Source: Bacteroidota bacterium
GTDB taxonomy: Bacteria > Bacteroidota > Bacteroidia > AKYH767-A > OLB10
Reading direction: 5' to 3'
DNA length: 64,000 bases
Assembly: GCA_016713925.1 (NCBI GenBank)
Contig: JADJOH010000008.1
Coordinates: forward strand, 186,117-250,116
Position 1 is the stretch's first letter, and the number at the start of each line of letters is the position of its first letter. The position numbers and the translations under genes are program-made. Below the pieces are notes generated by a model. The model was not told where the DNA came from. It was given only the letters and a program-made list of their open reading frames with translations, and searched no databases. Below are positions 1 through 64,000 of this stretch, one piece after another.

Positions 1-1726
1 GACATGTAGAATCTGTACAACCGTTTGCGGTGGTAATAAATAAGCAAGCGGTCCAGTAACCGGAGCTCGGGAAGGTATGAACCGGATTTTGCCCTGTAGC
101 TGTTGTGCCATCACTGAAATACCAGGCCCATGAGGTTACATTTCCGCCGGTTGCAGAACCTATGAAGGTACCGGTACCATTGAATGACTGATAGGTAAAG
201 CTGGCATTGCAATTTGCGCTTCCTGTGATAGTAACGATATTACAAACTGTATCAATGCAGTTGTTATAAGTCACGATGGTAAGACAAACCGTATAGGTGC
301 CGGGAGAAGCATATACATGTGAAGGAAACTCTCCGGTACCGCTGGTTCCATCACCAAAATCCCAGGAATAGGATTGTATGCTTCCTGAACCAAGGTTATA
401 ACCGTAGAAATATCCGGTTCCATTGCTTTGCTGGTAAGAAAATCCTGCCTGACAACCTGTAGGAGGAAGATTTGAAACCGAATCACAATATGTATCGAAA
501 CAATTATTCGCAGAATCAATTACAGTAAGACAAACCAGGAAGGTGCCAATGGTATTGTATTGATGAATAGGATAAGGTTGTGTGGAAGAATTGCCATCAC
601 CGAAATTCCAGAAATAATAATAGTTGGGATTATAGGAAGTAGGTTGGAACCATGTCATTCCTGAACTGTCAATCGCAGTAAATCCTGCATTGCAATTACC
701 TGTTCCCTGAATAACAATTTGGGTACAGTACGTGTCATTGCAGTTACCTGAAGTATCACTCACTGTTAAGCAAACCGTATAAATTCCGGGTTGTGAAAAC
801 TGATGTGATGGACTGGTAAGCGTAGAAGTAGTTCCATCGCCAAAGTCCCAGAATACTTGTGGGGTAAGACCAGTTGAAGTATTGATGAATTGCACATTAT
901 TTCCCTGAATATTGGGAACGAAACCGGCCACCCAAGTGCCCGAACTGTTTATGGTGATCGAATCGCAATAGGTCGACTGGCAACCATTCAGACTATCAGA
1001 AATTGTTAAACAGGTCATCCAAATTCCCGGACCAAATGTATGTGTCGGATTTGAAGACGAAGAAAAGGTGCCATCTCCGAAATCCCAGAACATATTCGCG
1101 TAATTTCCGCTACTTGAATTGGTAAATGCTACGGTAGATCCTGATTGAAAGGTAAAGTTATAATCTGCAACACAAGGAGATCCGTTCTGTATAAAAACTC
1201 CTCCGCAATACGTGTCAGTACAACCGGTCCCTGTAGTAATTGTTAAACAAACTGTATAGGAGCCGGGTTGCTGAAAGGTGTGAATGGGATTTGCAAGAGT
1301 AGAGGTGTTCCCGTCATCAAAATTCCAGAAAAAAGTAGCATTCGCACCTACCGACAAATTGTCGAAATAGATCATATTGTTACTTAAATTATTTGGTGAA
1401 AAATAAGCCTGGCAACCGCTGGTATTGGCGATGACCAATGTGTCACACATATAGGACTGACATCCGTTAAGGCTATCCCAGATCGTTAAACATACACCGT
1501 AAATTCCGGGTGCATAAGTATGTGTTGGATTAGCAGCAGTGGAGGTGCTTCCATCCCCAAAGTACCAGCTTACATTTGCAAAGGTTCCTGTACTTGTATT
1601 CGTGAAAGCAACCGTTGTGGCGGTTTGCTGCGTCATTGTAAATGAAGCAGTGCATTGTGCCGAAGCATTTTGCCAAAAGCCGGATACCATCAGGGCAATC
1701 AGCAGGAGTAAATTTTTAGTTTTCAT
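1..1726 (-). CDS. PKD-repeat secreted protein (partial, runs off window start)
   Basis: Read manually; absent from the ORF track because it is open at the edge. ATG at 1726, signal peptide MKTKNLLLLIALMVSGFWQNASA-Q. Seven ~80-aa repeats with W-x-F-(G/D/S)-DG cores near 1560, 1320, 1080, 840, 600, 360 and 120, each followed by HT/VY...VCLTI. Confidence 0.9.
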   Translation of the reverse strand, partial: MKTKNLLLLIALMVSGFWQNASAQCTASFTMTQQTATTVAFTNTSTGTFANVSWYFGDGSTSTAANPTHTYAPGIYGVCLTIWDSLNGCQSYMCDTLVIANTSGCQAYFSPNNLSNNMIYFDNLSVGANATFFWNFDDGNTSTLANPIHTFQQPGSYTVCLTITTGTGCTDTYCGGVFIQNGSPCVADYNFTFQSGSTVAFTNSSSGNYANMFWDFGDGTFSSSSNPTHTFGPGIWMTCLTISDSLNGCQSTYCDSITINSSGTWVAGFVPNIQGNNVQFINTSTGLTPQVFWDFGDGTTSTLTSPSHQFSQPGIYTVCLTVSDTSGNCNDTYCTQIVIQGTGNCNAGFTAIDSSGMTWFQPTSYNPNYYYFWNFGDGNSSTQPYPIHQYNTIGTFLVCLTVIDSANNCFDTYCDSVSNLPPTGCQAGFSYQQSNGTGYFYGYNLGSGSIQSYSWDFGDGTSGTGEFPSHVYASPGTYTVCLTIVTYNNCIDTVCNIVTITGSANCNASFTYQSFNGTGTFIGSATGGNVTSWAWYFSDGTTATGQNPVHTFPSSGYWTACLFITTANGCTDSTC

Positions 1727-1757
1727 AATAAATGCGTGTTTTGGACTGTCAACGAAA

Positions 1758-1765
1758 CAAAAGTA
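1758..1765 (-). promoter_or_regulatory. Bacteroidota sigma-A -7 box (TACTTTTG) for the PKD gene
   Basis: Exact TAnnTTTG match 32 nt upstream of the ATG. Similar boxes: 7940-7947 (+), 26727-26734 (-), 38834-38841 (-), 50246-50253 (-), 53747-53754 (-), 61331-61338 (+). Confidence 0.65.
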
Positions 1766-1860
1766 CCGTTCTGTTACGTACCGGTAAAAGGCTTTTTAAT
1801 AAAATATTACGTGTTCAATTTTAGAAATTGTCGACTTCAATAGAAAACTTCTGATTTTAC

Positions 1861-1893
1861 CACGGAGATACAGAGGCACAGAGGTTCACGGAG
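1861..1893. repeat. CAC(G/A)GAG short-period intergenic repeat cluster
   Basis: cacggagatacagaggcacagaggttcacggag; a related cluster lies at 17120-17157, and both are preceded by ttttac. Confidence 0.6.
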
Positions 1894-1971
1894 ACATTAT
1901 TAAAGAATTTAATTTAAATATAACATTATCAAATATATATAGGTGATTCTTGAAGAAGTAGTTTGAAAAAA

Positions 1972-3447
1972 TCAGGTTTTTATGGATTTGGGGAGTTTGG
2001 AATTGACCCAGTTTCCGTAATCGATGATGACAGCATCTTCACGGGAATTATTACGTGTCCAGTCCACAAATGACTTCATCTTTTCGAGCAGTTTGGGTTC
2101 GTTTTTATAGTCTGCCGTATTGAGCATTTTACGGAGGATGTCCAGAATTTCCTTTTCTTCCCGATGGCTTTCCTGCAGTAGAAGATTTTTATATTCCTTT
2201 TTAAGGCGTGTCATCTTATATTCAATCACGTCGCTTTGTTGCAATTCATATCTGTTGAGCAATTCACCCACAGAAATCTTTAAGCGAAGGGAAGGATCCG
2301 CGCTCTTAAATCCGTCCAGCAAGGCTAATTTCCCGAAATGCCGGATCGCCTCCTTATACTGTTGCTGGTCGAAGTGGAGGACAGCCAGATTCAGGTACAC
2401 GAACCAATGGTAATAATCATTGGCCTTGATACGCGTCTGATCTTTCAAATCCTCCAGAATGGAGATGGCCTTTTCGGGTTCCAGCACGGAGTAATTTATC
2501 ACCAGTGCATTGTAATAAAAGAAAAAGTACTTATCGAACAAGAGCTGATTGAATTCATCCATCGCCGTTTTCAAACGTTCTGCCCATTGCAGACTTTGCC
2601 GCAACTTATCCGTCTTAAACAGGGTGTTTACAATATAAGTGAGCATCTGAAGTTTGGTATCATGATTGCCACGATTAAACAACTTGTCTTTTTCGAATTC
2701 CTTGTAGGTTTTGAGCAGGTACTGTTCGAGAGGTTTATACTCGTGGCGTTGCAGCAATACCTGACTAACGGCTCGGTAGATACGAAAACGGAGTAAAGGA
2801 CTGTTTTTAAGATCACGGTTCTTGATAAAATCATCAGTGGATTGCTTCAGCAGATCCAGGAGCGGGTTGGTGTCGTGAGAAAAATTTTGTGTGGTTTTCA
2901 GACGAAAGGTCACTACTGCCAGCAGGTCATCGATGGCACGGAGGTCTTCCAGTCGCCGCCGGTTTTCCTGCCGTTTTTCAATATAGACTTCCGGGTTGAT
3001 TTGTAAAGATTCATGCGAGAGGCGGATGTACTCCCCGTAAATAATATCCAGCAATTCATAGTTCTCGATGGACCCGGCACTGCGTTCAGCACGACGCAGG
3101 TAATAGCGCGATTCCTCGAGGAGATTGCGTCCGAAGAAATGCTTGTATAGGGCCAGCATTTGACTGGCATGTATAAAATCATCTTCCTCATAATGCAGTA
3201 CGGAAAGGGATTTATTTATATCGGAGAGCAAGCGGTTGCGCAATCGATACCAGACATTTTTAGACTCCACCGGATAGAGTTTTTGCAGAAAGAGTTCCTC
3301 CTGTTCCGGGCTTTTCTGAAGACGTAAAAAGTCGAAGAACCGAACATCCTTTCGATCGAAGGCTTGTTGTGTACGCGCGGCAAACAGCTTGTAAAAGCGA
3401 ACCTCTTCCTTGTTCAAGGATTTTACCAGTTTGGCTAAATGATCCAT
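1972..3447 (-). CDS. conserved hypothetical alpha-helical/TPR-like protein (491 aa)
   Basis: Long ORF with no signal peptide. N-terminus 'LVKSLNKEEVRFYKLFA' resembles a recurrent uncharacterised Bacteroidota family; helical repeat-like composition. Confidence 0.75.
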   Translation of the reverse strand: MDHLAKLVKSLNKEEVRFYKLFAARTQQAFDRKDVRFFDFLRLQKSPEQEELFLQKLYPVESKNVWYRLRNRLLSDINKSLSVLHYEEDDFIHASQMLALYKHFFGRNLLEESRYYLRRAERSAGSIENYELLDIIYGEYIRLSHESLQINPEVYIEKRQENRRRLEDLRAIDDLLAVVTFRLKTTQNFSHDTNPLLDLLKQSTDDFIKNRDLKNSPLLRFRIYRAVSQVLLQRHEYKPLEQYLLKTYKEFEKDKLFNRGNHDTKLQMLTYIVNTLFKTDKLRQSLQWAERLKTAMDEFNQLLFDKYFFFYYNALVINYSVLEPEKAISILEDLKDQTRIKANDYYHWFVYLNLAVLHFDQQQYKEAIRHFGKLALLDGFKSADPSLRLKISVGELLNRYELQQSDVIEYKMTRLKKEYKNLLLQESHREEKEILDILRKMLNTADYKNEPKLLEKMKSFVDWTRNNSREDAVIIDYGNWVNSKLPKSIKT

Positions 3448-3541
3448 CTTCCTTAGTTTGGACGCGTAAGATATTAAAAAAAATTGTTTTCACATACCAT
3501 ATCTTGTCCTTAGTTTTGATTTATACTTTACAAAACCAATT

Positions 3542-4225
3542 ATGAAACGTCTGCTGAATCTCATTTGCTTAGGGCTGATCCTACTGTCAGGACAGGTTAT
3601 GGCACAGCTTCCTCATTTGAGGGTGAGTGCACTTAACAACTGGCCGGATACAGTATATAACAATCAAAATGTGGCGGTCAGTGCCGTCGTGGAGAATATA
3701 GGCACCGCGGCATATCAGGGTCCGTTGCAAATCATCCTGCAAACAGATAGCGGGACGTTCTCCTATTTATATTTCAACCAAAGTACATCCGTTTTAATCT
3801 TACCGGGTGATACCATTGTCTTCTCCCCGCCTAACGGTTATATTTTCGACAGCACGGTTTTTCGTCCCGGAAATAATGTGGTGGTGGTTTGGCCGCATAG
3901 TGCACAAGCCATTCAGGTGGACACCTTCCTTGTGGATACCTATTTCATACAGAGCTTGTTCCAAGGAATTAATGACCCCAAGCCCATCCCCGGATTGAAA
4001 TTATTCCCTAACCCTGCGCATAATGAAGCGGTAATTACCAGTCCTGAAATTGGGCTTGAGGGCGTAAGAATTTTAAATAGCTTAGGCAAGGAAGTATGGT
4101 CCTTAAGAGGAGAAAATATGTACAGTATAGCACTTCCTGTAGACCAATTACCTGTAGGGTTATATATGATAGAAATTATCGGCAACGAAGGCCGGCGTTC
4201 CGGATATAGATTGTTGAGGCAGTAG
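3542..4225 (+). CDS. small T9SS type-A sorting domain protein (Ig/CARDB-like domain + CTD)
   Basis: Signal peptide ending AQ; 'VSAVVENIGTAAY' Ig-like strand; CTD 'LFPNPA...ILNSLGKEV...LPVGLYMIEI'. Confidence 0.85.
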   Translation: MKRLLNLICLGLILLSGQVMAQLPHLRVSALNNWPDTVYNNQNVAVSAVVENIGTAAYQGPLQIILQTDSGTFSYLYFNQSTSVLILPGDTIVFSPPNGYIFDSTVFRPGNNVVVVWPHSAQAIQVDTFLVDTYFIQSLFQGINDPKPIPGLKLFPNPAHNEAVITSPEIGLEGVRILNSLGKEVWSLRGENMYSIALPVDQLPVGLYMIEIIGNEGRRSGYRLLRQ

Positions 4226-4255
4226 TTAGGTTAGATTACTTTTCAGTTTTAAAAG

Positions 4256-4291
4256 AGCCGTGGACGCCCCACACAGAGGTGTTCCACGGCT
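4256..4291 (+). terminator. rho-independent terminator
   Basis: agccgtgga ... tccacggct stem followed by ttcttgtgttatttt, 30 nt after the stop codon. Confidence 0.7.
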
Positions 4292-4539
4292 TTCTTGTGT
4301 TATTTTATGAAATGTTTCGAATATTTCTTATTTTTCGGGGATAATGGATTGAAGAATTAACCCGGTTTGAGTAGATCATGCTGTTCAAACCAATAAATTT
4401 TGCAAAATGAATTTATTTTGAGTTCAGCCTTACGCTATTGAAATGATCCAACAATTATTATTTGAAGACTTAATATCCTTTTTGGAAATGATCAAAAATG
4501 CGATTGTTCAGATAGATCCATCATTCAATTCAACAACTC

Positions 4540-6204
4540 ATGAATACATTCCTTAGAAAAGTCAGGATTCCGGTATCACTGTTTTTGATTGCTGCAATTC
4601 TTAATTTAAGTATTGGTTGCAATTATTACAAAGTCCGGAGTATTGATGAACTAACGGCTTCCTTGAGCAAGGAAAAAATACAATCGTATCAAAAGCTGAA
4701 CAAGTACATTATATTGCATACAGCTGAAACGAATTATCATATTACGGATATCAGCATTGACAGTACGAACAATTTCATGAAAGCGAAATTGCTTCCATTG
4801 GCTCAGTATCATATGCTCTACAGTAGTCCCTCCTATGCAAAGGGTAGATATAAATCACGAAAAGAACGCCAGGTACTTGATGAAGTCCATTTGTTTATTC
4901 AAAACAATGTTAAAGCAAATGAAGATGGCGAGATTACCATACCACTTACCTCTCTGGTTCGTATGGATATCGTTCAACCGGATTATGGAAGAACTATCGC
5001 CAGCTATGTATTTGGTGCGATTGGAATTACAGTTGGCCTGCTGGCCATTATATCAGTAATTATTTTACTTACGAAATCTTCCTGTCCTTTTGTTTATGTT
5101 GATAACGGTAATGGATATACGTTTATCGGGGAGATGTATGGCGGTGCTATTTTCAAGCCCCTTCAGCGGGATGATTATATGCGGCTCTGTACCGGCTCTG
5201 ATACTACTGCCACTTTAAAAATTAAAATTGCAAACGAGCTGAAGGAAGTACAGTATACCGATCTGGCGCAATTGATTGTAGCCGAACGTGTGGATAATAA
5301 AGAAACAGTGATAGATTCGAAAGGTCACCTGTTTACGCTGGATCAGCCGGTCCTTCCCCGGAAAGCGATGTTGAATGAAAGGGAGAATGTTACCTCTTCC
5401 GTCACCTCCCTGGATAGTTCTTTCTGTCTGTTCAACGATGAATCTAAGGCGGACTTGCAGAATGATCTCCACTTGTCTTTTCGCGAAGCCGGATGCGGTT
5501 ACTTCCGGCAGACTGATACTAAAAGCAAAAAATTCATGGTGGCTTGATTTCGCCTTTACCAAGTTCACCGAATTGTTTGGAAGCTACTATCCCACGTTTG
5601 TAGAAAAGCAACGTGCCTCTTCCCGCGAAAAGTTAATGAAATGGTCTGCGGATAACGGCATTCCACTTTCCGTTTATATCAAGACAGGTACAACATGGGA
5701 ATTACTGGAGCAAATACCCACTTCCGGACCCATGGCCTTGCGCACATTTTGTGTCCCCTTGATTTGAAAACACATAAAGGGAATACGGTAGAGGTAAAAA
5801 TAAGTTGTGGATTCCTCAATTGGGAATTGGACGAGGTCTCAATGGATTATTCAGAGCAACAACCTGTGGTTTATCATCAATTGAATCCGGAAAGTGCCAT
5901 AGATCAGGATAATATAAATTGTACAAAGCAGTTGTTGAAAGCAGATCAGGACTATCTCGTACAACCACTGCCGGGACAGGAATGTGTACTCACCTATCAA
6001 TTGCCCGCGTTAAAGAAAGGAGCTCACTACGATGTGTATTTACACAGCAATGGCTACTACGAACATGTAAGAGAATATACCGGTATCCCTGATCGGAAGT
6101 TACTGGAATCTTTTAAAGCTCCGGCCGCATTCAATAAATTTATGCATCTATTGTATAAGCAAATGGAGGCCAATCACCATGAAAGCATTGCAAATGTCCG
6201 TTAA
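4540..6204 (+). CDS. hypothetical lipoprotein (~550 aa), split by two compensating homopolymer indels
   Basis: Lipobox SIG-C, internal TM helix then SCPFVY motif. ORFs 4540-5547, 5375-5767 and 5695-6204 join if a T is removed near 5480 (tctTTTcgcg) and a C is added near 5757 (gtCCCCtt). Confidence 0.75.
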
Positions 6205-7456
6205 CGAGCAACAAGAGTCGACCATGGTCATTGAAAAAAGCGAGCTGCAACAATCCGTTTCAGATGTTATAGCTGATAAAGTATCCACTGAGCCGTTCCG
6301 GATTCCATCAGGTCAACACCATGTACATGGCTGGAACCTTTTTCTGTTGAAAAGAAAATTCCGCCTTCAATTCGCAAAGATGGTACTGCAACGGTATGGT
6401 TTCAGCAGAAAGGCAGTTGCAGTCATACGCAACCTAAAAAAGAAGAACATACAAATACACGGACCAACGGCATTTAGAAAATGGGTCCATGCTTCAGGGA
6501 AAAACTATTTCTACCTGTATGCTGCCGGCTATCCATCAGCGTCTCTTCAACGCATGATGCAACAGGAGATGGACCGACTGGATCAACCGGACACACTGCA
6601 GTTGCGGTTTGCGTTTTTGGCGATCACAAAAAAATGTGCGCTACGCTGTGAGCATTGTTTTGAATGGGATAATATTAACCAGAAGGAAGTATTGTCGTAT
6701 GCGGATTTAAGAAATATTGTTTTGAAGTTAATCGATGCGGGAATAACGCAACTGCATCTGAGTGGAGGAGAGCCCTTACTCCGGGTAAAAGAGATCGTTC
6801 AACTGGCAAAGGAGTTTTCCTCTGTCCTTGATATCTGGGTCTTGACTTCCGGTTTTAATGGTACGGCTGAGAACATAGCACTTCTAAAAGAGTCCGGAGT
6901 GTGCGGTTTTGCTGTAAGTATTGATCATTATTTACCGGAAGAACATGATCGTTTCAGGAAACATTCAGGTTCTTTCGAACAAGCAACACAAACCATACAT
7001 TTTGCCCGCGCACTGGACATGCCGGTAGCTCTTTCGGTTTGTACAACGAGAGCATTCTGTACAGAGGAGCATCTGCATAACTATCTCGAATTAGCAAGAC
7101 AGCTAGATGTTTCCTTTGTTCAAATCCTGGAGCCCAAAGCTGTAGGAAATTATTCCGGAAAAGATGTGCTACTTCAAGAGCATCATATTCGCCAACTTGA
7201 ATCTTTTTACCTGAAGTACAACAGAGACGTACAGTATAAGAACTATCCCATCATCGTTTACCACGGCTATTATCAACGCAGAAGCGGATGCTTTACATCT
7301 GGCAACCGGGCATTATATATTGATACCAATGGCGAAGCAATGAGTTGCCCTTTCTGTCACTGTTCTTCCGGCAATTTGTTAAGAGAAGATGCCAAGACGA
7401 TCATCTCCAGGATGCGAATGAAAGGATGTTCTTCCTTTGGTACAAGTACTATTTGA
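6179..7456 (+). CDS. radical SAM protein with C-terminal twitch/SPASM-like Cys motif
   Basis: CxxxCxxC (KCALRCEHC), SGGEP motif, C-terminal 'GCFTSG...IDTNGEAMSCPFCHC'. True start may be 6194 or 6224. Confidence 0.9.
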   Translation: MKALQMSVNEQQESTMVIEKSELQQSVSDVIADKVSTEPFRIPSGQHHVHGWNLFLLKRKFRLQFAKMVLQRYGFSRKAVAVIRNLKKKNIQIHGPTAFRKWVHASGKNYFYLYAAGYPSASLQRMMQQEMDRLDQPDTLQLRFAFLAITKKCALRCEHCFEWDNINQKEVLSYADLRNIVLKLIDAGITQLHLSGGEPLLRVKEIVQLAKEFSSVLDIWVLTSGFNGTAENIALLKESGVCGFAVSIDHYLPEEHDRFRKHSGSFEQATQTIHFARALDMPVALSVCTTRAFCTEEHLHNYLELARQLDVSFVQILEPKAVGNYSGKDVLLQEHHIRQLESFYLKYNRDVQYKNYPIIVYHGYYQRRSGCFTSGNRALYIDTNGEAMSCPFCHCSSGNLLREDAKTIISRMRMKGCSSFGTSTI

Positions 7457-7468
7457 TTCGTTGACCAT

Positions 7469-7790
7469 TGATGATTTGATGATTTGATCGCGAAGCCTCG
7501 CGATTTGATGATTTGAAGATGGGATGATAGGCTATTCAATTTGGCGGGAGACAGGTTTGATCTCTATGTCGCGCGATGGACTATTTTGCGAAAGCTACGA
7601 AGTCCGAAGAGGTCGAAAGACTTATCTTAAGTTAATCATAATCATCCCTCCTTCGCTGACTTTGTGCGCCAAAGCTTTAGCGACGGAGCAAGCTTTGGCG
7701 CACACAGTAAGCGATGGCGTAAGCTACGGAGGGCAAGCATAATACATCGCTCCTTCGCTAAAGCTACGGCGGACAAGTCTGTGGCCAATC
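7469..7790. repeat. intergenic cluster of REP-like palindromes and 8-mer microsatellite
   Basis: GATGATTT repeats around an ATCGCGA/TCGCGAT hairpin (7469-7520); perfect 15-bp IR 7663-7677/7690-7704; several (G)CTAAAGCTACGG-type units. Confidence 0.75.
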
Positions 7791-7970
7791 AAGTTTGGAT
7801 GCAACTGTCAATTTGTTATTACTGTTGGGTTCTATGAAAATCGGGATTTGAACTCCAAAACCAATCCGAAAACCGCTGATTTATCATTTATCCTTTAAAA
7901 CTTAACATTAAAAATATTTTGTTATTCGAAATTTAATTCTACTTTTGATTCAATCTAAACTTTATTACCC

Positions 7971-8372
7971 ATGAAAACTCAACACTTTCACCATGGTCTT
8001 TTAACAGTATTTCTCTCGGCAACGACACTCCTTTTACAGGGACAAACACCTTCTGATGCGTATGTGCTGATTTCACCTGATACCGGTAATAATGTAAAAG
8101 GTTTCATGCATATCACTTTACCGGATACCAATAACATTGCAGCCATAGAAGTAAAGTTAGGCAGTACCGATGGTGGCCACGACTTGGCGAATTATACTTT
8201 TAGTTATGATGTTACCGGATCATTGCCTGCGGGATATGTATGGATGAGAGATGGTTTTAAATTGATTCTTTCGCTTGGCTCTTATCCTGTCAGCGATCTT
8301 CAGTTTGGACGTGTGCGTTTGCAAAGGAGTGATGGTGGATGGGGGGATGAGTTTGCCTTTGTTAGGAATTGA
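7971..8372 (+). CDS. small secreted hypothetical protein
   Basis: Signal peptide ending LLQG-Q, -7 box at 7940-7947, beta-rich 133 aa. Confidence 0.75.
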   Translation: MKTQHFHHGLLTVFLSATTLLLQGQTPSDAYVLISPDTGNNVKGFMHITLPDTNNIAAIEVKLGSTDGGHDLANYTFSYDVTGSLPAGYVWMRDGFKLILSLGSYPVSDLQFGRVRLQRSDGGWGDEFAFVRN

Positions 8373-8521
8373 GTTAATGCCTTCCCAAGACGTGAGATGG
8401 GTTTCAGGAAATTGAATAGTTGGCCGGCTCTCAATGGAGGTCGTCAGTTGATTATCATCATTAGTTTGTAATTGTATGTTCTAATACGTAATTGATATCA
8501 CCCATCAAAAACATTTAACCC

Positions 8522-11500
8522 ATGAATCATTTCGTCTCTTTCTTAAAAAAGACCTTGTTCCAAAGTGCTTTGAAATTTCTTGCTTGTGTAATTCTTTTGT
8601 TGTTCTTTTATGCTTCATTATTCGCGGGCAACTACTCCTGGAACGGAACGACTAATAATAACTGGGCCACAACCACCAACTGGTCACCCAATGGTACTCC
8701 CGGGGCTAACGACACCATCACCATCAATTCCGGAAAACCGAATCTTGAACTGGATCAGGATCGAACTGTGAACAGGATTGTTCAGAATGGAAGTACTATC
8801 GATTTAGACACCAACCAACTTTATGTGACCCAAAGAGCCAGCTTTAACGGGGGTGATGTCATAGGAGAGTCATTAAAATTACGGGGCACATACGTATATT
8901 TTCAAGGAACCGATTTTAATTGTACCTTAGATGTTGTGGTAGGACAAATAAAGTTTTCCGGCGGTACATTTGACCAGACCGGTTCCTTCGAGCAAAACGG
9001 AGGGGCCAGCGGTTGGGGTGCGGGCGGCTGTGTTTTTAATGATTCAGTAACTATTAAAAACTCGGGGGCTACCTATCTCCGTATGGGAGAAACTACCGGT
9101 GATATCTTTAACGACAAGGTTACTTTTATCAGTTCCGGCGTGTATGCCTTGCAATTGTCGTATGGCGATACCAGCAGGTACAATGGAAATGTATTTATTA
9201 ATTGCACCGGCAATGGCGGCCTTAGCTTTTGTGCAGGAACCAATGCTGCTGCTATCATCGGTGCGGGGAAGACACTTTCAGCAGGAAGCAGTGGATTGAC
9301 AGCCGGAGTGATTACACTTAAAAATATTGTGCAATCCGATTCAACCACCCAATCCATCGTCACTACCGGCACCAGTACATTAAGTATGCAGGGCTGTTCA
9401 ATTACCGGGGCAATTACTGTTTCCACCCCGAGTCTGTTGGTGAAGACCAGTACTTTTTACAATGCAGCCACTTTCACTAAAACCGGTAATGCTACCAATC
9501 ATTGGGAAGGCGGTAATGTGTTTTATGGAACCACCACCATCAACAACAATACTACCGGATCAGGTATACTGCGCATGGCATTGCAGACGGGTGATGTGTA
9601 CGCGGAAGATGTGACTTTTAATACCAGCACAGGCTATATTCAGGTGGCCTTTGCCGATACCAGTACTTTTGGCGGAGATGTGACCACTAACAATTCAAAA
9701 GTGGGCTTCAGTTCAGGCAGCGGACTTCTGCAATTTAACGGAGGCGAAGATCAGGCCCTGACCACAGCAGCCATCATTTCTGCTCAGAAATTCATGTTAA
9801 CAAAACCGGGCGGCCTGCTCACCACCAACCGACAAATTACCATCGATAGTGTACTCACCCTTAACGGAGGAATACTAAGTACCGATTCGCTTATCACATT
9901 AAAAGCACCGGCAATTGTAAATGGTGGCAGTATCGTGAGCCATATTGACGGACCCGTGAAAAAAATCGGGAATACGGGATTTGTTTTTCCAGTGGGAGAT
10001 CAGGGGCAATGGAACCCCATTGAAATTTCAGCACCAACTCAAACTACGGATGCATTCACCGCCCGTTTCTATCTGGAAGGACAACCCTATGGTAGTGCAG
10101 CAGATACCACCATTCGTTTATTAAATACATGTAGTTATTGGAATTTAACCCGCACAACAGGCTCTAGTAATGTAAATGTGTCGCTTTACTGGGACAGTAT
10201 TGCCTGCGGTTTATACGATACAACAGGTTTAATTGTAGCTGCATGGAACGGATCAGCCTGGAAAAATGTAGGTAAAGAAGGTATCACCGGAAATGTGATG
10301 TCAGGAAAAGTCAAGAGTCTTACGCTGACGAATTACTATGAAGCTTTTACTTGGGGCTTAACTCCGGCGCTGGGTCAACCTGGCATTATTCCCATCAATC
10401 CTGCCTTGAATATTAGTTCTTCTGATCCATCGTGGAATCATATCATCTCTGAAGATTATTTTGGATACAATGGTTCCAGTGTATTAGATGAAGGACAATA
10501 TTGGTCTGATCTTTCTTCCAACGCTGTTTTATTGCATAATGGAATCAGCAGCATTCGGCATAATGGCGGAACCAATGGTAATTACTGGGATTGGCGAACA
10601 GGATGGTTTATTCCGGAAAATGAACTGCCCAATGATTGGTTTTACCTGAAACGATCGAATAAAAAACCGTTTCCTGATTTACTTCCCGATGGAACTTTTG
10701 TAAATGAGATGCAGTATTTTAAAATATGTAATGATGCGGTTGCCGGGCGACCCATTTTCCAATTCAACAATCTGACATCAGGCTTTAACTACGAACTGGC
10801 CAGCCTTTACAGAGCGCATGAGTTGAATCTACCGGTCAGGTATGTAGAACTTGGGAATGAATTTTATTTAAATGACGAGCAATACAAAGAAGTTTTTCCT
10901 TCTTCCTTCGATTACATTAACTATGCTAATGCATATACAGATGCTTTAAAAAGCATTGTACCTTTCGCAGCTATTCAGGTGGCAGTTGTTGGATCATCAT
11001 TCAGTGAAAACTCAGCCGGACGTAGATCACTCTGGTTGGAAACTATTCTCTCAAATATCCATAATGTAACACACCGTCCTGATGCCATCACCATTCATGA
11101 ATATTATTCCAGCGGACTAAATGAACCGGTACTATCCACATTTGGGAATGCAAACATTGGCAAAATGTTTATTAAGCCTTTTAATAAAGGAGATGATCTC
11201 ATTGCAAATGAACTGAAGGCTGTTAATGACAGAAGTACAGCTTTAAGTTTGAATCCGCCTTTAGAAGTCTGGCTCACCGAATACAATATGAATGATGATG
11301 CCAGTAGTAATGTAGGAACATGGGCGCATGGATTGTTCAATGCGATTCAAACATTGAAGTATTTGGAATCACCGCTAATTACTCATCTGAGCTCACATGC
11401 AATGACGTCTGACGCGGTATATGGAAATATTTTTGAATCTGATCATGGATTCTCAAATCTTACAGCAGGACAACTTCCCTTTAATATTGGAAATCCAGCA

Positions 11501-14500
11501 ACCTTTCTAACAACAAAGTATGGCTTTACAGCTTCCGGTGCCGCACAAAACGAGATCGCACTGGCTATGAAAGGTGCAAATGTGGTAGCCCATCGGATTG
11601 ACTTTAGTGGTGATGCGACTGATATAGGAAATATAAGCTACTATGAAGCAAATGGAAGTTTGACTACGAGTATTAATTTGCTGAATTTATACGGATGGTC
11701 ATTTGAAAAAGAGGAAGGCTTTGAAGCCATCATCTTAAATTTGGGCAATCTTGAATACGATATATCAGATGCTTGTAGCCTCGGCATTTTTTCAACTTCA
11801 TCCAATTGCCCTCAGAGCATAGTTCAATTAAAAGCGATAGATCCCACAGCAGGGATAGGTTCCATTGATATTTTACCTGTTGGCAGCCTTAAGCAAGATA
11901 GATTGTATACTTCAGGAGAAATTCCAATTGCCATTCCTAATCATGTCTCCATTCCACCTTACTCGCTTACCCGAATCATCTACAGAAATCCCGGTACAAT
12001 CACACTGCGTTTAACCGATGATGAAATCTGTAAAGGGACAACTACCTCTGTACTGGTTCAAGGAGCAAATTTTAATTCAACTATTACATTGGAGGTAAAA
12101 CAAGGATCTACAACCGTTTATTCTAATAGCATTTCTGATTCACTCTTCAATCTTCCTACTAACCTGGATCCGGGTACATATACCCTTTTCGCCAATGATG
12201 GCAGTGTCACATCCGATCCTGTAAATTTAATTATTTATCCGGCAATGAGTGTAACTGCAGCTATTACTTCAGGAAATAACATTCCTTGTTTAGCAGATCA
12301 GGATATCACTTTAACTGCTGATATCAATACTACCAGCACTGCTACTTATTCCTACCTGTGGGTTCCTGATAAACATATACTCGATAATAATCCTTTTCAA
12401 CAAAGTATAGTATTGGATAATGAAAACCTGACTACACAAGCCTATCAGGTTTTTGTATTTGATGGTCAATGCTGGGCAAGTAGTAATTTGATCACTTTTG
12501 ACAGAGGGCCTTCTAGTGTTGATTTAGGTGATGATTTCACGGTTTGTGACAATAATGTAGATTTTGATTTGCGAGCGATAACTACTTATGCTTTTGTTGA
12601 CAATAGTCTATTTCATTACAGGTTACTTCAAGACAATACAGAAATCGCAACCGGTCAACTTTCTGATTTTAACGTTCCGAATCCCGGAGTTGGCAATTGG
12701 ACATATAGGGTGGAAGTATGGACGGACAATGGTACAATTAGCTCCGAAGATTGCCCCATCTGGGATGAAGTAGTTGTAAATGTAGTAGCTTGCTGCAGTT
12801 GCTCCAGTGCAATTGCATTAAGTCCTACTCCTCATGTTGTCGTGAATGAACCTGTTAACAATTATGCTGATGAGGGTGAGTTAATAGATCAGGCGATGGC
12901 ATTAGGGAATGATTTTACTGTATTTCCTTCAAATGGCGATGCAACTACCGTCACAATAACTCAAGATGATCCTGCCTATAGTATCTGCATCAACGGTGAA
13001 TTTTGGATCAGGAATGCTAATCGAGGATCCAACAACTTAGAAACGCTGGTTCTACAGAAATGTACGCTCCGATTGGGAGAAAATGGTAAAATAAAAATAA
13101 GAGGCAGAGTAAAACTGGTATTCAAAGGCTGCCTGGTTGAATCCTGCAATGGCACCACCATGTGGGATGGTGTCTATTCAGATATTACCAACCAGGCGAT
13201 AAAAGAGCCTGAAATTGAAATAACAGATTATATCTCCACACGCACGATCATACGCCACGCCAGAAATGCCGTTGTGCTACGAAGGGATTCACCATTTATG
13301 ATTGAAAAGTGTGATTTTGATAATAATTATGTGGATGTGCTCATGGAGAAGTATAATAAATCCATGAGCCAGGACAGATCTGGCAATGGGGTGAATGCCT
13401 TTTCTCAAAAAAACTATATTAGAAGTTGCAGTTTTTCAAAAACAGGCGCCTTGTTAGCCCCTTATACCGGCATCCAAAAACTGGCCGGAATCCGCTTACG
13501 TGATGTAGAACGTGTTGTGATTGGGGACAGTTCCATGCACTCAAGTGTTTCGGCGAATACTTTTTCCAATGCGAGCTATGGTATTATGGGGTACAATGCC
13601 GGTTTTGAGTGTTATAATAATACATTCAGCAATATAAATTATGATGTTGATGGAACGTCGGCAGAAGAAAAACATAAAGGATCCTGCATTTATTCCTACT
13701 CCGCCAGCGATTACAACGATCGTAAAACGATAATCGGCTGCAAGAATTTCAATGCAGGAGCACCGGCATCGCATAAAAATATTTTTACTTCATCTGTTAA
13801 TGGCATTGTTTCAGTTGGAGAGATGAATCTGAAGGTGTTTAATAATGTGTTTGGTAGTGGTAGTACCAATGAACGACTTGTAAATTATGGAATATGGACA
13901 CATGGTAGTAATAAAAAATCTGCTTACATCACTCGCGGAAATGAGTTTTATGATTACTATGTTGGCATCAGGAGTTTTGGGATTCATCCGGATGGTATCT
14001 ATCATATAGGATTTAATAATTTTTTCAACGCCTATATCCCAAATTGGAGTGTAGTGAATTCTTTTCAGGGTACAGCTATTCATATGTCGAATAGTTATGT
14101 ACCACCATCTTTTATTGGTCAATCAGAAGTTCCTCCAATTAATATTTACAACAATGAAATTGGACAAATAAATGATGAAGCTGAAATTGAACCAAGAATA
14201 GGGATTTTCACCTCTAATATTTATCAACCTATCATCCAAAACAACAATATTTATTATTTCAGAGCAGCACAGGTGTCTAAACCGCATAGCATTGGTATCT
14301 GGGCACAAAACTGTATTGCACCAAGAGTAGCAGGGAATTTAATTTTGGAGCACCAAAATATTAATCAAGGTTATGGTGCTAACCTCATTGGTATGAAGTT
14401 CGACCGAAATATTAATCCTTGTATTGGCAGCCAAAATATTACAGAGAATTTAGGCTACGGATTAAGTTTTTGGGACAATAACGGTCAGGTGGCCTTATCT

Positions 14501-15532
14501 ACCAATCAATTTACAAACTGCGACAATGGCGTAAATTTAGACTGGGCAGAAATTGGCACTCAAGGTGACCCCGACAGAACCGATGACAATGGATGGACGG
14601 ACAGAAATGTAAGTCCTGTACTTAACAGGGTGAATGGTCTTACTCTAAGTAATCTTCCGATTCGATGGTATTATCAACCTACACCTGCCGAATTTTCACC
14701 ATTGCCTAGTGGTAGTGTAAACGCAACAATAATAAATTCACCCGGAAATCCTCCGATCGATTGCCCCATTATTCAAAATGTAGCCTCACGCAACCAGACA
14801 TTCGGATATGTTATTGGCGACTCCGCCCGCTATGAGGAGAACTATCAGCCTAGTTTTAGCTATAGTGCAAAAATGATTACCCATAAAACACTGAAACGGG
14901 ATACTTCACTTATGTATATGGATGATGAAACGGATGAATCGTTTATCGATTTTTACAATGCGATGAGTCAAAGCAATATTGAGAAATACGATTCCGTTGC
15001 GCTTTTAATTACACAAGGTGAGTTTGCTGTTGCTGCTGCATTACTGGCAGGTATTGAAGATACCAATGACCAGGAAACCTTCCTTACAAATTTTTATACA
15101 CTCTACCTGACAAAAATTGTGTACGATTCTTTGCTGAGTAACGCAGATAGTTCATTGCTCATTGAAATAGCTTATTCACATTCACTACTTTATGGAGATG
15201 CTGTTTATTTGGCCCGTAACGCATTGTTTCTGGAAATACATGATGAAACACTCGAAAGCAATTTAAGAAGAGCTGTTTTTAGAAAACAACCGATTGAAAG
15301 AAATTTATCAGCTCAACCAAATCCGGCTTCTGAACGAACTCAAATAAAAATGAATGCTGAAGATTATTCAGGCAGAATGCAATTGCTGGATGGACATGGC
15401 CGGTTGATAATAGATCGAAACCTCCAAAATGGATGGTTAGACGTAAAGAGTTTGAATCCTGGAGTTTACTTTATAAAAATACCTGAAGAAGACTCTTCTT
15501 CGATACTATGCAAACTGGTTATTATCCGATAA
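8522..15532 (+). CDS. giant T9SS substrate (2336 aa): beta-helix repeats + clan GH-A glycoside hydrolase domain + Ig-like domains + right-handed beta-helix + CTD
   Basis: Signal peptide; N-terminal 'WNGTTNNNW...NWSP' and beta-helix repeats; 'SHIDGPVKKIG...FVFPVG' module; YVELGNE (E780), DAITIHEY and VWLTEYN (E920); Asn-rich parallel beta-helix; CTD 'AQPNPAS...LLDGHGR...LNPGVYFIKI'. Confidence 0.85.
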   Translation: MNHFVSFLKKTLFQSALKFLACVILLLFFYASLFAGNYSWNGTTNNNWATTTNWSPNGTPGANDTITINSGKPNLELDQDRTVNRIVQNGSTIDLDTNQLYVTQRASFNGGDVIGESLKLRGTYVYFQGTDFNCTLDVVVGQIKFSGGTFDQTGSFEQNGGASGWGAGGCVFNDSVTIKNSGATYLRMGETTGDIFNDKVTFISSGVYALQLSYGDTSRYNGNVFINCTGNGGLSFCAGTNAAAIIGAGKTLSAGSSGLTAGVITLKNIVQSDSTTQSIVTTGTSTLSMQGCSITGAITVSTPSLLVKTSTFYNAATFTKTGNATNHWEGGNVFYGTTTINNNTTGSGILRMALQTGDVYAEDVTFNTSTGYIQVAFADTSTFGGDVTTNNSKVGFSSGSGLLQFNGGEDQALTTAAIISAQKFMLTKPGGLLTTNRQITIDSVLTLNGGILSTDSLITLKAPAIVNGGSIVSHIDGPVKKIGNTGFVFPVGDQGQWNPIEISAPTQTTDAFTARFYLEGQPYGSAADTTIRLLNTCSYWNLTRTTGSSNVNVSLYWDSIACGLYDTTGLIVAAWNGSAWKNVGKEGITGNVMSGKVKSLTLTNYYEAFTWGLTPALGQPGIIPINPALNISSSDPSWNHIISEDYFGYNGSSVLDEGQYWSDLSSNAVLLHNGISSIRHNGGTNGNYWDWRTGWFIPENELPNDWFYLKRSNKKPFPDLLPDGTFVNEMQYFKICNDAVAGRPIFQFNNLTSGFNYELASLYRAHELNLPVRYVELGNEFYLNDEQYKEVFPSSFDYINYANAYTDALKSIVPFAAIQVAVVGSSFSENSAGRRSLWLETILSNIHNVTHRPDAITIHEYYSSGLNEPVLSTFGNANIGKMFIKPFNKGDDLIANELKAVNDRSTALSLNPPLEVWLTEYNMNDDASSNVGTWAHGLFNAIQTLKYLESPLITHLSSHAMTSDAVYGNIFESDHGFSNLTAGQLPFNIGNPATFLTTKYGFTASGAAQNEIALAMKGANVVAHRIDFSGDATDIGNISYYEANGSLTTSINLLNLYGWSFEKEEGFEAIILNLGNLEYDISDACSLGIFSTSSNCPQSIVQLKAIDPTAGIGSIDILPVGSLKQDRLYTSGEIPIAIPNHVSIPPYSLTRIIYRNPGTITLRLTDDEICKGTTTSVLVQGANFNSTITLEVKQGSTTVYSNSISDSLFNLPTNLDPGTYTLFANDGSVTSDPVNLIIYPAMSVTAAITSGNNIPCLADQDITLTADINTTSTATYSYLWVPDKHILDNNPFQQSIVLDNENLTTQAYQVFVFDGQCWASSNLITFDRGPSSVDLGDDFTVCDNNVDFDLRAITTYAFVDNSLFHYRLLQDNTEIATGQLSDFNVPNPGVGNWTYRVEVWTDNGTISSEDCPIWDEVVVNVVACCSCSSAIALSPTPHVVVNEPVNNYADEGELIDQAMALGNDFTVFPSNGDATTVTITQDDPAYSICINGEFWIRNANRGSNNLETLVLQKCTLRLGENGKIKIRGRVKLVFKGCLVESCNGTTMWDGVYSDITNQAIKEPEIEITDYISTRTIIRHARNAVVLRRDSPFMIEKCDFDNNYVDVLMEKYNKSMSQDRSGNGVNAFSQKNYIRSCSFSKTGALLAPYTGIQKLAGIRLRDVERVVIGDSSMHSSVSANTFSNASYGIMGYNAGFECYNNTFSNINYDVDGTSAEEKHKGSCIYSYSASDYNDRKTIIGCKNFNAGAPASHKNIFTSSVNGIVSVGEMNLKVFNNVFGSGSTNERLVNYGIWTHGSNKKSAYITRGNEFYDYYVGIRSFGIHPDGIYHIGFNNFFNAYIPNWSVVNSFQGTAIHMSNSYVPPSFIGQSEVPPINIYNNEIGQINDEAEIEPRIGIFTSNIYQPIIQNNNIYYFRAAQVSKPHSIGIWAQNCIAPRVAGNLILEHQNINQGYGANLIGMKFDRNINPCIGSQNITENLGYGLSFWDNNGQVALSTNQFTNCDNGVNLDWAEIGTQGDPDRTDDNGWTDRNVSPVLNRVNGLTLSNLPIRWYYQPTPAEFSPLPSGSVNATIINSPGNPPIDCPIIQNVASRNQTFGYVIGDSARYEENYQPSFSYSAKMITHKTLKRDTSLMYMDDETDESFIDFYNAMSQSNIEKYDSVALLITQGEFAVAAALLAGIEDTNDQETFLTNFYTLYLTKIVYDSLLSNADSSLLIEIAYSHSLLYGDAVYLARNALFLEIHDETLESNLRRAVFRKQPIERNLSAQPNPASERTQIKMNAEDYSGRMQLLDGHGRLIIDRNLQNGWLDVKSLNPGVYFIKIPEEDSSSILCKLVIIR

Positions 15533-15540
15533 GAAAGGTG

Positions 15541-17076
15541 ATGAGAAAAGTTGTCATAATTGTCCTCTTACTTTTAACCTCCGCTTGTTTGTATGCCCAA
15601 AAATACAAAAGGGATGTATGGTGCTTTGGTGATTCGACTGGAATTGATTGGACAAATCCTTCAAATCCTTCTACATTTATTTCAATGAACAGAGGAAGAA
15701 GCGGAACGGTAAGTTTATGTGATAGTTCTAATCAATTATTAATCTATGGAGGATTCTATGCAAATGGATTAACTTCACAAATAAAATGTAGGGTTAACAA
15801 CAGATTTCATACTAAAGTTGAGAATGGCGACTCAATCTTTTTAGAGGAATGGTACCATTCTTTAATTTTAATTCCAAAACCAGGTAATGATTCTGTAGCA
15901 TTTTTATTCACAAATATTGTTGTAAATGCATTAGATCCTTACGGTCTATATTATTCAATTATAAATTATAAAGCGAACAATGATTCCGGAATTGTTACCC
16001 AAAAAAATATACAACTAAACAACCTGCCGGCATTTGATGGTTTAGCTGCTTTAAAGCATGGAAACGGCCGGGATTGGTGGGTAGTATTTAAAGAATACGA
16101 CCCTACACCTCCTTACACTTTAACCAGTAAGTTTTATATTTATTTGGTTAATGAAACCGGGCCTGCACTTCATCATACACAAACAGTAGTTACTGTCTTT
16201 AGTGATGGAGGTGGGCATTCACTTTTTAATATAGATGGCTCTAAATTTTACTTGTGTACTTGGGGGGGCGTTATAGAGTACTTTGACTTTGACAGATGCA
16301 CCGGACTATTTTCCAACCCTGTAGTAATTGAACCAACAAGAAGCGCTCAGCCTTATCCTTTTTATAATTCATTGGCATTATCTCCTGATGAAACAAAGCT
16401 ATATGTGTCTGCTTTTTCTCAATTAAGCTCATTAGGAGGAACGGATTCTTTGTACCAGTTTGATTTAACAGCGGCTAATATTTCAGCCAGTAAAACACAT
16501 ATTTATGGAGCTCCTAATACCTATATTGGATTGGGAGGATTAAGAAAAGCACCGGACAATAAAATTTATCTTGCCGCAGCATATGAGAATTATTACCCAT
16601 ATCAGGACACCTCCTACAATGTCTATAACACCCACCTCTCCGTAGTCAACCAACCCGATTCACTCGGCCTCGCCTGCGATTTTCAGCCCTTTAGCTTTTA
16701 CCTTGGTGGTGCCAGAACCTATTACGGTCTCCCCAACAATCCCGATTACGAACTCGGTTCGTGGGTGGGTTCGCCTTGTGATACGCTGAGCGTTGGGGTG
16801 GATGATAATGTAACGGAGCAGCAAACGTTCTTTCAAGCCTGGTATAATAGTGAGTGGAATATGATTCACGTCAACGCTTCTAAACTCAAAGGAAGAGCGG
16901 GGAGTTTACGGTTGTTTGATATGGAGGGAAGGTTGGTGTACGAGAAGAAAATTGAGGTGATTGCTGGAGGGTATGTGACGGGAGAGATACCGATGAATGG
17001 GGTGGCGAAGGGGGTTTATCTGGTGAATTTAATTTCCGATTCGGAAAGTGCCTCATCCAAGATTATTAAATTTTAG
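15541..17076 (+). CDS. T9SS beta-propeller protein
   Basis: Likely start MRKVVIIV; 'DVWCFGD', 'LKHGNGRDWW' and 'LSPDETKLY' blade motifs; CTD 'RLFDMEGRLV...KGVYLVNL'. Confidence 0.85.
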   Translation: MRKVVIIVLLLLTSACLYAQKYKRDVWCFGDSTGIDWTNPSNPSTFISMNRGRSGTVSLCDSSNQLLIYGGFYANGLTSQIKCRVNNRFHTKVENGDSIFLEEWYHSLILIPKPGNDSVAFLFTNIVVNALDPYGLYYSIINYKANNDSGIVTQKNIQLNNLPAFDGLAALKHGNGRDWWVVFKEYDPTPPYTLTSKFYIYLVNETGPALHHTQTVVTVFSDGGGHSLFNIDGSKFYLCTWGGVIEYFDFDRCTGLFSNPVVIEPTRSAQPYPFYNSLALSPDETKLYVSAFSQLSSLGGTDSLYQFDLTAANISASKTHIYGAPNTYIGLGGLRKAPDNKIYLAAAYENYYPYQDTSYNVYNTHLSVVNQPDSLGLACDFQPFSFYLGGARTYYGLPNNPDYELGSWVGSPCDTLSVGVDDNVTEQQTFFQAWYNSEWNMIHVNASKLKGRAGSLRLFDMEGRLVYEKKIEVIAGGYVTGEIPMNGVAKGVYLVNLISDSESASSKIIKF

Positions 17077-17243
17077 GTGGAGTTGAGATCCTCGTCTTGA
17101 TAGAAATTATCCTTTTTACCACGGAGGTCACAGAGAGTTCACGGAGCAACACGGAGGAATTATCTAAAAAAACAACTCTATATTCATTTAAAACATTCAT
17201 CAATTCATCAACTCATTAATTCATCAATTCCCTTTTGTGGTTT

Positions 17244-17891
17244 CTACTTCTCATACACATTAAAAACTCTTTTCACCACGGTCACAATTGTTGTCGCAAG
17301 TATGGCACCCGAGAAGGCCAGCATGATGTCTTTTTGTGCATCCCAGACATCTCCTTGTGTGCCGAGATAGGCATCGCCCTGTGCTTTGAAGAAGACATCG
17401 GCTACGGCCCATTCTATTAACTCATAGAAGGCGCTGATGGATAAGGTGATTTCGATGGGCAATACCCACGACACCCATTTCGGATAGGACAACCAGCGTA
17501 AAAACATCTCCCGCATGGGATACGCCAACAGAAATCCGAAACTAAAATGTACAATTCGGTCGTAATGGTTTCGTGAGCTGTTGAATGCTTCCTGTAACCA
17601 GTAGCCAAAAGGATTTTCGGCATACGTGTATTTTGATCCGTACACGTGCAGGCAGAGATAAATACAAAACAGCAGATAGCTGACATCGCTGAACTGGTAG
17701 CGTTTGTAGGTGATGATCAGAAAGGGGAGAAAGAGAAAGACCAGCACGTTCTCGAGAATCCAGTTGCTCATATCCGTGGTGCCAACAAATGTGCTGATCC
17801 AGATTAAGCCGAAGACCACTAGAAATAGTTTTAGCCAGATGTTTTGTCCGAAAGGAACACGTGTTTTGGAGATGGCAATAGTGAAGGGCAT
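17244..17891 (-). CDS. DUF2238 (YjdF-like) inner membrane protein
   Basis: Hydrophobic; motifs 'W.LEN', 'RNHYDRIVHF' and 'GTQGDVWDAQKD'. Likely start at 17891. Confidence 0.85.
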   Translation of the reverse strand: MPFTIAISKTRVPFGQNIWLKLFLVVFGLIWISTFVGTTDMSNWILENVLVFLFLPFLIITYKRYQFSDVSYLLFCIYLCLHVYGSKYTYAENPFGYWLQEAFNSSRNHYDRIVHFSFGFLLAYPMREMFLRWLSYPKWVSWVLPIEITLSISAFYELIEWAVADVFFKAQGDAYLGTQGDVWDAQKDIMLAFSGAILATTIVTVVKRVFNVYEK

Positions 17892-17960
17892 AATACAGCA
17901 GATTTTTATAGCGGTAATATTAGTAAAATCCTCTGGAATAGCAATGGTAACCAAGGGAAG

Positions 17961-18509
17961 TTAGCTTACTTCGCTCCCGGGATGAAATTGTATGGCATAT
18001 TGCAATAATTCTTCACCGGTATTTTCATAGATGATACGCTTTTCATAGGACAAGCCGAGCTTTTCCAGAAGCCGGATAGAAGCCTTGTTTTCTTCCAGGG
18101 TGATTGCAATGATTCTTTCTAAATGATGTCTTTCTTTTCCATCAGCAAGGACTGCTGCAGCGGCTTCCATCGCATAACCCTTTCCCGTAAATTGTGGAAG
18201 AAAAGCAAATCCGATATCCGTCTCTTCCCAGTGATCACGCCGGATTAATCCACAAATGCCCACGGGTGTTTCTGTTTCTTTCAATGCAACAAGATACAGT
18301 CCATACCCATATTTTTGATAACTGCTTACGGGTCCGTTGTGAATGTACTTTACCGCATCCGCTATTGTGTGAACATGCCGGTCGCCAATGTAACGCAGCC
18401 ATCCTTCGGTGTTTAAAAGTTCTACTATGAAGGGCGCATCATTTTCGTTCAATTCGCGAAGAAAAAGTCGGGTGGTATTTAAGAGGATGTTCATCTCAGA
18501 AAGGCTCAC
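17961..18509 (-). CDS. GNAT N-acetyltransferase (RimJ/RimL type)
   Basis: 'TTRLFLREL', 'DIGFAFLPQFTGKGYAMEAA', 'NKASIRLLEKLG'. Confidence 0.9.
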   Translation of the reverse strand: MSLSEMNILLNTTRLFLRELNENDAPFIVELLNTEGWLRYIGDRHVHTIADAVKYIHNGPVSSYQKYGYGLYLVALKETETPVGICGLIRRDHWEETDIGFAFLPQFTGKGYAMEAAAAVLADGKERHHLERIIAITLEENKASIRLLEKLGLSYEKRIIYENTGEELLQYAIQFHPGSEVS

Positions 18510-18514
18510 CGCAT

Positions 18515-18883
18515 TTAGTATTCAATAAACAGTACCAGATTTCTACCACCCTCCCGGAACGCCGCATTCTTCCAATCATAATTATTTACGCCTGAATAGA
18601 GTAATGAATCGTTGCCGGGCTGTACCAGAGTGACTTGAAAAGTAGAAAAGAAATTGCTGGGTAATACATGTCCTCCCGAACCTTCAATCGCCGTAAAAAT
18701 AAAGGTGGTGTCGAAGGGTGGAATGGTGTCCTCCGTTAATAAAATGGGGTTACCAATATAGGAAGCTTCCAGGCGAAGGAATTGATCTCCCTTGTTCACC
18801 ACATAGTAATAGCCGGTAGTGACCGGTTCCTTGATGGTGGTACAGGCGGAAAAGATCAGTAGGAGTAGGAGAACAGGTTTCAT
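18515..18883 (-). CDS. hypothetical lipoprotein
   Basis: MKPVLLLLLIFSA-C lipobox; 5 nt from the next gene. Confidence 0.7.
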   Translation of the reverse strand: MKPVLLLLLIFSACTTIKEPVTTGYYYVVNKGDQFLRLEASYIGNPILLTEDTIPPFDTTFIFTAIEGSGGHVLPSNFFSTFQVTLVQPGNDSLLYSGVNNYDWKNAAFREGGRNLVLFIEY

Positions 18884-19232
18884 TTTTCTTGCAGACAGTT
18901 CTAAGAAGTGATGAAAATAATAAAATTAAAATGAATATACCTTATTTTTCTACAGGTTTTTAAAATTGAAATATCGGAGCAATCCGATGACCAGGTCCTG
19001 ACTTGTACCTGCATTCATGGGTGAAATTATAAGTTAACAGAATTCAGCCTTTTAGTAAATGGTTTTCTACTTTAACCGCACTAAGAGTAGATACAAAGGA
19101 AATTAGAGTAATTAAAACGCCATCCAGAGTAGTAACGATTCCAAACTTAAACTTACCTATGCTGAAGCTTCGGCAGGCAGGCGCTGCGTTCGCGGCGGGT
19201 TCGTGGCGGTCGCTGCGCCTGCCTGTCGGCAG

Positions 19233-20686
19233 CTACTGTTTGGACACATCTTTAAGTGTAATTTGAAGCCAATTTCCATCCTTCATAAATATTCTCAAAT
19301 TTTTCTACGCCTTTTAGTAATATAATTGGGCCTGGTGGTCTTTGATTTGGATTTCCTTTCCAACCACCCAATCTTCCTATTATCCATGATGCCCATGCTA
19401 GTACTTTAGGAGAATATGGGTTTGTTGTGGCTTCAGTTACTTTTAATTTTTGCTCGATTTTTTCCAAGCATTCTATTTCTTTCTCGTCGAAGACGTTTGT
19501 TATGGGCTGGCTTTTTCCACTCCATATGCAAGGTAGAGTTGCATCACTTTTAGTGCAGATGCCAACACCAACAGATAGAGTTTTCTAATACCCCATCCAT
19601 TTTTAAGTTGGGTTTGCTCTATTTTAAATCCTTGCTTCTTAGTCAATCGAAACAACTGTTCAATATACCATCTTTGTTTATAACGTTCAATGATTTTCTC
19701 TGCATCTTCACCTGTTCGTACTTCAATTGTAGTGAGAATTCGCCAGTGTATCGGATCCTTTATTTTTACATTACTTTTTTCCTGAACATTTACTACAAAT
19801 AACTCTTTTGACTTTGGTAATTCCTTGTTAATATATTTCCCATGTGGTCGTTCTAACTCTACTTTGCATACTTTAATTTCGGCTTGTGCTATCCTTGCAA
19901 TCTTTTGTTTTCTTAAATCTTTAATTATCGGAATGGATAATTGACCGAGCGACTTTGACTTTTTAATGGTTTCATCCATTGAACTTCCATCTGCAAGTTT
20001 CCTGTCACTTCTGCTTCTAATTATTAAATCAGTCCGGTCATCCGGCACAGTGCAAAACTGATCATAAATGTCACCTTCACGATCTTCTATTATCGTGATT
20101 GTTGCTGCTTCTGATAATATAGCTTTTGAGCTTTCACTCGCTTTTATCCACTTATAGGACTCCTTTTCTTCAATGGGTTGTTGCTTATAAATCCGTGTTG
20201 TATTGTTTGACTTATCTTCTTTTCGATGCCATAATTGTACATCGGAATAGCCCAACAAATCTTCAGTTTGGGCATCAAGTACCAAGCTAATATGAGTTAA
20301 AAAGCCTAACCCCATTTTGTTGCCAACTAATCCTAAACCGCTATCTTCTTCTATGCTTTCCTTTAGATGCCCTAAACCATAAGAACTACTATCTTGAATT
20401 ACTAATACATCTTTTCCTTGAACATTTCTTTTACATCGTTTCGTTAGAGAACTGATGAGCTCTGCCTCACTAACGTTTTCATTATCCAAAAACCTGTAAA
20501 ACCCTTTTTGATCAGCTTCAGTTAACGTGCTACCGTGAACAGAACTTGTTCGAGAAATTACTAAGGCTGAAACAACCTTTCTTGCCCTGTCTTCTAACCT
20601 TTTATCGCTCAGTTCGCCTTCGAAATCAATTATATAATTTGGTTTCTTCATAAGGCTAATTTAATACATTTGTGTCCAAACAGTAG
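19233..20686 (-). mobile_element. IS4-family insertion sequence (Tn5/IS50-like transposase), 1454 bp
   Basis: Perfect 16-bp TIRs CTACTGTTTGGACACA (19233-19248) and TGTGTCCAAACAGTAG (20671-20686); 10-bp TSD CTGTCGGCAG at 19223-19232 and 20687-20696. Confidence 0.95.
19252..20651 (-). CDS. IS4-family DDE transposase (one frameshift near 19520)
   Basis: 'IQDSS', 'EDREGDIY', Y-R-E-K motif (YKQRWYIEQLFRLTK) and Tn5-like dimerisation tail 'WIIGRLGGW...PPG'. Adding one A to the GAAAAAGCC run restores a single ORF. Confidence 0.9.
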
Positions 20687-20846
20687 CTGTCGGCAGACAG
20701 GTTTAAACAGAAGATTTAATTATCAGAATATTCATTTATTCAAAACTAAGATTATTTATAGTCGAAAAATAAAGTTGAATTTCCGGGAAAAACTGATTGT
20801 ATTCATCTTCAAAAGCTGAGTATTGTTTTCTGCCCTCTTTGCAACC

Positions 20847-20920
20847 CTTGGACTTCGAAGCTTTAGCGAAGTAGTCTCCATATTACCCTTTGGACATCGA
20901 AGCTTTAGCGTAGGTGGGTT
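20847..20920. repeat. two REP-like CGAAGCTTTAGCG units
   Basis: ggacttcgaagctttagcgaagtagtc and ggacatcgaagctttagcgtaggtggg; similar in reverse complement to units at ~7578 and ~7750. Confidence 0.65.
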
Positions 20921-21137
20921 AAAAGCCGTAAATATTTTGTTCTTGTCAATCTAAATCCATAAGTAAATTGAAATTGATAACACTGCACTAAAGGTAAAAG
21001 TCAGGAAATAAAAATGTATTCATCTTTTATTACAGGTTTTTAAATGTCGTTGCCGGAGCAATCCGTTGACCAGATACCATGAAGAGTCTGCCAATAGATG
21101 CTCTGGATTTCGTACATTCATTCGGGCTTGAAAAAGC

Positions 21138-21171
21138 ACCACCCCTTACAAATGATGTTGCAAGGGGTGGT
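21138..21171 (-). terminator. rho-independent terminator
   Basis: accacccctt...aaggggtggt stem with an A-tract on + (U-tract on -), just after the 21199 stop. Confidence 0.65.
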
Positions 21172-21198
21172 AAGAGGTGTTTGTGGTGTATCCGGAAT

Positions 21199-22959
21199 CT
21201 ACTCGATAACGACCAGCTTTCTGGAAGTGGTGCTTCTGCCATCATTCACTTTGAGAATATAGATGGCCGGTGAAAGCATGGAAATGTTGATTTGATTGGG
21301 TGTTCCGGGATCGGTTGCATTTAATGTAAAAGCTTTCATGAGTTGGCCGGAGAGATCAAAGATGCTGATGTTATATTCGCCTTTTTCTTCAAAGGTGAGA
21401 TAAACTTCCTTATTTGCCGGGTTGGGGTAGACATCAAAATTATTTTCCGGTTTGGTGGTTTCTTTCTCACTAATGCGGGGTGTACAAGGGCCGGTGATGA
21501 AAGTGGTTAGACTGGAGAAGGGAGAAGTTACATCCACGCCGGTCGTATCACAAACCGTGCGCACCTGCCAGATATAAGCGGTATTGCATGTCAGATTATT
21601 GATAGTAGTTTTTTTGTTCGTGGAATTCACGAAACGCTTTCTCCAATTGATGGCGGTGGTTTTTTTATACCATACTTCATATTGATCTGCTCCGGGTACA
21701 AAGTTCCATTGGAGTACTGCATTCGTAGAAGTGATATTGATGGTGCTGTTTCCGCCAGGACTCACACAGGGTGCAGGTTGATTGATTCTGGCAGTAGCGC
21801 CTCCTACAACATAAACATTGTAATCACTGCCCAATGCAAAAGCGGAGGAGTTGCTGCCGGCGGTGACGATGCTCCATGCTGAACTCCCGTTACTATTGAC
21901 TTTACAAACGGCCATGCCTGTCAATACACCGGCTGCAAGGTAAGCGTTATTGTAACTATCCATCATCATCTGAGCATGGAGGAGAAAATTATAGGTGCTG
22001 TCGGCATTTGGATTTGCCCAAAGTATTGCACCGCTGCTATCCGTTTTGAGAAAGGAGGATCCTCCACTCCCTGTATTCGGGAAACCACAGGCAACAGGAG
22101 AATTGTCACTACCCACTTCAACACGGAAAGCAGTAAGCGGATAGTTGGATAACCAAATTTGTCCACCGGCAGGATTTAGTTTTCGCAATGCTGTTGAATT
22201 TGCAACGGTAGTACTCGCTGAAACCACATAAGTATTTCCGAAAGCATCGCCTGCGGCATCACCAACAGTAAGACTGTTTACACCTGCCAAACTCCATTTA
22301 TGATTTCCGGATTTTGAAATCTTTGAATAGCCATTGATGTTTCCTGTGATTCCACGGCAAATAATCAGGATATTGTTATCAGGGGTAAATTTAAAATTTA
22401 GGGGAGCTCCAATACCGGCTGAATCCAGATAGGTCCAAAGGGTACTACCGGTGGGAGAGAATTTCTTGACTTTGGTTCGCTGGCCTGCAGCACCAATTCC
22501 AATACCCAGGACATAGATATTGCCTGAACCATCAATCAAACATTTCTTAGTGTACGATCCATCAAAACTATTTTCATATACATTTCTCCAGAGTAAAGTT
22601 CCTGCGGTATTAAATTTCATTACAATACTGGCAGCATTCACGGGATTGGAATAACCGGAGCGTGATGTTCCGGTAACGATAATATTTCCCTGTGGATCTA
22701 CGGCCACCCATGTCGCTACTTCGTGACGGGTATTGTCGAGGTTGTCAAATTTGGCATCCCATTTAAAATTCCCATTGGCATCACGTTTCGTTAATGTAAT
22801 GTCGCCGGCAGGATTATAATCCCAGTCAACGGTGAATACATTGTTGTATTTGTCGAGAGCAATACTCACCCCTCTGGTAGGTTCATTCCAATCCACTGCA
22901 GCTTGTGATTGTGCAAACAATGGACTCATCAGGATCAGGAGACTTAAGAATAGTTTCAT
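21199..22959 (-). CDS. T9SS protein: beta-propeller (SBBP-like) + FN3 + CTD
   Basis: Likely start MKLFLSLL; repeats 'AVDPQGNIIVTG', 'DGSGNIYVLG' and 'DAFGNTYV'; FN3 'LQWN...YEVWY...Y.WQVR'; CTD 'VYPNPAN...IFDLSGQ...IYILKV'. Confidence 0.9.
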   Translation of the reverse strand: MKLFLSLLILMSPLFAQSQAAVDWNEPTRGVSIALDKYNNVFTVDWDYNPAGDITLTKRDANGNFKWDAKFDNLDNTRHEVATWVAVDPQGNIIVTGTSRSGYSNPVNAASIVMKFNTAGTLLWRNVYENSFDGSYTKKCLIDGSGNIYVLGIGIGAAGQRTKVKKFSPTGSTLWTYLDSAGIGAPLNFKFTPDNNILIICRGITGNINGYSKISKSGNHKWSLAGVNSLTVGDAAGDAFGNTYVVSASTTVANSTALRKLNPAGGQIWLSNYPLTAFRVEVGSDNSPVACGFPNTGSGGSSFLKTDSSGAILWANPNADSTYNFLLHAQMMMDSYNNAYLAAGVLTGMAVCKVNSNGSSAWSIVTAGSNSSAFALGSDYNVYVVGGATARINQPAPCVSPGGNSTINITSTNAVLQWNFVPGADQYEVWYKKTTAINWRKRFVNSTNKKTTINNLTCNTAYIWQVRTVCDTTGVDVTSPFSSLTTFITGPCTPRISEKETTKPENNFDVYPNPANKEVYLTFEEKGEYNISIFDLSGQLMKAFTLNATDPGTPNQINISMLSPAIYILKVNDGRSTTSRKLVVIE

Positions 22960-23194
22960 TTGACGGTTATTGGTTAATAATTTCCCGCAAGATACTTGTT
23001 GAAACATATTCCGGTCAATGATTCAAAGCTGAATAGGGGTGATAAATATCAGATCGGGTGAAAATACCATCTGAACGGATTATATAAAGGCAATAGTAGC
23101 CCTGTTTTTCCAATATTTATTACAACTGCACAAGTATGCAAGAAGGATATGAACTAAAAGGCCCGGTATTTTTTATAAAAGCATGCAATCAAAA

Positions 23195-23623
23195 TTAGCA
23201 GGCAATCTTATCCACGCGTTTTTTATGCCTGCCGCCTTCAAATGCCGTAGCTAAAAAAACAGCTACCATTTCCCTGGCGACATCTTCAGAAACAAATCTT
23301 GCTGGAATACAGAGGATATTGGCATCATTATGCTGACGGGCCAGTGTTGCAATTTCAGGTGTCCAGCAAAGTGCAGCCCGGATGCCTGCATGCTTATTGG
23401 CAGTCATACAAACGCCATTCGCACTACCACAAAGTAAAATCCCCTTGCCATTTTCTTCTGCTTCTACGGCCGATGCCACTGCATGCGCGTAGTCGGGATA
23501 GTCTGTACTTTCAGCGTTGTACGTTCCATAGTCGTGGAAGCTGTGGCCAAGGGTGGAAAGGTAGGTTTTTACTATTTCTTTCATTTCGAAGCCGGCGTGG
23601 TCGGAGGCGATATTAATCTTCAT
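23195..23623 (-). CDS. rpiB: ribose-5-phosphate isomerase B
   Basis: 'IASDHAG', 'DYPD', 'GILLCGSANG', 'HNDANIL', 'FEGGRH..RV'. Confidence 0.97.
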   Translation of the reverse strand: MKINIASDHAGFEMKEIVKTYLSTLGHSFHDYGTYNAESTDYPDYAHAVASAVEAEENGKGILLCGSANGVCMTANKHAGIRAALCWTPEIATLARQHNDANILCIPARFVSEDVAREMVAVFLATAFEGGRHKKRVDKIAC

Positions 23624-23627
23624 AGGT

Positions 23628-23718
23628 TACGAATATACGAATGTCCCATGAAGTGTGATTAGAAAGATGAGCCTTCTCATCTTTCTAATCTCTACTTCAT
23701 GGGTACGAATATACGAAT
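23628..23718. repeat. 59-bp hairpin flanked by TACGAATATACGAAT direct repeats
   Basis: cccatgaagt..gattagaaagatgag / ctcatctttctaatc..acttcatggg (23645-23703); flanks at 23628-23642 and 23704-23718. Confidence 0.85.
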
Positions 23719-23737
23719 TGCGAATTGCACGAATACC

Positions 23738-23890
23738 CGAATAATACGGAAGTACGAATAATACGGAAGTACGAATAATACGGAAGTACGAATAATACGG
23801 AAGTACGAATAATACGGAAGTACGAATAATACGGAAGTACGAATAACCCGAAATTACGAATAATACGGAAGTGCGAATAATACGGAAGTA
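23738..23890. repeat. 17-bp tandem repeat (CGAATAATACGGAAGTA) x9
   Basis: Copies 1-6 and 9 are exact, copies 7-8 are variants, degenerate units follow; no spacers. Confidence 0.95.
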
Positions 23891-24002
23891 CGAATCGTAC
23901 GAATATTACTGAAGTACGAATTGTGAGTAGAGTGAATGATTGTGGATATGGGAGGCGAGCCTTTGTGCGGGTTGTTAGATAGAAATAAAACGGGTTAATA
24001 AA

Positions 24003-24614
24003 TTATGGCTTTGCATAGGGGAGCCTTTTGAGGAAATCGGTTTTGTAATAGGCATCAATACCTAGTGAACAAATACTTCCCGCCTGTGTGAGATGGAGGA
24101 AACCATCTTCTTCCATTATTTCGGGAGGAAAGAGGAGATGTTGAATGGACCCGATTATTAAGAAAGTACTGTTGTGTTTGATGGGGATGATTTCCACTAA
24201 CCCGAGACTATATTTTACTTTGCTTTCTTTCACAAAGGGCGCGGTAATTTCCGGTAAGAATTGGGGAGTGAGACCTACGGCATCAAATTCACTGATATCC
24301 TGAGCATATTTCGCACTGGTTTGGTGTGCTTTTTCTATGATGTCTTCCTGGATATGGTTGATGGTGTAGCTGCCTGTAGCTTCAATATTCGCCAGGGTAT
24401 GAGGAGCTGCTTCTCTTGGACGATTTATAAAACCGACTAGTGCAGGATCCGCTCCCAAATGAATGATATTACTGAAAATGGCGAGGTTGGTATTTCCGTT
24501 TTTATCACAGGTTGCAATTAAACTTGCAGGCTTAAAACCACTGATGGAGTTGATCAGGTTGGCACGGTTAAATCGTGAAAAATTATTGAGGTCCTTTAGG
24601 GTTATAGTATGCAT
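24003..24614 (-). CDS. flavin reductase-like (DIM6/NTAB family) protein
   Basis: 'NLINSISGFKPASLIAT', 'NLAIFS..HLGADP', 'HTLANIEATGSYTIN'. Confidence 0.85.
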   Translation of the reverse strand: MHTITLKDLNNFSRFNRANLINSISGFKPASLIATCDKNGNTNLAIFSNIIHLGADPALVGFINRPREAAPHTLANIEATGSYTINHIQEDIIEKAHQTSAKYAQDISEFDAVGLTPQFLPEITAPFVKESKVKYSLGLVEIIPIKHNSTFLIIGSIQHLLFPPEIMEEDGFLHLTQAGSICSLGIDAYYKTDFLKRLPYAKP

Positions 24615-24662
24615 TCCGAAATGCTGAAACACTTAGATGACGGAATTGTTTCAGTGATAAGA

Positions 24663-25121
24663 TTAATTATGATTACTATAGAATCCTGCATCAGTTGTAG
24701 ACCCTACGTTCCCCGGCAACTTGATTAATTCAACATAGGGATGCCCTTCTCCTAAATGAGTTAGAATATACCGGTAGGCATTATTTGCTAACTCCGGTGG
24801 AAAACCGGTTACAACGCGAAGTTCAACGTGCGTCGTATTATCTTCTTCAGTTTCGATGAAGGCATATACCGCTTCGTAACCTGCAGGCAATTGAAATTCA
24901 CTGAAGAAATTTTTTAATCCAACAAACTTCTCCCATTGAGCATCATTGGCATGAATGAAATTCTGATTATCACTGTTTTTTACTAACATAAAATGGCATG
25001 TCGCTATAGGATAATAGCAATTTTTAATTAAATTAAAGTAGTTCTTTTTCATCTCCGCTGTGTTCGGAGATTTGGATCCTTCCACACCAAAGGTATTAAA
25101 AATTGTATAGACAACAAACAA
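24663..25121 (-). CDS. hypothetical protein
   Basis: ORF with no recognised motif; start may be 25052. Confidence 0.45.
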   Translation of the reverse strand: MFVVYTIFNTFGVEGSKSPNTAEMKKNYFNLIKNCYYPIATCHFMLVKNSDNQNFIHANDAQWEKFVGLKNFFSEFQLPAGYEAVYAFIETEEDNTTHVELRVVTGFPPELANNAYRYILTHLGEGHPYVELIKLPGNVGSTTDAGFYSNHN

Positions 25122-25277
25122 AGTGTCATAAAAGCAAATTTATTTTATAACTGAATATAAGACACTTGCAAAAGTCTCTGTGTCTTTTCCATTCCGAAGC
25201 CGAACGAAGACGATTAATCAGAATTGGTGAATGGTGATGGCGTTTACAGGTTAATGATGCATGAAACAAGTAATCGA

Positions 25278-26713
25278 CTACTCTACTAGAAATTTAGCAG
25301 AAGAAAATTTATTGCCATTTTTTAGTTCAAGTATGTAGTATCCTTTTTGAAGACCACTAACGTCGATGGGGATACGAAGAACTGCAGACCATGATTTATT
25401 GTCTGTATAAACTGCTTTGCCGGTCATATCCCGAACAATAATCTGTACATCTTCCTTAACAGCTGATTTAATATCTGCATATACAAAATCAGTTGCAGGG
25501 TTCGGATAAATCGCAGTAATCATATCAGTTAATTCAAGATGTTGAATACCGGTTGCAGTGCCTGTAAGAAAGGTGAATTTCGTAGAATAATATCCGGCAA
25601 TAGACCCGGTATAGCTTCTGACTCTCCAGTAGTAACGGGTGTTCGCATTCAATGCAGGAATTTGCTGTGAAGTATTCGTTAACCCACTCTGGTTATAGAC
25701 AATACTGGGAAGAATAAAGGTAGAGGCGGTGGCTACCTGCAGTTGATAATTGTCGGCACCGGGGACAGCCTGCCATTCAAAGACGGGATTGATAAATACA
25801 TTAACAGAAGAATCAGGAGGGGAGGTTAATGTGGCTGCTCCTGCAACAGTAGTAAATTTCCAGTAAGGGGAGTATACACTTTCATGTCCTCCATTATTTG
25901 ATTTTACTCTCCAGTAATAAGTGGAAGAGCCGGGTAATGCACTCGCTGTACTGGAATTGGTGCCGGATGTTCTGGATAATACAATATTCGTGAAAAGTGA
26001 ATCCGTTGCAAATTCGGCGGTGTAGAGAACAGCATCGGCCACCGTGGTCCAGCTAAAAGATTGAGTGTTGGAGATGTTCACAGAATTGTCAGCCGGCGCT
26101 GTTAAGTTAACCGGGTCCGGTATCGTATCATTCACCCCTGTAGAAGTGATGAACATGGAAATTTTTGCAGCGGCACATCATTCACATCCCTCGGCGAAAG
26201 TACAATGGTATCCACCACTGACATGCCGTTGGTCACCTTGCCGTAAACGGTATAATTTCCATCTAAGAAGGTTGAAGAAGCCACACAAATATAGAATTGC
26301 GAGGTGGCGCTATTGGGGTCCGTGTCACGCGCAGCTCCGAGGATTCCGCGCAGATGACGTACCGCGTTGAATTCGGCAGGAACAGTAGGTTGCCACGGTT
26401 GGCCCTGTCCCCAGGTGCTGATAGGCCCACTAATAGAGTTGGGGTCACCTCCCTGAATGACGAAACCGGGAACTACACGATGAAAGGCAGTACTGTCGAA
26501 AAAATTAACACCCGCCAGACTATCAAAATTCGCTACATGCAGTGGCGCAATCAGCGGGAAGAGTTCAATATGGAAGCTGCCTAAAAAGGTGGTGTCGCGG
26601 TAGGTATCAATCCGGTAAACAGGCTTGTCAATGCCGGTTTGAGTGAAGGCAGGTTTTGAAAGTGTAGAGAGAAATAGAATCGCGAGAATGCATTTTAGGT
26701 AATTCATGTGCAA
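25278..26713 (-). CDS. cyclophilin-type peptidyl-prolyl isomerase + 2 FN3-like domains + T9SS CTD (frameshift near 26165)
   Basis: 'FHRVVPGFVIQGGDP', 'GAARDTDPNSATSQFYI'. CAAAAA-TTTCC gives LQKISMFITS with one extra A. 'TYYWRV' FN3 repeats; CTD 'IYPNPAT...DMTGK...GYYILEL'. Confidence 0.88.
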
Positions 26714-26850
26714 GTAATATTTGTATCAAATATATACTTTTATTGGATAGGATGGGTATGAAAAGACCCTTCTGGCGTTCCTTTGTAGTAAAAACCATAC
26801 GACTTTGTGAATGATTTCTTAAGTTGAAGCAAGTATTTGTTGTAAGATGT

Positions 26851-27387
26851 TTATTCTGCCGTCAAAGTACCGTCTCCTTCTTTTTTGATAGAAATTAACT
26901 TTATTAAATAAGGTTTTAATTTATATTCGTTTTCGAATAGTTGAAACTCAAAAGTCAGTTTGGGGTAGTGGATTTTTTGTTTCGAAATACCTTTTTCGAA
27001 ATTATCCATAATTGAAACCGGGAATAAATGATCATAACCGGAATAACTTGCTTTTGCCAAATGTATAAGCGTGTCGGGATATAACTGCAATATTTTTGAG
27101 GCTAAATCTAATTGTTGGGTCATTGGTTTCCCATTAAAGTTAACGTTCGTAGGGGCTTCCGCATATCTTATATGTGCGATAGGTGTTTTATTCTTTATTT
27201 TAGTTATTTTCTTATGGACAGTATCTTGAGATATTTTTTGGTAGGTTATTGCAGTGTCTGCAGACACCGCTTGATTTACTATTTTTATACTAGTATCAGA
27301 TGTATTAAAAGCAGTTTCATTCACTTTGTCCGGTGTTTGTGCACAAGAGTAAATTAGAAGTAAGGTTGCGATGCAGAGTATTCTCAT
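26851..27387 (-). CDS. hypothetical lipoprotein
   Basis: MRILCIATLLLIYS-C lipobox. Confidence 0.65.
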   Translation of the reverse strand: MRILCIATLLLIYSCAQTPDKVNETAFNTSDTSIKIVNQAVSADTAITYQKISQDTVHKKITKIKNKTPIAHIRYAEAPTNVNFNGKPMTQQLDLASKILQLYPDTLIHLAKASYSGYDHLFPVSIMDNFEKGISKQKIHYPKLTFEFQLFENEYKLKPYLIKLISIKKEGDGTLTAE

Positions 27388-27450
27388 ATGTATTTTGTTC
27401 TCAAATTCTTTGCAAAAGAAATCAGATCGAGACAAAGTGATGTTTCACTT

Positions 27451-28306
27451 TCACTTCTCTTTACTTTTCTCTTTCTGAAAATCAGCCCAGCTTTTCTTTT
27501 TATAAATATCGTCTCCGTAAAAGGTGAGGATATCTGCTAAAACAGTTGCGGTAACAAAGAAAGGTATAGCATCAATTAAAACGCCTTGCTCGTCTAACAA
27601 GGTGACGGTTGGGAGTATAAAGTTGTTCTTCGTAAATTCGAGAGTGAGAGGGTGAAAAGGGAATTTATCATCCGGTAGTTTTTGATAGAGTTTGTTGTTC
27701 CAATATAGAGGTTTTGTATTTTCAGGATTGAAATCAATCAGGGTGAATTTCTCCAGAACTTTTGTAAGTACGGTATCGGTGAACACGGCCCGCTCCATCA
27801 CTCTGCAGGAATTGCACCAGCCGGTATGCAGGAATACCAATGACTTTTTTGGTGTTTTAAAATTACCATCAAAGACGGCTTCCGGTTGCATCCATTTTAA
27901 TTTTAAAATTTTATCGTTGACTGGTGGGATACATCAGTTTTCCCTGTAGTAATTTTATGGCCAGGGGATGCGCAGTTTTGGGTTTGGGTGAAGAAGGTAC
28001 AAAGGTTTCACCTTCAAATGTAATCGTGTCCTTCCCCTCCGCATCAAATTTAACAGGATAGTAATTCTGATTGATGTATGCAGATAGCCCCTGATCGGCA
28101 TATGTCGTAGCCATCATGCGCTTGCACCAACCACACCAATCAGTGTAAAAATCGAGCAAAATGGGCTTCGGTTGCTGCTTCACCGCTTCCACAGCTTCCT
28201 GCAAACTCATCCATTTTACCAGACTCCCATCCTTGTTCTGTGCGAAAGATGGTGAGCCCATTAAGAGGGACAATATTAAGAGAAGGATTTTTCGGTAAGG
28301 GGTCAT
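27451..28306 (-). pseudogene. tandem thioredoxin-fold (DUF255-like) protein, broken near 27922
   Basis: WCGWC in domain 1 and WCNSC in domain 2; domain 1 stops right after 'LMYPT' with a frame change. Confidence 0.7.
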
Positions 28307-28444
28307 TCTTTGTCTGATTTCTGAAACAAAGATATAAACAAGCTTCGCTTTTGGAAAATCAAAGTTTTGTTCTTTCTGACAGGAAGTTAAACCCTTCACC
28401 TTTAAATTTTCTTAAATCCGGTTCAGAAGCCAGTTGGTATAAAA

Positions 28445-28482
28445 AAAATCTCATCCACCCGCGAAGGAGTGAATGAGATTTT
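28445..28482 (-). terminator. rho-independent terminator
   Basis: aaaatctcat...atgagatttt stem with an adjacent A-tract on +. Confidence 0.6.
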
Positions 28483-28502
28483 CCCAATTGTTCTTGTCTG
28501 AA

Positions 28503-31500
28503 TTATTCCAGATTCCTTCCCGGTGTCCAGGGTGCCTTTAGAGCGTCCAATTGCTTTTCAATAGCAGTTATGTCAGCAGCAATGGATTTCAATTCAGCAA
28601 TGGCACTTTGCAGTTGTTTGGCTGCAATATCAAACGATTTCATATACGTACCGGTAGGGGCCGTAGTGGTACTCCACATTCCCGATTCAATATTACCTAT
28701 ACGATCATTAATAGATGGTACAGTTTCGAATTCTCTTTTTGCCAAAGCACCATCACCGAAGAGTTTTACGGAAACATTGTTGATCTTTTCCTGAGCTCTC
28801 TGTACACTTTCTGTCAGGGAGGAAGGAGCAGCAGGTGTTTCAAGTAGCGCAGGTCGGATGTACTTGAGTTTATGGTGCAGCTCGTTTCTGAATTCAGAGG
28901 CAGCGCCTGCATTTCTGCGCAATTCGTTTACTTTTTTGCAGAAGTCATCGTATGCTTTTTATCCGTTGCGGTAAGTGTATTGAGGTTGAGCGAACGGAGT
29001 GTGAAGGGTTGTGCCGGGACCATTTCGGTAATGACACCATCTTCAAATTTCTGAATGGATACGGTGTAGTTGCCGGGCAAGGCCAATGGTCCGGGAGAAA
29101 GCTGATCCCATGGATTATTCGGGTCGGGAGTATAGAAGGTGATGGGTCGTAAAGGGGAATAACGGAGGTCCCAGGTGAGTCGCTTCAGTCCTTTTTTCCC
29201 CGCAGTTTTAATATTTCGTACAGGCTTACCGTTAGCATCGGCGATAGTGAAGAGAAGATAGGGTTCCGGTTGGTTGTCTTCCATACGGATGCTGTCCGCT
29301 GACGGATAATAAACAGGATCTCCTTTTTTGATTTTTTCCTTCTCTTTTTCCTGTCGCTTTTCCTTGATGGTTTTAATGTCTTCCTTCAGATAATAGGTGA
29401 ATACCGCACCGATTTTAGGATTGGGTGTAGCGAAGAAACTCTCTCCGAGAAATCCCTTAAGCGGAAATCCATGCTCCTGATATTCGATAAACTGAAGTCC
29501 TTCTTTAACAGGAAAAAGTACAGCCGGACGGTTTACATCATCAGCTTTCAAATGACGAAGGGGAGTATAATCATCTAAAATATAAAACCCGCGTCCGAAG
29601 GTAGCCAGTACCAGATCATTTTCACGTTCCTGAATGGCAAGATCTCTTACTGCAACGGTAGGCAATCCTCCTTTTAACCGTATCCATTTCGCTCCACCAT
29701 CAATACTGAAATAAACGCCAAACTCGGTACCGGTGAACAACAAATTTTTATTGACATGATCCTCGCCGATGCAATAGGTGCTTCCACGTTGCGGTAAGTT
29801 CGCAGTAATGGAAGTCCAGCTTAAACCGCCGTCGTTGCTTTTGTAAATATAAGGTTTGAAATCGCCATAACGGTGATGGTTGAACGTGGCGTAGAAAACA
29901 TTTTTATCATGGCGGGAAGGAATGATTTGATTGACATACGTCCGCTCAGGAACGCCGGGAAAGGAGTTCGTTTTGGTCCATGTTTTTCCACCATCTTTAG
30001 TGACCTGAATGAGACCATCATCCGTACCTACTACGAGATGGTTTTCATCGAAAGGAGACTCGGCAATACTAACCAACTGTCCGTAGAAATCCGTAGATTG
30101 ATTTTTCGCTACCGCATCCATGCTCCATACTTTACCCATAACAGGGATCTTATTGCGATCGATTTGAGCAGAAAGATCTCCGCTGATTGCTGTCCAGTTT
30201 TCACCGCGGTCATCGCTGCGAAAGAGTTTGTTGGCACCGAAATAAAGTCGGGTATTGCTGAATTTGGAAATAATCAGGGGTGCATCCCAGTTCCAGCGCA
30301 GGGCAGGTTCATTGTCTCCTTCGATGGGTTTGATGTCGAGGTTCTCTCCGCTTTTTTTATCGTAGCGCACGAGTCCACCGTATTGCCATAAGGAATAAAC
30401 GATATTGGGATCTTTCGGGTCTACCACCGTCTCAAAGCCATCTCCACCCACGGTGAAATACCAGTCCATGTTATGAATACCATTGGCGCTCTTGGTACGT
30501 GAAGGCCCGCCAAGGGTATTGTTATCTTGCGTACCTCCATAAACGTTATAAAAGGGCTCTGCATTGTCAACAGCAACCTTATAAAATTGGGTGACCGGAA
30601 GATTGGCTTTGAATTCCCAGTTGGCCGCTCCGTCAAATGTTTCATAGAGTCCGCCATCACAACCGCTCAGCATATGATTGGTGTTGGAAGGATTCACCCA
30701 CAGTGCGTGATTGTCGACATGTTTATACCGCTCTCCAATGGCTTTAAATGTCTTTCCTCCATCTACAGAAACATTGATCCAGAAATCCATATAGTAGAGT
30801 TTGTTTTCCTCTTTAGGATCAGCAAAAATTTCCTGATAATAATTTCCGGAGGTACTGACATCGCTTCTTTTTTCCCAACTTGCACCGCGATCTACCGAAC
30901 GATAGGTGCCACCTTTTTTATCGGAAGCCTCAATCATACAATACAAAATGTCGGGATTAACCGGTGATATGGCCATGCCGATACGTCCCATATCAACTCC
31001 GGTAGTCCTTTGTGAATTTTATTCCAGGTGGCACCGGCATCGGTACTTTTGTAAATGGCAGATTCCGGTCCACCGCTGATGTATGTAAATACCTGCCTGC
31101 GTCGCTGATGAGCAGTCGCGTAAAGAATATTGCTGTTACGCGGATCCATATGCACTTCATTGCAGCCGGTGTTTTCGCTTACGTTGAGTACTGCAGTCCA
31201 TGTCTTGCCTCCGTCGGTTGTTTTATAGATGCCCCGGTCACCGCCTGCACTCCAGAGCGGACCATAAGCAGCTACATAAACGATGTCAGAATTTTTTGGG
31301 TCTATAACGATCATCCCTATGTGCTCGGAATTCTTCAAGCCCATGTTCTTCCAGGTCTTCCCTCCATCTTCCGATTTATAAACACCATCTCCATAAGCTA
31401 CACTGCGCTGGTTATTGTTTTCTCCGGTACCTACCCATACCACATTGGTGTTGTTAGGGTCAATGGTAACACATCCGATAGAATACGATCCTTCTTTTTC

Positions 31501-31779
31501 AAAAACAGGTTCGTAGGTAATACCCGCATTCACGGTTTTCCAAACTCCACCCGATGCAGCAGCTACATAATATTCGCTGGTGTTTTTTGGATTGACGGCA
31601 ATATCTGCAATACGCCCTGAGGTAATCGCAGGACCAATAGAACGGAAGGTGAGTCCGGCAAAGGTGGTATCCGAAAAGAGATTTGGAGCAGAGGTACTTG
31701 TTTCAGCCTTTTTCTTTTGTGCGAAGGCGGATAGGGTGATGGTAAGCAGGCAAGCCAACAGGAGGTAATGTCGTTTCAT
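28503..31779 (-). CDS. BNR/VPS10-like (sortilin-type) beta-propeller 'glycosyl hydrolase' (~1090 aa; frameshifts near 31003 and 28965)
   Basis: 'FRSIGP...SGRIADIAV', many S/T-x-D-G-G-x-T-W Asp-boxes, C-terminal helical region. Adding one base at CCGGAG and one at AAAAAG restores the frame. Confidence 0.88.
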
Positions 31780-32027
31780 AGTTTATTCTTAAGGTTGGTA
31801 AAGATGTATAAAAATACTTTTTAAAAATGGGAGGAAAAGAATCAAAACGACATTCGGTTGAAATTCATCGACAAAAGACGTCAAAAGAGCTATTTGCAAT
31901 TGCAAAATTTGAAAAGAAGAGAGTTGTAAAAGGAAAGTTGATATTTAGTCAGGAAGGAATTAAAAAATTGAAGAAAGTCGAATACCGGCTGAAACGGTTT
32001 GCTGCGAGCAATATCCAAGACGAACTT

Positions 32028-32663
32028 CTAGCCCAAAGGCCGCAGGTCATAAATATTCCTGATAGATGAGAACTCCTCTTCCATCTTCAACTCCAGATCT
32101 TTGATTTTTCCGGTATGTACATCAAACACCCATCCCCATATTTGTGGATAGCCGGTTTTGTACCAGGAGCGTTGTACGTGATATATCTTAATGATATTGA
32201 TGCATTGCTCCCGGACATTGAGTTCTACAAGACGATCAAACCGCTTTTGTACATCGGTAATGGCATCCAGTTCGCGTTGATGCAGCCGGTACACATCACG
32301 CAACGTTTGCAACCAGCTATTCAACTGTCCCATATCACTGGGATTTAATGCAGCCTTAACGCCACCGCATTCATAATGTCCACAGATGATGATATGTTTT
32401 ACCTTTAAATGTTCAACAGCATACTGCACGACGGCATTTATATTATTATCCGTACTCACTACAAGATTGGCAATATTGCGATGAATAAAAACTTCGCCGG
32501 GTTCTACGCCCATCAGGTCTTCGGCAGTAACACGGCTATCAGAGCAACCGATATATAAGTATTCCGGATGTTGCCCTTGTGCCAGTTTGCTGAAATAGTC
32601 GGGGTCTATACGTAATTTATCAGCCACCCATTTTTCATTGTTCTTAAAGATCTTTTCAAACAT
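32028..32663 (-). CDS. can: beta-class carbonic anhydrase
   Basis: 'GCSDSRV', 'HRNIAN', 'GHYECGG'. Confidence 0.95.
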   Translation of the reverse strand: MFEKIFKNNEKWVADKLRIDPDYFSKLAQGQHPEYLYIGCSDSRVTAEDLMGVEPGEVFIHRNIANLVVSTDNNINAVVQYAVEHLKVKHIIICGHYECGGVKAALNPSDMGQLNSWLQTLRDVYRLHQRELDAITDVQKRFDRLVELNVREQCINIIKIYHVQRSWYKTGYPQIWGWVFDVHTGKIKDLELKMEEEFSSIRNIYDLRPLG

Positions 32664-32674
32664 GTTTGTTTCGC

Positions 32675-33696
32675 TTAAAGTAATATATTGTTTACGGGTT
32701 TCAAGGGTTGGGGAATATCAGGCATTTGAAACATCTCTTTTAAATCGATTTCAATGCTTCTGCTGATGGCTGTAATCGGTACATCGTTCGCGCTGCCTTC
32801 AAAAGGACTTTCCGTTGATTCCCCTATTTTCTCCATGGTGGTAAATATCCACGTTGATAATGCACTGAAAGGAATAGAAAGCCAGATCAGATCTTCACCC
32901 ATGGAATCAAATTCTTTCAGCATGCCCAGTGGGACGAGCGCTACAAAGATGCGAATGAAGTATAAATTCAAAGTGGCAAATTGCCGGGGGTAGGGAAAAT
33001 TTTTAATGCGTTCAGAAACGCCTTGCTGGTTATAAAATTCTACCAATAGCTTTTGCAATTCCATGTGTCGGAAATCTTCAATGAGTCCGCGGTCAAGCAA
33101 TTCACGCAGGTGATCGGATTGTTTAGCTATCAACTGTGCTGCACGATTGGACGTCGTCATCACTTCTTCTATTTCTTCGTTGCTTAGGTAGTGTTGCAAT
33201 TCTTCCTTCAGCACTTTATTATGTTCTTCCACGATGAACCACTGATCTTTGTACTCCTGATTGTGTTTTTTGTAAAAGCTTCCCATACCCGAGCCTCTCT
33301 CAGTTGGAAACGCAACGCTGTGAGCCATGCAAAATGATAGTTCATCAACCTGAATTTTAAAAGTTGAATTTCTTTTTCAGAGATTGCATCTTTCGCATGT
33401 TTATTCGTCACAAAATCTTTCACCATTATTCCCCAGCTCCTGCTGCCGTTGGTAATCGCGCCCCAGGCTTTTCGGGCTTCCCACATGCGATCATAGGAGG
33501 CGTTATTTTTAAAACCTACCACAAAAGCTACGGCAGTACCCAGCAATGCAATCGGCAACCAGGGAATAGAAAGCCATTTCCAATCCAACAATTCATATAA
33601 AACGACCGGAATGGCAGATATCAATAGTAGACCAAAGATGTCCCTTCGGGTCCAGTATAAAACCTCCTTTAACGAGAAGTTCTTTCCGCTATGCAT
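32675..33696 (-). CDS. bestrophin-family ion channel (frameshift near 33270)
   Basis: 'GFKNNASYDRMWEARKAWG' and 'ERIKNFPYPRQF...ESPFEGSANDVP'. Adding one T in GCTTTTACAAAA joins the two ORFs. Confidence 0.88.
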
Positions 33697-33773
33697 AGTA
33701 CTCTTTTTTTTGCGAATGTAGAAAATATGAATTACAAACCATATAGTGTACGGGTTAACATTTTTGTAAATCT

Positions 33774-34175
33774 TTACTGCTTACAATTCCTTTTAAAATG
33801 AGTACCGGCCATCATCAGCCATACACCCGAACCCAGACAGAAAAAATGGAGGAAATTAAAATCTCTGACCATAATGATTTGAATGGCAATCCAGCCGGTT
33901 AAAAGAAATCCTTGTAAAATGACGAACTGAGGATAATATTTAAACTTGAAGAGCATGGCTAACAAAGCCAAAATATTCATTACACCATTTACCCAAAAAA
34001 GGACGAGACCCGGAATCCAATAGTCGTTGAAAGGGGAGTAGCGCAGATATTCAATGGTAAGACCAATACCTGCCCCGGAAGGATCAGTCATAAAACTATA
34101 ACCTGCGGGAAGAGCACTGAGTCCAATGATGGCCAGCACAAGAATCGTGAGTACATTCCACCACTTGTTTTTCAT
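33774..34175 (-). CDS. small membrane protein
   Basis: Four hydrophobic segments; 'SPFNDYWIPGLVLF'. Confidence 0.75.
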   Translation of the reverse strand: MKNKWWNVLTILVLAIIGLSALPAGYSFMTDPSGAGIGLTIEYLRYSPFNDYWIPGLVLFWVNGVMNILALLAMLFKFKYYPQFVILQGFLLTGWIAIQIIMVRDFNFLHFFCLGSGVWLMMAGTHFKRNCKQ

Positions 34176-34211
34176 GATCGGATCATTTTTTGAAACACGC
34201 TATCGGTATCC

Positions 34212-34808
34212 TCATTTCAAATATCCATCCACCATCTTCACCATCTCCTGAAACGTCTCTTCTGCATTTTCTCTCATCGGGAATCCTTCTGTCGTCATCA
34301 GGATTTCTCCTCTTCCATTGATGATAAAGGAAGTGGGATACGCATTCACGCCAAACAATCGGGAAAGTGTAAAGCAACGGGATGCATTGCCGGAAGTGCT
34401 TTCATCGGTACATTCAGGTAGAATATCGTAGTGGATTTTTTCCGTTCGGTATCGGCTGATAATTTCTGTATTGGAACTATCTCCCGGATCAAATACTGCC
34501 AGTTGAGCCGGCGGATGTGACCCGATGGCGAGCAATTGAACCGGCTTCCCTGCATAATGTTTTTGAAGTCTGTTTAGAACAGGTATTTCTCTCATACAAG
34601 GCGCGCAACCGATATAAAAGAAAGAAATCAAGGTGAGTTTATCTTTGAAATAAAGACTATCTACGGGTTTATTGTCCAGCGTTTTTCCGGTGAAGGAGGG
34701 AATTTTAAAAACCGATTGAGCTGTAACTGTATTTATGCCGGTACACCAAATGAATAGATACAAGATGAGCGACAATACTAATTTTATTTTCAAGGGATCA
34801 GCACGCAT
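34212..34808 (-). CDS. TlpA/thioredoxin-like disulfide reductase family protein
   Basis: 'CAPCMREIPVLN', 'FGVNAYPTSFII'. Confidence 0.85.
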   Translation of the reverse strand: MRADPLKIKLVLSLILYLFIWCTGINTVTAQSVFKIPSFTGKTLDNKPVDSLYFKDKLTLISFFYIGCAPCMREIPVLNRLQKHYAGKPVQLLAIGSHPPAQLAVFDPGDSSNTEIISRYRTEKIHYDILPECTDESTSGNASRCFTLSRLFGVNAYPTSFIINGRGEILMTTEGFPMRENAEETFQEMVKMVDGYLK

Positions 34809-34907
34809 ACTTTCGGTAGTTTCTAAGTTGGTGTAAATATCTGAAAAATAAAAAACCCGACAAGAAAATTTCCTGCCGGGTTCCATTATTTAAAAAATCG
34901 GATTGTT

Positions 34908-37192
34908 TTATTTCATTTTTATCACTTTATTTCGGGCAAGTCGTCCGGTAACATGACTTACTTCCAGAAAGTAAACACCATCTTGCAGGAGCGATAACTC
35001 AAGGAGTTTCGAGTTCTGACCTGTGCTGATGGCTATATTTTCTTCTTTATAGACAATTCTTCCGTTAAGGTCGAATACGGTAATCGTAGCATCGTCCAGG
35101 GAAGCGTCGCTTTCGAAATCCAGGCGTAACATTTCCTTAAACGGATTGGGAGATGCAGTTATCTTTAATACCTCAGTCGTTTCTTTCACTTTTTCAATGG
35201 AGGATGGCATAACAGCCGGTGGAGGAAGAGTTCGCAAGGCAGTGTGCAAGGTGATGGAGCAGGGATTGATGTCCGCTAAAAAAGCAGTTCCACTGGCTGC
35301 GGTGAATCCCACATTTAACGTAACATCTACACCTGCAAGGAACCGTGCTTCGAAGAGGCTCCCGGATGTGGAAACAATTTCTACAGTTCCTGTTGTAATT
35401 ACACTTTCAATGGCCTGATTGGTAGCATCAGCCACCAGCGCCACGATCGTGCCCATAACTAATTGTGTATTGAAAGGACTCTGCGCTCCTACACCCACGG
35501 CATACCATGCATTGCCGGTCTGAATAGCCTGACTGGAGCATGAGCCATAAATATCGCTTGCGGCCTCCAGCCATGCATCGCGTCCGTCGATATAATCTGC
35601 CGTTCCCCAAAGATATTGGTGAGCGAGAAAGGCGATTTCTTTGGCATCCGCAATACCTATGGCCGACACGTTGTAGTAGTCTCCATTGCTGTTGTAACCG
35701 CTTCCGCCTTCACACATCAGGTAGAAGCAGTGGTTCTGCACACCGCTATTCGTATGTACACCACCGTTATCATTTGATCCGGAGTACCAGTTGGTACCAA
35801 GATAGGTATCGGGATCGCCGAAGCTGATGGGATCGGCCATATTCCGTATGGATCCGGTGCTTTTATCGTTTCCGACTTTCCAGGCAACGCCTGCGGGTTG
35901 AGTGCCTTCTGTATAGACTTCCACCACTTCACCAAAGATATCTGCGAAGGACTCATCCATCGCACCCGACTCATCCTGATAATCAAGATCGGCTGTATAA
36001 TCATCCACTCCATGCGTAAACTCGTGACCCACGATATCCAGTGTTGTGTAGGAATCAGTAGCGTCAGTTCCTGAAGTCCCATATCCAAAATCAAAATCTT
36101 CATTGAAAGAATCGTAACTGGCATTGTTACCTGTAGGATTTCCATTGTCGTCGGTGAATTCATATTTAATTCTGCAGTCGAGTGATCCACCGGCATCGTC
36201 ATAACTGTTCCAGCTAAAATAGGAAAGGAAGAAATTATACGTTTTTCTCATTCCAAAATTTAACTGCATACCATCGCCTGCTCCGCCGGTATTTACCGGC
36301 CATGTATTGGAACTGCTGCTGTTACATATCGGCGTTTCGGTGCCGCCAAAATTATCATCGATGATTTCTATCAGCACACCGCAATCATCCGTCAATTCCC
36401 AATATTGAGAGTTGTTGCAAGTGTTTCGCTGCGACGTGTAGATCGTTTGCACACCGTTAAAGGGAGTAGTAACATTGGTGGGTCCACAGCTATGCGTAAG
36501 CGGTAGTTTGTTGATGATACTGGCATCCTCTGCATCTACAAAGACCGTATACGATGTGGATCTCGTCATCGGCACATCAAATTTCCAGCAAAGACGATAG
36601 TCTTCTGCACTATAACCCGAACGTTCTCTTTTATACATAAACATTAATTCACCGTGAGGCGAGGGTCGGCCGCCGGATCCTTCTTTGATTTTCTGTAGCG
36701 TTCAACATAGCGAATGTCGGTCCAGCCATAATCAGTTGCCGGGAGATGGGCCAGCGCTGAAGCCAGTGCTTTATCTTCTCCAATGGACGGGATGATGTTT
36801 TTATGGAGATCATGTACCAGGCGTCCGTTTGCTTTTACTACGATTCCATCTTTCAGGTAGAGATTGGCCACCGCACCATGCACTTTTATATTCTTGTAAT
36901 ATTGCTGGTATTTGTACTGTTGCATACCGGTAAGGTGCATCTCCATACTTCTGTCGAACCGCATTTCATCATCCGCATTTAAAGCAAAGGCTTGCTTGTG
37001 CTGATGAAACAATGCTTCCGGAGTAAGTTGCAGGTTGTCTTTAAAATAAATCCAGCCTGTAGCAGGATTGGTTTTTGTAATGGCAGCAAGTTCCGCACGG
37101 GGTCCCTTGCTCAGTTGAGCGCTGGTGATATGTGTTGACAGCAATACTATTCCGAATAGTAAGAGGGCTGCGCTATAATTTTTGTTTTTCAT
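34908..37192 (-). CDS. M4 (thermolysin-like) metallopeptidase with FTP/PepSY propeptide and T9SS CTD (frameshift near 36657)
   Basis: Propeptide 'YKYQQYYKNIKVHGA'; HEFTH; 'GAMDESFAD'; 'GGVHTNSG'; 'LNVGFTAASG' module; CTD 'ASPNPFK...VFDLNGR...GVYFL'. Confidence 0.92.
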
Positions 37193-37212
37193 GGAGTTAC
37201 GTTTTAAAAGGA

Positions 37213-38814
37213 TTAATTCTTTTTTAACGCATCCAGTTCTGCTTTCAATGCTTTGTTACTGTCATTTAACTGAATGATATAGAGTGTAAGTTCTTCCACT
37301 TTTTCCAATAATTTTTGCTGCATTTCACCAACATGGTAGCTGCCTTCTTCTTCTATTTGAGAAGCGGAAGGGAGTCCGGGAAGATGATGGTTTTCTTCAA
37401 CATTTTTCGCCAGCTCATCAATACTCATCAAGTTGTAGTTATCGCTGAACACATAATCCGGCCAGGAGTTTTCGAGACGAACGCGCAACTCTTCGCACAT
37501 GACCTTACCTGCTACAGAGAGCATATATCCGCTTGCGGGAGAGTTGGTGCCAATCATTACATCACCATCTTCGTTGATACGGAGCGCATCCCCGGCATTT
37601 GTTCTGAAGATCAGATCGCCTGTGGTGTTTCCTGATGCGGTACCAATCTTCAAATCTGCAGTTGTAGACTGTATAAAACTCACTGCAACATTGCTGTTAT
37701 TGTAAAATTGAAGGAAAGCGTCCGCCCCTCTTAATCCGATTGCTTCTGCATTGGTATGAATTTGCAATTTTGCAGTCGGACTTGCAGTACCTAATCCAAA
37801 GTTTCCATTATTCATCATCGACATTCTCACCACATTGTTGGCATAGAAGTACATGTTACCACTCGTATTGTTTGCACTTAAACCCAGATTCAGATTTCCC
37901 TGATCGCATTGCATAAATGCCTTTGCTACGTTGGAGTTATGAAAGGTCATGGAGGGAGCTGTAGCATTGAGGCGCAGTAGTTCACCGGTACCACTAAGAT
38001 GAAGTTTCACCCCCGGAGACTGGGTGCCGATTCCCATATTACCGGAAGAGTTTACCAGCACCTTAGTAGTACTGTTTACTGATATACGGAAGGGACTTGT
38101 TCCTGATCCGGTATTTATATGTAACATGCTACTTGGATCCTCAATACCCACACCTAAACGGTCGGAGTAATAGCCACGTCCGTTGAAATAGGCTGCCCAA
38201 TCTCCCGCTCCGCTTGCATTTCCATACACCCCAATATTTTTATAGCTGCCCATCGCAGATCCATATACACCGATATTCCTGTCCGTTAGAGCAGCGACAC
38301 CACTGCTTATTCCTGTTGCCATACCATATACACCATAGTGAATATTTCCTGCATTGGTGTTTTTATTCCAACCCATGACACCTGCACCAACACTGCTATC
38401 ATCTTCTTTTACACCGAGGACACCGACATACTTTAAACCCGTCGGAAAAGTGCCGATGCCTAATGTCGCATTGCAAAATGCACCTAAGTATCCATTGGCA
38501 GCGAGTGTACCGGTGGAGTTGGAGAAACGGCCGGTCACTGACCCATAGATCAGGTTCTGACTGGTGGCCAGAGGCAATTGATCGGCTACGAGTAGACGAT
38601 ATTTCGTATCAATACTCGTATTAATACCCAACTTACCGGTAGCGCCTACAGTTAATCTTGTACTGTTATTGGTTTTTATGCGTAGATCAAGATTGTCGCT
38701 GGTACCCAGATATTGGGAGGCGGTTGTTCCTGCATTCCCCGAGAGGGACCAGGACTGTGCATTTACAGCGTTCGACGCCAGTATTAATGCAGTGAATAGA
38801 AGTAGGTTTTTCAT
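37213..38814 (-). CDS. secreted tail-fibre-like protein with S74-like C-terminal chaperone/coiled coil (paralog A)
   Basis: SPI signal + QSWSLSGNAGT; GN(M/F/V)GIGT repeats; 'WPDYVF...HHLPGLPSA...LLEKVEELTLYIIQL'. Confidence 0.85.
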   Translation of the reverse strand: MKNLLLFTALILASNAVNAQSWSLSGNAGTTASQYLGTSDNLDLRIKTNNSTRLTVGATGKLGINTSIDTKYRLLVADQLPLATSQNLIYGSVTGRFSNSTGTLAANGYLGAFCNATLGIGTFPTGLKYVGVLGVKEDDSSVGAGVMGWNKNTNAGNIHYGVYGMATGISSGVAALTDRNIGVYGSAMGSYKNIGVYGNASGAGDWAAYFNGRGYYSDRLGVGIEDPSSMLHINTGSGTSPFRISVNSTTKVLVNSSGNMGIGTQSPGVKLHLSGTGELLRLNATAPSMTFHNSNVAKAFMQCDQGNLNLGLSANNTSGNMYFYANNVVRMSMMNNGNFGLGTASPTAKLQIHTNAEAIGLRGADAFLQFYNNSNVAVSFIQSTTADLKIGTASGNTTGDLIFRTNAGDALRINEDGDVMIGTNSPASGYMLSVAGKVMCEELRVRLENSWPDYVFSDNYNLMSIDELAKNVEENHHLPGLPSASQIEEEGSYHVGEMQQKLLEKVEELTLYIIQLNDSNKALKAELDALKKN

Positions 38815-38874
38815 AGCTGTTTAAATTATTGTTCAAACTTATCCCTTTGGCCCGGCGATTTCACCTAACTTTTA

Positions 38875-38903
38875 GGGAACGGTATTTTGTTTGAGGAAAC
38901 GGT
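38875..38903 (-). promoter_or_regulatory. candidate LytTR-binding direct repeat
   Basis: ACCGTTTCC-N11-ACCGTTCCC on the - strand, upstream of the TAAGTTTG -7 box (38834-38841). Confidence 0.5.
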
Positions 38904-38946
38904 CGGGTATTGCTATTTTTTGTAATTTGGGGAACTGCACAGCGTT

Positions 38947-40908
38947 ATGAAAATCCGATTCCAATTGCTTGTTTTCTTCCTCAATCTGTTCAGTTTATCC
39001 TTTTCTCTTGCCGGCGAAGTGTTGCAGGAAAGACCTCAGGCAGCGCAGGAATCGCGTTGGAGCAAGGCATTGCTGGAGGCAAAAATGGATATCTATAAAA
39101 ATGCCTGTGATGACGCCCTAAAGATTTTTCTTGAGCTCAATGCTCTTCCCTATCCTTCAAATGAGGAACGCAGTATCTTGATTCAAGTATTCAAAAGCGA
39201 TTTGCTCTACTGTGCAAAAAATGCTGATTCCGCGCGCACTGTTTTTAATGCCATTCAAAAATATCAGGGCAAGAACAGGCTGGTAAACTATGAATACTTA
39301 ATGCTGCAAAGTAAATTTCTGTTTGATGAGTTTAAAATCAAGGAAGCGAATCAACTGCTTCAGAAAGCTTTTAATCTGGCTCATGAAATGAAGGATGCTG
39401 TTCGGAAAAGTCTTTGCGCCAACATGATTGCAAGAAATCTTACTGCACTTGATTTTTACGAGGATAGCTACAATTATCGAAAAATAGCATTGAAATTTGC
39501 GGACGGAGACTCGCTGATGCGCTCTGTTGCTTATTCCGGCATTGCGAATTATCATTATGTGCATACACATCAATATGATTCGGCGATTCACTATTACAAG
39601 ATAGCCAGAAAATTTTCACCCGGAAATAATAAAGTTTTAGAAACAACCGTGTTACTCAATTCGGCGGCCGCATTGCTGGAGTTGGGAAAATGGAAAGAGG
39701 CTGAGCAACAAGTTCGGGAAATAGAGAGTAGTCTCCCGTACCTCACTCCATTGATTATCGGAAATTATTACAATACACTTGGGTTTATTCTTATCTCTAC
39801 AGGGCGAAATGGAGAAGCGATCGAAATTTATAAAAAGGGTCTTGCCTACAATGAAGAACATAAGGATTTGGATTTGCAGGTACAGTTGCTAGGATTTATC
39901 AGTGATGCCTATGCTGCATCGGGTAATTATAAAGACGCCTATCACTATCATTTTCGCTTAGAGCAAGCGAAAGATAGTCTGCGAAAACTTCAGACGGATG
40001 AACTGCTGATTGAGAAAGACAAGGAATTTCAAACGTCCATTAAGGAAGAGGAAAACGCACGTTTGACAGCCGAAAATGATCTGCAATTGCTCACCTTAAA
40101 AGCGAAGAACCGGCAGCTGATAGGCGGATCTGTATTGATCGCATTATTGTTTGTCTTGTTAGCGATGGTTTTGAATAATTACCGAAACAAGCAACGGCAT
40201 ATCAAAGCACTTGATGCACTTAACGGGCAATTAACGGAACAGCGCGATGAGATTCTGCGCATCAATCAACTGTTGCAATTGAAAGTGTTGCGTACACAGA
40301 TGAATCCGCACTTCATCTATAATTGCCTGAACTCCATTTTACATCTTGTTCAGCAGGGAGAAAAAGAAAAGGCGGCCGATTATCTCCTTCGGTTTGCAAA
40401 GTTATTGAGACAAGTGCTGGATTTTTCGGACCGACAGTTTATAGAATTGGAAGAAGAAATCCAGTTCCTTAACCTGTATCTATCTCTTGAAAAAATGCGA
40501 CTTGGCGATAATTTTAATTATTCGGTTACATGTGATATGGATACGGCTGAAGAAGAAATTTCAATACCTTCACTGGTCATTCAACCCTTCGTAGAAAATG
40601 CCGTTTGGCATGGATTATCTACTAAGGAAAATGATAAAAGAATTGCTATTCGTTTTTCTATGGTTGAAAATCATCATCAAATGCATTGTATTATTGATGA
40701 CAATGGAATAGGCAGAGCGATGGCAGCACAAAAGAAAGAGAATACCTCTAAGCATGTTTCAAAAGGAATGGCTATTACCGAGGAAAGGTTGCAATTGTTA
40801 CGGTATAAACTCGAGGATCATCAGACAATTCGTATTATTGATAAAATTCCGGAAGAAAATAGTAGTGGTACCATTGTAGAACTGACATTACCTGTGGCGC
40901 AATTATGA
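38947..40908 (+). CDS. LytS-type sensor histidine kinase with TPR periplasmic domain
   Basis: TPR helices, one TM, 'LRTQMNPHFIYNCLNSI', 'QPFVENAVWHG', 'DDNGIGR'. Confidence 0.95.
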   Translation: MKIRFQLLVFFLNLFSLSFSLAGEVLQERPQAAQESRWSKALLEAKMDIYKNACDDALKIFLELNALPYPSNEERSILIQVFKSDLLYCAKNADSARTVFNAIQKYQGKNRLVNYEYLMLQSKFLFDEFKIKEANQLLQKAFNLAHEMKDAVRKSLCANMIARNLTALDFYEDSYNYRKIALKFADGDSLMRSVAYSGIANYHYVHTHQYDSAIHYYKIARKFSPGNNKVLETTVLLNSAAALLELGKWKEAEQQVREIESSLPYLTPLIIGNYYNTLGFILISTGRNGEAIEIYKKGLAYNEEHKDLDLQVQLLGFISDAYAASGNYKDAYHYHFRLEQAKDSLRKLQTDELLIEKDKEFQTSIKEEENARLTAENDLQLLTLKAKNRQLIGGSVLIALLFVLLAMVLNNYRNKQRHIKALDALNGQLTEQRDEILRINQLLQLKVLRTQMNPHFIYNCLNSILHLVQQGEKEKAADYLLRFAKLLRQVLDFSDRQFIELEEEIQFLNLYLSLEKMRLGDNFNYSVTCDMDTAEEEISIPSLVIQPFVENAVWHGLSTKENDKRIAIRFSMVENHHQMHCIIDDNGIGRAMAAQKKENTSKHVSKGMAITEERLQLLRYKLEDHQTIRIIDKIPEENSSGTIVELTLPVAQL

Positions 40909-41657
40909 TTAGAGCATTGATATTGGATGATGAAAAGGCATCACTGACCCAACTGCGTGAAAGCATTGAGCGGTATATTCCCGATATTACTCAGATATGG
41001 GCTACCTCTGATCCTGCTGAAGCGATGATGCTGATCAATGAACAACATCCGCAATTACTTTTTCTCGATATCGAGATGCCACAAATGAATGGGTTTGAAT
41101 TTTTGGAAAAGATAAAGGAACGAAATTTTGCCGTTATTTTTACCACAGCATTCAGTCAGTACGCGATCAAAGCTTTACGTTTTAGTGCACTGGATTATCT
41201 CTTGAAGCCGGTTCAGGAGGATGAGCTAAAGAAGGCCGTAGAACGATTCCGTGAACAGCCCGTTGCATTGGAACAAATGCAAAAGTTGTATGAACAATTA
41301 TTTGAAAATGTAAAAAGTGGTCATGAAACCGGTTTCAAATTATCATTGCAAACCGGGAACCGTATTTATTTTATTGCACCGGACGAGATCACCTGGTGCA
41401 AAGGTGATAATAACTATACCTTGGTGTATACAAAGGATGGCAGAGAGTTTACCATGAGTAAAACGTTGAAGGATGTTGACGAGATGTTGCAACCTTTCGG
41501 CTTTCTTCGGTCTCATAAATCATCGCTGGTAAATGCAAAGGAAGTGACTGCTCTTGACAATGAAGAACTGGTTTTAAAAAGTGGAGTACGCATTCCTGTT
41601 TCAAGACGAAGAATGGAGGATGTAAAATCTTTTTTGAGCGGAAAAGGTAAAGAATGA
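40905..41657 (+). CDS. LytTR-family response regulator
   Basis: REC domain 'LLFLDIEMP..NGF', 'ALDYLLKP'; LytTR 'FLRSHKSSLVN...VSRRR'; 4-bp overlap with the kinase. Confidence 0.96.
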   Translation: MIRALILDDEKASLTQLRESIERYIPDITQIWATSDPAEAMMLINEQHPQLLFLDIEMPQMNGFEFLEKIKERNFAVIFTTAFSQYAIKALRFSALDYLLKPVQEDELKKAVERFREQPVALEQMQKLYEQLFENVKSGHETGFKLSLQTGNRIYFIAPDEITWCKGDNNYTLVYTKDGREFTMSKTLKDVDEMLQPFGFLRSHKSSLVNAKEVTALDNEELVLKSGVRIPVSRRRMEDVKSFLSGKGKE

Positions 41658-41675
41658 AAAAGAATTCATGGTGTT

Positions 41676-42893
41676 TCATTTCGAAAATCTTCCTGACAAA
41701 CTACGCCAGGCCATAAATCCGCTGAGTGTAACCAGTAGTGACCCTGCCAGAAAGGCAGCACCGGGAAAATAAACGGGAGCATTTTCCCCTGTAAAGAAAG
41801 CGAAGAGGTTCGTCATCAGGAGTGGTCCGATGATAGAAGTGATGCTGATGAGACTTGTCAATGCCCCCTGCAGTTCTCCCTGCTCATTAGCCGGCACCTG
41901 ATTGGAGATGATCCCTTGCAAAGAGGGTCCTGCAATTCCACCGAGGCAATAAGGAATTAAGAAGGCGAACATCATCCAGCCCTTTGTACTGAATGCAAAT
42001 AAGGCGAGCCCGATGGCATATAACATCATTCCCACATATACGGAGCGGCTGGGTCCTAGTTTTGGATTGATGACGCGAACAAGTCCTCCCTGCACAATGG
42101 CGACACAAAGGCCGGCCATCCCCAGCGAATATCCTACCATGGCTTCGTTCCATTTGAAACGTTCCATTGTAAAGTAAGACCATGTGCTTTGTACTGCATG
42201 CGCTGCGATATAAACAAATACCAATGATGCTACTAAGCCAAGCACTACAGGGTAGCGTCCAAGATTTTTCAGCGATCCTATCGGGTTGGCCCTTTTCCAA
42301 TCGAAAGCACGACGATTTTCAACCGGTAAGGATTCTGGCAGAATGAAATAACCATAGAGCCAGTTGAGAAAGGTGAGTCCTGCCGCAGCGAGGAAGGGAA
42401 CCCGTGAACCAAATTGTCCTAATATTCCTCCCAGCACGGGACCGATAATAAATCCTATACCGAAAGCCATTCCAACGATTCCGAAATTTTGTGCACGCTT
42501 TTCCGGAGTGCTGATGTCAGCAATATAAGCAGTAGCTGTAGTGATACTGGCACCGAAAACACCGGCCAGCAAACGACCAAGAAACAGCCATGTGATAGTG
42601 GGTGCAAAGGCAAGAAAAAGATAATCGAGTCCAAAGCCAAAGAGAGATAAAAGCAATACGGGCCTTCTCCCATAGCGATCACTCAACCCACCAATGACGG
42701 GAGAGAAAAGAAATTGCATGATGGCATAGGAAAACATGAGCCATCCGCCATATGTAGAAGCTTCACTGATGGTACAGGATGTTAATTCCTGGATGAGCTT
42801 TGGTGTAACCGGAATAATGATACCCAATCCGATAATATCAATCAACAGCGTAATAAAAATAAAGGAGAGGGCGGGTGTTTTTGAACGGATCAT
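41676..42893 (-). CDS. TCR/Tet-family MFS efflux transporter
   Basis: '[14 protein letters not shown]' motif A, 'AYIADIS', 'YFILPES'. Confidence 0.92.
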
Positions 42894-43017
42894 TTTCTGT
42901 GAGGTCAAAATTATCATAAATATCTATCAATGAGTTAGGAATATTCACCGCATTTGGGGGTTGCACATGATTTATACGTTTTGTAGTTTGCGCCCCTAAT
43001 CATTTAATCAACCTACT

Positions 43018-44715
43018 ATGAAAAAGCTATTAATAGTGATGATGACAGGAGGTCTTATGACGCTTTCCGTCAAAACGAATGCGCAAAGCTGGTCGCTAAC
43101 AGGTAATGCCGGAACGAATTCCGCGACCGATTATATCGGAACAAGCGACAGTAAACCTTTAAAAATTAAAACCAATAATCAGGTCAGGATGCTGCTCAAG
43201 ACCAATGGATACGTCGGTATTGGTACACAGACACCTTCAACCAGGCTTCATGTGAATGGGGTAATTACTGCTACCGGTGGTACATCATCTGATTGGAACA
43301 CTGCTTTCGGTTGGGGTGATCATGCGCTGGCAGGATATCTAACTTCATTTACTGAGTTGGATCCAAAGGTAGGCGCTAATGTGACCAATTTTGTTTCCAA
43401 ATGGGATGGGTCGGCATTAGTAGGAAGTAATATTTTTAATTCAGGAAATAATTTTGGCTTGAATACTTCTACCATGATAGGATCAGCAAATTTTGTGGTG
43501 CAAAGTCCAAATGCAAGTGGTTTTGGTGGAATGTATGTGAATCAGACAGGAGCCGGTTTAAAGCCATTTTATGGATATGCTGTAAATGGGGTAGGTACTT
43601 GTTGGACTTCATTCGACCAAACAACAGGTAACTGGGGTGTTTTTAATGGAGGAGAGAGGTTGGTTGTAGATAATGCCGGTCAGGTGGGAATAGGAACATC
43701 TACTCCGGGTTATTTTCTGGATATTCAGGCCGGAACCGCATTGAGGGCATTAAATGCAGTTTCAAATGTGGTGGGAAGCACAGGACAAATTATCAACTTT
43801 GAGCGTACCAGTGCTCCTGCTTCAGCTAATGACATTGTTCAAATTAAAGTCCCTGCCGGCTCTCCAAATGATTTTCAGTTTATAGAAGCAGATAAAGGTG
43901 GATCTAATCGTTTTCAGGTGGATGGAGATGGAAGTGTGGGTGTTGGATTCAGCACATTGAGCACTGCACGTTTAAATGTGGATGGCTCCAATCCTGATAA
44001 TAAAAAAATATATGGCATATATGCTTCTGCTGATAGCGCATCTTCTGTATCAGCCGCAATTTATGGTGAGCATACAAGCGCAACGAGCGATGGTCGCGGT
44101 GTTTATGGAAAGAGTTCTGGTGGTGCCGGTATTGGTTATGGGGTTTTTGGAGAATCCGGCTATATTGGTACAAGAGGCTTAGCTTCCGGTTCAACTTACA
44201 CAGGCACTGCATATGGTTTATATGGTACAGCATCAGGTAGTACAGCCGGAACCCGAATTGGTGTTTACGGGTCAGCCAGTGGTGCGTCAACTGCAGAAGG
44301 CAATTGGGGCGGATATTTCCCTACAAAAGTATATACCTCTCAAATTCGCGTTGGAACTACAGGTGGCGCTACAGGATTTATTGCATGTATAGGTGGAAAG
44401 CTGATAGCAGAAGAAGTTCGTGTGGAATTGGAAGCAACATGGCCGGATTATGTTTTTGCAGACGGATATGATCTGATGCCGCTGGAGCAGTTGAAGAAAG
44501 AAATTAATCAGCATAAGCATTTGCCCGGTATTCCTTCCGCTGCTCAAATTGAAGAACAAGGTGGTGTGGATCTGGGTGCAATGCAAACCAAATTGGTGGA
44601 AAAAGTAGAAGAGCTTACACTCTACATCATTCAATTAAAAGAACAAAATGACAAGCTGCAGGATTTAAATGAAAAATTGCAAGTGCGTATGTCAGCGATT
44701 GAAAACAATAAGTAA
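43018..44715 (+). CDS. secreted tail-fibre-like protein with S74-like C-terminal chaperone/coiled coil (paralog B)
   Basis: SPI + QSWSLTGNAGT; G.VGIGT repeats; 'WPDYVF...KHLPGIPSA...LVEKVEELTLYIIQL'. Confidence 0.85.
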   Translation: MKKLLIVMMTGGLMTLSVKTNAQSWSLTGNAGTNSATDYIGTSDSKPLKIKTNNQVRMLLKTNGYVGIGTQTPSTRLHVNGVITATGGTSSDWNTAFGWGDHALAGYLTSFTELDPKVGANVTNFVSKWDGSALVGSNIFNSGNNFGLNTSTMIGSANFVVQSPNASGFGGMYVNQTGAGLKPFYGYAVNGVGTCWTSFDQTTGNWGVFNGGERLVVDNAGQVGIGTSTPGYFLDIQAGTALRALNAVSNVVGSTGQIINFERTSAPASANDIVQIKVPAGSPNDFQFIEADKGGSNRFQVDGDGSVGVGFSTLSTARLNVDGSNPDNKKIYGIYASADSASSVSAAIYGEHTSATSDGRGVYGKSSGGAGIGYGVFGESGYIGTRGLASGSTYTGTAYGLYGTASGSTAGTRIGVYGSASGASTAEGNWGGYFPTKVYTSQIRVGTTGGATGFIACIGGKLIAEEVRVELEATWPDYVFADGYDLMPLEQLKKEINQHKHLPGIPSAAQIEEQGGVDLGAMQTKLVEKVEELTLYIIQLKEQNDKLQDLNEKLQVRMSAIENNK

Positions 44716-44742
44716 ACCGGTTAAACCCTCAATTCTTACTCT

Positions 44743-46524
44743 ATGAAAAACAAACAACAAGTAAGGAAGATGGTGTTTAGCGGATGGATAGTGTTGCTGC
44801 TGATCTTAAACGTGTCACTCGTTTCTGCACAACAATTCATTCGTTATCTTGACCGTCCTCTGCTTACAGAAAAACAACAGCATCATGCGAATGCGCTTAT
44901 ACATGACGAAACAACAGCAGGGTACTGGTATATAGAAGTAGATGCTTCACTGATAAACAAGAAGAGCACCTCTTTAAACTTATCATTGCCTGATCATTCC
45001 AATCTGCTGATTGATCAGATGACCTATACCCAAAGTTTCGCTTCGATGGTTTCCGGTTCCGGAAAATTTGAACCGGGTGGTGATTTCATCGTTACCGAAC
45101 ACAATGGCATGATTACTTCCCGTATCGGGAATAATCAATACAGCTATATGATTTATCCGTTATCAGGTGATAAACATATTTTAATCCATCTAAACGTACA
45201 GGCTTTTCCGCACGATGAGTCTGATGAAGGTTACCAGCATATGCTGAAAGAAGGGCAGAAAGTAAAAGAGAGAGAGCACGTTGATCCCGAAACCGGTGAA
45301 GTTATTTTCGATGGTTCTCCCGAAGCAGGAAATTGTAAAGTACGTTGCCTCGTTGCCTATACGGATGATGTGGGTACTGCACTTGCAGATCCTATTGGTT
45401 TTGCGGAATCCTGCATTCAGGCCAACAACACGTCTTTCACAAACAGTGCTGTGAACTTTCAGGTGGAACTGGCCTGTGCCTTCCAAACCACCTATGCAGA
45501 AAGCGGAAATTCATTTACGGACAAAACAAATTTCCGTACTAACGGAGATGGTATTATGGATGATATATTTGACTGGCGCATTTATTATGATGCTGATCTC
45601 TGTCATTTGCTGGTGAACAGCCTTTCAAATGGTTGTGGTGAGGCTTGGGCAGTTTCTGTTTCTGTTTACGCAGATGCGTTCTGCGTTACGGATAGAACCT
45701 GTGCTGTAGGAAATTTGACTTTCCCACACGAGTATGGTCATCTGTATGGATGCCGTCATGATGTGTTTGTGGACAATACCAATACCCCTTATGCTTACGG
45801 GCATGGAAAGACAGTAACAGGAAACTATCGTACTGTAATGGCCTATTCGGATGCGTGTGGTGCTTCCGGATGTACCCGGGTGGCTTATTTCTCTAATCCT
45901 GCAATTACTTATAATGGTGTATCAACCGGAACGGCCGGATCAGCAGATAATGAAAGCGCGAGTGAAGCCTCACGTGTTGCTATCAGTGGGCTGGAGGTTT
46001 CCGGAACGAATAAGGCTTTCCCTTCCTGGACACATGATGATGGAGAGTTTGCCGATGTGTTGGCAATTAACTCAGTGATAAACAATACCACCTATGTCAT
46101 GAATAGCGGCTCAGAAGTAGTTTGGAGAGCGGGTACGTTTCACACTTTGAATCCGGGTTTCTGGGCAAAGAGTGGTTCTAAATTCGTAACGGTGTTTGAT
46201 AACTGTACAGTACTGGCACTGGCAGGAAATGTGGCTTCAAAGGTCAATGCTTCAGAGAATACCTTTGCATCTGTACGTGTCCAGCCCAATCCATTTAGTA
46301 GCCGCTTCGATGCTATCGTAGAAATGAAGGAAGCCGGCGCACTTAAACTGGAACTGCGCGATGCTACAGGAAAATTGGTTCAGGTAGTAGCCGAACAAAA
46401 TGATGCAGAGAAAGGCAATTATCAATATTCCATTGACATGAGCGAGAATGCCGAAGGAATGTACTTCATGGTGGTGCGAATGGGAAATGAAATGAAAACG
46501 GTGAAGTTGATTAAAACAAAATAG
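44743..46524 (+). CDS. metzincin (M12/reprolysin-like) metallopeptidase with T9SS CTD
   Basis: HEYGHLYGCRH (HExxHxxGxxH), Met-turn 'RTVMAY', 'LNPGFWAKSG' module, CTD 'VQPNPFS...DATGK...GMYFMVV'. Confidence 0.92.
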   Translation: MKNKQQVRKMVFSGWIVLLLILNVSLVSAQQFIRYLDRPLLTEKQQHHANALIHDETTAGYWYIEVDASLINKKSTSLNLSLPDHSNLLIDQMTYTQSFASMVSGSGKFEPGGDFIVTEHNGMITSRIGNNQYSYMIYPLSGDKHILIHLNVQAFPHDESDEGYQHMLKEGQKVKEREHVDPETGEVIFDGSPEAGNCKVRCLVAYTDDVGTALADPIGFAESCIQANNTSFTNSAVNFQVELACAFQTTYAESGNSFTDKTNFRTNGDGIMDDIFDWRIYYDADLCHLLVNSLSNGCGEAWAVSVSVYADAFCVTDRTCAVGNLTFPHEYGHLYGCRHDVFVDNTNTPYAYGHGKTVTGNYRTVMAYSDACGASGCTRVAYFSNPAITYNGVSTGTAGSADNESASEASRVAISGLEVSGTNKAFPSWTHDDGEFADVLAINSVINNTTYVMNSGSEVVWRAGTFHTLNPGFWAKSGSKFVTVFDNCTVLALAGNVASKVNASENTFASVRVQPNPFSSRFDAIVEMKEAGALKLELRDATGKLVQVVAEQNDAEKGNYQYSIDMSENAEGMYFMVVRMGNEMKTVKLIKTK

Positions 46525-46543
46525 GAAGATTTATCTAAATAGA

Positions 46544-46574
46544 AAAAGGCAACCTGGTTTATAGGTTGCCTTTT
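46544..46574. terminator. bidirectional rho-independent terminator
   Basis: aaaaggcaacct/aggttgcctttt perfect stem between convergent genes. Confidence 0.85.
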
Positions 46575-46608
46575 CTATTTTCAAAAGGAGATAAAATTTA
46601 TTTTTAGC

Positions 46609-47250
46609 TTATTTCGTCATTCGAATTTCCATGCTTTTAAACTCTTTCCCACCGGCAGGAGTATTGTACATCTCCATAAAATGTTCGCTTTCACTTTTTA
46701 CTGTATACACTTCACGAACTTTCATTAATTTTCCGGTTGTAGGATCAGTTTGCTCGCCAAAGAACTCTATACCACCCACTTTAGGATTGAAGGTCCCTGT
46801 ACTGAATAACACACCGGTTCCCATATTGTCTATCCACGTAGAAACATATTTTTTTAATGCTTTATCATACCCGGTTATTCCTTGTCCATGAAAAGGCATA
46901 CCGTTAAAGTCACCCTGATGAATAGACATTTGATAGCGTCCTTCTAAAATCATGCTGACCACAACAGTTGCAGTCGATTGCGTGGGCTCTGCGTCAGGTG
47001 ACATCCACATTTTAATTTCTTCTTTCCAGTCTCCTTCAGCAGCAGCCAGTTGAGCATGTTCCTCACCGGGAGTCATGTATTCCATCCAGATTTTTTCTAT
47101 TTCTTCCGGCGACTTGGCAGGTGCTTTTTCATTAGTAGCTGCTGCACGTGGTTTAGCCTCTGCCGGTTTTGCAGCATTTTCTTTTGTAGCCTGAGCCTGG
47201 GCTCCAACAAACCAGGAAGCAATGAATAGTGTAAGTACAATTTTTTTCAT
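46609..47250 (-). CDS. DUF1579 domain protein
   Basis: 'MTPGEEH..LA..EGDW', 'YVSTWIDNMGTG'; signal peptide from 47250. Confidence 0.85.
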   Translation of the reverse strand: MKKIVLTLFIASWFVGAQAQATKENAAKPAEAKPRAAATNEKAPAKSPEEIEKIWMEYMTPGEEHAQLAAAEGDWKEEIKMWMSPDAEPTQSTATVVVSMILEGRYQMSIHQGDFNGMPFHGQGITGYDKALKKYVSTWIDNMGTGVLFSTGTFNPKVGGIEFFGEQTDPTTGKLMKVREVYTVKSESEHFMEMYNTPAGGKEFKSMEIRMTK

Positions 47251-47337
47251 TTGATATTTTTTTGAGTATTCGAAGATACTAAAAATGAATGTATCTAATT
47301 TTGAAACAGGTGTCAATCATTTGTGCCGGATCTCTGC

Positions 47338-47688
47338 TCATATTTTATTCAGATGCTTTTCAGCAAGTTTCAACGGAGCTACATGACAATAGGCCGTGGT
47401 AAGTGCATCCAGAAACATTTCCTTAGGTACTTTTTTAAGATTGATTAAAGTCCAGCCATGTTTCCCCCAGGCATTGGGTACAGGATAGATGATGAGCGGA
47501 TTATAGGAACAAAATACACTTTGATCAATGGCAGAAAGTTTGACACATGCACGATGATGCTCTTTGTTCAATGTGATAAAGATTTTATTTTTTACTTTGA
47601 AAGCAATTTTCTCAAAATGGGGAGTTTCTGTTGTTCCTTCAAACGATAGAGCCAGTTTACGAACCGTAGCAATGTTGATCATTTTCAA
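47338..47688 (-). CDS. MmcQ/YjbR family protein
   Basis: 'PHFEKIAFKVKNKIF', 'WGKHGWT'. Confidence 0.88.
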   Translation of the reverse strand: MKMINIATVRKLALSFEGTTETPHFEKIAFKVKNKIFITLNKEHHRACVKLSAIDQSVFCSYNPLIIYPVPNAWGKHGWTLINLKKVPKEMFLDALTTAYCHVAPLKLAEKHLNKI

Positions 47689-47701
47689 AAATACAATTAA
47701 A

Positions 47702-48672
47702 TTATTTTACACTGACCAGCACCGGACCGGGGTCATTGGTTACAGGTGGAACGGTTTTCAAGAAACGGTAAATGGCTCTCAGGTCATCATCCGCTAATCT
47801 GCTGAAAGGTCCCCAGGGCATGGTGCTTTCATGAATCACTTTACCTTTTCGGAAGCGTTGCAAAAAATCATCTTCCGTCCAATTCGCCAGCTTGCCTGTT
47901 GTTGCATCAGAAGTAATGTTTGGAGTAACTACTTCCAATGATGCATTCACTTCACAAGGCATATGGAAACCTCCGGCATAGGGAGTGCCGATGTATTTCC
48001 CGGTTTTTAAATCACGTTCGGTATGACATCCTCTGCAATTCGCGACAGATTCCGCCAGGTATTTTCCATATTCGACCGTAGCACCTTGCGCCACATGTTT
48101 TGGAATTTCAATGGTGGGGCCGGTAGGTTCTATGACCAATGCTTTCAATACAGTGCCTAATAATTTCCATTCCGTCTCAGGCACTTTATTTTTTACAGGA
48201 AGTACTGTTTTTAAATAGCTGATGACAGCGGTGAGATCAGCATCACTCAAATGCTGGAAGGGCATAAAGTCGACGAGTGCACTTCCGGCATGTCCTACAC
48301 CGTAACGAAGGGATCGGGCAATCACACTATCCGGCCAGGCGCCAATGCCTGTTTCTTTATCGGAGGTGATATTGGGAGTGTAAATTTTAGCAGGAGGGAT
48401 ATCGAATATATGTCCACCTGCCAATGGAACTATTTCCCCACGTTCAATAGCGTCCAACTCGGAAATGGGAGCATGGCAATGGGCACAATGCGCCGCACCA
48501 TACACCAGCTCTTTTCCTCTCGCGATCACAGCAGAATCATTTACTGCACTTATTTTCGGATAGGGTGCGTCAAAGGTTCTGTCTTTTTTGCAAAGACAAC
48601 AATACTTAAAATAAAAAGGAACAGTATCACTAAGAGACCTGTTCCTTTTATAATTTTCAGTGTAGTTTTCAT
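47702..48672 (-). CDS. membrane-anchored di-haem cytochrome c (frameshift near 48585)
   Basis: CAHCH and CRGCH motifs, 'PNITSD..TG' twice. N-terminal TM from ATG 48672 joins if one A is added to GCAAAAAAG. Confidence 0.85.
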
Positions 48673-48783
48673 GTGAATGGATTTAACACATGAAAAATAA
48701 TTAATTTTCCATAATTACTTCCAATTTCACCAAAAAAAGCTAAACTTTTTAATTAATTGAATTACTATAAAATAGCGATTCGT

Positions 48784-50046
48784 TTACCAGCGCGAGCCAC
48801 TACTTTTTTTACCGAATGAGGAGGATCGTGCGGGTTTTGCAGCCGGTGCAGGGGACGAAGGTCGCTTAAATCCGGGTCCGCGTTTGGGGGCATGTGCCGG
48901 ATCAGGAGCTACCAATACACCATCGGGAAGGTGGGCATGTGATCGGATAATCTCCAGCTCGGCACCATACTTTTTTATGAGTTCCTTCTCTACATCTGTA
49001 TCATCATAACCACGGAAACTGACAGAGACACCTGCTCTTCCTGCACGCCCTGTACGGCCAATGCGATGGACATACGTCTCGCCGTCTGCCGGCATATCGT
49101 AATTGATCACCAAATCCATTTCCTTGACATCAATTCCTCTGGAAGCAAGATCTGTAGCAACGAGGATTTTTAATTGTCCGGCTTTAAATGCTTTCAATGC
49201 TTTTTCCCGTTGACTTTGTGATTTATCTCCATGAATAGCGGAGGCAGAATGTCCTTCCTTTGTAAGTACTTTTGAAAGACGATCAGCACCACGTTTTGTA
49301 CGGGTGAAGATGAGGGCCTGTTCAGCAGGTTCTTTTTCGATCACATCCAGCAATAAATCCTGACGACGATCACGGTTAACGTAGTACATCCGCTGACTGA
49401 TTTTCGGAAGATTTTCTTCGTTGGTGACAATCTGCACTCTAACGGGATCGGACATGTGCTTTTCAGCCATCGCCCGGATATCGTCCGGCATCGTCGCACT
49501 GAAGAGCAGGGTCTGGCGTTCGCGGGGAAGAAGTGCGAGTATTTTGTTCAGGTCACGCGCAAAGCCCATGTCGAGCATACGATCACATTCATCCAGTACC
49601 AATGTGGTTATCGTGTTGAGTTTAATATGTCCCTGGCTGTAGAGATCAAGTAGTCGTCCCGGAGTTGCAATAACAATGGCAGGATGTTTTTTCAAGGCTT
49701 GTTCCTGTGGATTTTGTCCGACACCACCATACAACAATGCCATTCTGAAAGGAAGTGTTTTCCCATAGGCGCTGAAGTTATCGTGGATCTGTATCGCCAG
49801 TTCCCGGGTGGGTGCCAGTACCAATACACTGATACCCTTTGCAGGAGTCATTGTGCCGAGGCGGTGAAGAATAGGAAGAGCGAAGGCCGCTGTTTTACCG
49901 GTGCCTGTTTGTGCCAGTGAAAGTACATCACGGCCGCGCATTACCGCAGGAATGGTTTGTTCCTGTACGGGTGTGGGCTCGCGATAGCCCTTTTCGTGCA
50001 ATGCTTCCAGAATTTGTGGGAGCAGTTGTAAGTCATTAAATGTCAT
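48784..50046 (-). CDS. DEAD-box RNA helicase (RhlE-like)
   Basis: Q motif, 'AQTGTGKT', 'PTRELA', 'DECD', 'FSAT', 'HRIGRTGRAG'. Confidence 0.96.
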   Translation of the reverse strand: MTFNDLQLLPQILEALHEKGYREPTPVQEQTIPAVMRGRDVLSLAQTGTGKTAAFALPILHRLGTMTPAKGISVLVLAPTRELAIQIHDNFSAYGKTLPFRMALLYGGVGQNPQEQALKKHPAIVIATPGRLLDLYSQGHIKLNTITTLVLDECDRMLDMGFARDLNKILALLPRERQTLLFSATMPDDIRAMAEKHMSDPVRVQIVTNEENLPKISQRMYYVNRDRRQDLLLDVIEKEPAEQALIFTRTKRGADRLSKVLTKEGHSASAIHGDKSQSQREKALKAFKAGQLKILVATDLASRGIDVKEMDLVINYDMPADGETYVHRIGRTGRAGRAGVSVSFRGYDDTDVEKELIKKYGAELEIIRSHAHLPDGVLVAPDPAHAPKRGPGFKRPSSPAPAAKPARSSSFGKKSSGSRW

Positions 50047-50478
50047 TATTTTTTTAATTCCATAATCGTTTTTAGCCCATGGCAACATGCCACGACTGCG
50101 ATACAGATGATCAGGCGTATGAAAACCGGTTTAATGTAAAACTGGATTCCGGATAGCCTTGATGTAATTTCTATTAAAACCGGGAGGGTTGCGTGTGACG
50201 CGTATAAGAACGCTGATCAACGATAGAAACCACGCTTTGATGGTACAAAGGTAGACTATTTGCCTTCCTAAACCAAGAGATTATTTTATCAAACGGTTTT
50301 GTAAGCGAAAAGTTACACCAGTATTCAGGTTCTCAATCACTGTATTTTGTTCTGCATACTGTTGATAAATAGCATCTTAAGAAAATGTAAATAGCGCTTT
50401 ACACAACCGGTCGCCGTTGCTTTTTCTGAAACAAACCAAGCGGGTTTACGTATCTATGACGTAATAAAAAAGCCAGTA

Positions 50479-52674
50479 ATGTCATACCGTTCAAAGAGGA
50501 GAAATTTACGTCAGGTTCAGAAGCAAAGTATTTCCATGAGGAAAGTGGTCTTGGCTTTTAGTTTTGCAGCGATTGCCGGTGCTACATTTTTTATCATTAA
50601 TAATCTGGGCACTTCCGAATCCGCTTTAGCCAATCCCGGGAAGGATGGAACAAAAACGATTACCGCTTTAAATACAATAGTAAACGAATACACTACTCTT
50701 TCCTCCAATGTATCTGCAGGAGGTACCAGTTTGACTGTGGCATCATCTACATTGAATGCTAACAGTCGTTTTGCAGGTTCGCTCGCAGCGGGTGACCTGG
50801 TGCTTATCATTCAAATGCAGGGAGCTTCCATTTCCACATCTGATAATTCATCCTATGGTAGTGTTTCCAATTACAATAATTGCGGTCGTTATGAATTTGC
50901 AAAAGTAAGTGCACGACCTAATTCAACTACCATTACATTGGCCAATGGATTGAGGTATGGGTATACTTCTTCCGGCAAAGTGCAGGTGATTCGTGTTCCG
51001 CGTTACAGTGACTTGACCATTAACAATGGAGCCAGTATTACTTGTCCCGACTGGAATGGATCAACCGGTGGAATCGTAGCAGTAGAGTCTGCCAATAACA
51101 TTGCTTTGAATGGTAGTGTCAATGTTAATGGAAAAGGTTTCAGAGGCGGATCAATAGAACAAAATTCAAATTTACCCGGCAATGCTTCCAAACGTCGTTC
51201 TTCCGATTCAAATGAAGGTGCCGAAAAGGGAGAAAGCATTGCAGGTCTTGCATCCGCTCTTAGCAGTGGTGCATATTGTAGAAATGCACCGGCTAACGGT
51301 GGCGGAGGTGGGAACGCTCATAACTGCGCCGGTGGTGGTGGAGCGAATGCAGGAAGTCCGGCAGCATGGAATGGAAATGGAAATCCGGATAATTCAGTAG
51401 CCAACTGGACAACAGCATGGAATCTTGAATCGGCAGGCTTTGCCAACAATACATCTACAGGTGGCGGAAGAGGAGGATATTCGTATTCTTCGAATGATGG
51501 AAACGAACTTACCAGGGGACCCGGTCATTCTGATTGGGGTGGCGACAACCGTTTAAATGGCGGTGGCTTTGGAGGACGTCCTTTGGATTATAGTGGAGGA
51601 AGAATATTTATGGGCGGCGGAGGTGGTGCCGGAGATTCCAACAATGGAACAGGCACTCCCGGAGCTGATGGTGGAGGAATTGTTTTTCTCCTTGTTAAAA
51701 ACAATGTGAGTGGAACAGGATCCATACTCTCCAATGGAGATGCAGCACTGACGACAACAGGTCCCCAGGGGCGCGATGGAGCAGGCGGCGGCGGTGGTGG
51801 TGGTGCGGTGTTGATTTACAACCATACAGGTGCAACAAGTAGCATCAGCATTGAAGCGAAAGGAGGTGTTGGCGGTAGTCAGAATCTTACTACAGATGCT
51901 GAAGCAGAAGGTGCAGGCGGTGGCGGTGGCGGAGGTTATGTGGCCATTACAAATCTTCCGGCCATCAGTATTAGTGTTGCCGGTGGAGCGAACGGAACGT
52001 CTAATTCTTCTTCAGTAACCAACTTCACTCCAAATGGTGCAACGAAAGGTGGTCCCGGTGAAACGGCGACACTGCTCAGCACATTTAATCCCTACAGTGC
52101 GGGAAGTAGTCCACTGCCAGTAGTACTTACTTCATTTTCGTTAACGCCGGAAGAGAATGTAGTAAGAGTAAAGTGGACCACCTCCTCCGAAATCAATAAC
52201 GACTTCTTTAAAGTGGAACGCAGTTGGGATGCATATTCTTTTGAAGAGATTGGCAGAGTGAGTGGAGCAGGGAATAGTTCTGTCGCCCGCTCTTATACCT
52301 TCACCGATGATGAACCTTTCAACGGCACAAGCTATTATCGCCTCATACAAATTGACTATGACGGACAATCAGAAACTTTTGCTCCGCAGTCCGTCACCCG
52401 TACAACAGTTTTAACAGAGTTGAAAATAAACACTATCGGTCCCAATCCTTTTATTGATGAGTTGAGTATTCTCATGGAATTTCCGGAGTCCACCACTTTG
52501 CGGGCGGAATTGTTTACACAAGATGGAAAGAAAGTATGGGAAACCATGCAGGAAGTGAGTCAGGGCCGGCAATCTTTCACGTTAACACCGGATGTCACTA
52601 ACAGTGGCGTCTATCTGTTACGCCTTACCGACAGCAAGGACAATACTGTAGTGACGAGGTTGGTGAAGAAGTAG
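50479..52674 (+). CDS. glycine-rich T9SS substrate
   Basis: Basic N-terminus + hydrophobic segment; many GGGGG(A/S)G tracts; 'PLPVVLTSF...WTTSSEINNDFF' Ig-like domain; CTD 'IGPNPF...GVYLLRL'. Confidence 0.85.
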   Translation: MSYRSKRRNLRQVQKQSISMRKVVLAFSFAAIAGATFFIINNLGTSESALANPGKDGTKTITALNTIVNEYTTLSSNVSAGGTSLTVASSTLNANSRFAGSLAAGDLVLIIQMQGASISTSDNSSYGSVSNYNNCGRYEFAKVSARPNSTTITLANGLRYGYTSSGKVQVIRVPRYSDLTINNGASITCPDWNGSTGGIVAVESANNIALNGSVNVNGKGFRGGSIEQNSNLPGNASKRRSSDSNEGAEKGESIAGLASALSSGAYCRNAPANGGGGGNAHNCAGGGGANAGSPAAWNGNGNPDNSVANWTTAWNLESAGFANNTSTGGGRGGYSYSSNDGNELTRGPGHSDWGGDNRLNGGGFGGRPLDYSGGRIFMGGGGGAGDSNNGTGTPGADGGGIVFLLVKNNVSGTGSILSNGDAALTTTGPQGRDGAGGGGGGGAVLIYNHTGATSSISIEAKGGVGGSQNLTTDAEAEGAGGGGGGGYVAITNLPAISISVAGGANGTSNSSSVTNFTPNGATKGGPGETATLLSTFNPYSAGSSPLPVVLTSFSLTPEENVVRVKWTTSSEINNDFFKVERSWDAYSFEEIGRVSGAGNSSVARSYTFTDDEPFNGTSYYRLIQIDYDGQSETFAPQSVTRTTVLTELKINTIGPNPFIDELSILMEFPESTTLRAELFTQDGKKVWETMQEVSQGRQSFTLTPDVTNSGVYLLRLTDSKDNTVVTRLVKK

Positions 52675-52771
52675 ATTTCTACTGGATGAAAATCAATAGC
52701 ACAGGAAGAAATGGGTTTTAGGAAACTGCAGGTTAAACGTTGAGAAACTCGAGTTTTTTATGGAGATCTGG

Positions 52772-53725
52772 CTATTCACGGATTTTTATACATTTATATA
52801 TTGAACTATTGCGCCCATTAATAAATGTTGCGAAATAAATACCTTCGGAAAGTGTTTCCATGCCAATGCTCCCTTCTTTCGAATCAGTGGCCACGCTAAA
52901 TAGTAGTTTTCCCATGTAATCATACAATCTGATTTCTTCAAAGCGTTGATCAGATTTATAGTTTAAAAATCCCTGAACAGGATTTGGCCAAATGTTCACT
53001 TCAGCAGGTGCACTGTATTGGATTCCTGTCCATGTTTCGTTATAAAGCGAATCAGTGGTTACACATACATCATCTATAAAATAATAACCGGCGTTCGGAA
53101 ATCCGAAAACCACGGTGTCGGTATGCAATGAATCATAAAAATTTCCAAGACAGATGTACTGATAGGCAGAATCGGCAATGAACGAACCACTCAACCGCTG
53201 CCAGTTGATGGAATCAGTAACAATGGTATCAAATTTTAAATGAGCGAAGTTATCAATGGGCGCCGGATTAGCAATGGAATAAGGGTTTGTAAAAAGTCTT
53301 ATTCCTAAATTATTGGTGAGGTATCCTGTACCAAACTCCGTTGCAACGGTATAAAAAGACAGATAATATGTTGTTCCGATTTGCAGTGGAGAGAGTAATT
53401 GAGCACCACAAAATTCTCTGTAATTATTAGTAATTACTGACGTGTTGTTATGATAAGTTGCTAATCCGATATACCCTATTCCATTGTGCGGAACCTGATT
53501 GCCAAATTGCACTTTTGGCGGAGATAAATAGGGATTGGTACTGCATTGATGGAAAAAATCCGGTGATGTACTGTAGGAAGACCATCCTGTGGCTTTATGC
53601 GTCTCTCCCAAATTAACCGGACATACTACATAATTCTCAAAACCCGGATTAGGAACAAGATTTGTTTGTGCATTTGCACAGCGATTGAAAACAACCAAAC
53701 AGATAAAGATCACCAGGTTTTTCAT
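52772..53725 (-). CDS. T9SS substrate with galactose-binding-like domain
   Basis: 'QTNLVPNPGFE...CP', 'YYFIDDVCV', CTD 'IWPNPV...YDYMGK...EGIYF'. Confidence 0.85.
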   Translation of the reverse strand: MKNLVIFICLVVFNRCANAQTNLVPNPGFENYVVCPVNLGETHKATGWSSYSTSPDFFHQCSTNPYLSPPKVQFGNQVPHNGIGYIGLATYHNNTSVITNNYREFCGAQLLSPLQIGTTYYLSFYTVATEFGTGYLTNNLGIRLFTNPYSIANPAPIDNFAHLKFDTIVTDSINWQRLSGSFIADSAYQYICLGNFYDSLHTDTVVFGFPNAGYYFIDDVCVTTDSLYNETWTGIQYSAPAEVNIWPNPVQGFLNYKSDQRFEEIRLYDYMGKLLFSVATDSKEGSIGMETLSEGIYFATFINGRNSSIYKCIKIRE

Positions 53726-53897
53726 AATTCAATAATACCTATACTTCAAAGGTACAACAATATCAGTAATGATGACCTACGAATACACTCTATACTGTTT
53801 CACTAACGTATTATATATTCCTGATTGCCACTTTATAAGAATCATCAGTTAACAATGCTTAAAGAAGTGTAAAAAGGGAATGCCTTTTAAAAACAGG

Positions 53898-53928
53898 AAT
53901 CCCGCCTCCGGGAAATAGAGGCGGGATT
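53898..53928 (-). terminator. rho-independent terminator
   Basis: aatcccgcctc/gaggcgggatt perfect 11-bp stem downstream of the 53964 stop. Confidence 0.75.
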
Positions 53929-53963
53929 GAAACCTGTAATCTAACCAATAAACAATAATTATA

Positions 53964-56171
53964 CTATCTTACCAGACGACCGCTCCAGGCATTCTGTTCG
54001 TTTTGTACAATGATCATATAGGCCCCTGGTGCAAGGTTGGATACATCCATTGTAATGGCTCCTTGCTCTATGTTTTGCAGGGTCTCTTTTTTAACTATTC
54101 TTCCTTGTAACGTGTACACCTGTACTTCAAAATTTCCCGCTGCTGCTGATGGAAGACTGATATTGATGATGTCTTTTGCAGGATTAGGACTGATGTTTAA
54201 GGATGGTCCTGCTGTACTCAGTAATTCGGCTATTCCGGTGGTGGTGTTGCCAATCATCACTTCTGCCATTGGAGTTAAAATAGGGAGGTTGTTGTCGAAA
54301 TAAATTCTTGCTTCATTGGAGATGAGCGTACCTACCGGAAGAGTTGGATAGGGCGTTGCACGCAGGATGATGTAACCCTTGCTGTTCACGGGATCAACAC
54401 TATTTGGTGTGAGGTTGATGTTATTGAAGGAGAATTCTAACTCACGTGGGTAGAATATTCTGCTGGAATAACTATGACTGGAGGCAAGTACTTCAACCGT
54501 GTTCAGCATTAATTCGGTCGGTAAAACATCGGTAATGCGTACCGTTAGTGCATTGGCGGTTCCGGTATTTTCAAAGTCAATGCGGTAGGTGATGGGTTCC
54601 CCGGCAATGACGGAAGATTGTGGAATGGTGCCACTTGGGAATGCTGATTTTATATTGGGGTCGAAGGAATTAATAACTCGTGCCCAGCCATCTGACGTAT
54701 TGTTCGAGATGTCAATATCTGTTCCCGGTGTTACTGTAAGTCCTGCCTGAAAATAAACAGAATCACCAATCACGAGTCCACTGTCTGCTTTTACATAAAC
54801 GATGATGTCATAATTTTGTAACGGAAACAAAGTGGGCAATGTCCAGGTGAGTGTGTTTCCACTAACTGAAGATGGAGTGATGGAAGTACTATCCACCGCT
54901 ACACTATCGGGCATGATAAAAGTAACCACCCCTCCGGCATTATCACTGCCGTTATTTTTTACATCGATGTTCACCAATGTGCGGATGGTGGGGCGAACGG
55001 GTGCCGCGTTCAATGTGATCTCCATTTCAGTGGTTCCCGGAACCGGCACTAGCGCAAAATCATTGGCATTGGAAATATTGCCCGCAGCACTAAAATTAAA
55101 ATTATACGAATTCGGATTCACAGTAAACCATGCAGCGATATTTGCCAAATCCACCGTATGTGGTCCGGTGCCAATGTACATGGAGTAGAGTCCGGTGGGA
55201 TCAGTGATGTTATAGGCGTAAAAAGGATTGGACTGCACAAACTCATTCGCAACGCCGTATTCATTCACATCCTTGTTTCCGTTATTATTAGCATCTACGT
55301 ATACGGTACCCGTTACAATGCTGGGGTTGTTGATACCATCTACAATCATCACGTTGATGTCACGCATGGTGGTACCAATCAGCACTCCGTTTCTGTATTC
55401 AGAAGCCAGCACGACCAAAACACCCTGTTGAAGAAGAACGGGTGTGAATGAAGATACGCCGGTGGTTGAATCAAAAAAGATGGGTGCATTGGTAGCAATA
55501 AATTGATTCGGGGAGTAAGGCCCAAAATATCCAATGGGGAAGGGGTTATAACTGGATACGTTTTGATTATCCCTTGGACCAATCAGAGAATACACAATAC
55601 TGTCTCCGTCTGGTTCAATAGCGGTGTTCGGATAAACTGCTGGCTGGTTGAGGCAGAAAATCGGAACATTCAATGTGTTGAAGTCAGGCAAACTATTCGT
55701 CGGATAATTGAGATTATCCAACGTAGCTTCGCAAAAGGCACCGGCACTAGTAGGATTATTAATCGTGCTTATGGCCGCGCTCCTGCAACATTCGGAAATC
55801 CAGAATTTCCAGTTGTCACTGGCATTGGGAAGGACAATGGTATCCGCAAATTCAGTGATCTGAATGCCAAAGCCATTCGAACAAAGGAAAGGAACGGTTG
55901 GCGCACAGGTAAAGACCGGCATGATCTGCTGATTAACGATCGGCAGAGTAACCCAATAGAGCGAGCTTCCGGTTCCCACTGAGTCTGAATAGAAGACTTG
56001 AAGACTGGTCGGAGAAGGAATCCCGGCACAATCGCGGTACATGTAACCCTTTAATACGTAGGTGTTTGGGCTACCGGCATACTGGAGCGTAATCGACTGA
56101 CAGAGAATGTGTGAGGCATTGGCTTGCCAGCTTAATAGCAATGCCAGAAGAAGGAATAATTGTTTTTTCAT
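53964..56171 (-). CDS. T9SS substrate with DUF11/DUF7619-like Ig domains
   Basis: 'ASHI...ITLQY...YRDC', 'SECCR', 'NSFDPNIK...YRIDFENTG.A.A..VRITD', CTD 'ISPNPAK...GAYMI'. Confidence 0.88.
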   Translation of the reverse strand: MKKQLFLLLALLLSWQANASHILCQSITLQYAGSPNTYVLKGYMYRDCAGIPSPTSLQVFYSDSVGTGSSLYWVTLPIVNQQIMPVFTCAPTVPFLCSNGFGIQITEFADTIVLPNASDNWKFWISECCRSAAISTINNPTSAGAFCEATLDNLNYPTNSLPDFNTLNVPIFCLNQPAVYPNTAIEPDGDSIVYSLIGPRDNQNVSSYNPFPIGYFGPYSPNQFIATNAPIFFDSTTGVSSFTPVLLQQGVLVVLASEYRNGVLIGTTMRDINVMIVDGINNPSIVTGTVYVDANNNGNKDVNEYGVANEFVQSNPFYAYNITDPTGLYSMYIGTGPHTVDLANIAAWFTVNPNSYNFNFSAAGNISNANDFALVPVPGTTEMEITLNAAPVRPTIRTLVNIDVKNNGSDNAGGVVTFIMPDSVAVDSTSITPSSVSGNTLTWTLPTLFPLQNYDIIVYVKADSGLVIGDSVYFQAGLTVTPGTDIDISNNTSDGWARVINSFDPNIKSAFPSGTIPQSSVIAGEPITYRIDFENTGTANALTVRITDVLPTELMLNTVEVLASSHSYSSRIFYPRELEFSFNNINLTPNSVDPVNSKGYIILRATPYPTLPVGTLISNEARIYFDNNLPILTPMAEVMIGNTTTGIAELLSTAGPSLNISPNPAKDIINISLPSAAAGNFEVQVYTLQGRIVKKETLQNIEQGAITMDVSNLAPGAYMIIVQNEQNAWSGRLVR

Positions 56172-56335
56172 AGGTGTTTTTTGGATTTTGGTCAACGTAT
56201 AAGAGCAGATGCAAAATCTCCCGAAATGGTTGCATGTGATGTAAAATTCCCGTTAAAATGAAAGAAAAATCATATTAATCATTGTAAAGTACAAGAAGAA
56301 GTCTCCTGTTCCCGGGATCTAATCCAAGACATTCT

Positions 56336-58603
56336 CTAATACACAAGTATTTCCGAAACAAACATCCATCCGTCTTCTCCGGCTCCTGCACTGCCTTCAG
56401 GGTTCTTCCCAATGCTTTGGATAGTAAATTTCAGAAGTTGTGCTTCTCCATCCACCGGAATAACGGCTCGATTGACAGCTTTGTCTTTCGTGATTTGACG
56501 AAACTGCACTTCTTCCTTTCCAATGTTGTATAGAATAGCACCGGGAGCATGTATCCAACTCACGGGATCATGCAGGTAGACGAAAACAATACTGTCTATT
56601 TTTTTTGTGCTGCCCAGATCAATTTCAATCACTCCGTCTTTACCAATCCAGCCTACCCAGTGCTTTCCTGTCCAGGGATAATCGCCGGTGATGCCATCGC
56701 ATAAAGTAGCTGCCGGATTTGCATAATTGCGATCGCCTTTTACGAGCAGTTGTACATTTGCACCGGTAGATTTTGAAAACTCAAAAGGAAAAATCAGTTC
56801 ATGGGTTTTGTTTTTATAGCTGCTTCGCACAATAAAATCTCCACTCTCCTGAATGATCACCGGTTGTTGATACTTTTTAAAAGTCGTTAATCCATCACCG
56901 TTACGAAAGGCGGTTTCGATATCCTGCTGAATTCTTGAGACCAGACTTAATTCAAGAGAGGGTTTGTTTTTCCCGGAGGATATCTTCAAGGAGGGTCGCA
57001 TCCAGGTGGTGGAGTAATTTACGTGAAACTGATCCAGCAAGGATTGATGGGATAACAATCTTTTATAAAATTTAGCTTCATCATGAAAGACCGTATCGGT
57101 CCAGAGGACTTCAGAGAGTGCACAAAGACGGGGCAAGAGCATATACTCCACCTGCTTTACATCGTACAAATACTCAGACCATAAATTTGCCTGCGCGCCG
57201 AGGATGTACTTTGCTTCTTCTATATTCAATGAATCGGGGATGGGGCGGAAGGAGTACACTTTTTACAATGGGGTGAATCCACCGAATGCCAATGGTTCTG
57301 ATGCCCGCTCGCCCTGATAATGATCAAAATAGCAATGTGTGCCCGGCGTCATGATAGCATCATGTCCGGATTTAGCTGCGGCGATACCACCGCTGATACC
57401 CTGCCAGCTCATCACCGTGGCATTGGGTGCAAGGCCGCCTTCCAAAATTTCATCCCAGCCGATAATCTTTCTTCCTTTACTGTTCAGAAATTTTTCGATC
57501 CGCTGAATAAAATAACTCTGCAATTCATGTTCATCACGCAGGTTGTTGGCATAGCGCGTCTCGATGCATTTCGGACAGACCTTCCAGCGCGTTTTCGGAC
57601 ATTCATCTCCACCGATATGAATGTATTTTGATGGAAACAGTCCGATCACTTCCGTGAGAATATCTTCCAGAAAAGTAAATGTGGAATCTTTCACACAAAA
57701 GACATCGTCAAAAACACCCCATCCTTTGGCGACCTCTTTCACATCTCCTGTACAGGAATATTCAGGATAAGCTGCGAGTGCCGCCCTCGCATGTCCGGGC
57801 ATTTCTATTTCCGGAATGATGTTGATCTTTCGTTGTTCCGCATACGCCACCACTTCACGGATATCATCCTGCGTAAAAAAACCACCGTATCGCAAGCTGT
57901 CGAACTGCTGGTTGCGGTAGGGGCCTACCATACTTCCGTTCCTCCAGCCACCGATTTCAGTCAGCTTCGGATATTTTTTAATTTCAATCCGCCAGCCTTG
58001 ATCATCGGTGAGGTGCCAGTGAAAATTGTTCATCTTGTGCAATGCGATCAGATCGATGTACCGCTTCACAAATTCCTTCGGCATAAAATGCCGGCATACA
58101 TCGAGGTGCACACCACGATAGGCAAACTTCGGTTGATCGACAATCACCAGACAAGGAATTTTATTTTCGGTTTTCCCGGCATGAAAGAGCAATTGCAGGA
58201 GGGTAGAACTGCCGCGCACAAGTCCTGCAGCACTTCCTTCCAGTACGATTCCGTTTTTCTTTACGGCAATGCGGTACTTCTCTGTAGTATCTTCTGCAAG
58301 AAGGGAAATCGCGATGTAATGATCTTTACGTCCTACTGTTTCAACTATCGGTAGTGCATAGCCGAGGGCCGTCTTCATCCAATCGTTTAACAGGACTGCA
58401 AATTGTCTGGATGAACTACTGCTCGCCAATAATTTTGTTTCCGGAGCTATTTTGAAGTGCCCTTTCTTATAGGCAATGCTGTTAGGAAGCGGTATTAAGT
58501 TTACTTTCTCTCCGGAATAAACTTTTGTATTCATGAGTACGAAAAGAAAAGTGACTGTCCACAGAAAACAATGAGAACTTCTATTTAATATTTCATTACA
58601 CAT
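56336..58603 (-). pseudogene. GH20 beta-N-acetylhexosaminidase interrupted by an in-frame TAA (57263-57265)
   Basis: 'YRGVHLDVCRHF', 'HWHLTDDQGWR', 'HIGGDEC', 'GAQANLWSE'. Both ORF halves are in the same frame (TPL*KVYSF). May be a base-call error. Confidence 0.85.
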
Positions 58604-58618
58604 GGTGTTTTATTTAAC

Positions 58619-58725
58619 GCAACGTTCGCTACGGTAGAGCAGCGGACGCAACGGGTAGTTGGTATGTTTAAACCTGCCGGCAGGAAGGCGCAACGTGCTT
58701 TTCGGTAAAGCAGCGGACGCAATGG
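58619..58725. repeat. ~35-bp direct repeat pair bracketing a CCTGCCGGCAGG palindrome
   Basis: cggtagagcagcggacgcaa (58632) and cggtaaagcagcggacgcaa (58703); palindrome at 58673-58684. Confidence 0.7.
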
Positions 58726-58732
58726 TTATTTC

Positions 58733-60178
58733 TTAATGTGATGCCTTAGCAGTGTCATAGTGAATTCCCCGGGCAGCGAGAATATGCTGTACTTTCCATC
58801 CATAGAAGGCGAGATAAGCAAAACAAAGAATTCCTACTATATAACTCCATTGAATCCCCAGCAGATCATCTGAAGCCAGCCATCCCTGCAACAAACTCAC
58901 AAATCCGCCACCCATAATCATCATGATGAGGAAGCTGGAACCTTCGTTGGTATGTTTACCGAGTCCTGCTATCGCCAGCGTAAAGATACAAGGCCAGAGG
59001 GTAGAACAAAAGAGACCAACGCTGATAAAGGCATATACACTCGTGAGTCCGTCGCTGAGAATACCAATGAGCAAAGCGGTTATTCCGCAGAAAGAGAAAA
59101 TCAACAATTGGCGGGCAGGATTACCTTTACTCAACAGATCAGCAATGATGATGATGATAATGACGAAAGCATACACATAAAATGGCGTAAGATCATTATT
59201 CGCGATCCTGTTGGCGAAGAGGAAGACACCGAAAGCGGCATAGGGAAGAATGAAATTCAGAAAGGTGCGGGTATTCTTCTTCAGATCAAATGCTCCTACT
59301 GCGCCTGTCCAGCGTCCAATCATCAGACTCGCCCAGAACAAGGAGACATAGGGTGCGATTTCGTTTGTAGGCGTATTCAGATGGATGCGCATGAATTCAG
59401 GAAGGTTAGAAGCTGTTGAAACTTCCACTCCCACATAGAGGAAGATCGCGATCATTCCCATCCATAACTGTGGGTAGGACAATGCGGATCCGGCTTCCTT
59501 CGCCGATTTATTTTGCACATCGGGAACTGTCTCTTCATGATGAATTTGATTCGGCAATGACGAGAAACGAAAAATAATGGCAACAATTACAAAGGCTGCA
59601 CCCAGCATAAGGTAAGGTCCTTTCACAGCAGAAAGAGATTCCAGATGCTCCCCTGCTTTCAACGAACCGAAAATCGCAAAGCTCACGATGATGGGTCCGA
59701 TGGTTGTCCCGATATTATTAATCCCACCGGCCAGACTCAACCGTTGCGCCCCTTTCTTAGGATCTCCAATGGTGATGGCGAGAGGATTGGCGGCTGTTTG
59801 TTGTAAAGAAAAACCCAATCCTACAATAAAGAGACCGGAAATCATCAAGCCAAAAGAAGAAGATTCCGCAGCCGGGAAGAACAACAAGGTGCCCAATGCA
59901 GAAATAACCAACCCCAGTGCAATGCCATTCTTATACCCAATGCGATTTAAAATATCACCCCCTGTCGCTTTCGACATAAAATAATAAATCAGCGATCCCA
60001 CGGTATAAGCAACATAAAATGCAAAAGAAATCATCTGACTCTGCCATTGCTCCAGATTCAGTTTCTCTTTAAATACAGGAATCAGAATATCATTACTGGC
60101 GGCCACAAACCCCCAAAAGAAGAAAACAGAAATCAGAATAGGAAGGGCAGCAGCGGAACGGTTAGGTTGGTTATACAT
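58733..60178 (-). CDS. FucP/GluP-family MFS sugar transporter
   Basis: 'FFFWGFVAASNDILIP', 'QQTAANP', 'FLYVGVEV', 'SFLIMMIMGG'. True start at 60178; the longer ORF call reads through repeats. Confidence 0.92.
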   Translation of the reverse strand: MYNQPNRSAAALPILISVFFFWGFVAASNDILIPVFKEKLNLEQWQSQMISFAFYVAYTVGSLIYYFMSKATGGDILNRIGYKNGIALGLVISALGTLLFFPAAESSSFGLMISGLFIVGLGFSLQQTAANPLAITIGDPKKGAQRLSLAGGINNIGTTIGPIIVSFAIFGSLKAGEHLESLSAVKGPYLMLGAAFVIVAIIFRFSSLPNQIHHEETVPDVQNKSAKEAGSALSYPQLWMGMIAIFLYVGVEVSTASNLPEFMRIHLNTPTNEIAPYVSLFWASLMIGRWTGAVGAFDLKKNTRTFLNFILPYAAFGVFLFANRIANNDLTPFYVYAFVIIIIIIADLLSKGNPARQLLIFSFCGITALLIGILSDGLTSVYAFISVGLFCSTLWPCIFTLAIAGLGKHTNEGSSFLIMMIMGGGFVSLLQGWLASDDLLGIQWSYIVGILCFAYLAFYGWKVQHILAARGIHYDTAKASH

Positions 60179-60213
60179 AATAGGTTTGAGGTGCTGAAAA
60201 TAGAAAAAAATCT

Positions 60214-60690
60214 GTAATGACAGGTCGCGACCTGTCACCACACGACCTGTCACCACACGGCCTGTCACCACACGACCTGTCACCACACGACCTGTCACCA
60301 CACGATCTGTCACCACACCCACGACCTGTCTCTACAACCACGACGTGTCACTACACCCCGGTCATCATCGTAAGGACAGGCCGCGACCTGTCCCTACAAC
60401 CACCACCTCTCCCTACAACCACGACGTGTCACCACAACCACGACCAGTCACCACAACCACGACCTGTCCCTACACCCCGGTCATCATCGTAAGGACAGGT
60501 CGCGACCTGTCCCTACACCCACGACCTGTCCCTATAATGACCTGTGACCACCATCCTGATCATCGTTGTAAGGACAGGTCGCGACCTGTCCCTACACCCA
60601 CGACCTATCCCTACACCCACGACCTATCCCTACACCCACGACCTGTCACTACAACCACGACCTGTCACTACCGCGACCTGTGACTACTGC
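60214..60690. repeat. REP array: four full GACAGGT/CCGCGACCTGTC palindromes plus many CACGACCTGTC half-sites
   Basis: Full copies at 60214, 60370, 60489 and 60568; five tandem 15-mers CACGACCTGTCACCA at 60241-60315. Confidence 0.92.
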
Positions 60691-61164
60691 GGCTTGTGGT
60701 ATTTTTTCCATCCACCGTTTCGGATTTAACCGGATATAGTTTTTCATACAAATAAATGCTGATTCGTTTCGGACGATATGATCATGAAAGGAACGATGCC
60801 ATTCAAAATCATGTACACCAGCCAGATGAATATATTTTGAGGTAGTGGTTTTATATGCACCCATCAATTCGGACAGGCTTTTGATCTTTCCCTGATAGGA
60901 AGGTTCATCGGTAATTTCAAGGATTCCATGAATATGATCGGGCATTACTATGAAGCCGTGAGATTTGAGGTAAGGGTAAGTTTTAAGCAACCAATCCCAT
61001 TGCTGATCTACTATATGACCATAATCCGATAATACCATTTTGCTATCAAACACATTACCAAAGTAAGGCTTTCTGTATTTCACTATGGAAGTAATGAAGT
61101 ACCGATTGCATGATGAATAGTCGAATCCGGGTAGCCGATTCTTTTTACGGGTGAAATATTTCAT
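60649..61164 (-). mobile_element. REP-associated tyrosine transposase (RAYT, Y1/HUH family)
   Basis: 'RLPGFDYS...YFITS', HUH 'MPDHIHGIL', 'MGAYKTTTS', 'WHRSFHDHIVRN...YIRLNP'; abuts the REP array. Confidence 0.92.
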
Positions 61165-61373
61165 TAAATGGTTTTTATAAAATTGGTTTCGTTAAATATT
61201 AAATATGGATCTGTAAGTTTCCGTTGCAAAATTAATTGCGATTTCATGCAAATCTACCCTCCCTACCCCCACTTACCCTCCCACAAACGAATACAAATGT
61301 TTATTTCGGCTTATCCTGTATTTACTGTTATATATTTGCCTCATTCATTTTAAACACCTTTAAAATAATTGAT

Positions 61374-62973
61374 ATGAACAGGAAAGAGGCAGAAGTGCAA
61401 TTGAAAAAGATTTTTGGATTTAATCATTTTCATGATGAACAGTGGACCACGATAAAACATGTATTGCATGGTGATCGGGTGTTGCTGATTGAACGAACGG
61501 GTTTCGGAAAGTCGCTCTGTTATCAGTTTCCGGCTGCAGTATTACCGGGAATTACGATCATTTTTTCACCGTTGATTGCCTTGATGCGCGATCAGGTGCA
61601 GAAATTGAATAGTTTAGGTATTGATGCCCGCTGCCTGAACAGTGAACAGAATTCATTAGAGAATTCAAAAATCCTGAAGGAAGCGAAAGAGGGTAAAATC
61701 AAAATATTGTACATCGCTCCCGAGCGTATGGATAATGTGGCCTGGGTGAAGACCGTAAAACAGTTAAACTTATCCATGGTGGTGGTGGATGAAGCACATT
61801 GCATTTCTGTTTGGGGTCATGATTTTCGTCCTGCTTTTCGGAGGATTATTGAATTAGTGAAAACATTGCCGGTGGGTATTCCTGTCCTGGCAACGACTGC
61901 TACTGCTACGAAGACCGTGGAGGAAGATATTATTCAACAGATGGGTGGCAATGCGAAGTCCATTCGGGGAAAATTGATGCGTGATAATTTGCAGTTGCAG
62001 GTGATTCAGGTAGGATGTCAGGATGATAAACTGATCTGGCTGGCTCAACATCTTGAAAAACTGGAAGGATCAGGAATTATTTATACAGGTACGCGAAAAG
62101 ATGTTACCCGTTATACGAATTGGCTGAAACAAAATGATATTCCCTGTGCCGGATACCATGCCGGTTTATCGCCTGCAGAGAGGGTGAAGATCGAGAAAGG
62201 TCTCATGAACAACGATTGGAAATGTGTCATCTCTACTAACGCTCTGGGTATGGGAATTGACAAGCCCGATATTCGTTTTATTATTCACACTCAAATTCCG
62301 CAATCTCCGATTCATTATTATCAGGAAATTGGTCGGGCCGGACGAGATGGCGATACCGGAAGAGTGATTTTACTGTATCACTTTACAGATGTTAAGCTTC
62401 CGCAGATGTTTATCAATTTCTCTAAACCTGCTGTGAACAGCTATATGAAAGTTATTCAATTGTTGCAGGAGAAGCGATTTACAGAACAAGAACTATGTAA
62501 GAAAACAAATATTTTCGATGCAGCAATGCGTTCTATAAAAGCAGATCTTATCGAACAGGGACTCATTGCGGAAAAGCAAGTGGGACAAAAGAAATATTTG
62601 CAAATCATTACCAAGGGCACCACCCATGGATTTCCGCATGATTGATAAACTGCGTGAAATCCGGATGGCAGAACTGGATGAAATGGTGGCATACGCGGAG
62701 ACCAGAGAGTCACGAATGAAATTTCTGTGCAGGTATCTGGGTGATGAGGAAGATAATTTATTTAAAAATTGTGACAACTCCGGTGTTAAACCCTTAACTT
62801 TAATGCCGGATTTGCGACTCGAGTCTGTACTCAGAAAATTCTATGGCGATATGCCGGAGGAAGAAATGGTTGAGAAGGCGATAGCAAAAAATACATTAGG
62901 TATAAAGATGAAAGGGATTGAAAGAATTAAACGAAAGGTTGTGGATAGTAATCTCGAAAATCCTTTTGGATAA
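61374..62973 (+). CDS. recQ: RecQ-family ATP-dependent DNA helicase (frameshift near 62620)
   Basis: 'TGFGKSLCYQ', 'YIAPER', 'VDEAHCISVWGHDFRP', 'YYQEIGRAGRDG'; Zn-site 'RMKFLCRYLGD...CDN' in the +1 frame after AAGGGC. Confidence 0.9.
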
Positions 62974-63045
62974 GTGTAGAATATTTTCGGGCAAGTAGGG
63001 TGTTCCGACTATTAGTTTAAAGAAATAACATATAAGTAACAATGG

Positions 63046-63582
63046 ATGGTGGGCAGAAAAGTAATAGTATATATCGCAGTTAGTTTAGATGGCTACATTG
63101 CCAAACCAAATGACGATCTTGGTTTTCTTTCAATTGTGGAGGAAGAAGGACAAGACTACGGCTACGCAGACTTCGTTGAAACTGTGGATGCAGTTATAGT
63201 TGGGCGTAAAACATATGATAAGGTACTATCCATGGGTGTTGACTTTCCACACGCGGATAAAGACGCCTATATCATTACAAGGACACCAAGGCCAACCATA
63301 GGATCAGTAAAATTTTACACCGGTAATCTTAAATCACTTGTTGACCGGCTAAAATCAGAGAATGGGAAAAATATTTTTTGTGACGGTGGTGCCGAAGTAG
63401 TCAATGAACTTCTAAAAGATAACCTTATTGACGAGTTTATTATTTCCGTTATTCCAATATTAGTGGGTAGCGGAACACGGCTTTTCAAAGATGGAAGACC
63501 GGAACAAAATTTAGAACTTGTTTCGGTAAAAAAGTTTGACAAAGGGTTAGTACAACTTCATTACAAGCGTTCAACTAAGTAA
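63046..63582 (+). CDS. dihydrofolate reductase family (RibD C-terminal domain) protein
   Basis: 'YIAVSLDGYIA', 'GRKTYD', 'DGGAEVV...LIDEF..SVIPILVGSG.RLF'. Confidence 0.9.
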   Translation: MVGRKVIVYIAVSLDGYIAKPNDDLGFLSIVEEEGQDYGYADFVETVDAVIVGRKTYDKVLSMGVDFPHADKDAYIITRTPRPTIGSVKFYTGNLKSLVDRLKSENGKNIFCDGGAEVVNELLKDNLIDEFIISVIPILVGSGTRLFKDGRPEQNLELVSVKKFDKGLVQLHYKRSTK

Positions 63583-63704
63583 TTAAAACAAAATTGAAGT
63601 TCAAAAATTCTAACTGCTAGCGATTTTGCAAAACGTCAGAAAGTAAGGTGACTATGTAGAGATGAGAGAAAGTTGCAAGAATGTTAAACATTAAAATTTA
63701 AAGT

Positions 63705-64000
63705 ATGAATCCCCACAAACAAATAATTGAAGCCTTACTCAATGGCTGTAATCCTGTGACCGGTGAAGTCTGTTCTGATGAAATTCTGAACGAAGAGTCG
63801 GTTAGAAACATGCTTCAATGGGCATTGGCGAAAGCGGATGAGGATGATAATGCGTTATCCTCAGTTTCCGGAGCAAGTCTTGTGAGCACTGAGCAAATAG
63901 AAGAATTGAGAATGTTGATCAAAAACCAGGGATTAAAGGCATCCTCCGCCATGGTGACTAAATTTCTGCTGGGAAGTCACGCGGCAAAATTTAATGATAT
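63705..64000 (+). CDS. hypothetical protein (partial, runs off window end)
   Basis: Read manually: MNPHKQIIEALLNGCNPVTGEV...; open to the window edge. Confidence 0.6.
   Translation, partial: MNPHKQIIEALLNGCNPVTGEVCSDEILNEESVRNMLQWALAKADEDDNALSSVSGASLVSTEQIEELRMLIKNQGLKASSAMVTKFLLGSHAAKFND

Follow-up and report, generated by a model that had tools for sequence, protein, structure and literature searches.

Insertion of IS elements into REPs is established for members of the IS3, IS110, IS4, IS256 and IS5 families, and targeting by the IS110 family is RNA-guided. REPs typically exceed 100 copies per genome. Preferences for symmetric targets are also on record: the dimeric synaptic complex of Tn5 prefers the weakly symmetric target A-GNTYWRANC-T, and IS231A, an IS4-family element, reportedly resides in a Firmicutes host and generates duplications of variable length, that is 10–12 bp, in a preferred target that is said not to be a dispersed repeat family. 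The target of IS231A is given as GGG(N)5CCC (Hallet et al. 1994, as quoted in PMC2266710). Within the IS4 family, ISRm22 of Sinorhizobium meliloti 1021, a member of subgroup IS4Sa, has all of its copies in REPs, at the axis of the palindrome (Tobes & Pareja 2006, PMC1525189). Some of these copies are flanked by hybrid direct repeats, which were attributed to recombination between copies (PMC1525189), and De Palmenaer et al. (2008, PMC2266710) noted a ‘spectacular’ arm specificity for subgroups IS4 and IS4Sa. Insertion of an IS4-family element into a REP palindrome at its axis has thus already been described, and the Tn5-like case from Bacteroidota reported here adds to it. In the literature searched, we found no prior description of a Bacteroidota clade of Tn5-like, palindrome-targeting transposases. 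The best explanation for the present locus, to which we assign a probability of roughly 85%, is that a Tn5-like transposase of the IS4 family inserts site-specifically on the axis of a 20-bp palindrome, hereafter P (CCTGCCTGCCGGCAGGCAGG), whose central 10 bp become the target-site duplication (TSD).

The insertion sequence and its surroundings

The window, i.e. the whole stretch of 64,000 nucleotides that was analysed, had been the subject of a sequence-only reading, which placed an IS4-family element at positions 19160–20701. An IS is indeed present, but its bounds had to be revised: read directly from the sequence, it comprises positions 19233–20686, that is 1454 bp, and ends in perfect 16-bp inverted repeats (CTACTGTTTGGACACA), whereas the former span takes in flanking repeat (Table 1). 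The transposase is represented by two ORFs in different frames, which are split by a 1-bp deletion in a T run at ~19512–19516 (T5 as compared to T6 in the consensus). Private 1-bp indels in T/A homopolymer runs occur in all four copies of the assembly and an intact transposase gene is present in none of them, whereas the majority consensus of the four copies (1455 bp) contains a single ORF of 466 aa. Intact homologues of 466 aa exist as well, an intact one being known at 87% identity, and the frameshifts in the homopolymers of the four copies may represent sequencing errors as they arise in long reads.

The 383-aa ORF matches Pfam domains PF14706, i.e. the DNA-binding domain of Tn5 transposase (residues 13–60 of the transposase), and PF01609 (DDE). 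The 466-aa consensus protein scores 293 bits against the NCBIfam model NF033590, ‘IS4 family transposase’, for which the cutoff is 160, and its hits in the PDB (E=3e-18) are confined to Tn5 transposase and the inhibitor protein of Tn5. In the consensus, D87, D190 and E331 align with the Tn5 motifs IEDTTS, VCDREADI and RWRIEE, respectively, while Y324, R327, E331 and K338 make up the Y-(2)-R-(3)-E-(6)-K signature, aligned to Tn5 YTHRWRIEEFHKAWK; the DDE and YREK residues are invariant across 17 homologues. The ends have the format of the IS4 family, namely inverted repeats that match perfectly over 16 bp and a TSD of 10 bp (9–12 bp in relatives), and the traits of the IS50 subgroup are likewise recognizable in the 5'-CT termini (CTAC...), the PF14706 domain and Tn5 as the nearest relative in the PDB. 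Judged by these domain, structure and active-site matches, the element classifies as an IS4-family, Tn5/IS50-like IS, which upholds the identity originally assigned to it.

Removal of the IS together with one TSD copy restores CCTGC-CTGTCGGCAG-ACAGG with the 10-bp TSD as the centre of the palindrome, exactly as the sequence-only reading had it. The target reconstructed in this way, CCTGCCTGTCGGCAGACAGG, forms 8 of 10 Watson-Crick pairs and departs from the genomic consensus P at two positions. The larger inverted pair that had been noticed at this site is also real, with cggcaggcaggcgc at 19171–19184 and gcgcctgcctgtcg at 19217–19230 being complementary at 13 of 14 positions. This pair exists because a second, P-like palindrome of 30 bp sits 36 bp upstream, the 3' arm of which is the upstream member of the pair.

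Table 1. Coordinates of the insertion, its target and neighbouring repeats within the window.
Feature	Position	Strand	Remarks
Insertion sequence, IS4 family, Tn5/IS50-like (as classified by similarity), transposase on minus strand	19233..20686	-	4 genome copies; Pfam, NCBIfam, PDB
Transposase ORF, N-terminal 383 aa, Tn5-type DNA-binding domain and DDE core	19500..20651	-	
Transposase C-terminal part, 71-aa ORF, other frame	19252..19467	-	
Left terminal inverted repeat CTACTGTTTGGACACA	19233..19248	+	Terminus CTACNNTNNGGACACA conserved among relatives
Right terminal inverted repeat TGTGTCCAAACAGTAG	20671..20686	+	Perfect reverse complement of left repeat
Left 10-bp target-site duplication CTGTCGGCAG	19223..19232	.	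Non-symmetric T variant, directly repeated in right copy
Right 10-bp target-site duplication CTGTCGGCAG	20687..20696	.	10/10 match to left copy
Left outer arm CCTGC of split 20-bp palindrome P	19218..19222	.	
Right outer arm ACAGG (consensus GCAGG) of split palindrome P	20697..20701	.	
MITE-like repeat E, ~548 bp without IS and one TSD, inverted termini TCCTGACTTGTACC	18996..21007	.	Hosts P and hence the IS
30-bp P-like palindrome CTTACCTATGCTGAAGCTTCGGCAGGCAGG	19152..19181	.	In 4 of 8 aligned repeat E copies, that of the window included
36-bp GC-rich segment between the two palindromes	19182..19217	.	In repeat E copies, once inverted
Empty 12-bp core palindrome CCTGCCGGCAGG	58673..58684	.	13 such cores in the genome, 10 inside full P

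Repeat E, which surrounds the insertion, occurs in about ten copies in this genome and its closest congener, and an Rfam search of window positions 18500–21300 gave no match. At the place where the window has the 20-bp P, seven paralogous copies of repeat E have none, which implies that both P and the IS arrived at this site and that P itself is a clean insertion there. At first sight, this suggests co-arrival of P and IS in repeat E. In the closest genome, whose flanking genes are 85–93% identical, repeat E is inverted and carries neither P nor the IS, and a comparison of the joined flanks with 20 congeners yielded no orthologue of the window's insertion site that has P and is free of the IS; the paralogous copies of repeat E took its place in the comparison.

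Palindrome P as target and as a repeat in its own right

For a census of insertions, each genomic occurrence of the 16-bp end was collected. The genome contains four full IS copies that are 99.6–100% identical (C8:205349, C1:7908, C7:117873 and C8:1078745) besides older fragments, among them a decayed copy (C2:529660) and a solo end (C8:611238). All four full copies, the decayed copy and the solo end have the flanks CCTGCCTGCCGGCAG-IS-CTGCCGGCAGGCAGG in identical register, and the far end of the decayed copy likewise lies in P, while the outer flanks beyond P are unrelated among the copies. The check that accompanied the sequence-only reading, i.e. whether the genomic copies bounded by CTACTGTTTGGACACA have a target in common, has thereby been carried out, and every copy shares target and duplication (CTGCCGGCAG). 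The same holds for two congeneric species, in which IS copies of 79–90% identity occupy P-type sites; their IS ends all abut P or its 19-bp variant CCTGCCTGC(A/T)GCAGGCAGG. With 6/6 genomic sites and all congener ends in such targets, the association is of type 1 as defined by Tobes & Pareja (2006).

Empty P sites are also present in the genome, 10 of them exact and 14 with up to three mismatches, and the related core that had been noticed without an insertion at 58673 of the window was retrieved at that position (Table 1). The chance expectation for a given 20-mer in 4.6 Mb is ~1e-5, as compared to 10 exact occurrences of P, and all six IS insertion sites lie in P. Chance occupancy of P is thus excluded. 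About 16 sites of the type CCTGC-N9-11-GCAGG have unrelated centres and all of them are unoccupied, which, in view of only six insertions, tells little about the role of the centre.

A pattern of this kind might conceivably also arise if the element inserted at random and survived only in harmless intergenic palindromes. Genic insertions are expected to be purged, and all insertions seen are extragenic or nearly so, as this explanation would have it. However, ~10–15% of the genome is intergenic, as compared to ~600 bp of P sites in 4.6 Mb, and the register is base-identical everywhere. Selection cannot be the source of such precision at every insertion, and random insertion is accordingly an extremely improbable account of the data.

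P is also found apart from the IS. In an even sample of 301 Bacteroidota genomes, 27 genomes from 25 of the 144 genera contain the 20-mer without mismatch, at up to 20 copies, while the non-complemented reverse of P was found in none of the 301. The transposase family is present in seven of the same genomes and absent from 26 of the 27 that carry P. Moreover, 16 of the 24 empty P sites of the present genome are not within any ORF of 120 aa or more, although such ORFs cover 85% of the genome and ~15% would be expected outside; the same is true of 11 of 12 flanks at the six IS sites. Because P occurs in IS-free genomes and mostly outside ORFs, it is a pre-existing, mostly extragenic repeat that is independent of the IS. 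The idea that P is a footprint of IS excision was considered and rejected, with a doubled TSD (CTGCCGGCAGCTGCCGGCAG) being absent from the genome and 26 P-bearing genomes being devoid of the IS family.

The sequence-only reading had called the palindrome REP-like and the IS a possible REP-targeting specialist. This view gains support insofar as all genomic and congener copies lie in P-type sites and P is dispersed, mostly extragenic and also present in IS-free genomes. The label ‘REP’ as such should be taken as an analogy only: P has the form of a REP, that is of a short imperfect palindrome outside genes, but it falls short of the copy number of REPs with its about 30 sites, empty and occupied ones together. 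A link of P to a RAYT was not found within the window, where the RAYT-like ORF (60649–61164) is flanked by a different palindrome, GGACAGGTCGCGACCTGTCC.

Presence of P was also compared with the closest genome at eight other P sites. P is conserved at three of them; at one, which is inside a duplicated tRNA 3' half, the closest genome lacks it, the difference being a clean indel of 20 bp. At three further sites P is either gone, lost by half or supplanted by heptamer arrays, and one site is not comparable. P hence behaves as a clean indel between congeners as well as between paralogous repeats, and it sits inside other repeats and tRNA-like sequence.

Flanking duplications and target choice among related transposases

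When a palindrome is perfect, duplication of a target and possession of longer inverted repeats predict the same flanks, and it is the asymmetric cases that decide. The palindrome halves could accordingly be the outer part of 31-bp inverted repeats belonging to the IS, and solo P would then be a remnant left after loss of the core. A perfect palindrome fits this reading and a target duplication equally well; it would also be in keeping with the 20 bp of P being an addition in the window when set against seven paralogous copies of repeat E, and with the inverted-looking flanks of a few relatives. However, the fourth base of the duplication in the window copy is a variant T, and this T is repeated directly: the two copies of CTGTCGGCAG match at 10/10 positions, whereas reading the 15-mers as inverted repeats yields three mismatches.

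The relatives speak against such an extension of the inverted repeats, too. Eighty loci encoding transposases of 36–80% protein identity were fetched, nearly all from Bacteroidota and with one genome per species, and the ends of the elements were placed by means of the conserved terminus CTACNNTNNGGACACA. Exact direct duplications of 9–12 bp are present in 46 of the 65 insertions having both flanks (36–87% transposase identity), and 40 of these 46 are asymmetric, that is not self-complementary. Asymmetric duplications are also found between CCTGC and GCAGG, e.g. CTACCGGCAG, CTTCCGGCAG, CTACCGGACAG, CTGATGTCAG and CTGCCGGCGAG. In addition, identical transposases reside in different hairpins within one genome, as is the case in Chitinophagaceae MMS25-I14 (L082–L085) and Mucilaginibacter X4EP1 (L049–L058), and no duplication outside the palindrome halves was found in the genomic and congener copies. 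Because the duplications are asymmetric and direct, hairpins differ for identical transposases and an outer duplication is missing, the P flanks are target rather than IS sequence. Together with the absence of the IS family from 26 of 27 P-bearing genomes and the lack of doubled-TSD footprints in the genome, this led us to reject the palindrome halves as an extension of the inverted repeats, a reading that we consider very improbable.

The remaining 19 of the 65 insertions lack a clean duplication. Some of them have hybrid flanks, and those at L002, L032 and L048 look inverted rather than direct. By analogy with ISRm22, we would attribute unclean flanks of this sort to recombination between copies.

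From the relatives, 50 targets could be reconstructed, 46 with an exact duplication and four with one mismatch. Each was scored for the longest perfect stem centred at most 1.5 bp from the centre of the duplication, with 11,600 positions of the same loci serving as controls. This stem reaches 5 bp or more in 76% of the targets as compared to 5% of the controls, and 6 bp or more in 68% as compared to 1.6%. The duplication measures 9 bp in 25 targets, 10 bp in 16, 11 bp in eight and 12 bp in one. When both halves are aligned at the cut site, the surveyed targets have a half-site preference in common, CCYSC/CY, with the slash marking the cut. Frequencies are ~70% for C(-5), 85% for C(-4), 96% for Y(-3), ~77% for S(-2) and ~67% for C(-1), followed inside the cut by ~80% for C(+1) and 92% for Y(+2), all of which are descriptive values given that the insertions are phylogenetically non-independent.

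The length of the duplication follows the spacing of the arms. Insertions with CCTGC/GCAGG arms have TSDs of 9 bp (seven cases), 10 bp (nine) or 11 bp (four), and the TSD abuts the arms every time. Even closely related transposases differ in this respect, with a TSD of 9 bp for L019 and of 11 bp for L029 and L030. Thus, the positions of the cuts follow the arms and not a fixed stagger.

We further assigned 56 transposases, arranged in a maximum-likelihood tree, to three target classes, i.e. P-type, CCTC...GAGG and other/terminator-like. Target class changes 11 times on this tree as compared to a mean of 24 upon shuffling, and none of 200 shuffles reached a value as low. One clade (support 100/99) is essentially all P-type, and one deep clade uses generic terminator-like hairpins. 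Target class therefore follows the phylogeny of the transposases. Palindrome targeting would, on the evidence of these targets, be a property of the whole Bacteroidota clade of Tn5-like transposases, in which the class of palindrome is lineage-specific.

It has to be asked in this context whether the transposase recognizes a DNA structure, i.e. a cruciform or a single-stranded hairpin, rather than a sequence, with P merely being an available perfect palindrome. Dyad symmetry is the common denominator of the family despite very different target sequences, the deep clade resorts to terminator-like hairpins and the length of the duplication ranges from 9 to 12 bp, all of which would suit a structural signal. 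Yet the present genome offers 1188 perfect hairpins (stems of 8 bp or longer and loops no longer than 11 nt), only about 16 of which are of the P type, occupied sites included. Another zero-loop palindrome, the RAYT-type GACAGGTCGCGACCTGTC found beside the RAYT-like gene at the end of the window, accounts for at least 44 of them. Nevertheless, 6/6 insertions are in P, which means that structure alone is insufficient. The half-site preference common to the targets and the agreement of target class with transposase phylogeny argue in the same direction, and recognition of structure instead of sequence is therefore unlikely. Extrusion of a cruciform may, however, contribute on top of sequence read-out.

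Proposed mode of insertion and comparison with known systems

We propose that a cut-and-paste IS would insert specifically at the dyad axis of P, a pre-existing, dispersed and mostly extragenic palindrome. The two strand transfers would take place 5 bp into either arm (CCTGC/CTGCCGGCAG/GCAGG), leading to duplication of the central 10 bp. That is, a two-fold symmetric transposase dimer may read one half-site per protomer and thereby place each active site relative to the respective arm, and the spacing of the arms would set the duplication to 9, 10 or 11 bp. Landing in an extragenic palindrome would spare genes and could in this way benefit fitness; the ‘safe harbour’ role that the sequence-only reading ascribed to the repeat would likewise derive from its extragenic location. 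Tentatively, two properties may be linked in this system: a heritable, lineage-specific read-out of two ~7-bp inverted half-sites with a stagger of 9–11 bp set by the arms, and the nature of P as a separate unit of 20 bp whose gain and loss are clean and leave no duplication.

It is already known that targeting of palindromes or REPs allows an IS to persist without gene breakage and that it shapes the sites of genome rearrangement. What is added here for the Tn5-like branch is the exact register, the 20-bp target, the switching of target class along the tree and a TSD that tracks arm spacing. If specificity resides in the transposase, the clade could serve as a model for steering a Tn5-type active site to a sequence, and if half-sites are indeed read out, its members would be natural sequence-specific relatives of the Tn5 tagmentation enzyme. 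P, as a phylum-wide repeat behaving as a clean 20-bp indel, merits a study of its own. The arm-anchored stagger of 9–11 bp, the switching between target classes and the spread of P over the phylum all appear worth following.

Among known systems, ISRm22 resembles the present element in being an IS4-family DDE element that inserts at the axis of a dispersed GC-rich palindromic repeat and in having hybrid repeats at some copies. It differs in subgroup, in target sequence and in its host phylum, the host belonging to the Alphaproteobacteria, and its direct repeat measures 6 bp (Tobes & Pareja, PMC1525189) as compared to 9–12 bp here. Unlike ISRm22, the element described here has a Tn5-type N-terminal domain and 5'-CT ends, and its behaviour would extend to a whole clade with lineage-specific target classes. 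IS231A is similar in family, in its symmetric GC-rich target and in its variable duplication, but half-sites and host differ. IS1397 and ISKpn1 of the IS3 family, as well as IS621, ISPpu9, ISPpu10 and ISPa11 of the IS110 family, are likewise specific for extragenic palindromic repeats; however, their transposases and chemistry are unrelated and their duplications measure 0–4 bp. IS50/Tn5 is the best structural relative, with aligned DDE and YREK residues, the PF14706 domain, CT termini and a duplication of ~9 bp. However, Tn5 chooses its targets near-randomly and generates a fixed 9-bp duplication, whereas the element studied here appears to be essentially site-specific for a 20-bp palindrome and belongs to a clade whose duplications of 9–12 bp track the spacing of the arms.

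Palindrome P as a discrete unit

The 20-bp palindrome P (CCTGCCTGCCGGCAGGCAGG), which serves as the target of the IS4-family Tn5-like element (IS) and is split by it in the window, behaves as a discrete unit genome-wide. Comparisons between congeners as well as between paralogous repeats revealed that presence and absence of P differ by a clean 20 bp, with no duplication, as exemplified by the pair formed by C2:1283821 in the source genome and locus L117 in its closest congener (G010:C6:87100-87800). The exact P sequence occurs in 27 of 301 Bacteroidota genomes, and it is found nested in another hairpin repeat (GTCATTCCGAGC...GAGG-P-AATC) in genome G047 and in tRNA-like sequence in genome G179. 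Within the source genome, P is usually surrounded by heptamer arrays, the 7-bp unit being TTTCGTA/TTTCGCA or TTCTGAA/TTCAGAA. In the congener, one orthologous site carries a ~150-bp heptamer array plus a degenerate palindrome at the place that P alone occupies in the source genome.

The 548-bp repeat and the IS copies

The MITE-like repeat that hosts P and the IS in the window amounts to ~10 copies each in the source genome and in G010, and a search of window 18500-21300 against Rfam returned no match for it. At the orthologous locus of G010, the repeat is reversed in orientation and shifted by 14 bp, which suggests an independent insertion or an inversion. The repeat's 36-bp GC-rich segment is inverted in one copy (C7:1394015). 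The repeat also holds two copies of a ~30-bp motif, and similar units ('CGAAGCTTTAGCG') are present at other places, e.g. close to C2:1283600.

The transposase frame is broken in all four near-identical IS copies by 1-bp indels that lie in T/A homopolymers and are peculiar to each copy. Such indels are typical of long-read assembly errors, and frameshifts elsewhere in this assembly should thus be read with caution.

Coordinates of the features (C1, C2, C7 and C8, source-genome contigs)
Feature	Position	Details
MITE-like dispersed repeat, ~548 bp	window 18996-21007 without 19233-20696	inverted termini TCCTGACTTGTACC
Further copies	C7:1042375-1042874, C7:1400975-1401463, C2:722930-723477, and others	
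36-bp GC-rich segment	window 19182-19217	CGCTGCGTTCGCGGCGGGTTCGTGGCGGTCGCTGCG; between TTAAA and GTTTAAAC in repeat copies
~30-bp motif, two copies	window 20830-20925	CCTTGGACTTCGAAGCTTTAGCGAAG and CTTTGGACATCGAAGCTTTAGCGTAG; within the 548-bp repeat
Near-identical IS copies	C8:205349, C1:7908, C7:117873, C8:1078745	
P sites with 7-bp arrays, examples	C8:111042, C2:605457, C2:1096263, C7:394474	
RAYT-like ORF and one-sided palindrome array	window 60217-60700 and 60649-61164	ORF on minus strand

The palindrome at the RAYT-like ORF

The IS uses none of the at least 44 source-genome copies of GGACAGGTCGCGACCTGTCC, the palindrome in the array at the RAYT-like ORF, which is different from P and is accompanied there by many half-site repeats.

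Follow-up and report, generated by a model that had tools for sequence, protein, structure and literature searches.

The window, meaning the whole 64,000-nucleotide stretch analyzed from the 4.6 Mb genome of a Bacteroidota bacterium, contains two cassettes in which a fiber gene is followed by a zinc protease gene (Table 1). Cassette A, on the minus strand, consists of fibA and an M4 protease gene, and cassette B, on the plus strand, of fibB and a metzincin gene. An initial annotation of this DNA had placed a protease with a T9SS C-terminal sorting domain (CTD) within 20–27 nt of each fiber gene, and the gaps are indeed 20 nt in cassette A and 27 nt in cassette B. It had also described the cassettes as mirrored around a LytS/LytTR regulatory pair. 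The kinase and LytTR genes do lie between them, but so does a gene for an MFS transporter, which is probably not part of the fiber/protease module.

Table 1. Features of the two fiber-protease cassettes and the genes between them
Feature	Coordinates	Strand	Evidence or remarks
Terminator-like hairpin ending cassette A	34852..34884	-	15 pairs + T run
Protease A catalytic ORF: M4 thermolysin-like (HEFTH) + coathanger + T9SS CTD	34908..36644	-	Pfam
Protease A T9SS type A C-terminal sorting domain	34923..35150	-	PF18962 residues 499-574; TIGR04183
Protease A 3-coathanger stack domain NF045639	35256..35351	-	hmmscan 28.6 bits; genome search 30.9 bits
Protease A N-terminal ORF, signal peptide + M4 FTP propeptide	36644..37192	-	PF07504 E 1.6e-8
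M4 gene frame-break zone (frameshift mutation or assembly indel)	36668..36698	-	tblastn of intact homologs
fibA, Sec-exported MAT-like fiber protein, no CTD	37213..38814	-	533 aa ORF
fibA C-terminal domain (WPDYVF...HLPG.PSA...EELTLYIIQL + coiled coil)	37234..37512	-	residues 435-527; local HMM E 1.8e-41
Direct repeat ACCGTT(T)CC(C)T(C)AAA, possible LytTR site	38870..38903	-	two copies, 20 nt apart
TPR-containing LytS-type histidine kinase	38947..40908	+	His_kinase PF06580 E 2e-23, TPR repeats, HATPase_c
Response regulator with LytTR DNA-binding domain	40905..41657	+	Response_reg E 5.8e-23, LytTR E 1.2e-21
MFS transporter, between regulator and cassette B	41676..42917	-	MFS_1 E 1.6e-53
fibB, Sec-exported MAT-like fiber protein, no CTD	43018..44715	+	565 aa ORF
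fibB C-terminal domain	44395..44667	+	residues 460-550; local HMM E 1.3e-42
Protease B: metzincin (HEYGHLYGCRH) + coathanger + T9SS CTD	44743..46524	+	593 aa; Reprolysin_5, Mep72-like
Protease B 3-coathanger stack domain NF045639	46078..46209	+	genome search 28.2 bits; hmmscan 25.9 bits
Protease B T9SS type A C-terminal sorting domain	46285..46512	+	PF18962 residues 515-590
Terminator-like hairpin ending cassette B	46544..46574	+	13 pairs + T run

Strong terminator-like hairpins close both cassettes, and no comparable hairpin was found inside either of them, for example between fibA and its protease gene. Each cassette is, as predicted from its sequence, a two-gene operon. The LytS/LytTR pair at the locus is complete, with a sensor carrying His_kinase and HATPase_c domains and a regulator carrying receiver and LytTR domains, and the direct repeat in the divergent intergenic region between fibA and the kinase gene is a candidate LytTR site. 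However, this repeat occurs upstream of fibA only and not fibB, with no other match at two or fewer mismatches in the window. Furthermore, in G023, a genome from the same family, no kinase or LytTR gene was found near the orthologous fiber-M4 pair. Because the adjacency is not conserved and the repeat is confined to fibA, we rejected the earlier suggestion of two-component control of the cassettes as unsupported.

FibA and FibB both begin with Sec-type signal peptides that end in NA, followed by QSW. Their N-termini share 50% identity over 70 amino acids (E 6e-14) and their C-termini share 52% identity over 107 amino acids (E 1e-39), while the middles are divergent. Searches with Pfam and NCBIfam profiles found no T9SS CTD in either protein. 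Pairwise alignment and profiles thus agree with the previous description of the two as Sec-exported fiber paralogs with common ends, divergent middles, and no CTD. The profile scan assigned FibA to no Pfam or NCBIfam family, and its middle region matches PHROG tail-fiber families. Residues 41–82 of FibB match the Bdellovibrio fiber Bd3182 (8ojn; phmmer E 6.5e-5). With the full FibB model, which has a mean pLDDT of only 62, the top five Foldseek matches are the MAT (mosaic adhesive trimer) fibers Bd3182, Bd2133, and Bd1334 (8onc, 8ond, and 8oml among them; E 2e-4 to 1e-3), and there are weak matches to T4 gp34 and eCIS parts as well. Judged from these sequence and model comparisons, the body of FibA and FibB resembles that of MAT β-helical fibers, and we infer that the fibers are probably trimeric.

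Approximately 12 paralogs scattered in the host chromosome share the first ~70 residues, as compared only among themselves. Six of the host paralogs contain the S74 motif SDxRxK, which Pfam confirms in three of the six, and six sister fibers have a CTD of their own, five of them together with the S74 motif. This distribution bears on the idea that the cassettes hold true tail-fiber genes left behind by a prophage or contractile injection system (CIS). The PHROG matches and the weak fold matches to T4 gp34 and eCIS parts would fit such an origin, but both fibers start with a Sec signal peptide, the neighborhood contains no phage or CIS genes, and the paralogs are dispersed along the chromosome, several of them with T9SS CTDs. 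We therefore regard a phage or CIS remnant as extremely improbable.

Both fibers end in a conserved helical domain with a coiled coil, hereafter the tail, for which we found no Pfam or NCBIfam model. A local HMM of the tail was built from an alignment (A1). There are five copies of the domain in the host genome, and at E ≤ 1e-3 the family comprises 37,746 protein clusters (50% identity). In an AF2 model of FibB residues 440–565 (pLDDT 89), the tail is predicted to form a pair of short strands, a pair of short helices, and, at its end, a helix of 45 residues.

Although the tail of FibA and FibB is positionally equivalent to the S74 domain of paralogs with the same N-terminus, and had been called S74-like, this identification did not survive further comparison. 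Neither protein matches PF13884 (Peptidase_S74) at E ≤ 0.01 or contains the Ser-Lys motif SD.R.K, and hhalign of the tail against the canonical S74 domains of the host genome returned a probability of 9%, with the last helix alone aligned. A PDB search with the sequence profile of the tail gave no match, and the best match in a viral library was a giant-virus protein at E 9.5e-3. Foldseek with the AF2 tail model, which is a monomer of a likely trimer and qualifies negative fold searches to that extent, found no PDB chain with E below 5; 3GW6 and 4UW8 were among the chains searched. Taken together, these results led us to reject an S74 identity for the tail. The relationship to the S74 fibers and tailspikes of phages (PF13884; endosialidase, 3GW6; T5 pb1, 4UW8) is thus a divided one: the sister fibers carry a canonical SDxRxK S74 domain, whereas FibA and FibB share the S74 position and a long final helix but lack the Ser-Lys motif and the PF13884 match.

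The proteases belong to different zinc-dependent families, as initially proposed, and both carry a Por_Secre_tail CTD. Protease A is an M4 enzyme with an HEFTH motif (Peptidase_M4_C E 7e-40, Peptidase_M4 E 1.4e-12, Por_Secre_tail E 3.8e-11), and protease B is a Mep72-like, M12-like metzincin with the motif HEYGHLYGCRH (Reprolysin_5 E 8e-13, Por_Secre_tail E 1.7e-8). The M4 gene is not the single unbroken gene that had been assumed. Its FTP and catalytic ORFs lie in different frames, the N-terminal ORF aligns with residues 44–184 of intact 760-amino acid homologs, and tblastn with these homologs changes frame at approximately 36668–36698. G023 encodes an intact 762-amino acid ortholog of protease A.

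Proteases A and B resemble each other only in an accessory module and the CTD (28% identity, E 7e-7). The module, whose LxxGFxAxSG motif had already been recognized as common to both enzymes, corresponds to the NCBIfam family NF045639, named "3-coathanger stack." It is ~40 amino acids long and lies immediately before the sorting domain in both proteases, with scores near or above the family cut-off of 26 bits (Table 1).

The genomic distribution of this coathanger domain follows that of the tail. NF045639 has five matches in the host genome, all in operons behind the five tail copies, and each coathanger gene follows its tail copy either immediately or with one gene in between. An iterated local HMM added one host match only, in the same C2 operon. 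Each of the four full-length WPDYVF fibers in the host genome is followed by a CTD-bearing zinc peptidase (one M4, two Reprolysin_5, and one M43-like). These fibers have neither an S74 domain nor a CTD, and the partner is always a CTD-bearing coathanger protein. Since CTDs are fairly common in this genome (9.3% of ORFs, with a base rate of 8.2% for a close co-directional CTD neighbor), we rejected CTD enrichment alone as an explanation; the coathanger is the specific signal.

Genes for the tail and coathanger domains are near-obligately linked across the Bacteroidota. In a first sample of 61 genomes, evenly spread across the class, all 20 genomes with a coathanger also had a tail, 12 had a tail alone, and none had a coathanger alone (Fisher p 3.6e-8). 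Within these genomes, 29 of 30 coathanger places follow, at a distance of 0.2–3.5 kb, a tail place that shares their strand and contig. Of 11 coathanger copies in a second sample, drawn from the whole phylum, 7–8 lie behind a tail gene, and no tail gene is near the other 3–4. Among sampled Bacteroidota genomes outside the host, 32–33 of 37 copies are directly downstream of a tail-type fiber gene on the same strand. We found no description in the literature of the coathanger domain, the WPDYVF tail, or a link between T9SS and tail fibers, and the pairing of fiber tail and coathanger is a widespread and apparently undescribed rule in the Bacteroidota.

A species-genome collection yielded at least 591 tail-encoding stretches among 600 examined, of which the 80 best were retained as loci. 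Limnovirga soli KCS-6 and Terrimonas sp. NS-102 are cultured carriers of the pair. Among these best 80 of at least 591, the next gene is co-directional and within 150 nt in 65 of 76 cases, and 33 of the 65 co-directional neighbors contain NF045639. The catalytic parts of the coathanger neighbors in the same 80 loci are diverse: M23 (6), M4 (3), reprolysin (3), and M43 (3), further astacin, C1, S8, and trypsin types, and 15 F510_1955/BNR glycosylhydrolases. No CTD follows the tail domain in cis in any of 79 of the kept loci, and at 20 of the 79 no coathanger was detectable in a complete downstream region, many of these loci being tandem fiber-gene arrays. Cysteines near the tail occur in 15 of 30 fibers with a Cys-bearing partner, compared to 12 of 41 fibers without a coathanger partner, and we discarded a disulfide between the fiber and the terminal cysteine of the coathanger because this co-occurrence is too weak to use.

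The survey of downstream neighbors upholds the expectation that they are non-random as far as the coathanger is concerned, but they are not only proteases, and outside the host genome roughly half of the coathanger-bearing partners stop at this domain and have no CTD. The proposal of a module combining a fiber with an exchangeable enzyme is strongly supported, with the amendment that the link is between tail and coathanger and not to a protease or CTD as such. The variety of partners also bears on a possible role for the protease in maturing the fiber by removing its tail, an S74-like action in trans. All four partners in the host genome are zinc proteases, as this would require, but elsewhere the same coathanger is found on glycosylhydrolase-like and other non-protease partners, which makes such a role very unlikely.

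We propose, with a probability of roughly 60%, that the fiber tail docks onto the coathanger of the enzyme to form one complex and that the CTD of the enzyme may export the pair in trans. The first gene of each operon encodes a Sec-exported, probably trimeric, MAT-like β-helical fiber ending in the tail domain, and the second encodes the secreted enzyme, which in both cassettes is a zinc protease with the coathanger just ahead of its sorting domain. The tail and the coathanger most likely bind each other, which would place fiber and enzyme in one complex and make the enzyme an exchangeable catalytic head or foot of a binding fiber. Because WPDYVF fibers in the host lack both a CTD and an S74 domain and their partner always bears a CTD, the partner's CTD may serve in trans, giving T9SS export and surface attachment to the whole pair. 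Since about half of the partners elsewhere have no CTD, T9SS co-export cannot apply throughout. The pair may serve in the capture and digestion of proteins or prey.

Two readings dispense with a stable complex. In the first, the fiber binds a substrate or prey surface, the enzyme digests it, and the two never interact; the operon would serve expression only, and the linkage would stem from an ancestral operon that was inherited and duplicated. Fiber N-terminal type does tend to track the enzyme, QSWSLTGNAGT occurring with zinc proteases and QNVGIGT with BNR glycosylhydrolases, which suggests stable orthologous pairs. However, the catalytic domains have been swapped many times while the coathanger was kept, and the coathanger hardly ever occurs without a tail gene close by. 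It is therefore difficult to see why a non-catalytic domain would be retained through these swaps if it had no direct role in pairing, and we consider simple co-regulation unlikely. In the second, the coathanger or the tail is a trans-acting assembly factor that only transiently aids the folding or trimerization of its partner. The tail sits where S74 sits in paralogs with the same N-terminus, its long terminal helix would suit trimer nucleation, and the order of fiber and then helper is that of phages, in which genes for tail-fiber assembly proteins directly follow the fiber gene. Yet such a helper would be only a minor part attached to large enzymes from many unrelated families, which is odd for a chaperone, and we found no similarity to S74 or known Tfa folds. 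An assembly factor consequently seems improbable to us, and we return to docking as the preferred explanation.

The closest likeness to the fiber itself is found in Bdellovibrio bacteriovorus, whose MAT fibers (PDB 8ojn, 8onc, 8ond, 8oml) fall into S74 and non-S74 subfamilies and have a conserved β-rich domain of ~130 amino acids right after the signal peptide, common to all paralogs (Caulton et al. 2024, PMC10769870). FibA and FibB similarly have a signal peptide, an N-terminal region common to many paralogs in the same genome, and a predicted β-helical body with VG.GT..P...L capping loops, and their paralog set is likewise split between S74 members and members with another C-terminus. Unlike in MAT fibers, the non-S74 C-terminus forms a conserved domain of helices and a coiled coil instead of a variable binding tip, and the fiber is tied through the coathanger to a separately encoded enzyme, in a Bacteroidota setting with T9SS sorting domains.

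The proposed division of labor also has parallels among multi-component systems. Some phage fibers have a separately encoded tip or enzyme, as in T4 gp37 and gp38 and the branched tailspike systems of CBA120 and G7C. As in these, an add-on gene follows the fiber gene, and a small adaptor would hold an exchangeable, often enzymatic protein; in contrast, the proteins described here have no sequence or fold relation to them, are cellular and Sec-exported, and are attached only by our proposal. In the cellulosome, cohesin-dockerin pairs display enzymes on scaffoldins. There, too, a single small, non-catalytic module near the C-terminus recurs in many unrelated enzymes and fits a structural partner, although the domains are unrelated, one fiber gene here accompanies one or two adjacent enzyme genes with no multi-cohesin scaffold, and binding is presumed. 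By this analogy, we tentatively suggest that tail and coathanger might be a dedicated docking pair through which CTD-less trimeric fibers take up exchangeable enzymes. Where the partner bears a CTD, the fiber might then ride the T9SS on that partner's signal, yielding enzyme-armed surface fibers with which the cell would seize and break down prey or particles.

Proteases A and B resemble the T9SS type A cargo peptidases of Bacteroidota (reviewed in PMC5445135) in combining a Sec signal, a catalytic domain, and a Por_Secre_tail CTD. They differ in adding the coathanger and an obligate upstream gene for a CTD-less fiber, and our literature search found no T9SS cargo peptidase described with either feature.

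Although its family numbers 37,746 clusters, the tail has no Pfam or NCBIfam model and, in the sources consulted, no name. Gene order ties it to a second small, uncharacterized domain, the coathanger, which is carried by secreted enzymes. We know of no earlier case in which the T9SS exports a protein without a sorting domain by way of a partner; export in trans, if true, would be the first such case known to us. Bacteroidota and related FCB lineages are major degraders of proteins and polysaccharides in soil, water, sludge, and guts. If the tail and coathanger do bind each other, they would provide a general route by which these bacteria couple fibers to hydrolases.

The two fibre genes of the window, fibA and fibB, diverge from a central block, as the initial annotation had described. 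A TPR-LytS-type kinase and a LytTR response regulator do lie between the two cassettes, but the picture of cassettes mirrored around this pair holds only in part, as an MFS transporter lies there too. Downstream of each fibre gene, 20 nt away in cassette A and 27 nt in cassette B, lies the gene for a zinc protease that carries a T9SS type A C-terminal sorting domain (CTD). The expected difference in protease family was confirmed: protease A belongs to M4 and has an FTP propeptide, and protease B is a metzincin (Reprolysin_5, Mep72-like), both ending in a Por_Secre_tail CTD. Because strong terminator-like hairpins close each cassette and none was found between either fibre gene and its own protease gene, each cassette looks, at the DNA level, like a two-gene operon.

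Positions of the fibre cassettes, neighboring features and coathanger copies (window coordinates unless a contig, C2 or C8, of the same genome is named)
Feature	Position	Strand	Remark
Bestrophin-family gene	32675-33696	-	two overlapping ORFs
Terminator-like hairpin, strong	34852-34884		3' of protease A gene
Protease A, catalytic ORF	34908-36644		
Protease A, propeptide ORF	36644-37192		
Protease A, frame break	~36668-36698	-	
fibA	37213-38814	-	533 aa, ORF listing
Direct repeats	38870-38903	-	fibA/kinase promoter region
TPR-LytS-type kinase	38947-40908		central block
LytTR response regulator	40905-41657		central block
MFS transporter	41676-42917	-	central block
fibB	43018-44715	+	565 aa, ORF listing
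Terminator-like hairpin, strong	46544-46574		3' of protease B gene
Coathanger copies 1, 2			protease A, protease B
Coathanger copy 3	after C8:419610-420590		Reprolysin-like gene
Coathanger copy 4	after C8:832346-833794		M23 peptidase, two genes on
Coathanger copy 5	after C2:1158602		second gene after tail relic

The protease A gene is not the single open frame it had been taken for. It occupies two frames, and the break, placed by comparison with intact homologs of 752-762 aa, falls between the M4 propeptide and the catalytic domain; a genome of the same family has an orthologous fibre-M4 pair in which the M4 enzyme is intact at 762 aa. A bestrophin-family gene about 3 kb from this break is likewise split, its ORFs covering positions 30-141 and 137-288 of the Bestrophin_2 profile. 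Because this second frame break lies within 4 kb, assembly indels are as likely as real pseudogenes in both cases.

Control of the cassettes by the adjacent two-component system, also proposed initially, was not supported, since the kinase and regulator are absent beside the orthologous pair in the same-family genome. The divergent fibA/kinase promoter region contains two direct repeats, ACCGTTCCCTAAAA and ACCGTTTCCTCAAA, 20 nt apart, a spacing that fits a candidate LytTR-type site. No copy of this repeat was found upstream of fibB.

Pairwise comparison together with Pfam and NCBIfam searches bore out the architecture predicted for the fibre proteins, whose N-termini share 50% identity over 70 aa and whose C-termini share 52% over 107 aa (E 1e-39), with repeat-rich middles that are only loosely similar. 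Each begins with a Sec signal peptide whose cleavage site precedes QSW, and neither a T9SS sorting domain nor any Pfam or NCBIfam family match was found on either protein. FibB aligns with the tip structure solved for Bdellovibrio fibre Bd3182 (8ojn; E 6.5e-5), and all top fold matches of its low-confidence model (mean pLDDT 62) are mosaic adhesive trimer (MAT) fibres of Bdellovibrio. These trimeric adhesins of a bacterial predator occur in S74 and non-S74 forms that have a conserved N-terminal domain in common (PMC10769870), and the fibA/fibB paralogs divide in the same way.

The C-terminal domain (WPDYVF...HLPG...EELTLY), here called the tail, was modeled confidently (pLDDT 89, pTM 0.75) as two short strands, an ordered WPDYVF stretch, a pair of short helices around HLPGIPSA and a terminal helix of 45 residues that is patterned like a coiled coil. 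The model matched nothing significantly in the PDB or a viral structure library, no protein of solved structure turned up as a sequence relative, and comparison with the genome's own S74 domains gave a profile-profile probability of 9%. On these grounds the earlier description of the tail as S74-like is not supported, and "non-S74 MAT-like" is the safer term. Searching 1.84 billion representative proteins with a tail profile gave 37,746 clusters at E<=1e-3 (34,584 at E<=1e-10); nearly all of the best 150 matches listed have the tail at the extreme C-terminus, and no source searched gave these proteins an informative name. Among the matches, P0121-P0126 are very long proteins (677-1975 aa) with three tail copies each, which may be fused tandem fibre genes or read-through gene calls.

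Similarity between the two proteases is confined to their last ~170 residues, which hold the CTD and an accessory module. The latter, correctly noted before as an "LxxGFxAxSG" module common to both enzymes, is NCBIfam NF045639, the "3-coathanger stack" domain (coathanger). The whole genome has only five NF045639 matches, and all five lie in operons behind the five copies of the tail; an iterated local HMM added one more, in the same C2 operon as the tail relic. That relic (C2:1158300-1158800, outside the window) retains ~60 aa, KHLPGVPSA...EELHLYIFEL, with a tandem repeat 5' of it, one frame of which reads YQLPATS, and four CTD genes 3' of it, two with coathanger domains.

Using tblastn on the whole 4.64-Mb assembly, we found about 12 genes with the fibA/fibB-type N-terminus. 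Six have their own CTD, five of these with the canonical S74 motif SDxRxK, and Pfam confirmed S74 plus CTD in two. In a seventh paralog (C2:243698-245089) Pfam confirmed an S74 domain, but the protein has no CTD; the gene downstream of it encodes a CTD-bearing protein. This fibre and its 526-aa CTD neighbor, encoded 46 nt downstream and having no detectable coathanger, may represent another type of fibre-partner pair (C2:242071-245089). The tail, always lacking a CTD, is found in four full-length genes and the relic, and the gene directly downstream of all four encodes a CTD-bearing zinc peptidase (M4, Reprolysin_5 twice and M43-like). Because CTD proteins are so abundant in this genome, such a neighbor is by itself only moderately informative: the T9SS type A secretome is unusually large, with a CTD on 340 of 3659 ORFs (9.3%) and a base rate of 8.2% among close co-directional neighbors. 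The partner-specific signal is the coathanger domain.

We scanned one genome per species for the tail, found it in at least 591 stretches (600 examined) and kept the best 80 as loci. Hosts are mostly Bacteroidota, with a few MAGs labelled Ignavibacteria, WOR-3 or Zixibacteria among the matches listed. The next gene is co-directional and at most 150 nt away in 65 of the 76 kept loci with a downstream gene, and 33 of those 65 neighbors carry NF045639. By local HMM, 79 loci divide into 37 with the coathanger on the first downstream gene, 4 with it on the second or third, 3 with it upstream, 15 truncated at contig ends and 20 that lack it. Many loci without it are tandem arrays of same-tail fibre genes in Flavobacteriia and Pedobacter. 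Arrays of 3-5 such genes occur at L030, L035, L044, L046 and L062 (Allomuricauda, Leptobacterium, Pedobacter, Flagellimonas and Tenacibaculum), where the first downstream gene has no coathanger; L044 has one on a cut downstream ORF. The tail-coathanger pairing of the source genome recurs in other genomes, in line with the initial proposal of a reusable module.

The reverse test, from coathanger to tail, is sharper. Among 61 genomes drawn evenly across the class, the coathanger occurs in 20 and the tail in 32, including all 20 with a coathanger (Fisher p 3.6e-8), and of the 30 coathanger places, 29 have a tail place 0.2-3.5 kb upstream, with strand and contig shared. Of the 11 coathanger places outside the source genome in a second, phylum-wide sample, 7 clearly follow this rule, 1 is interrupted by a contig end and 3 do not follow it.

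Partners at the best 80 loci have varied catalytic parts: M23 (6), M4 (3), reprolysin (3), M43 (3), astacin, papain-like C1, subtilase S8 and trypsin-like peptidases, and F510_1955/Sortilin-BNR glycosylhydrolases (15). About half of the coathanger partners end at the coathanger, often with a ...G.C C-terminus, and the other half run into a CTD; no CTD follows the tail in the same protein at any of 79 loci. A tail-coathanger disulfide was unsupported by cysteine co-occurrence.

Because a non-catalytic module of ~40 aa is kept on enzymes of many unrelated families and almost never away from a tail gene, the simplest explanation is that tail and coathanger bind each other, the fibre tail docking the coathanger of its partner enzyme. 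Fibres with the same N-terminus have either S74 and a CTD in cis or a tail and a coathanger-CTD partner, which suggests that in this genome the partner's CTD serves both proteins; the fibre would then be exported and anchored through the enzyme. This route cannot be general, since many partners elsewhere lack a CTD.

In full-text searches, no paper dealing with the coathanger domain or the WPDYVF motif came up, and none that links T9SS cargo to fibre genes. The fibres are of a known kind, MAT-like or phage-like and, by likeness, trimeric; what appears to be new is an undescribed conserved tail that a second small domain ties to exchangeable enzymes. The fibre's N-terminal type tracks enzyme class, QSWSLTGNAGT with zinc proteases and QNVGIGT with BNR glycosylhydrolases, which fits a division of labor in which the enzyme would cut what the fibre binds.
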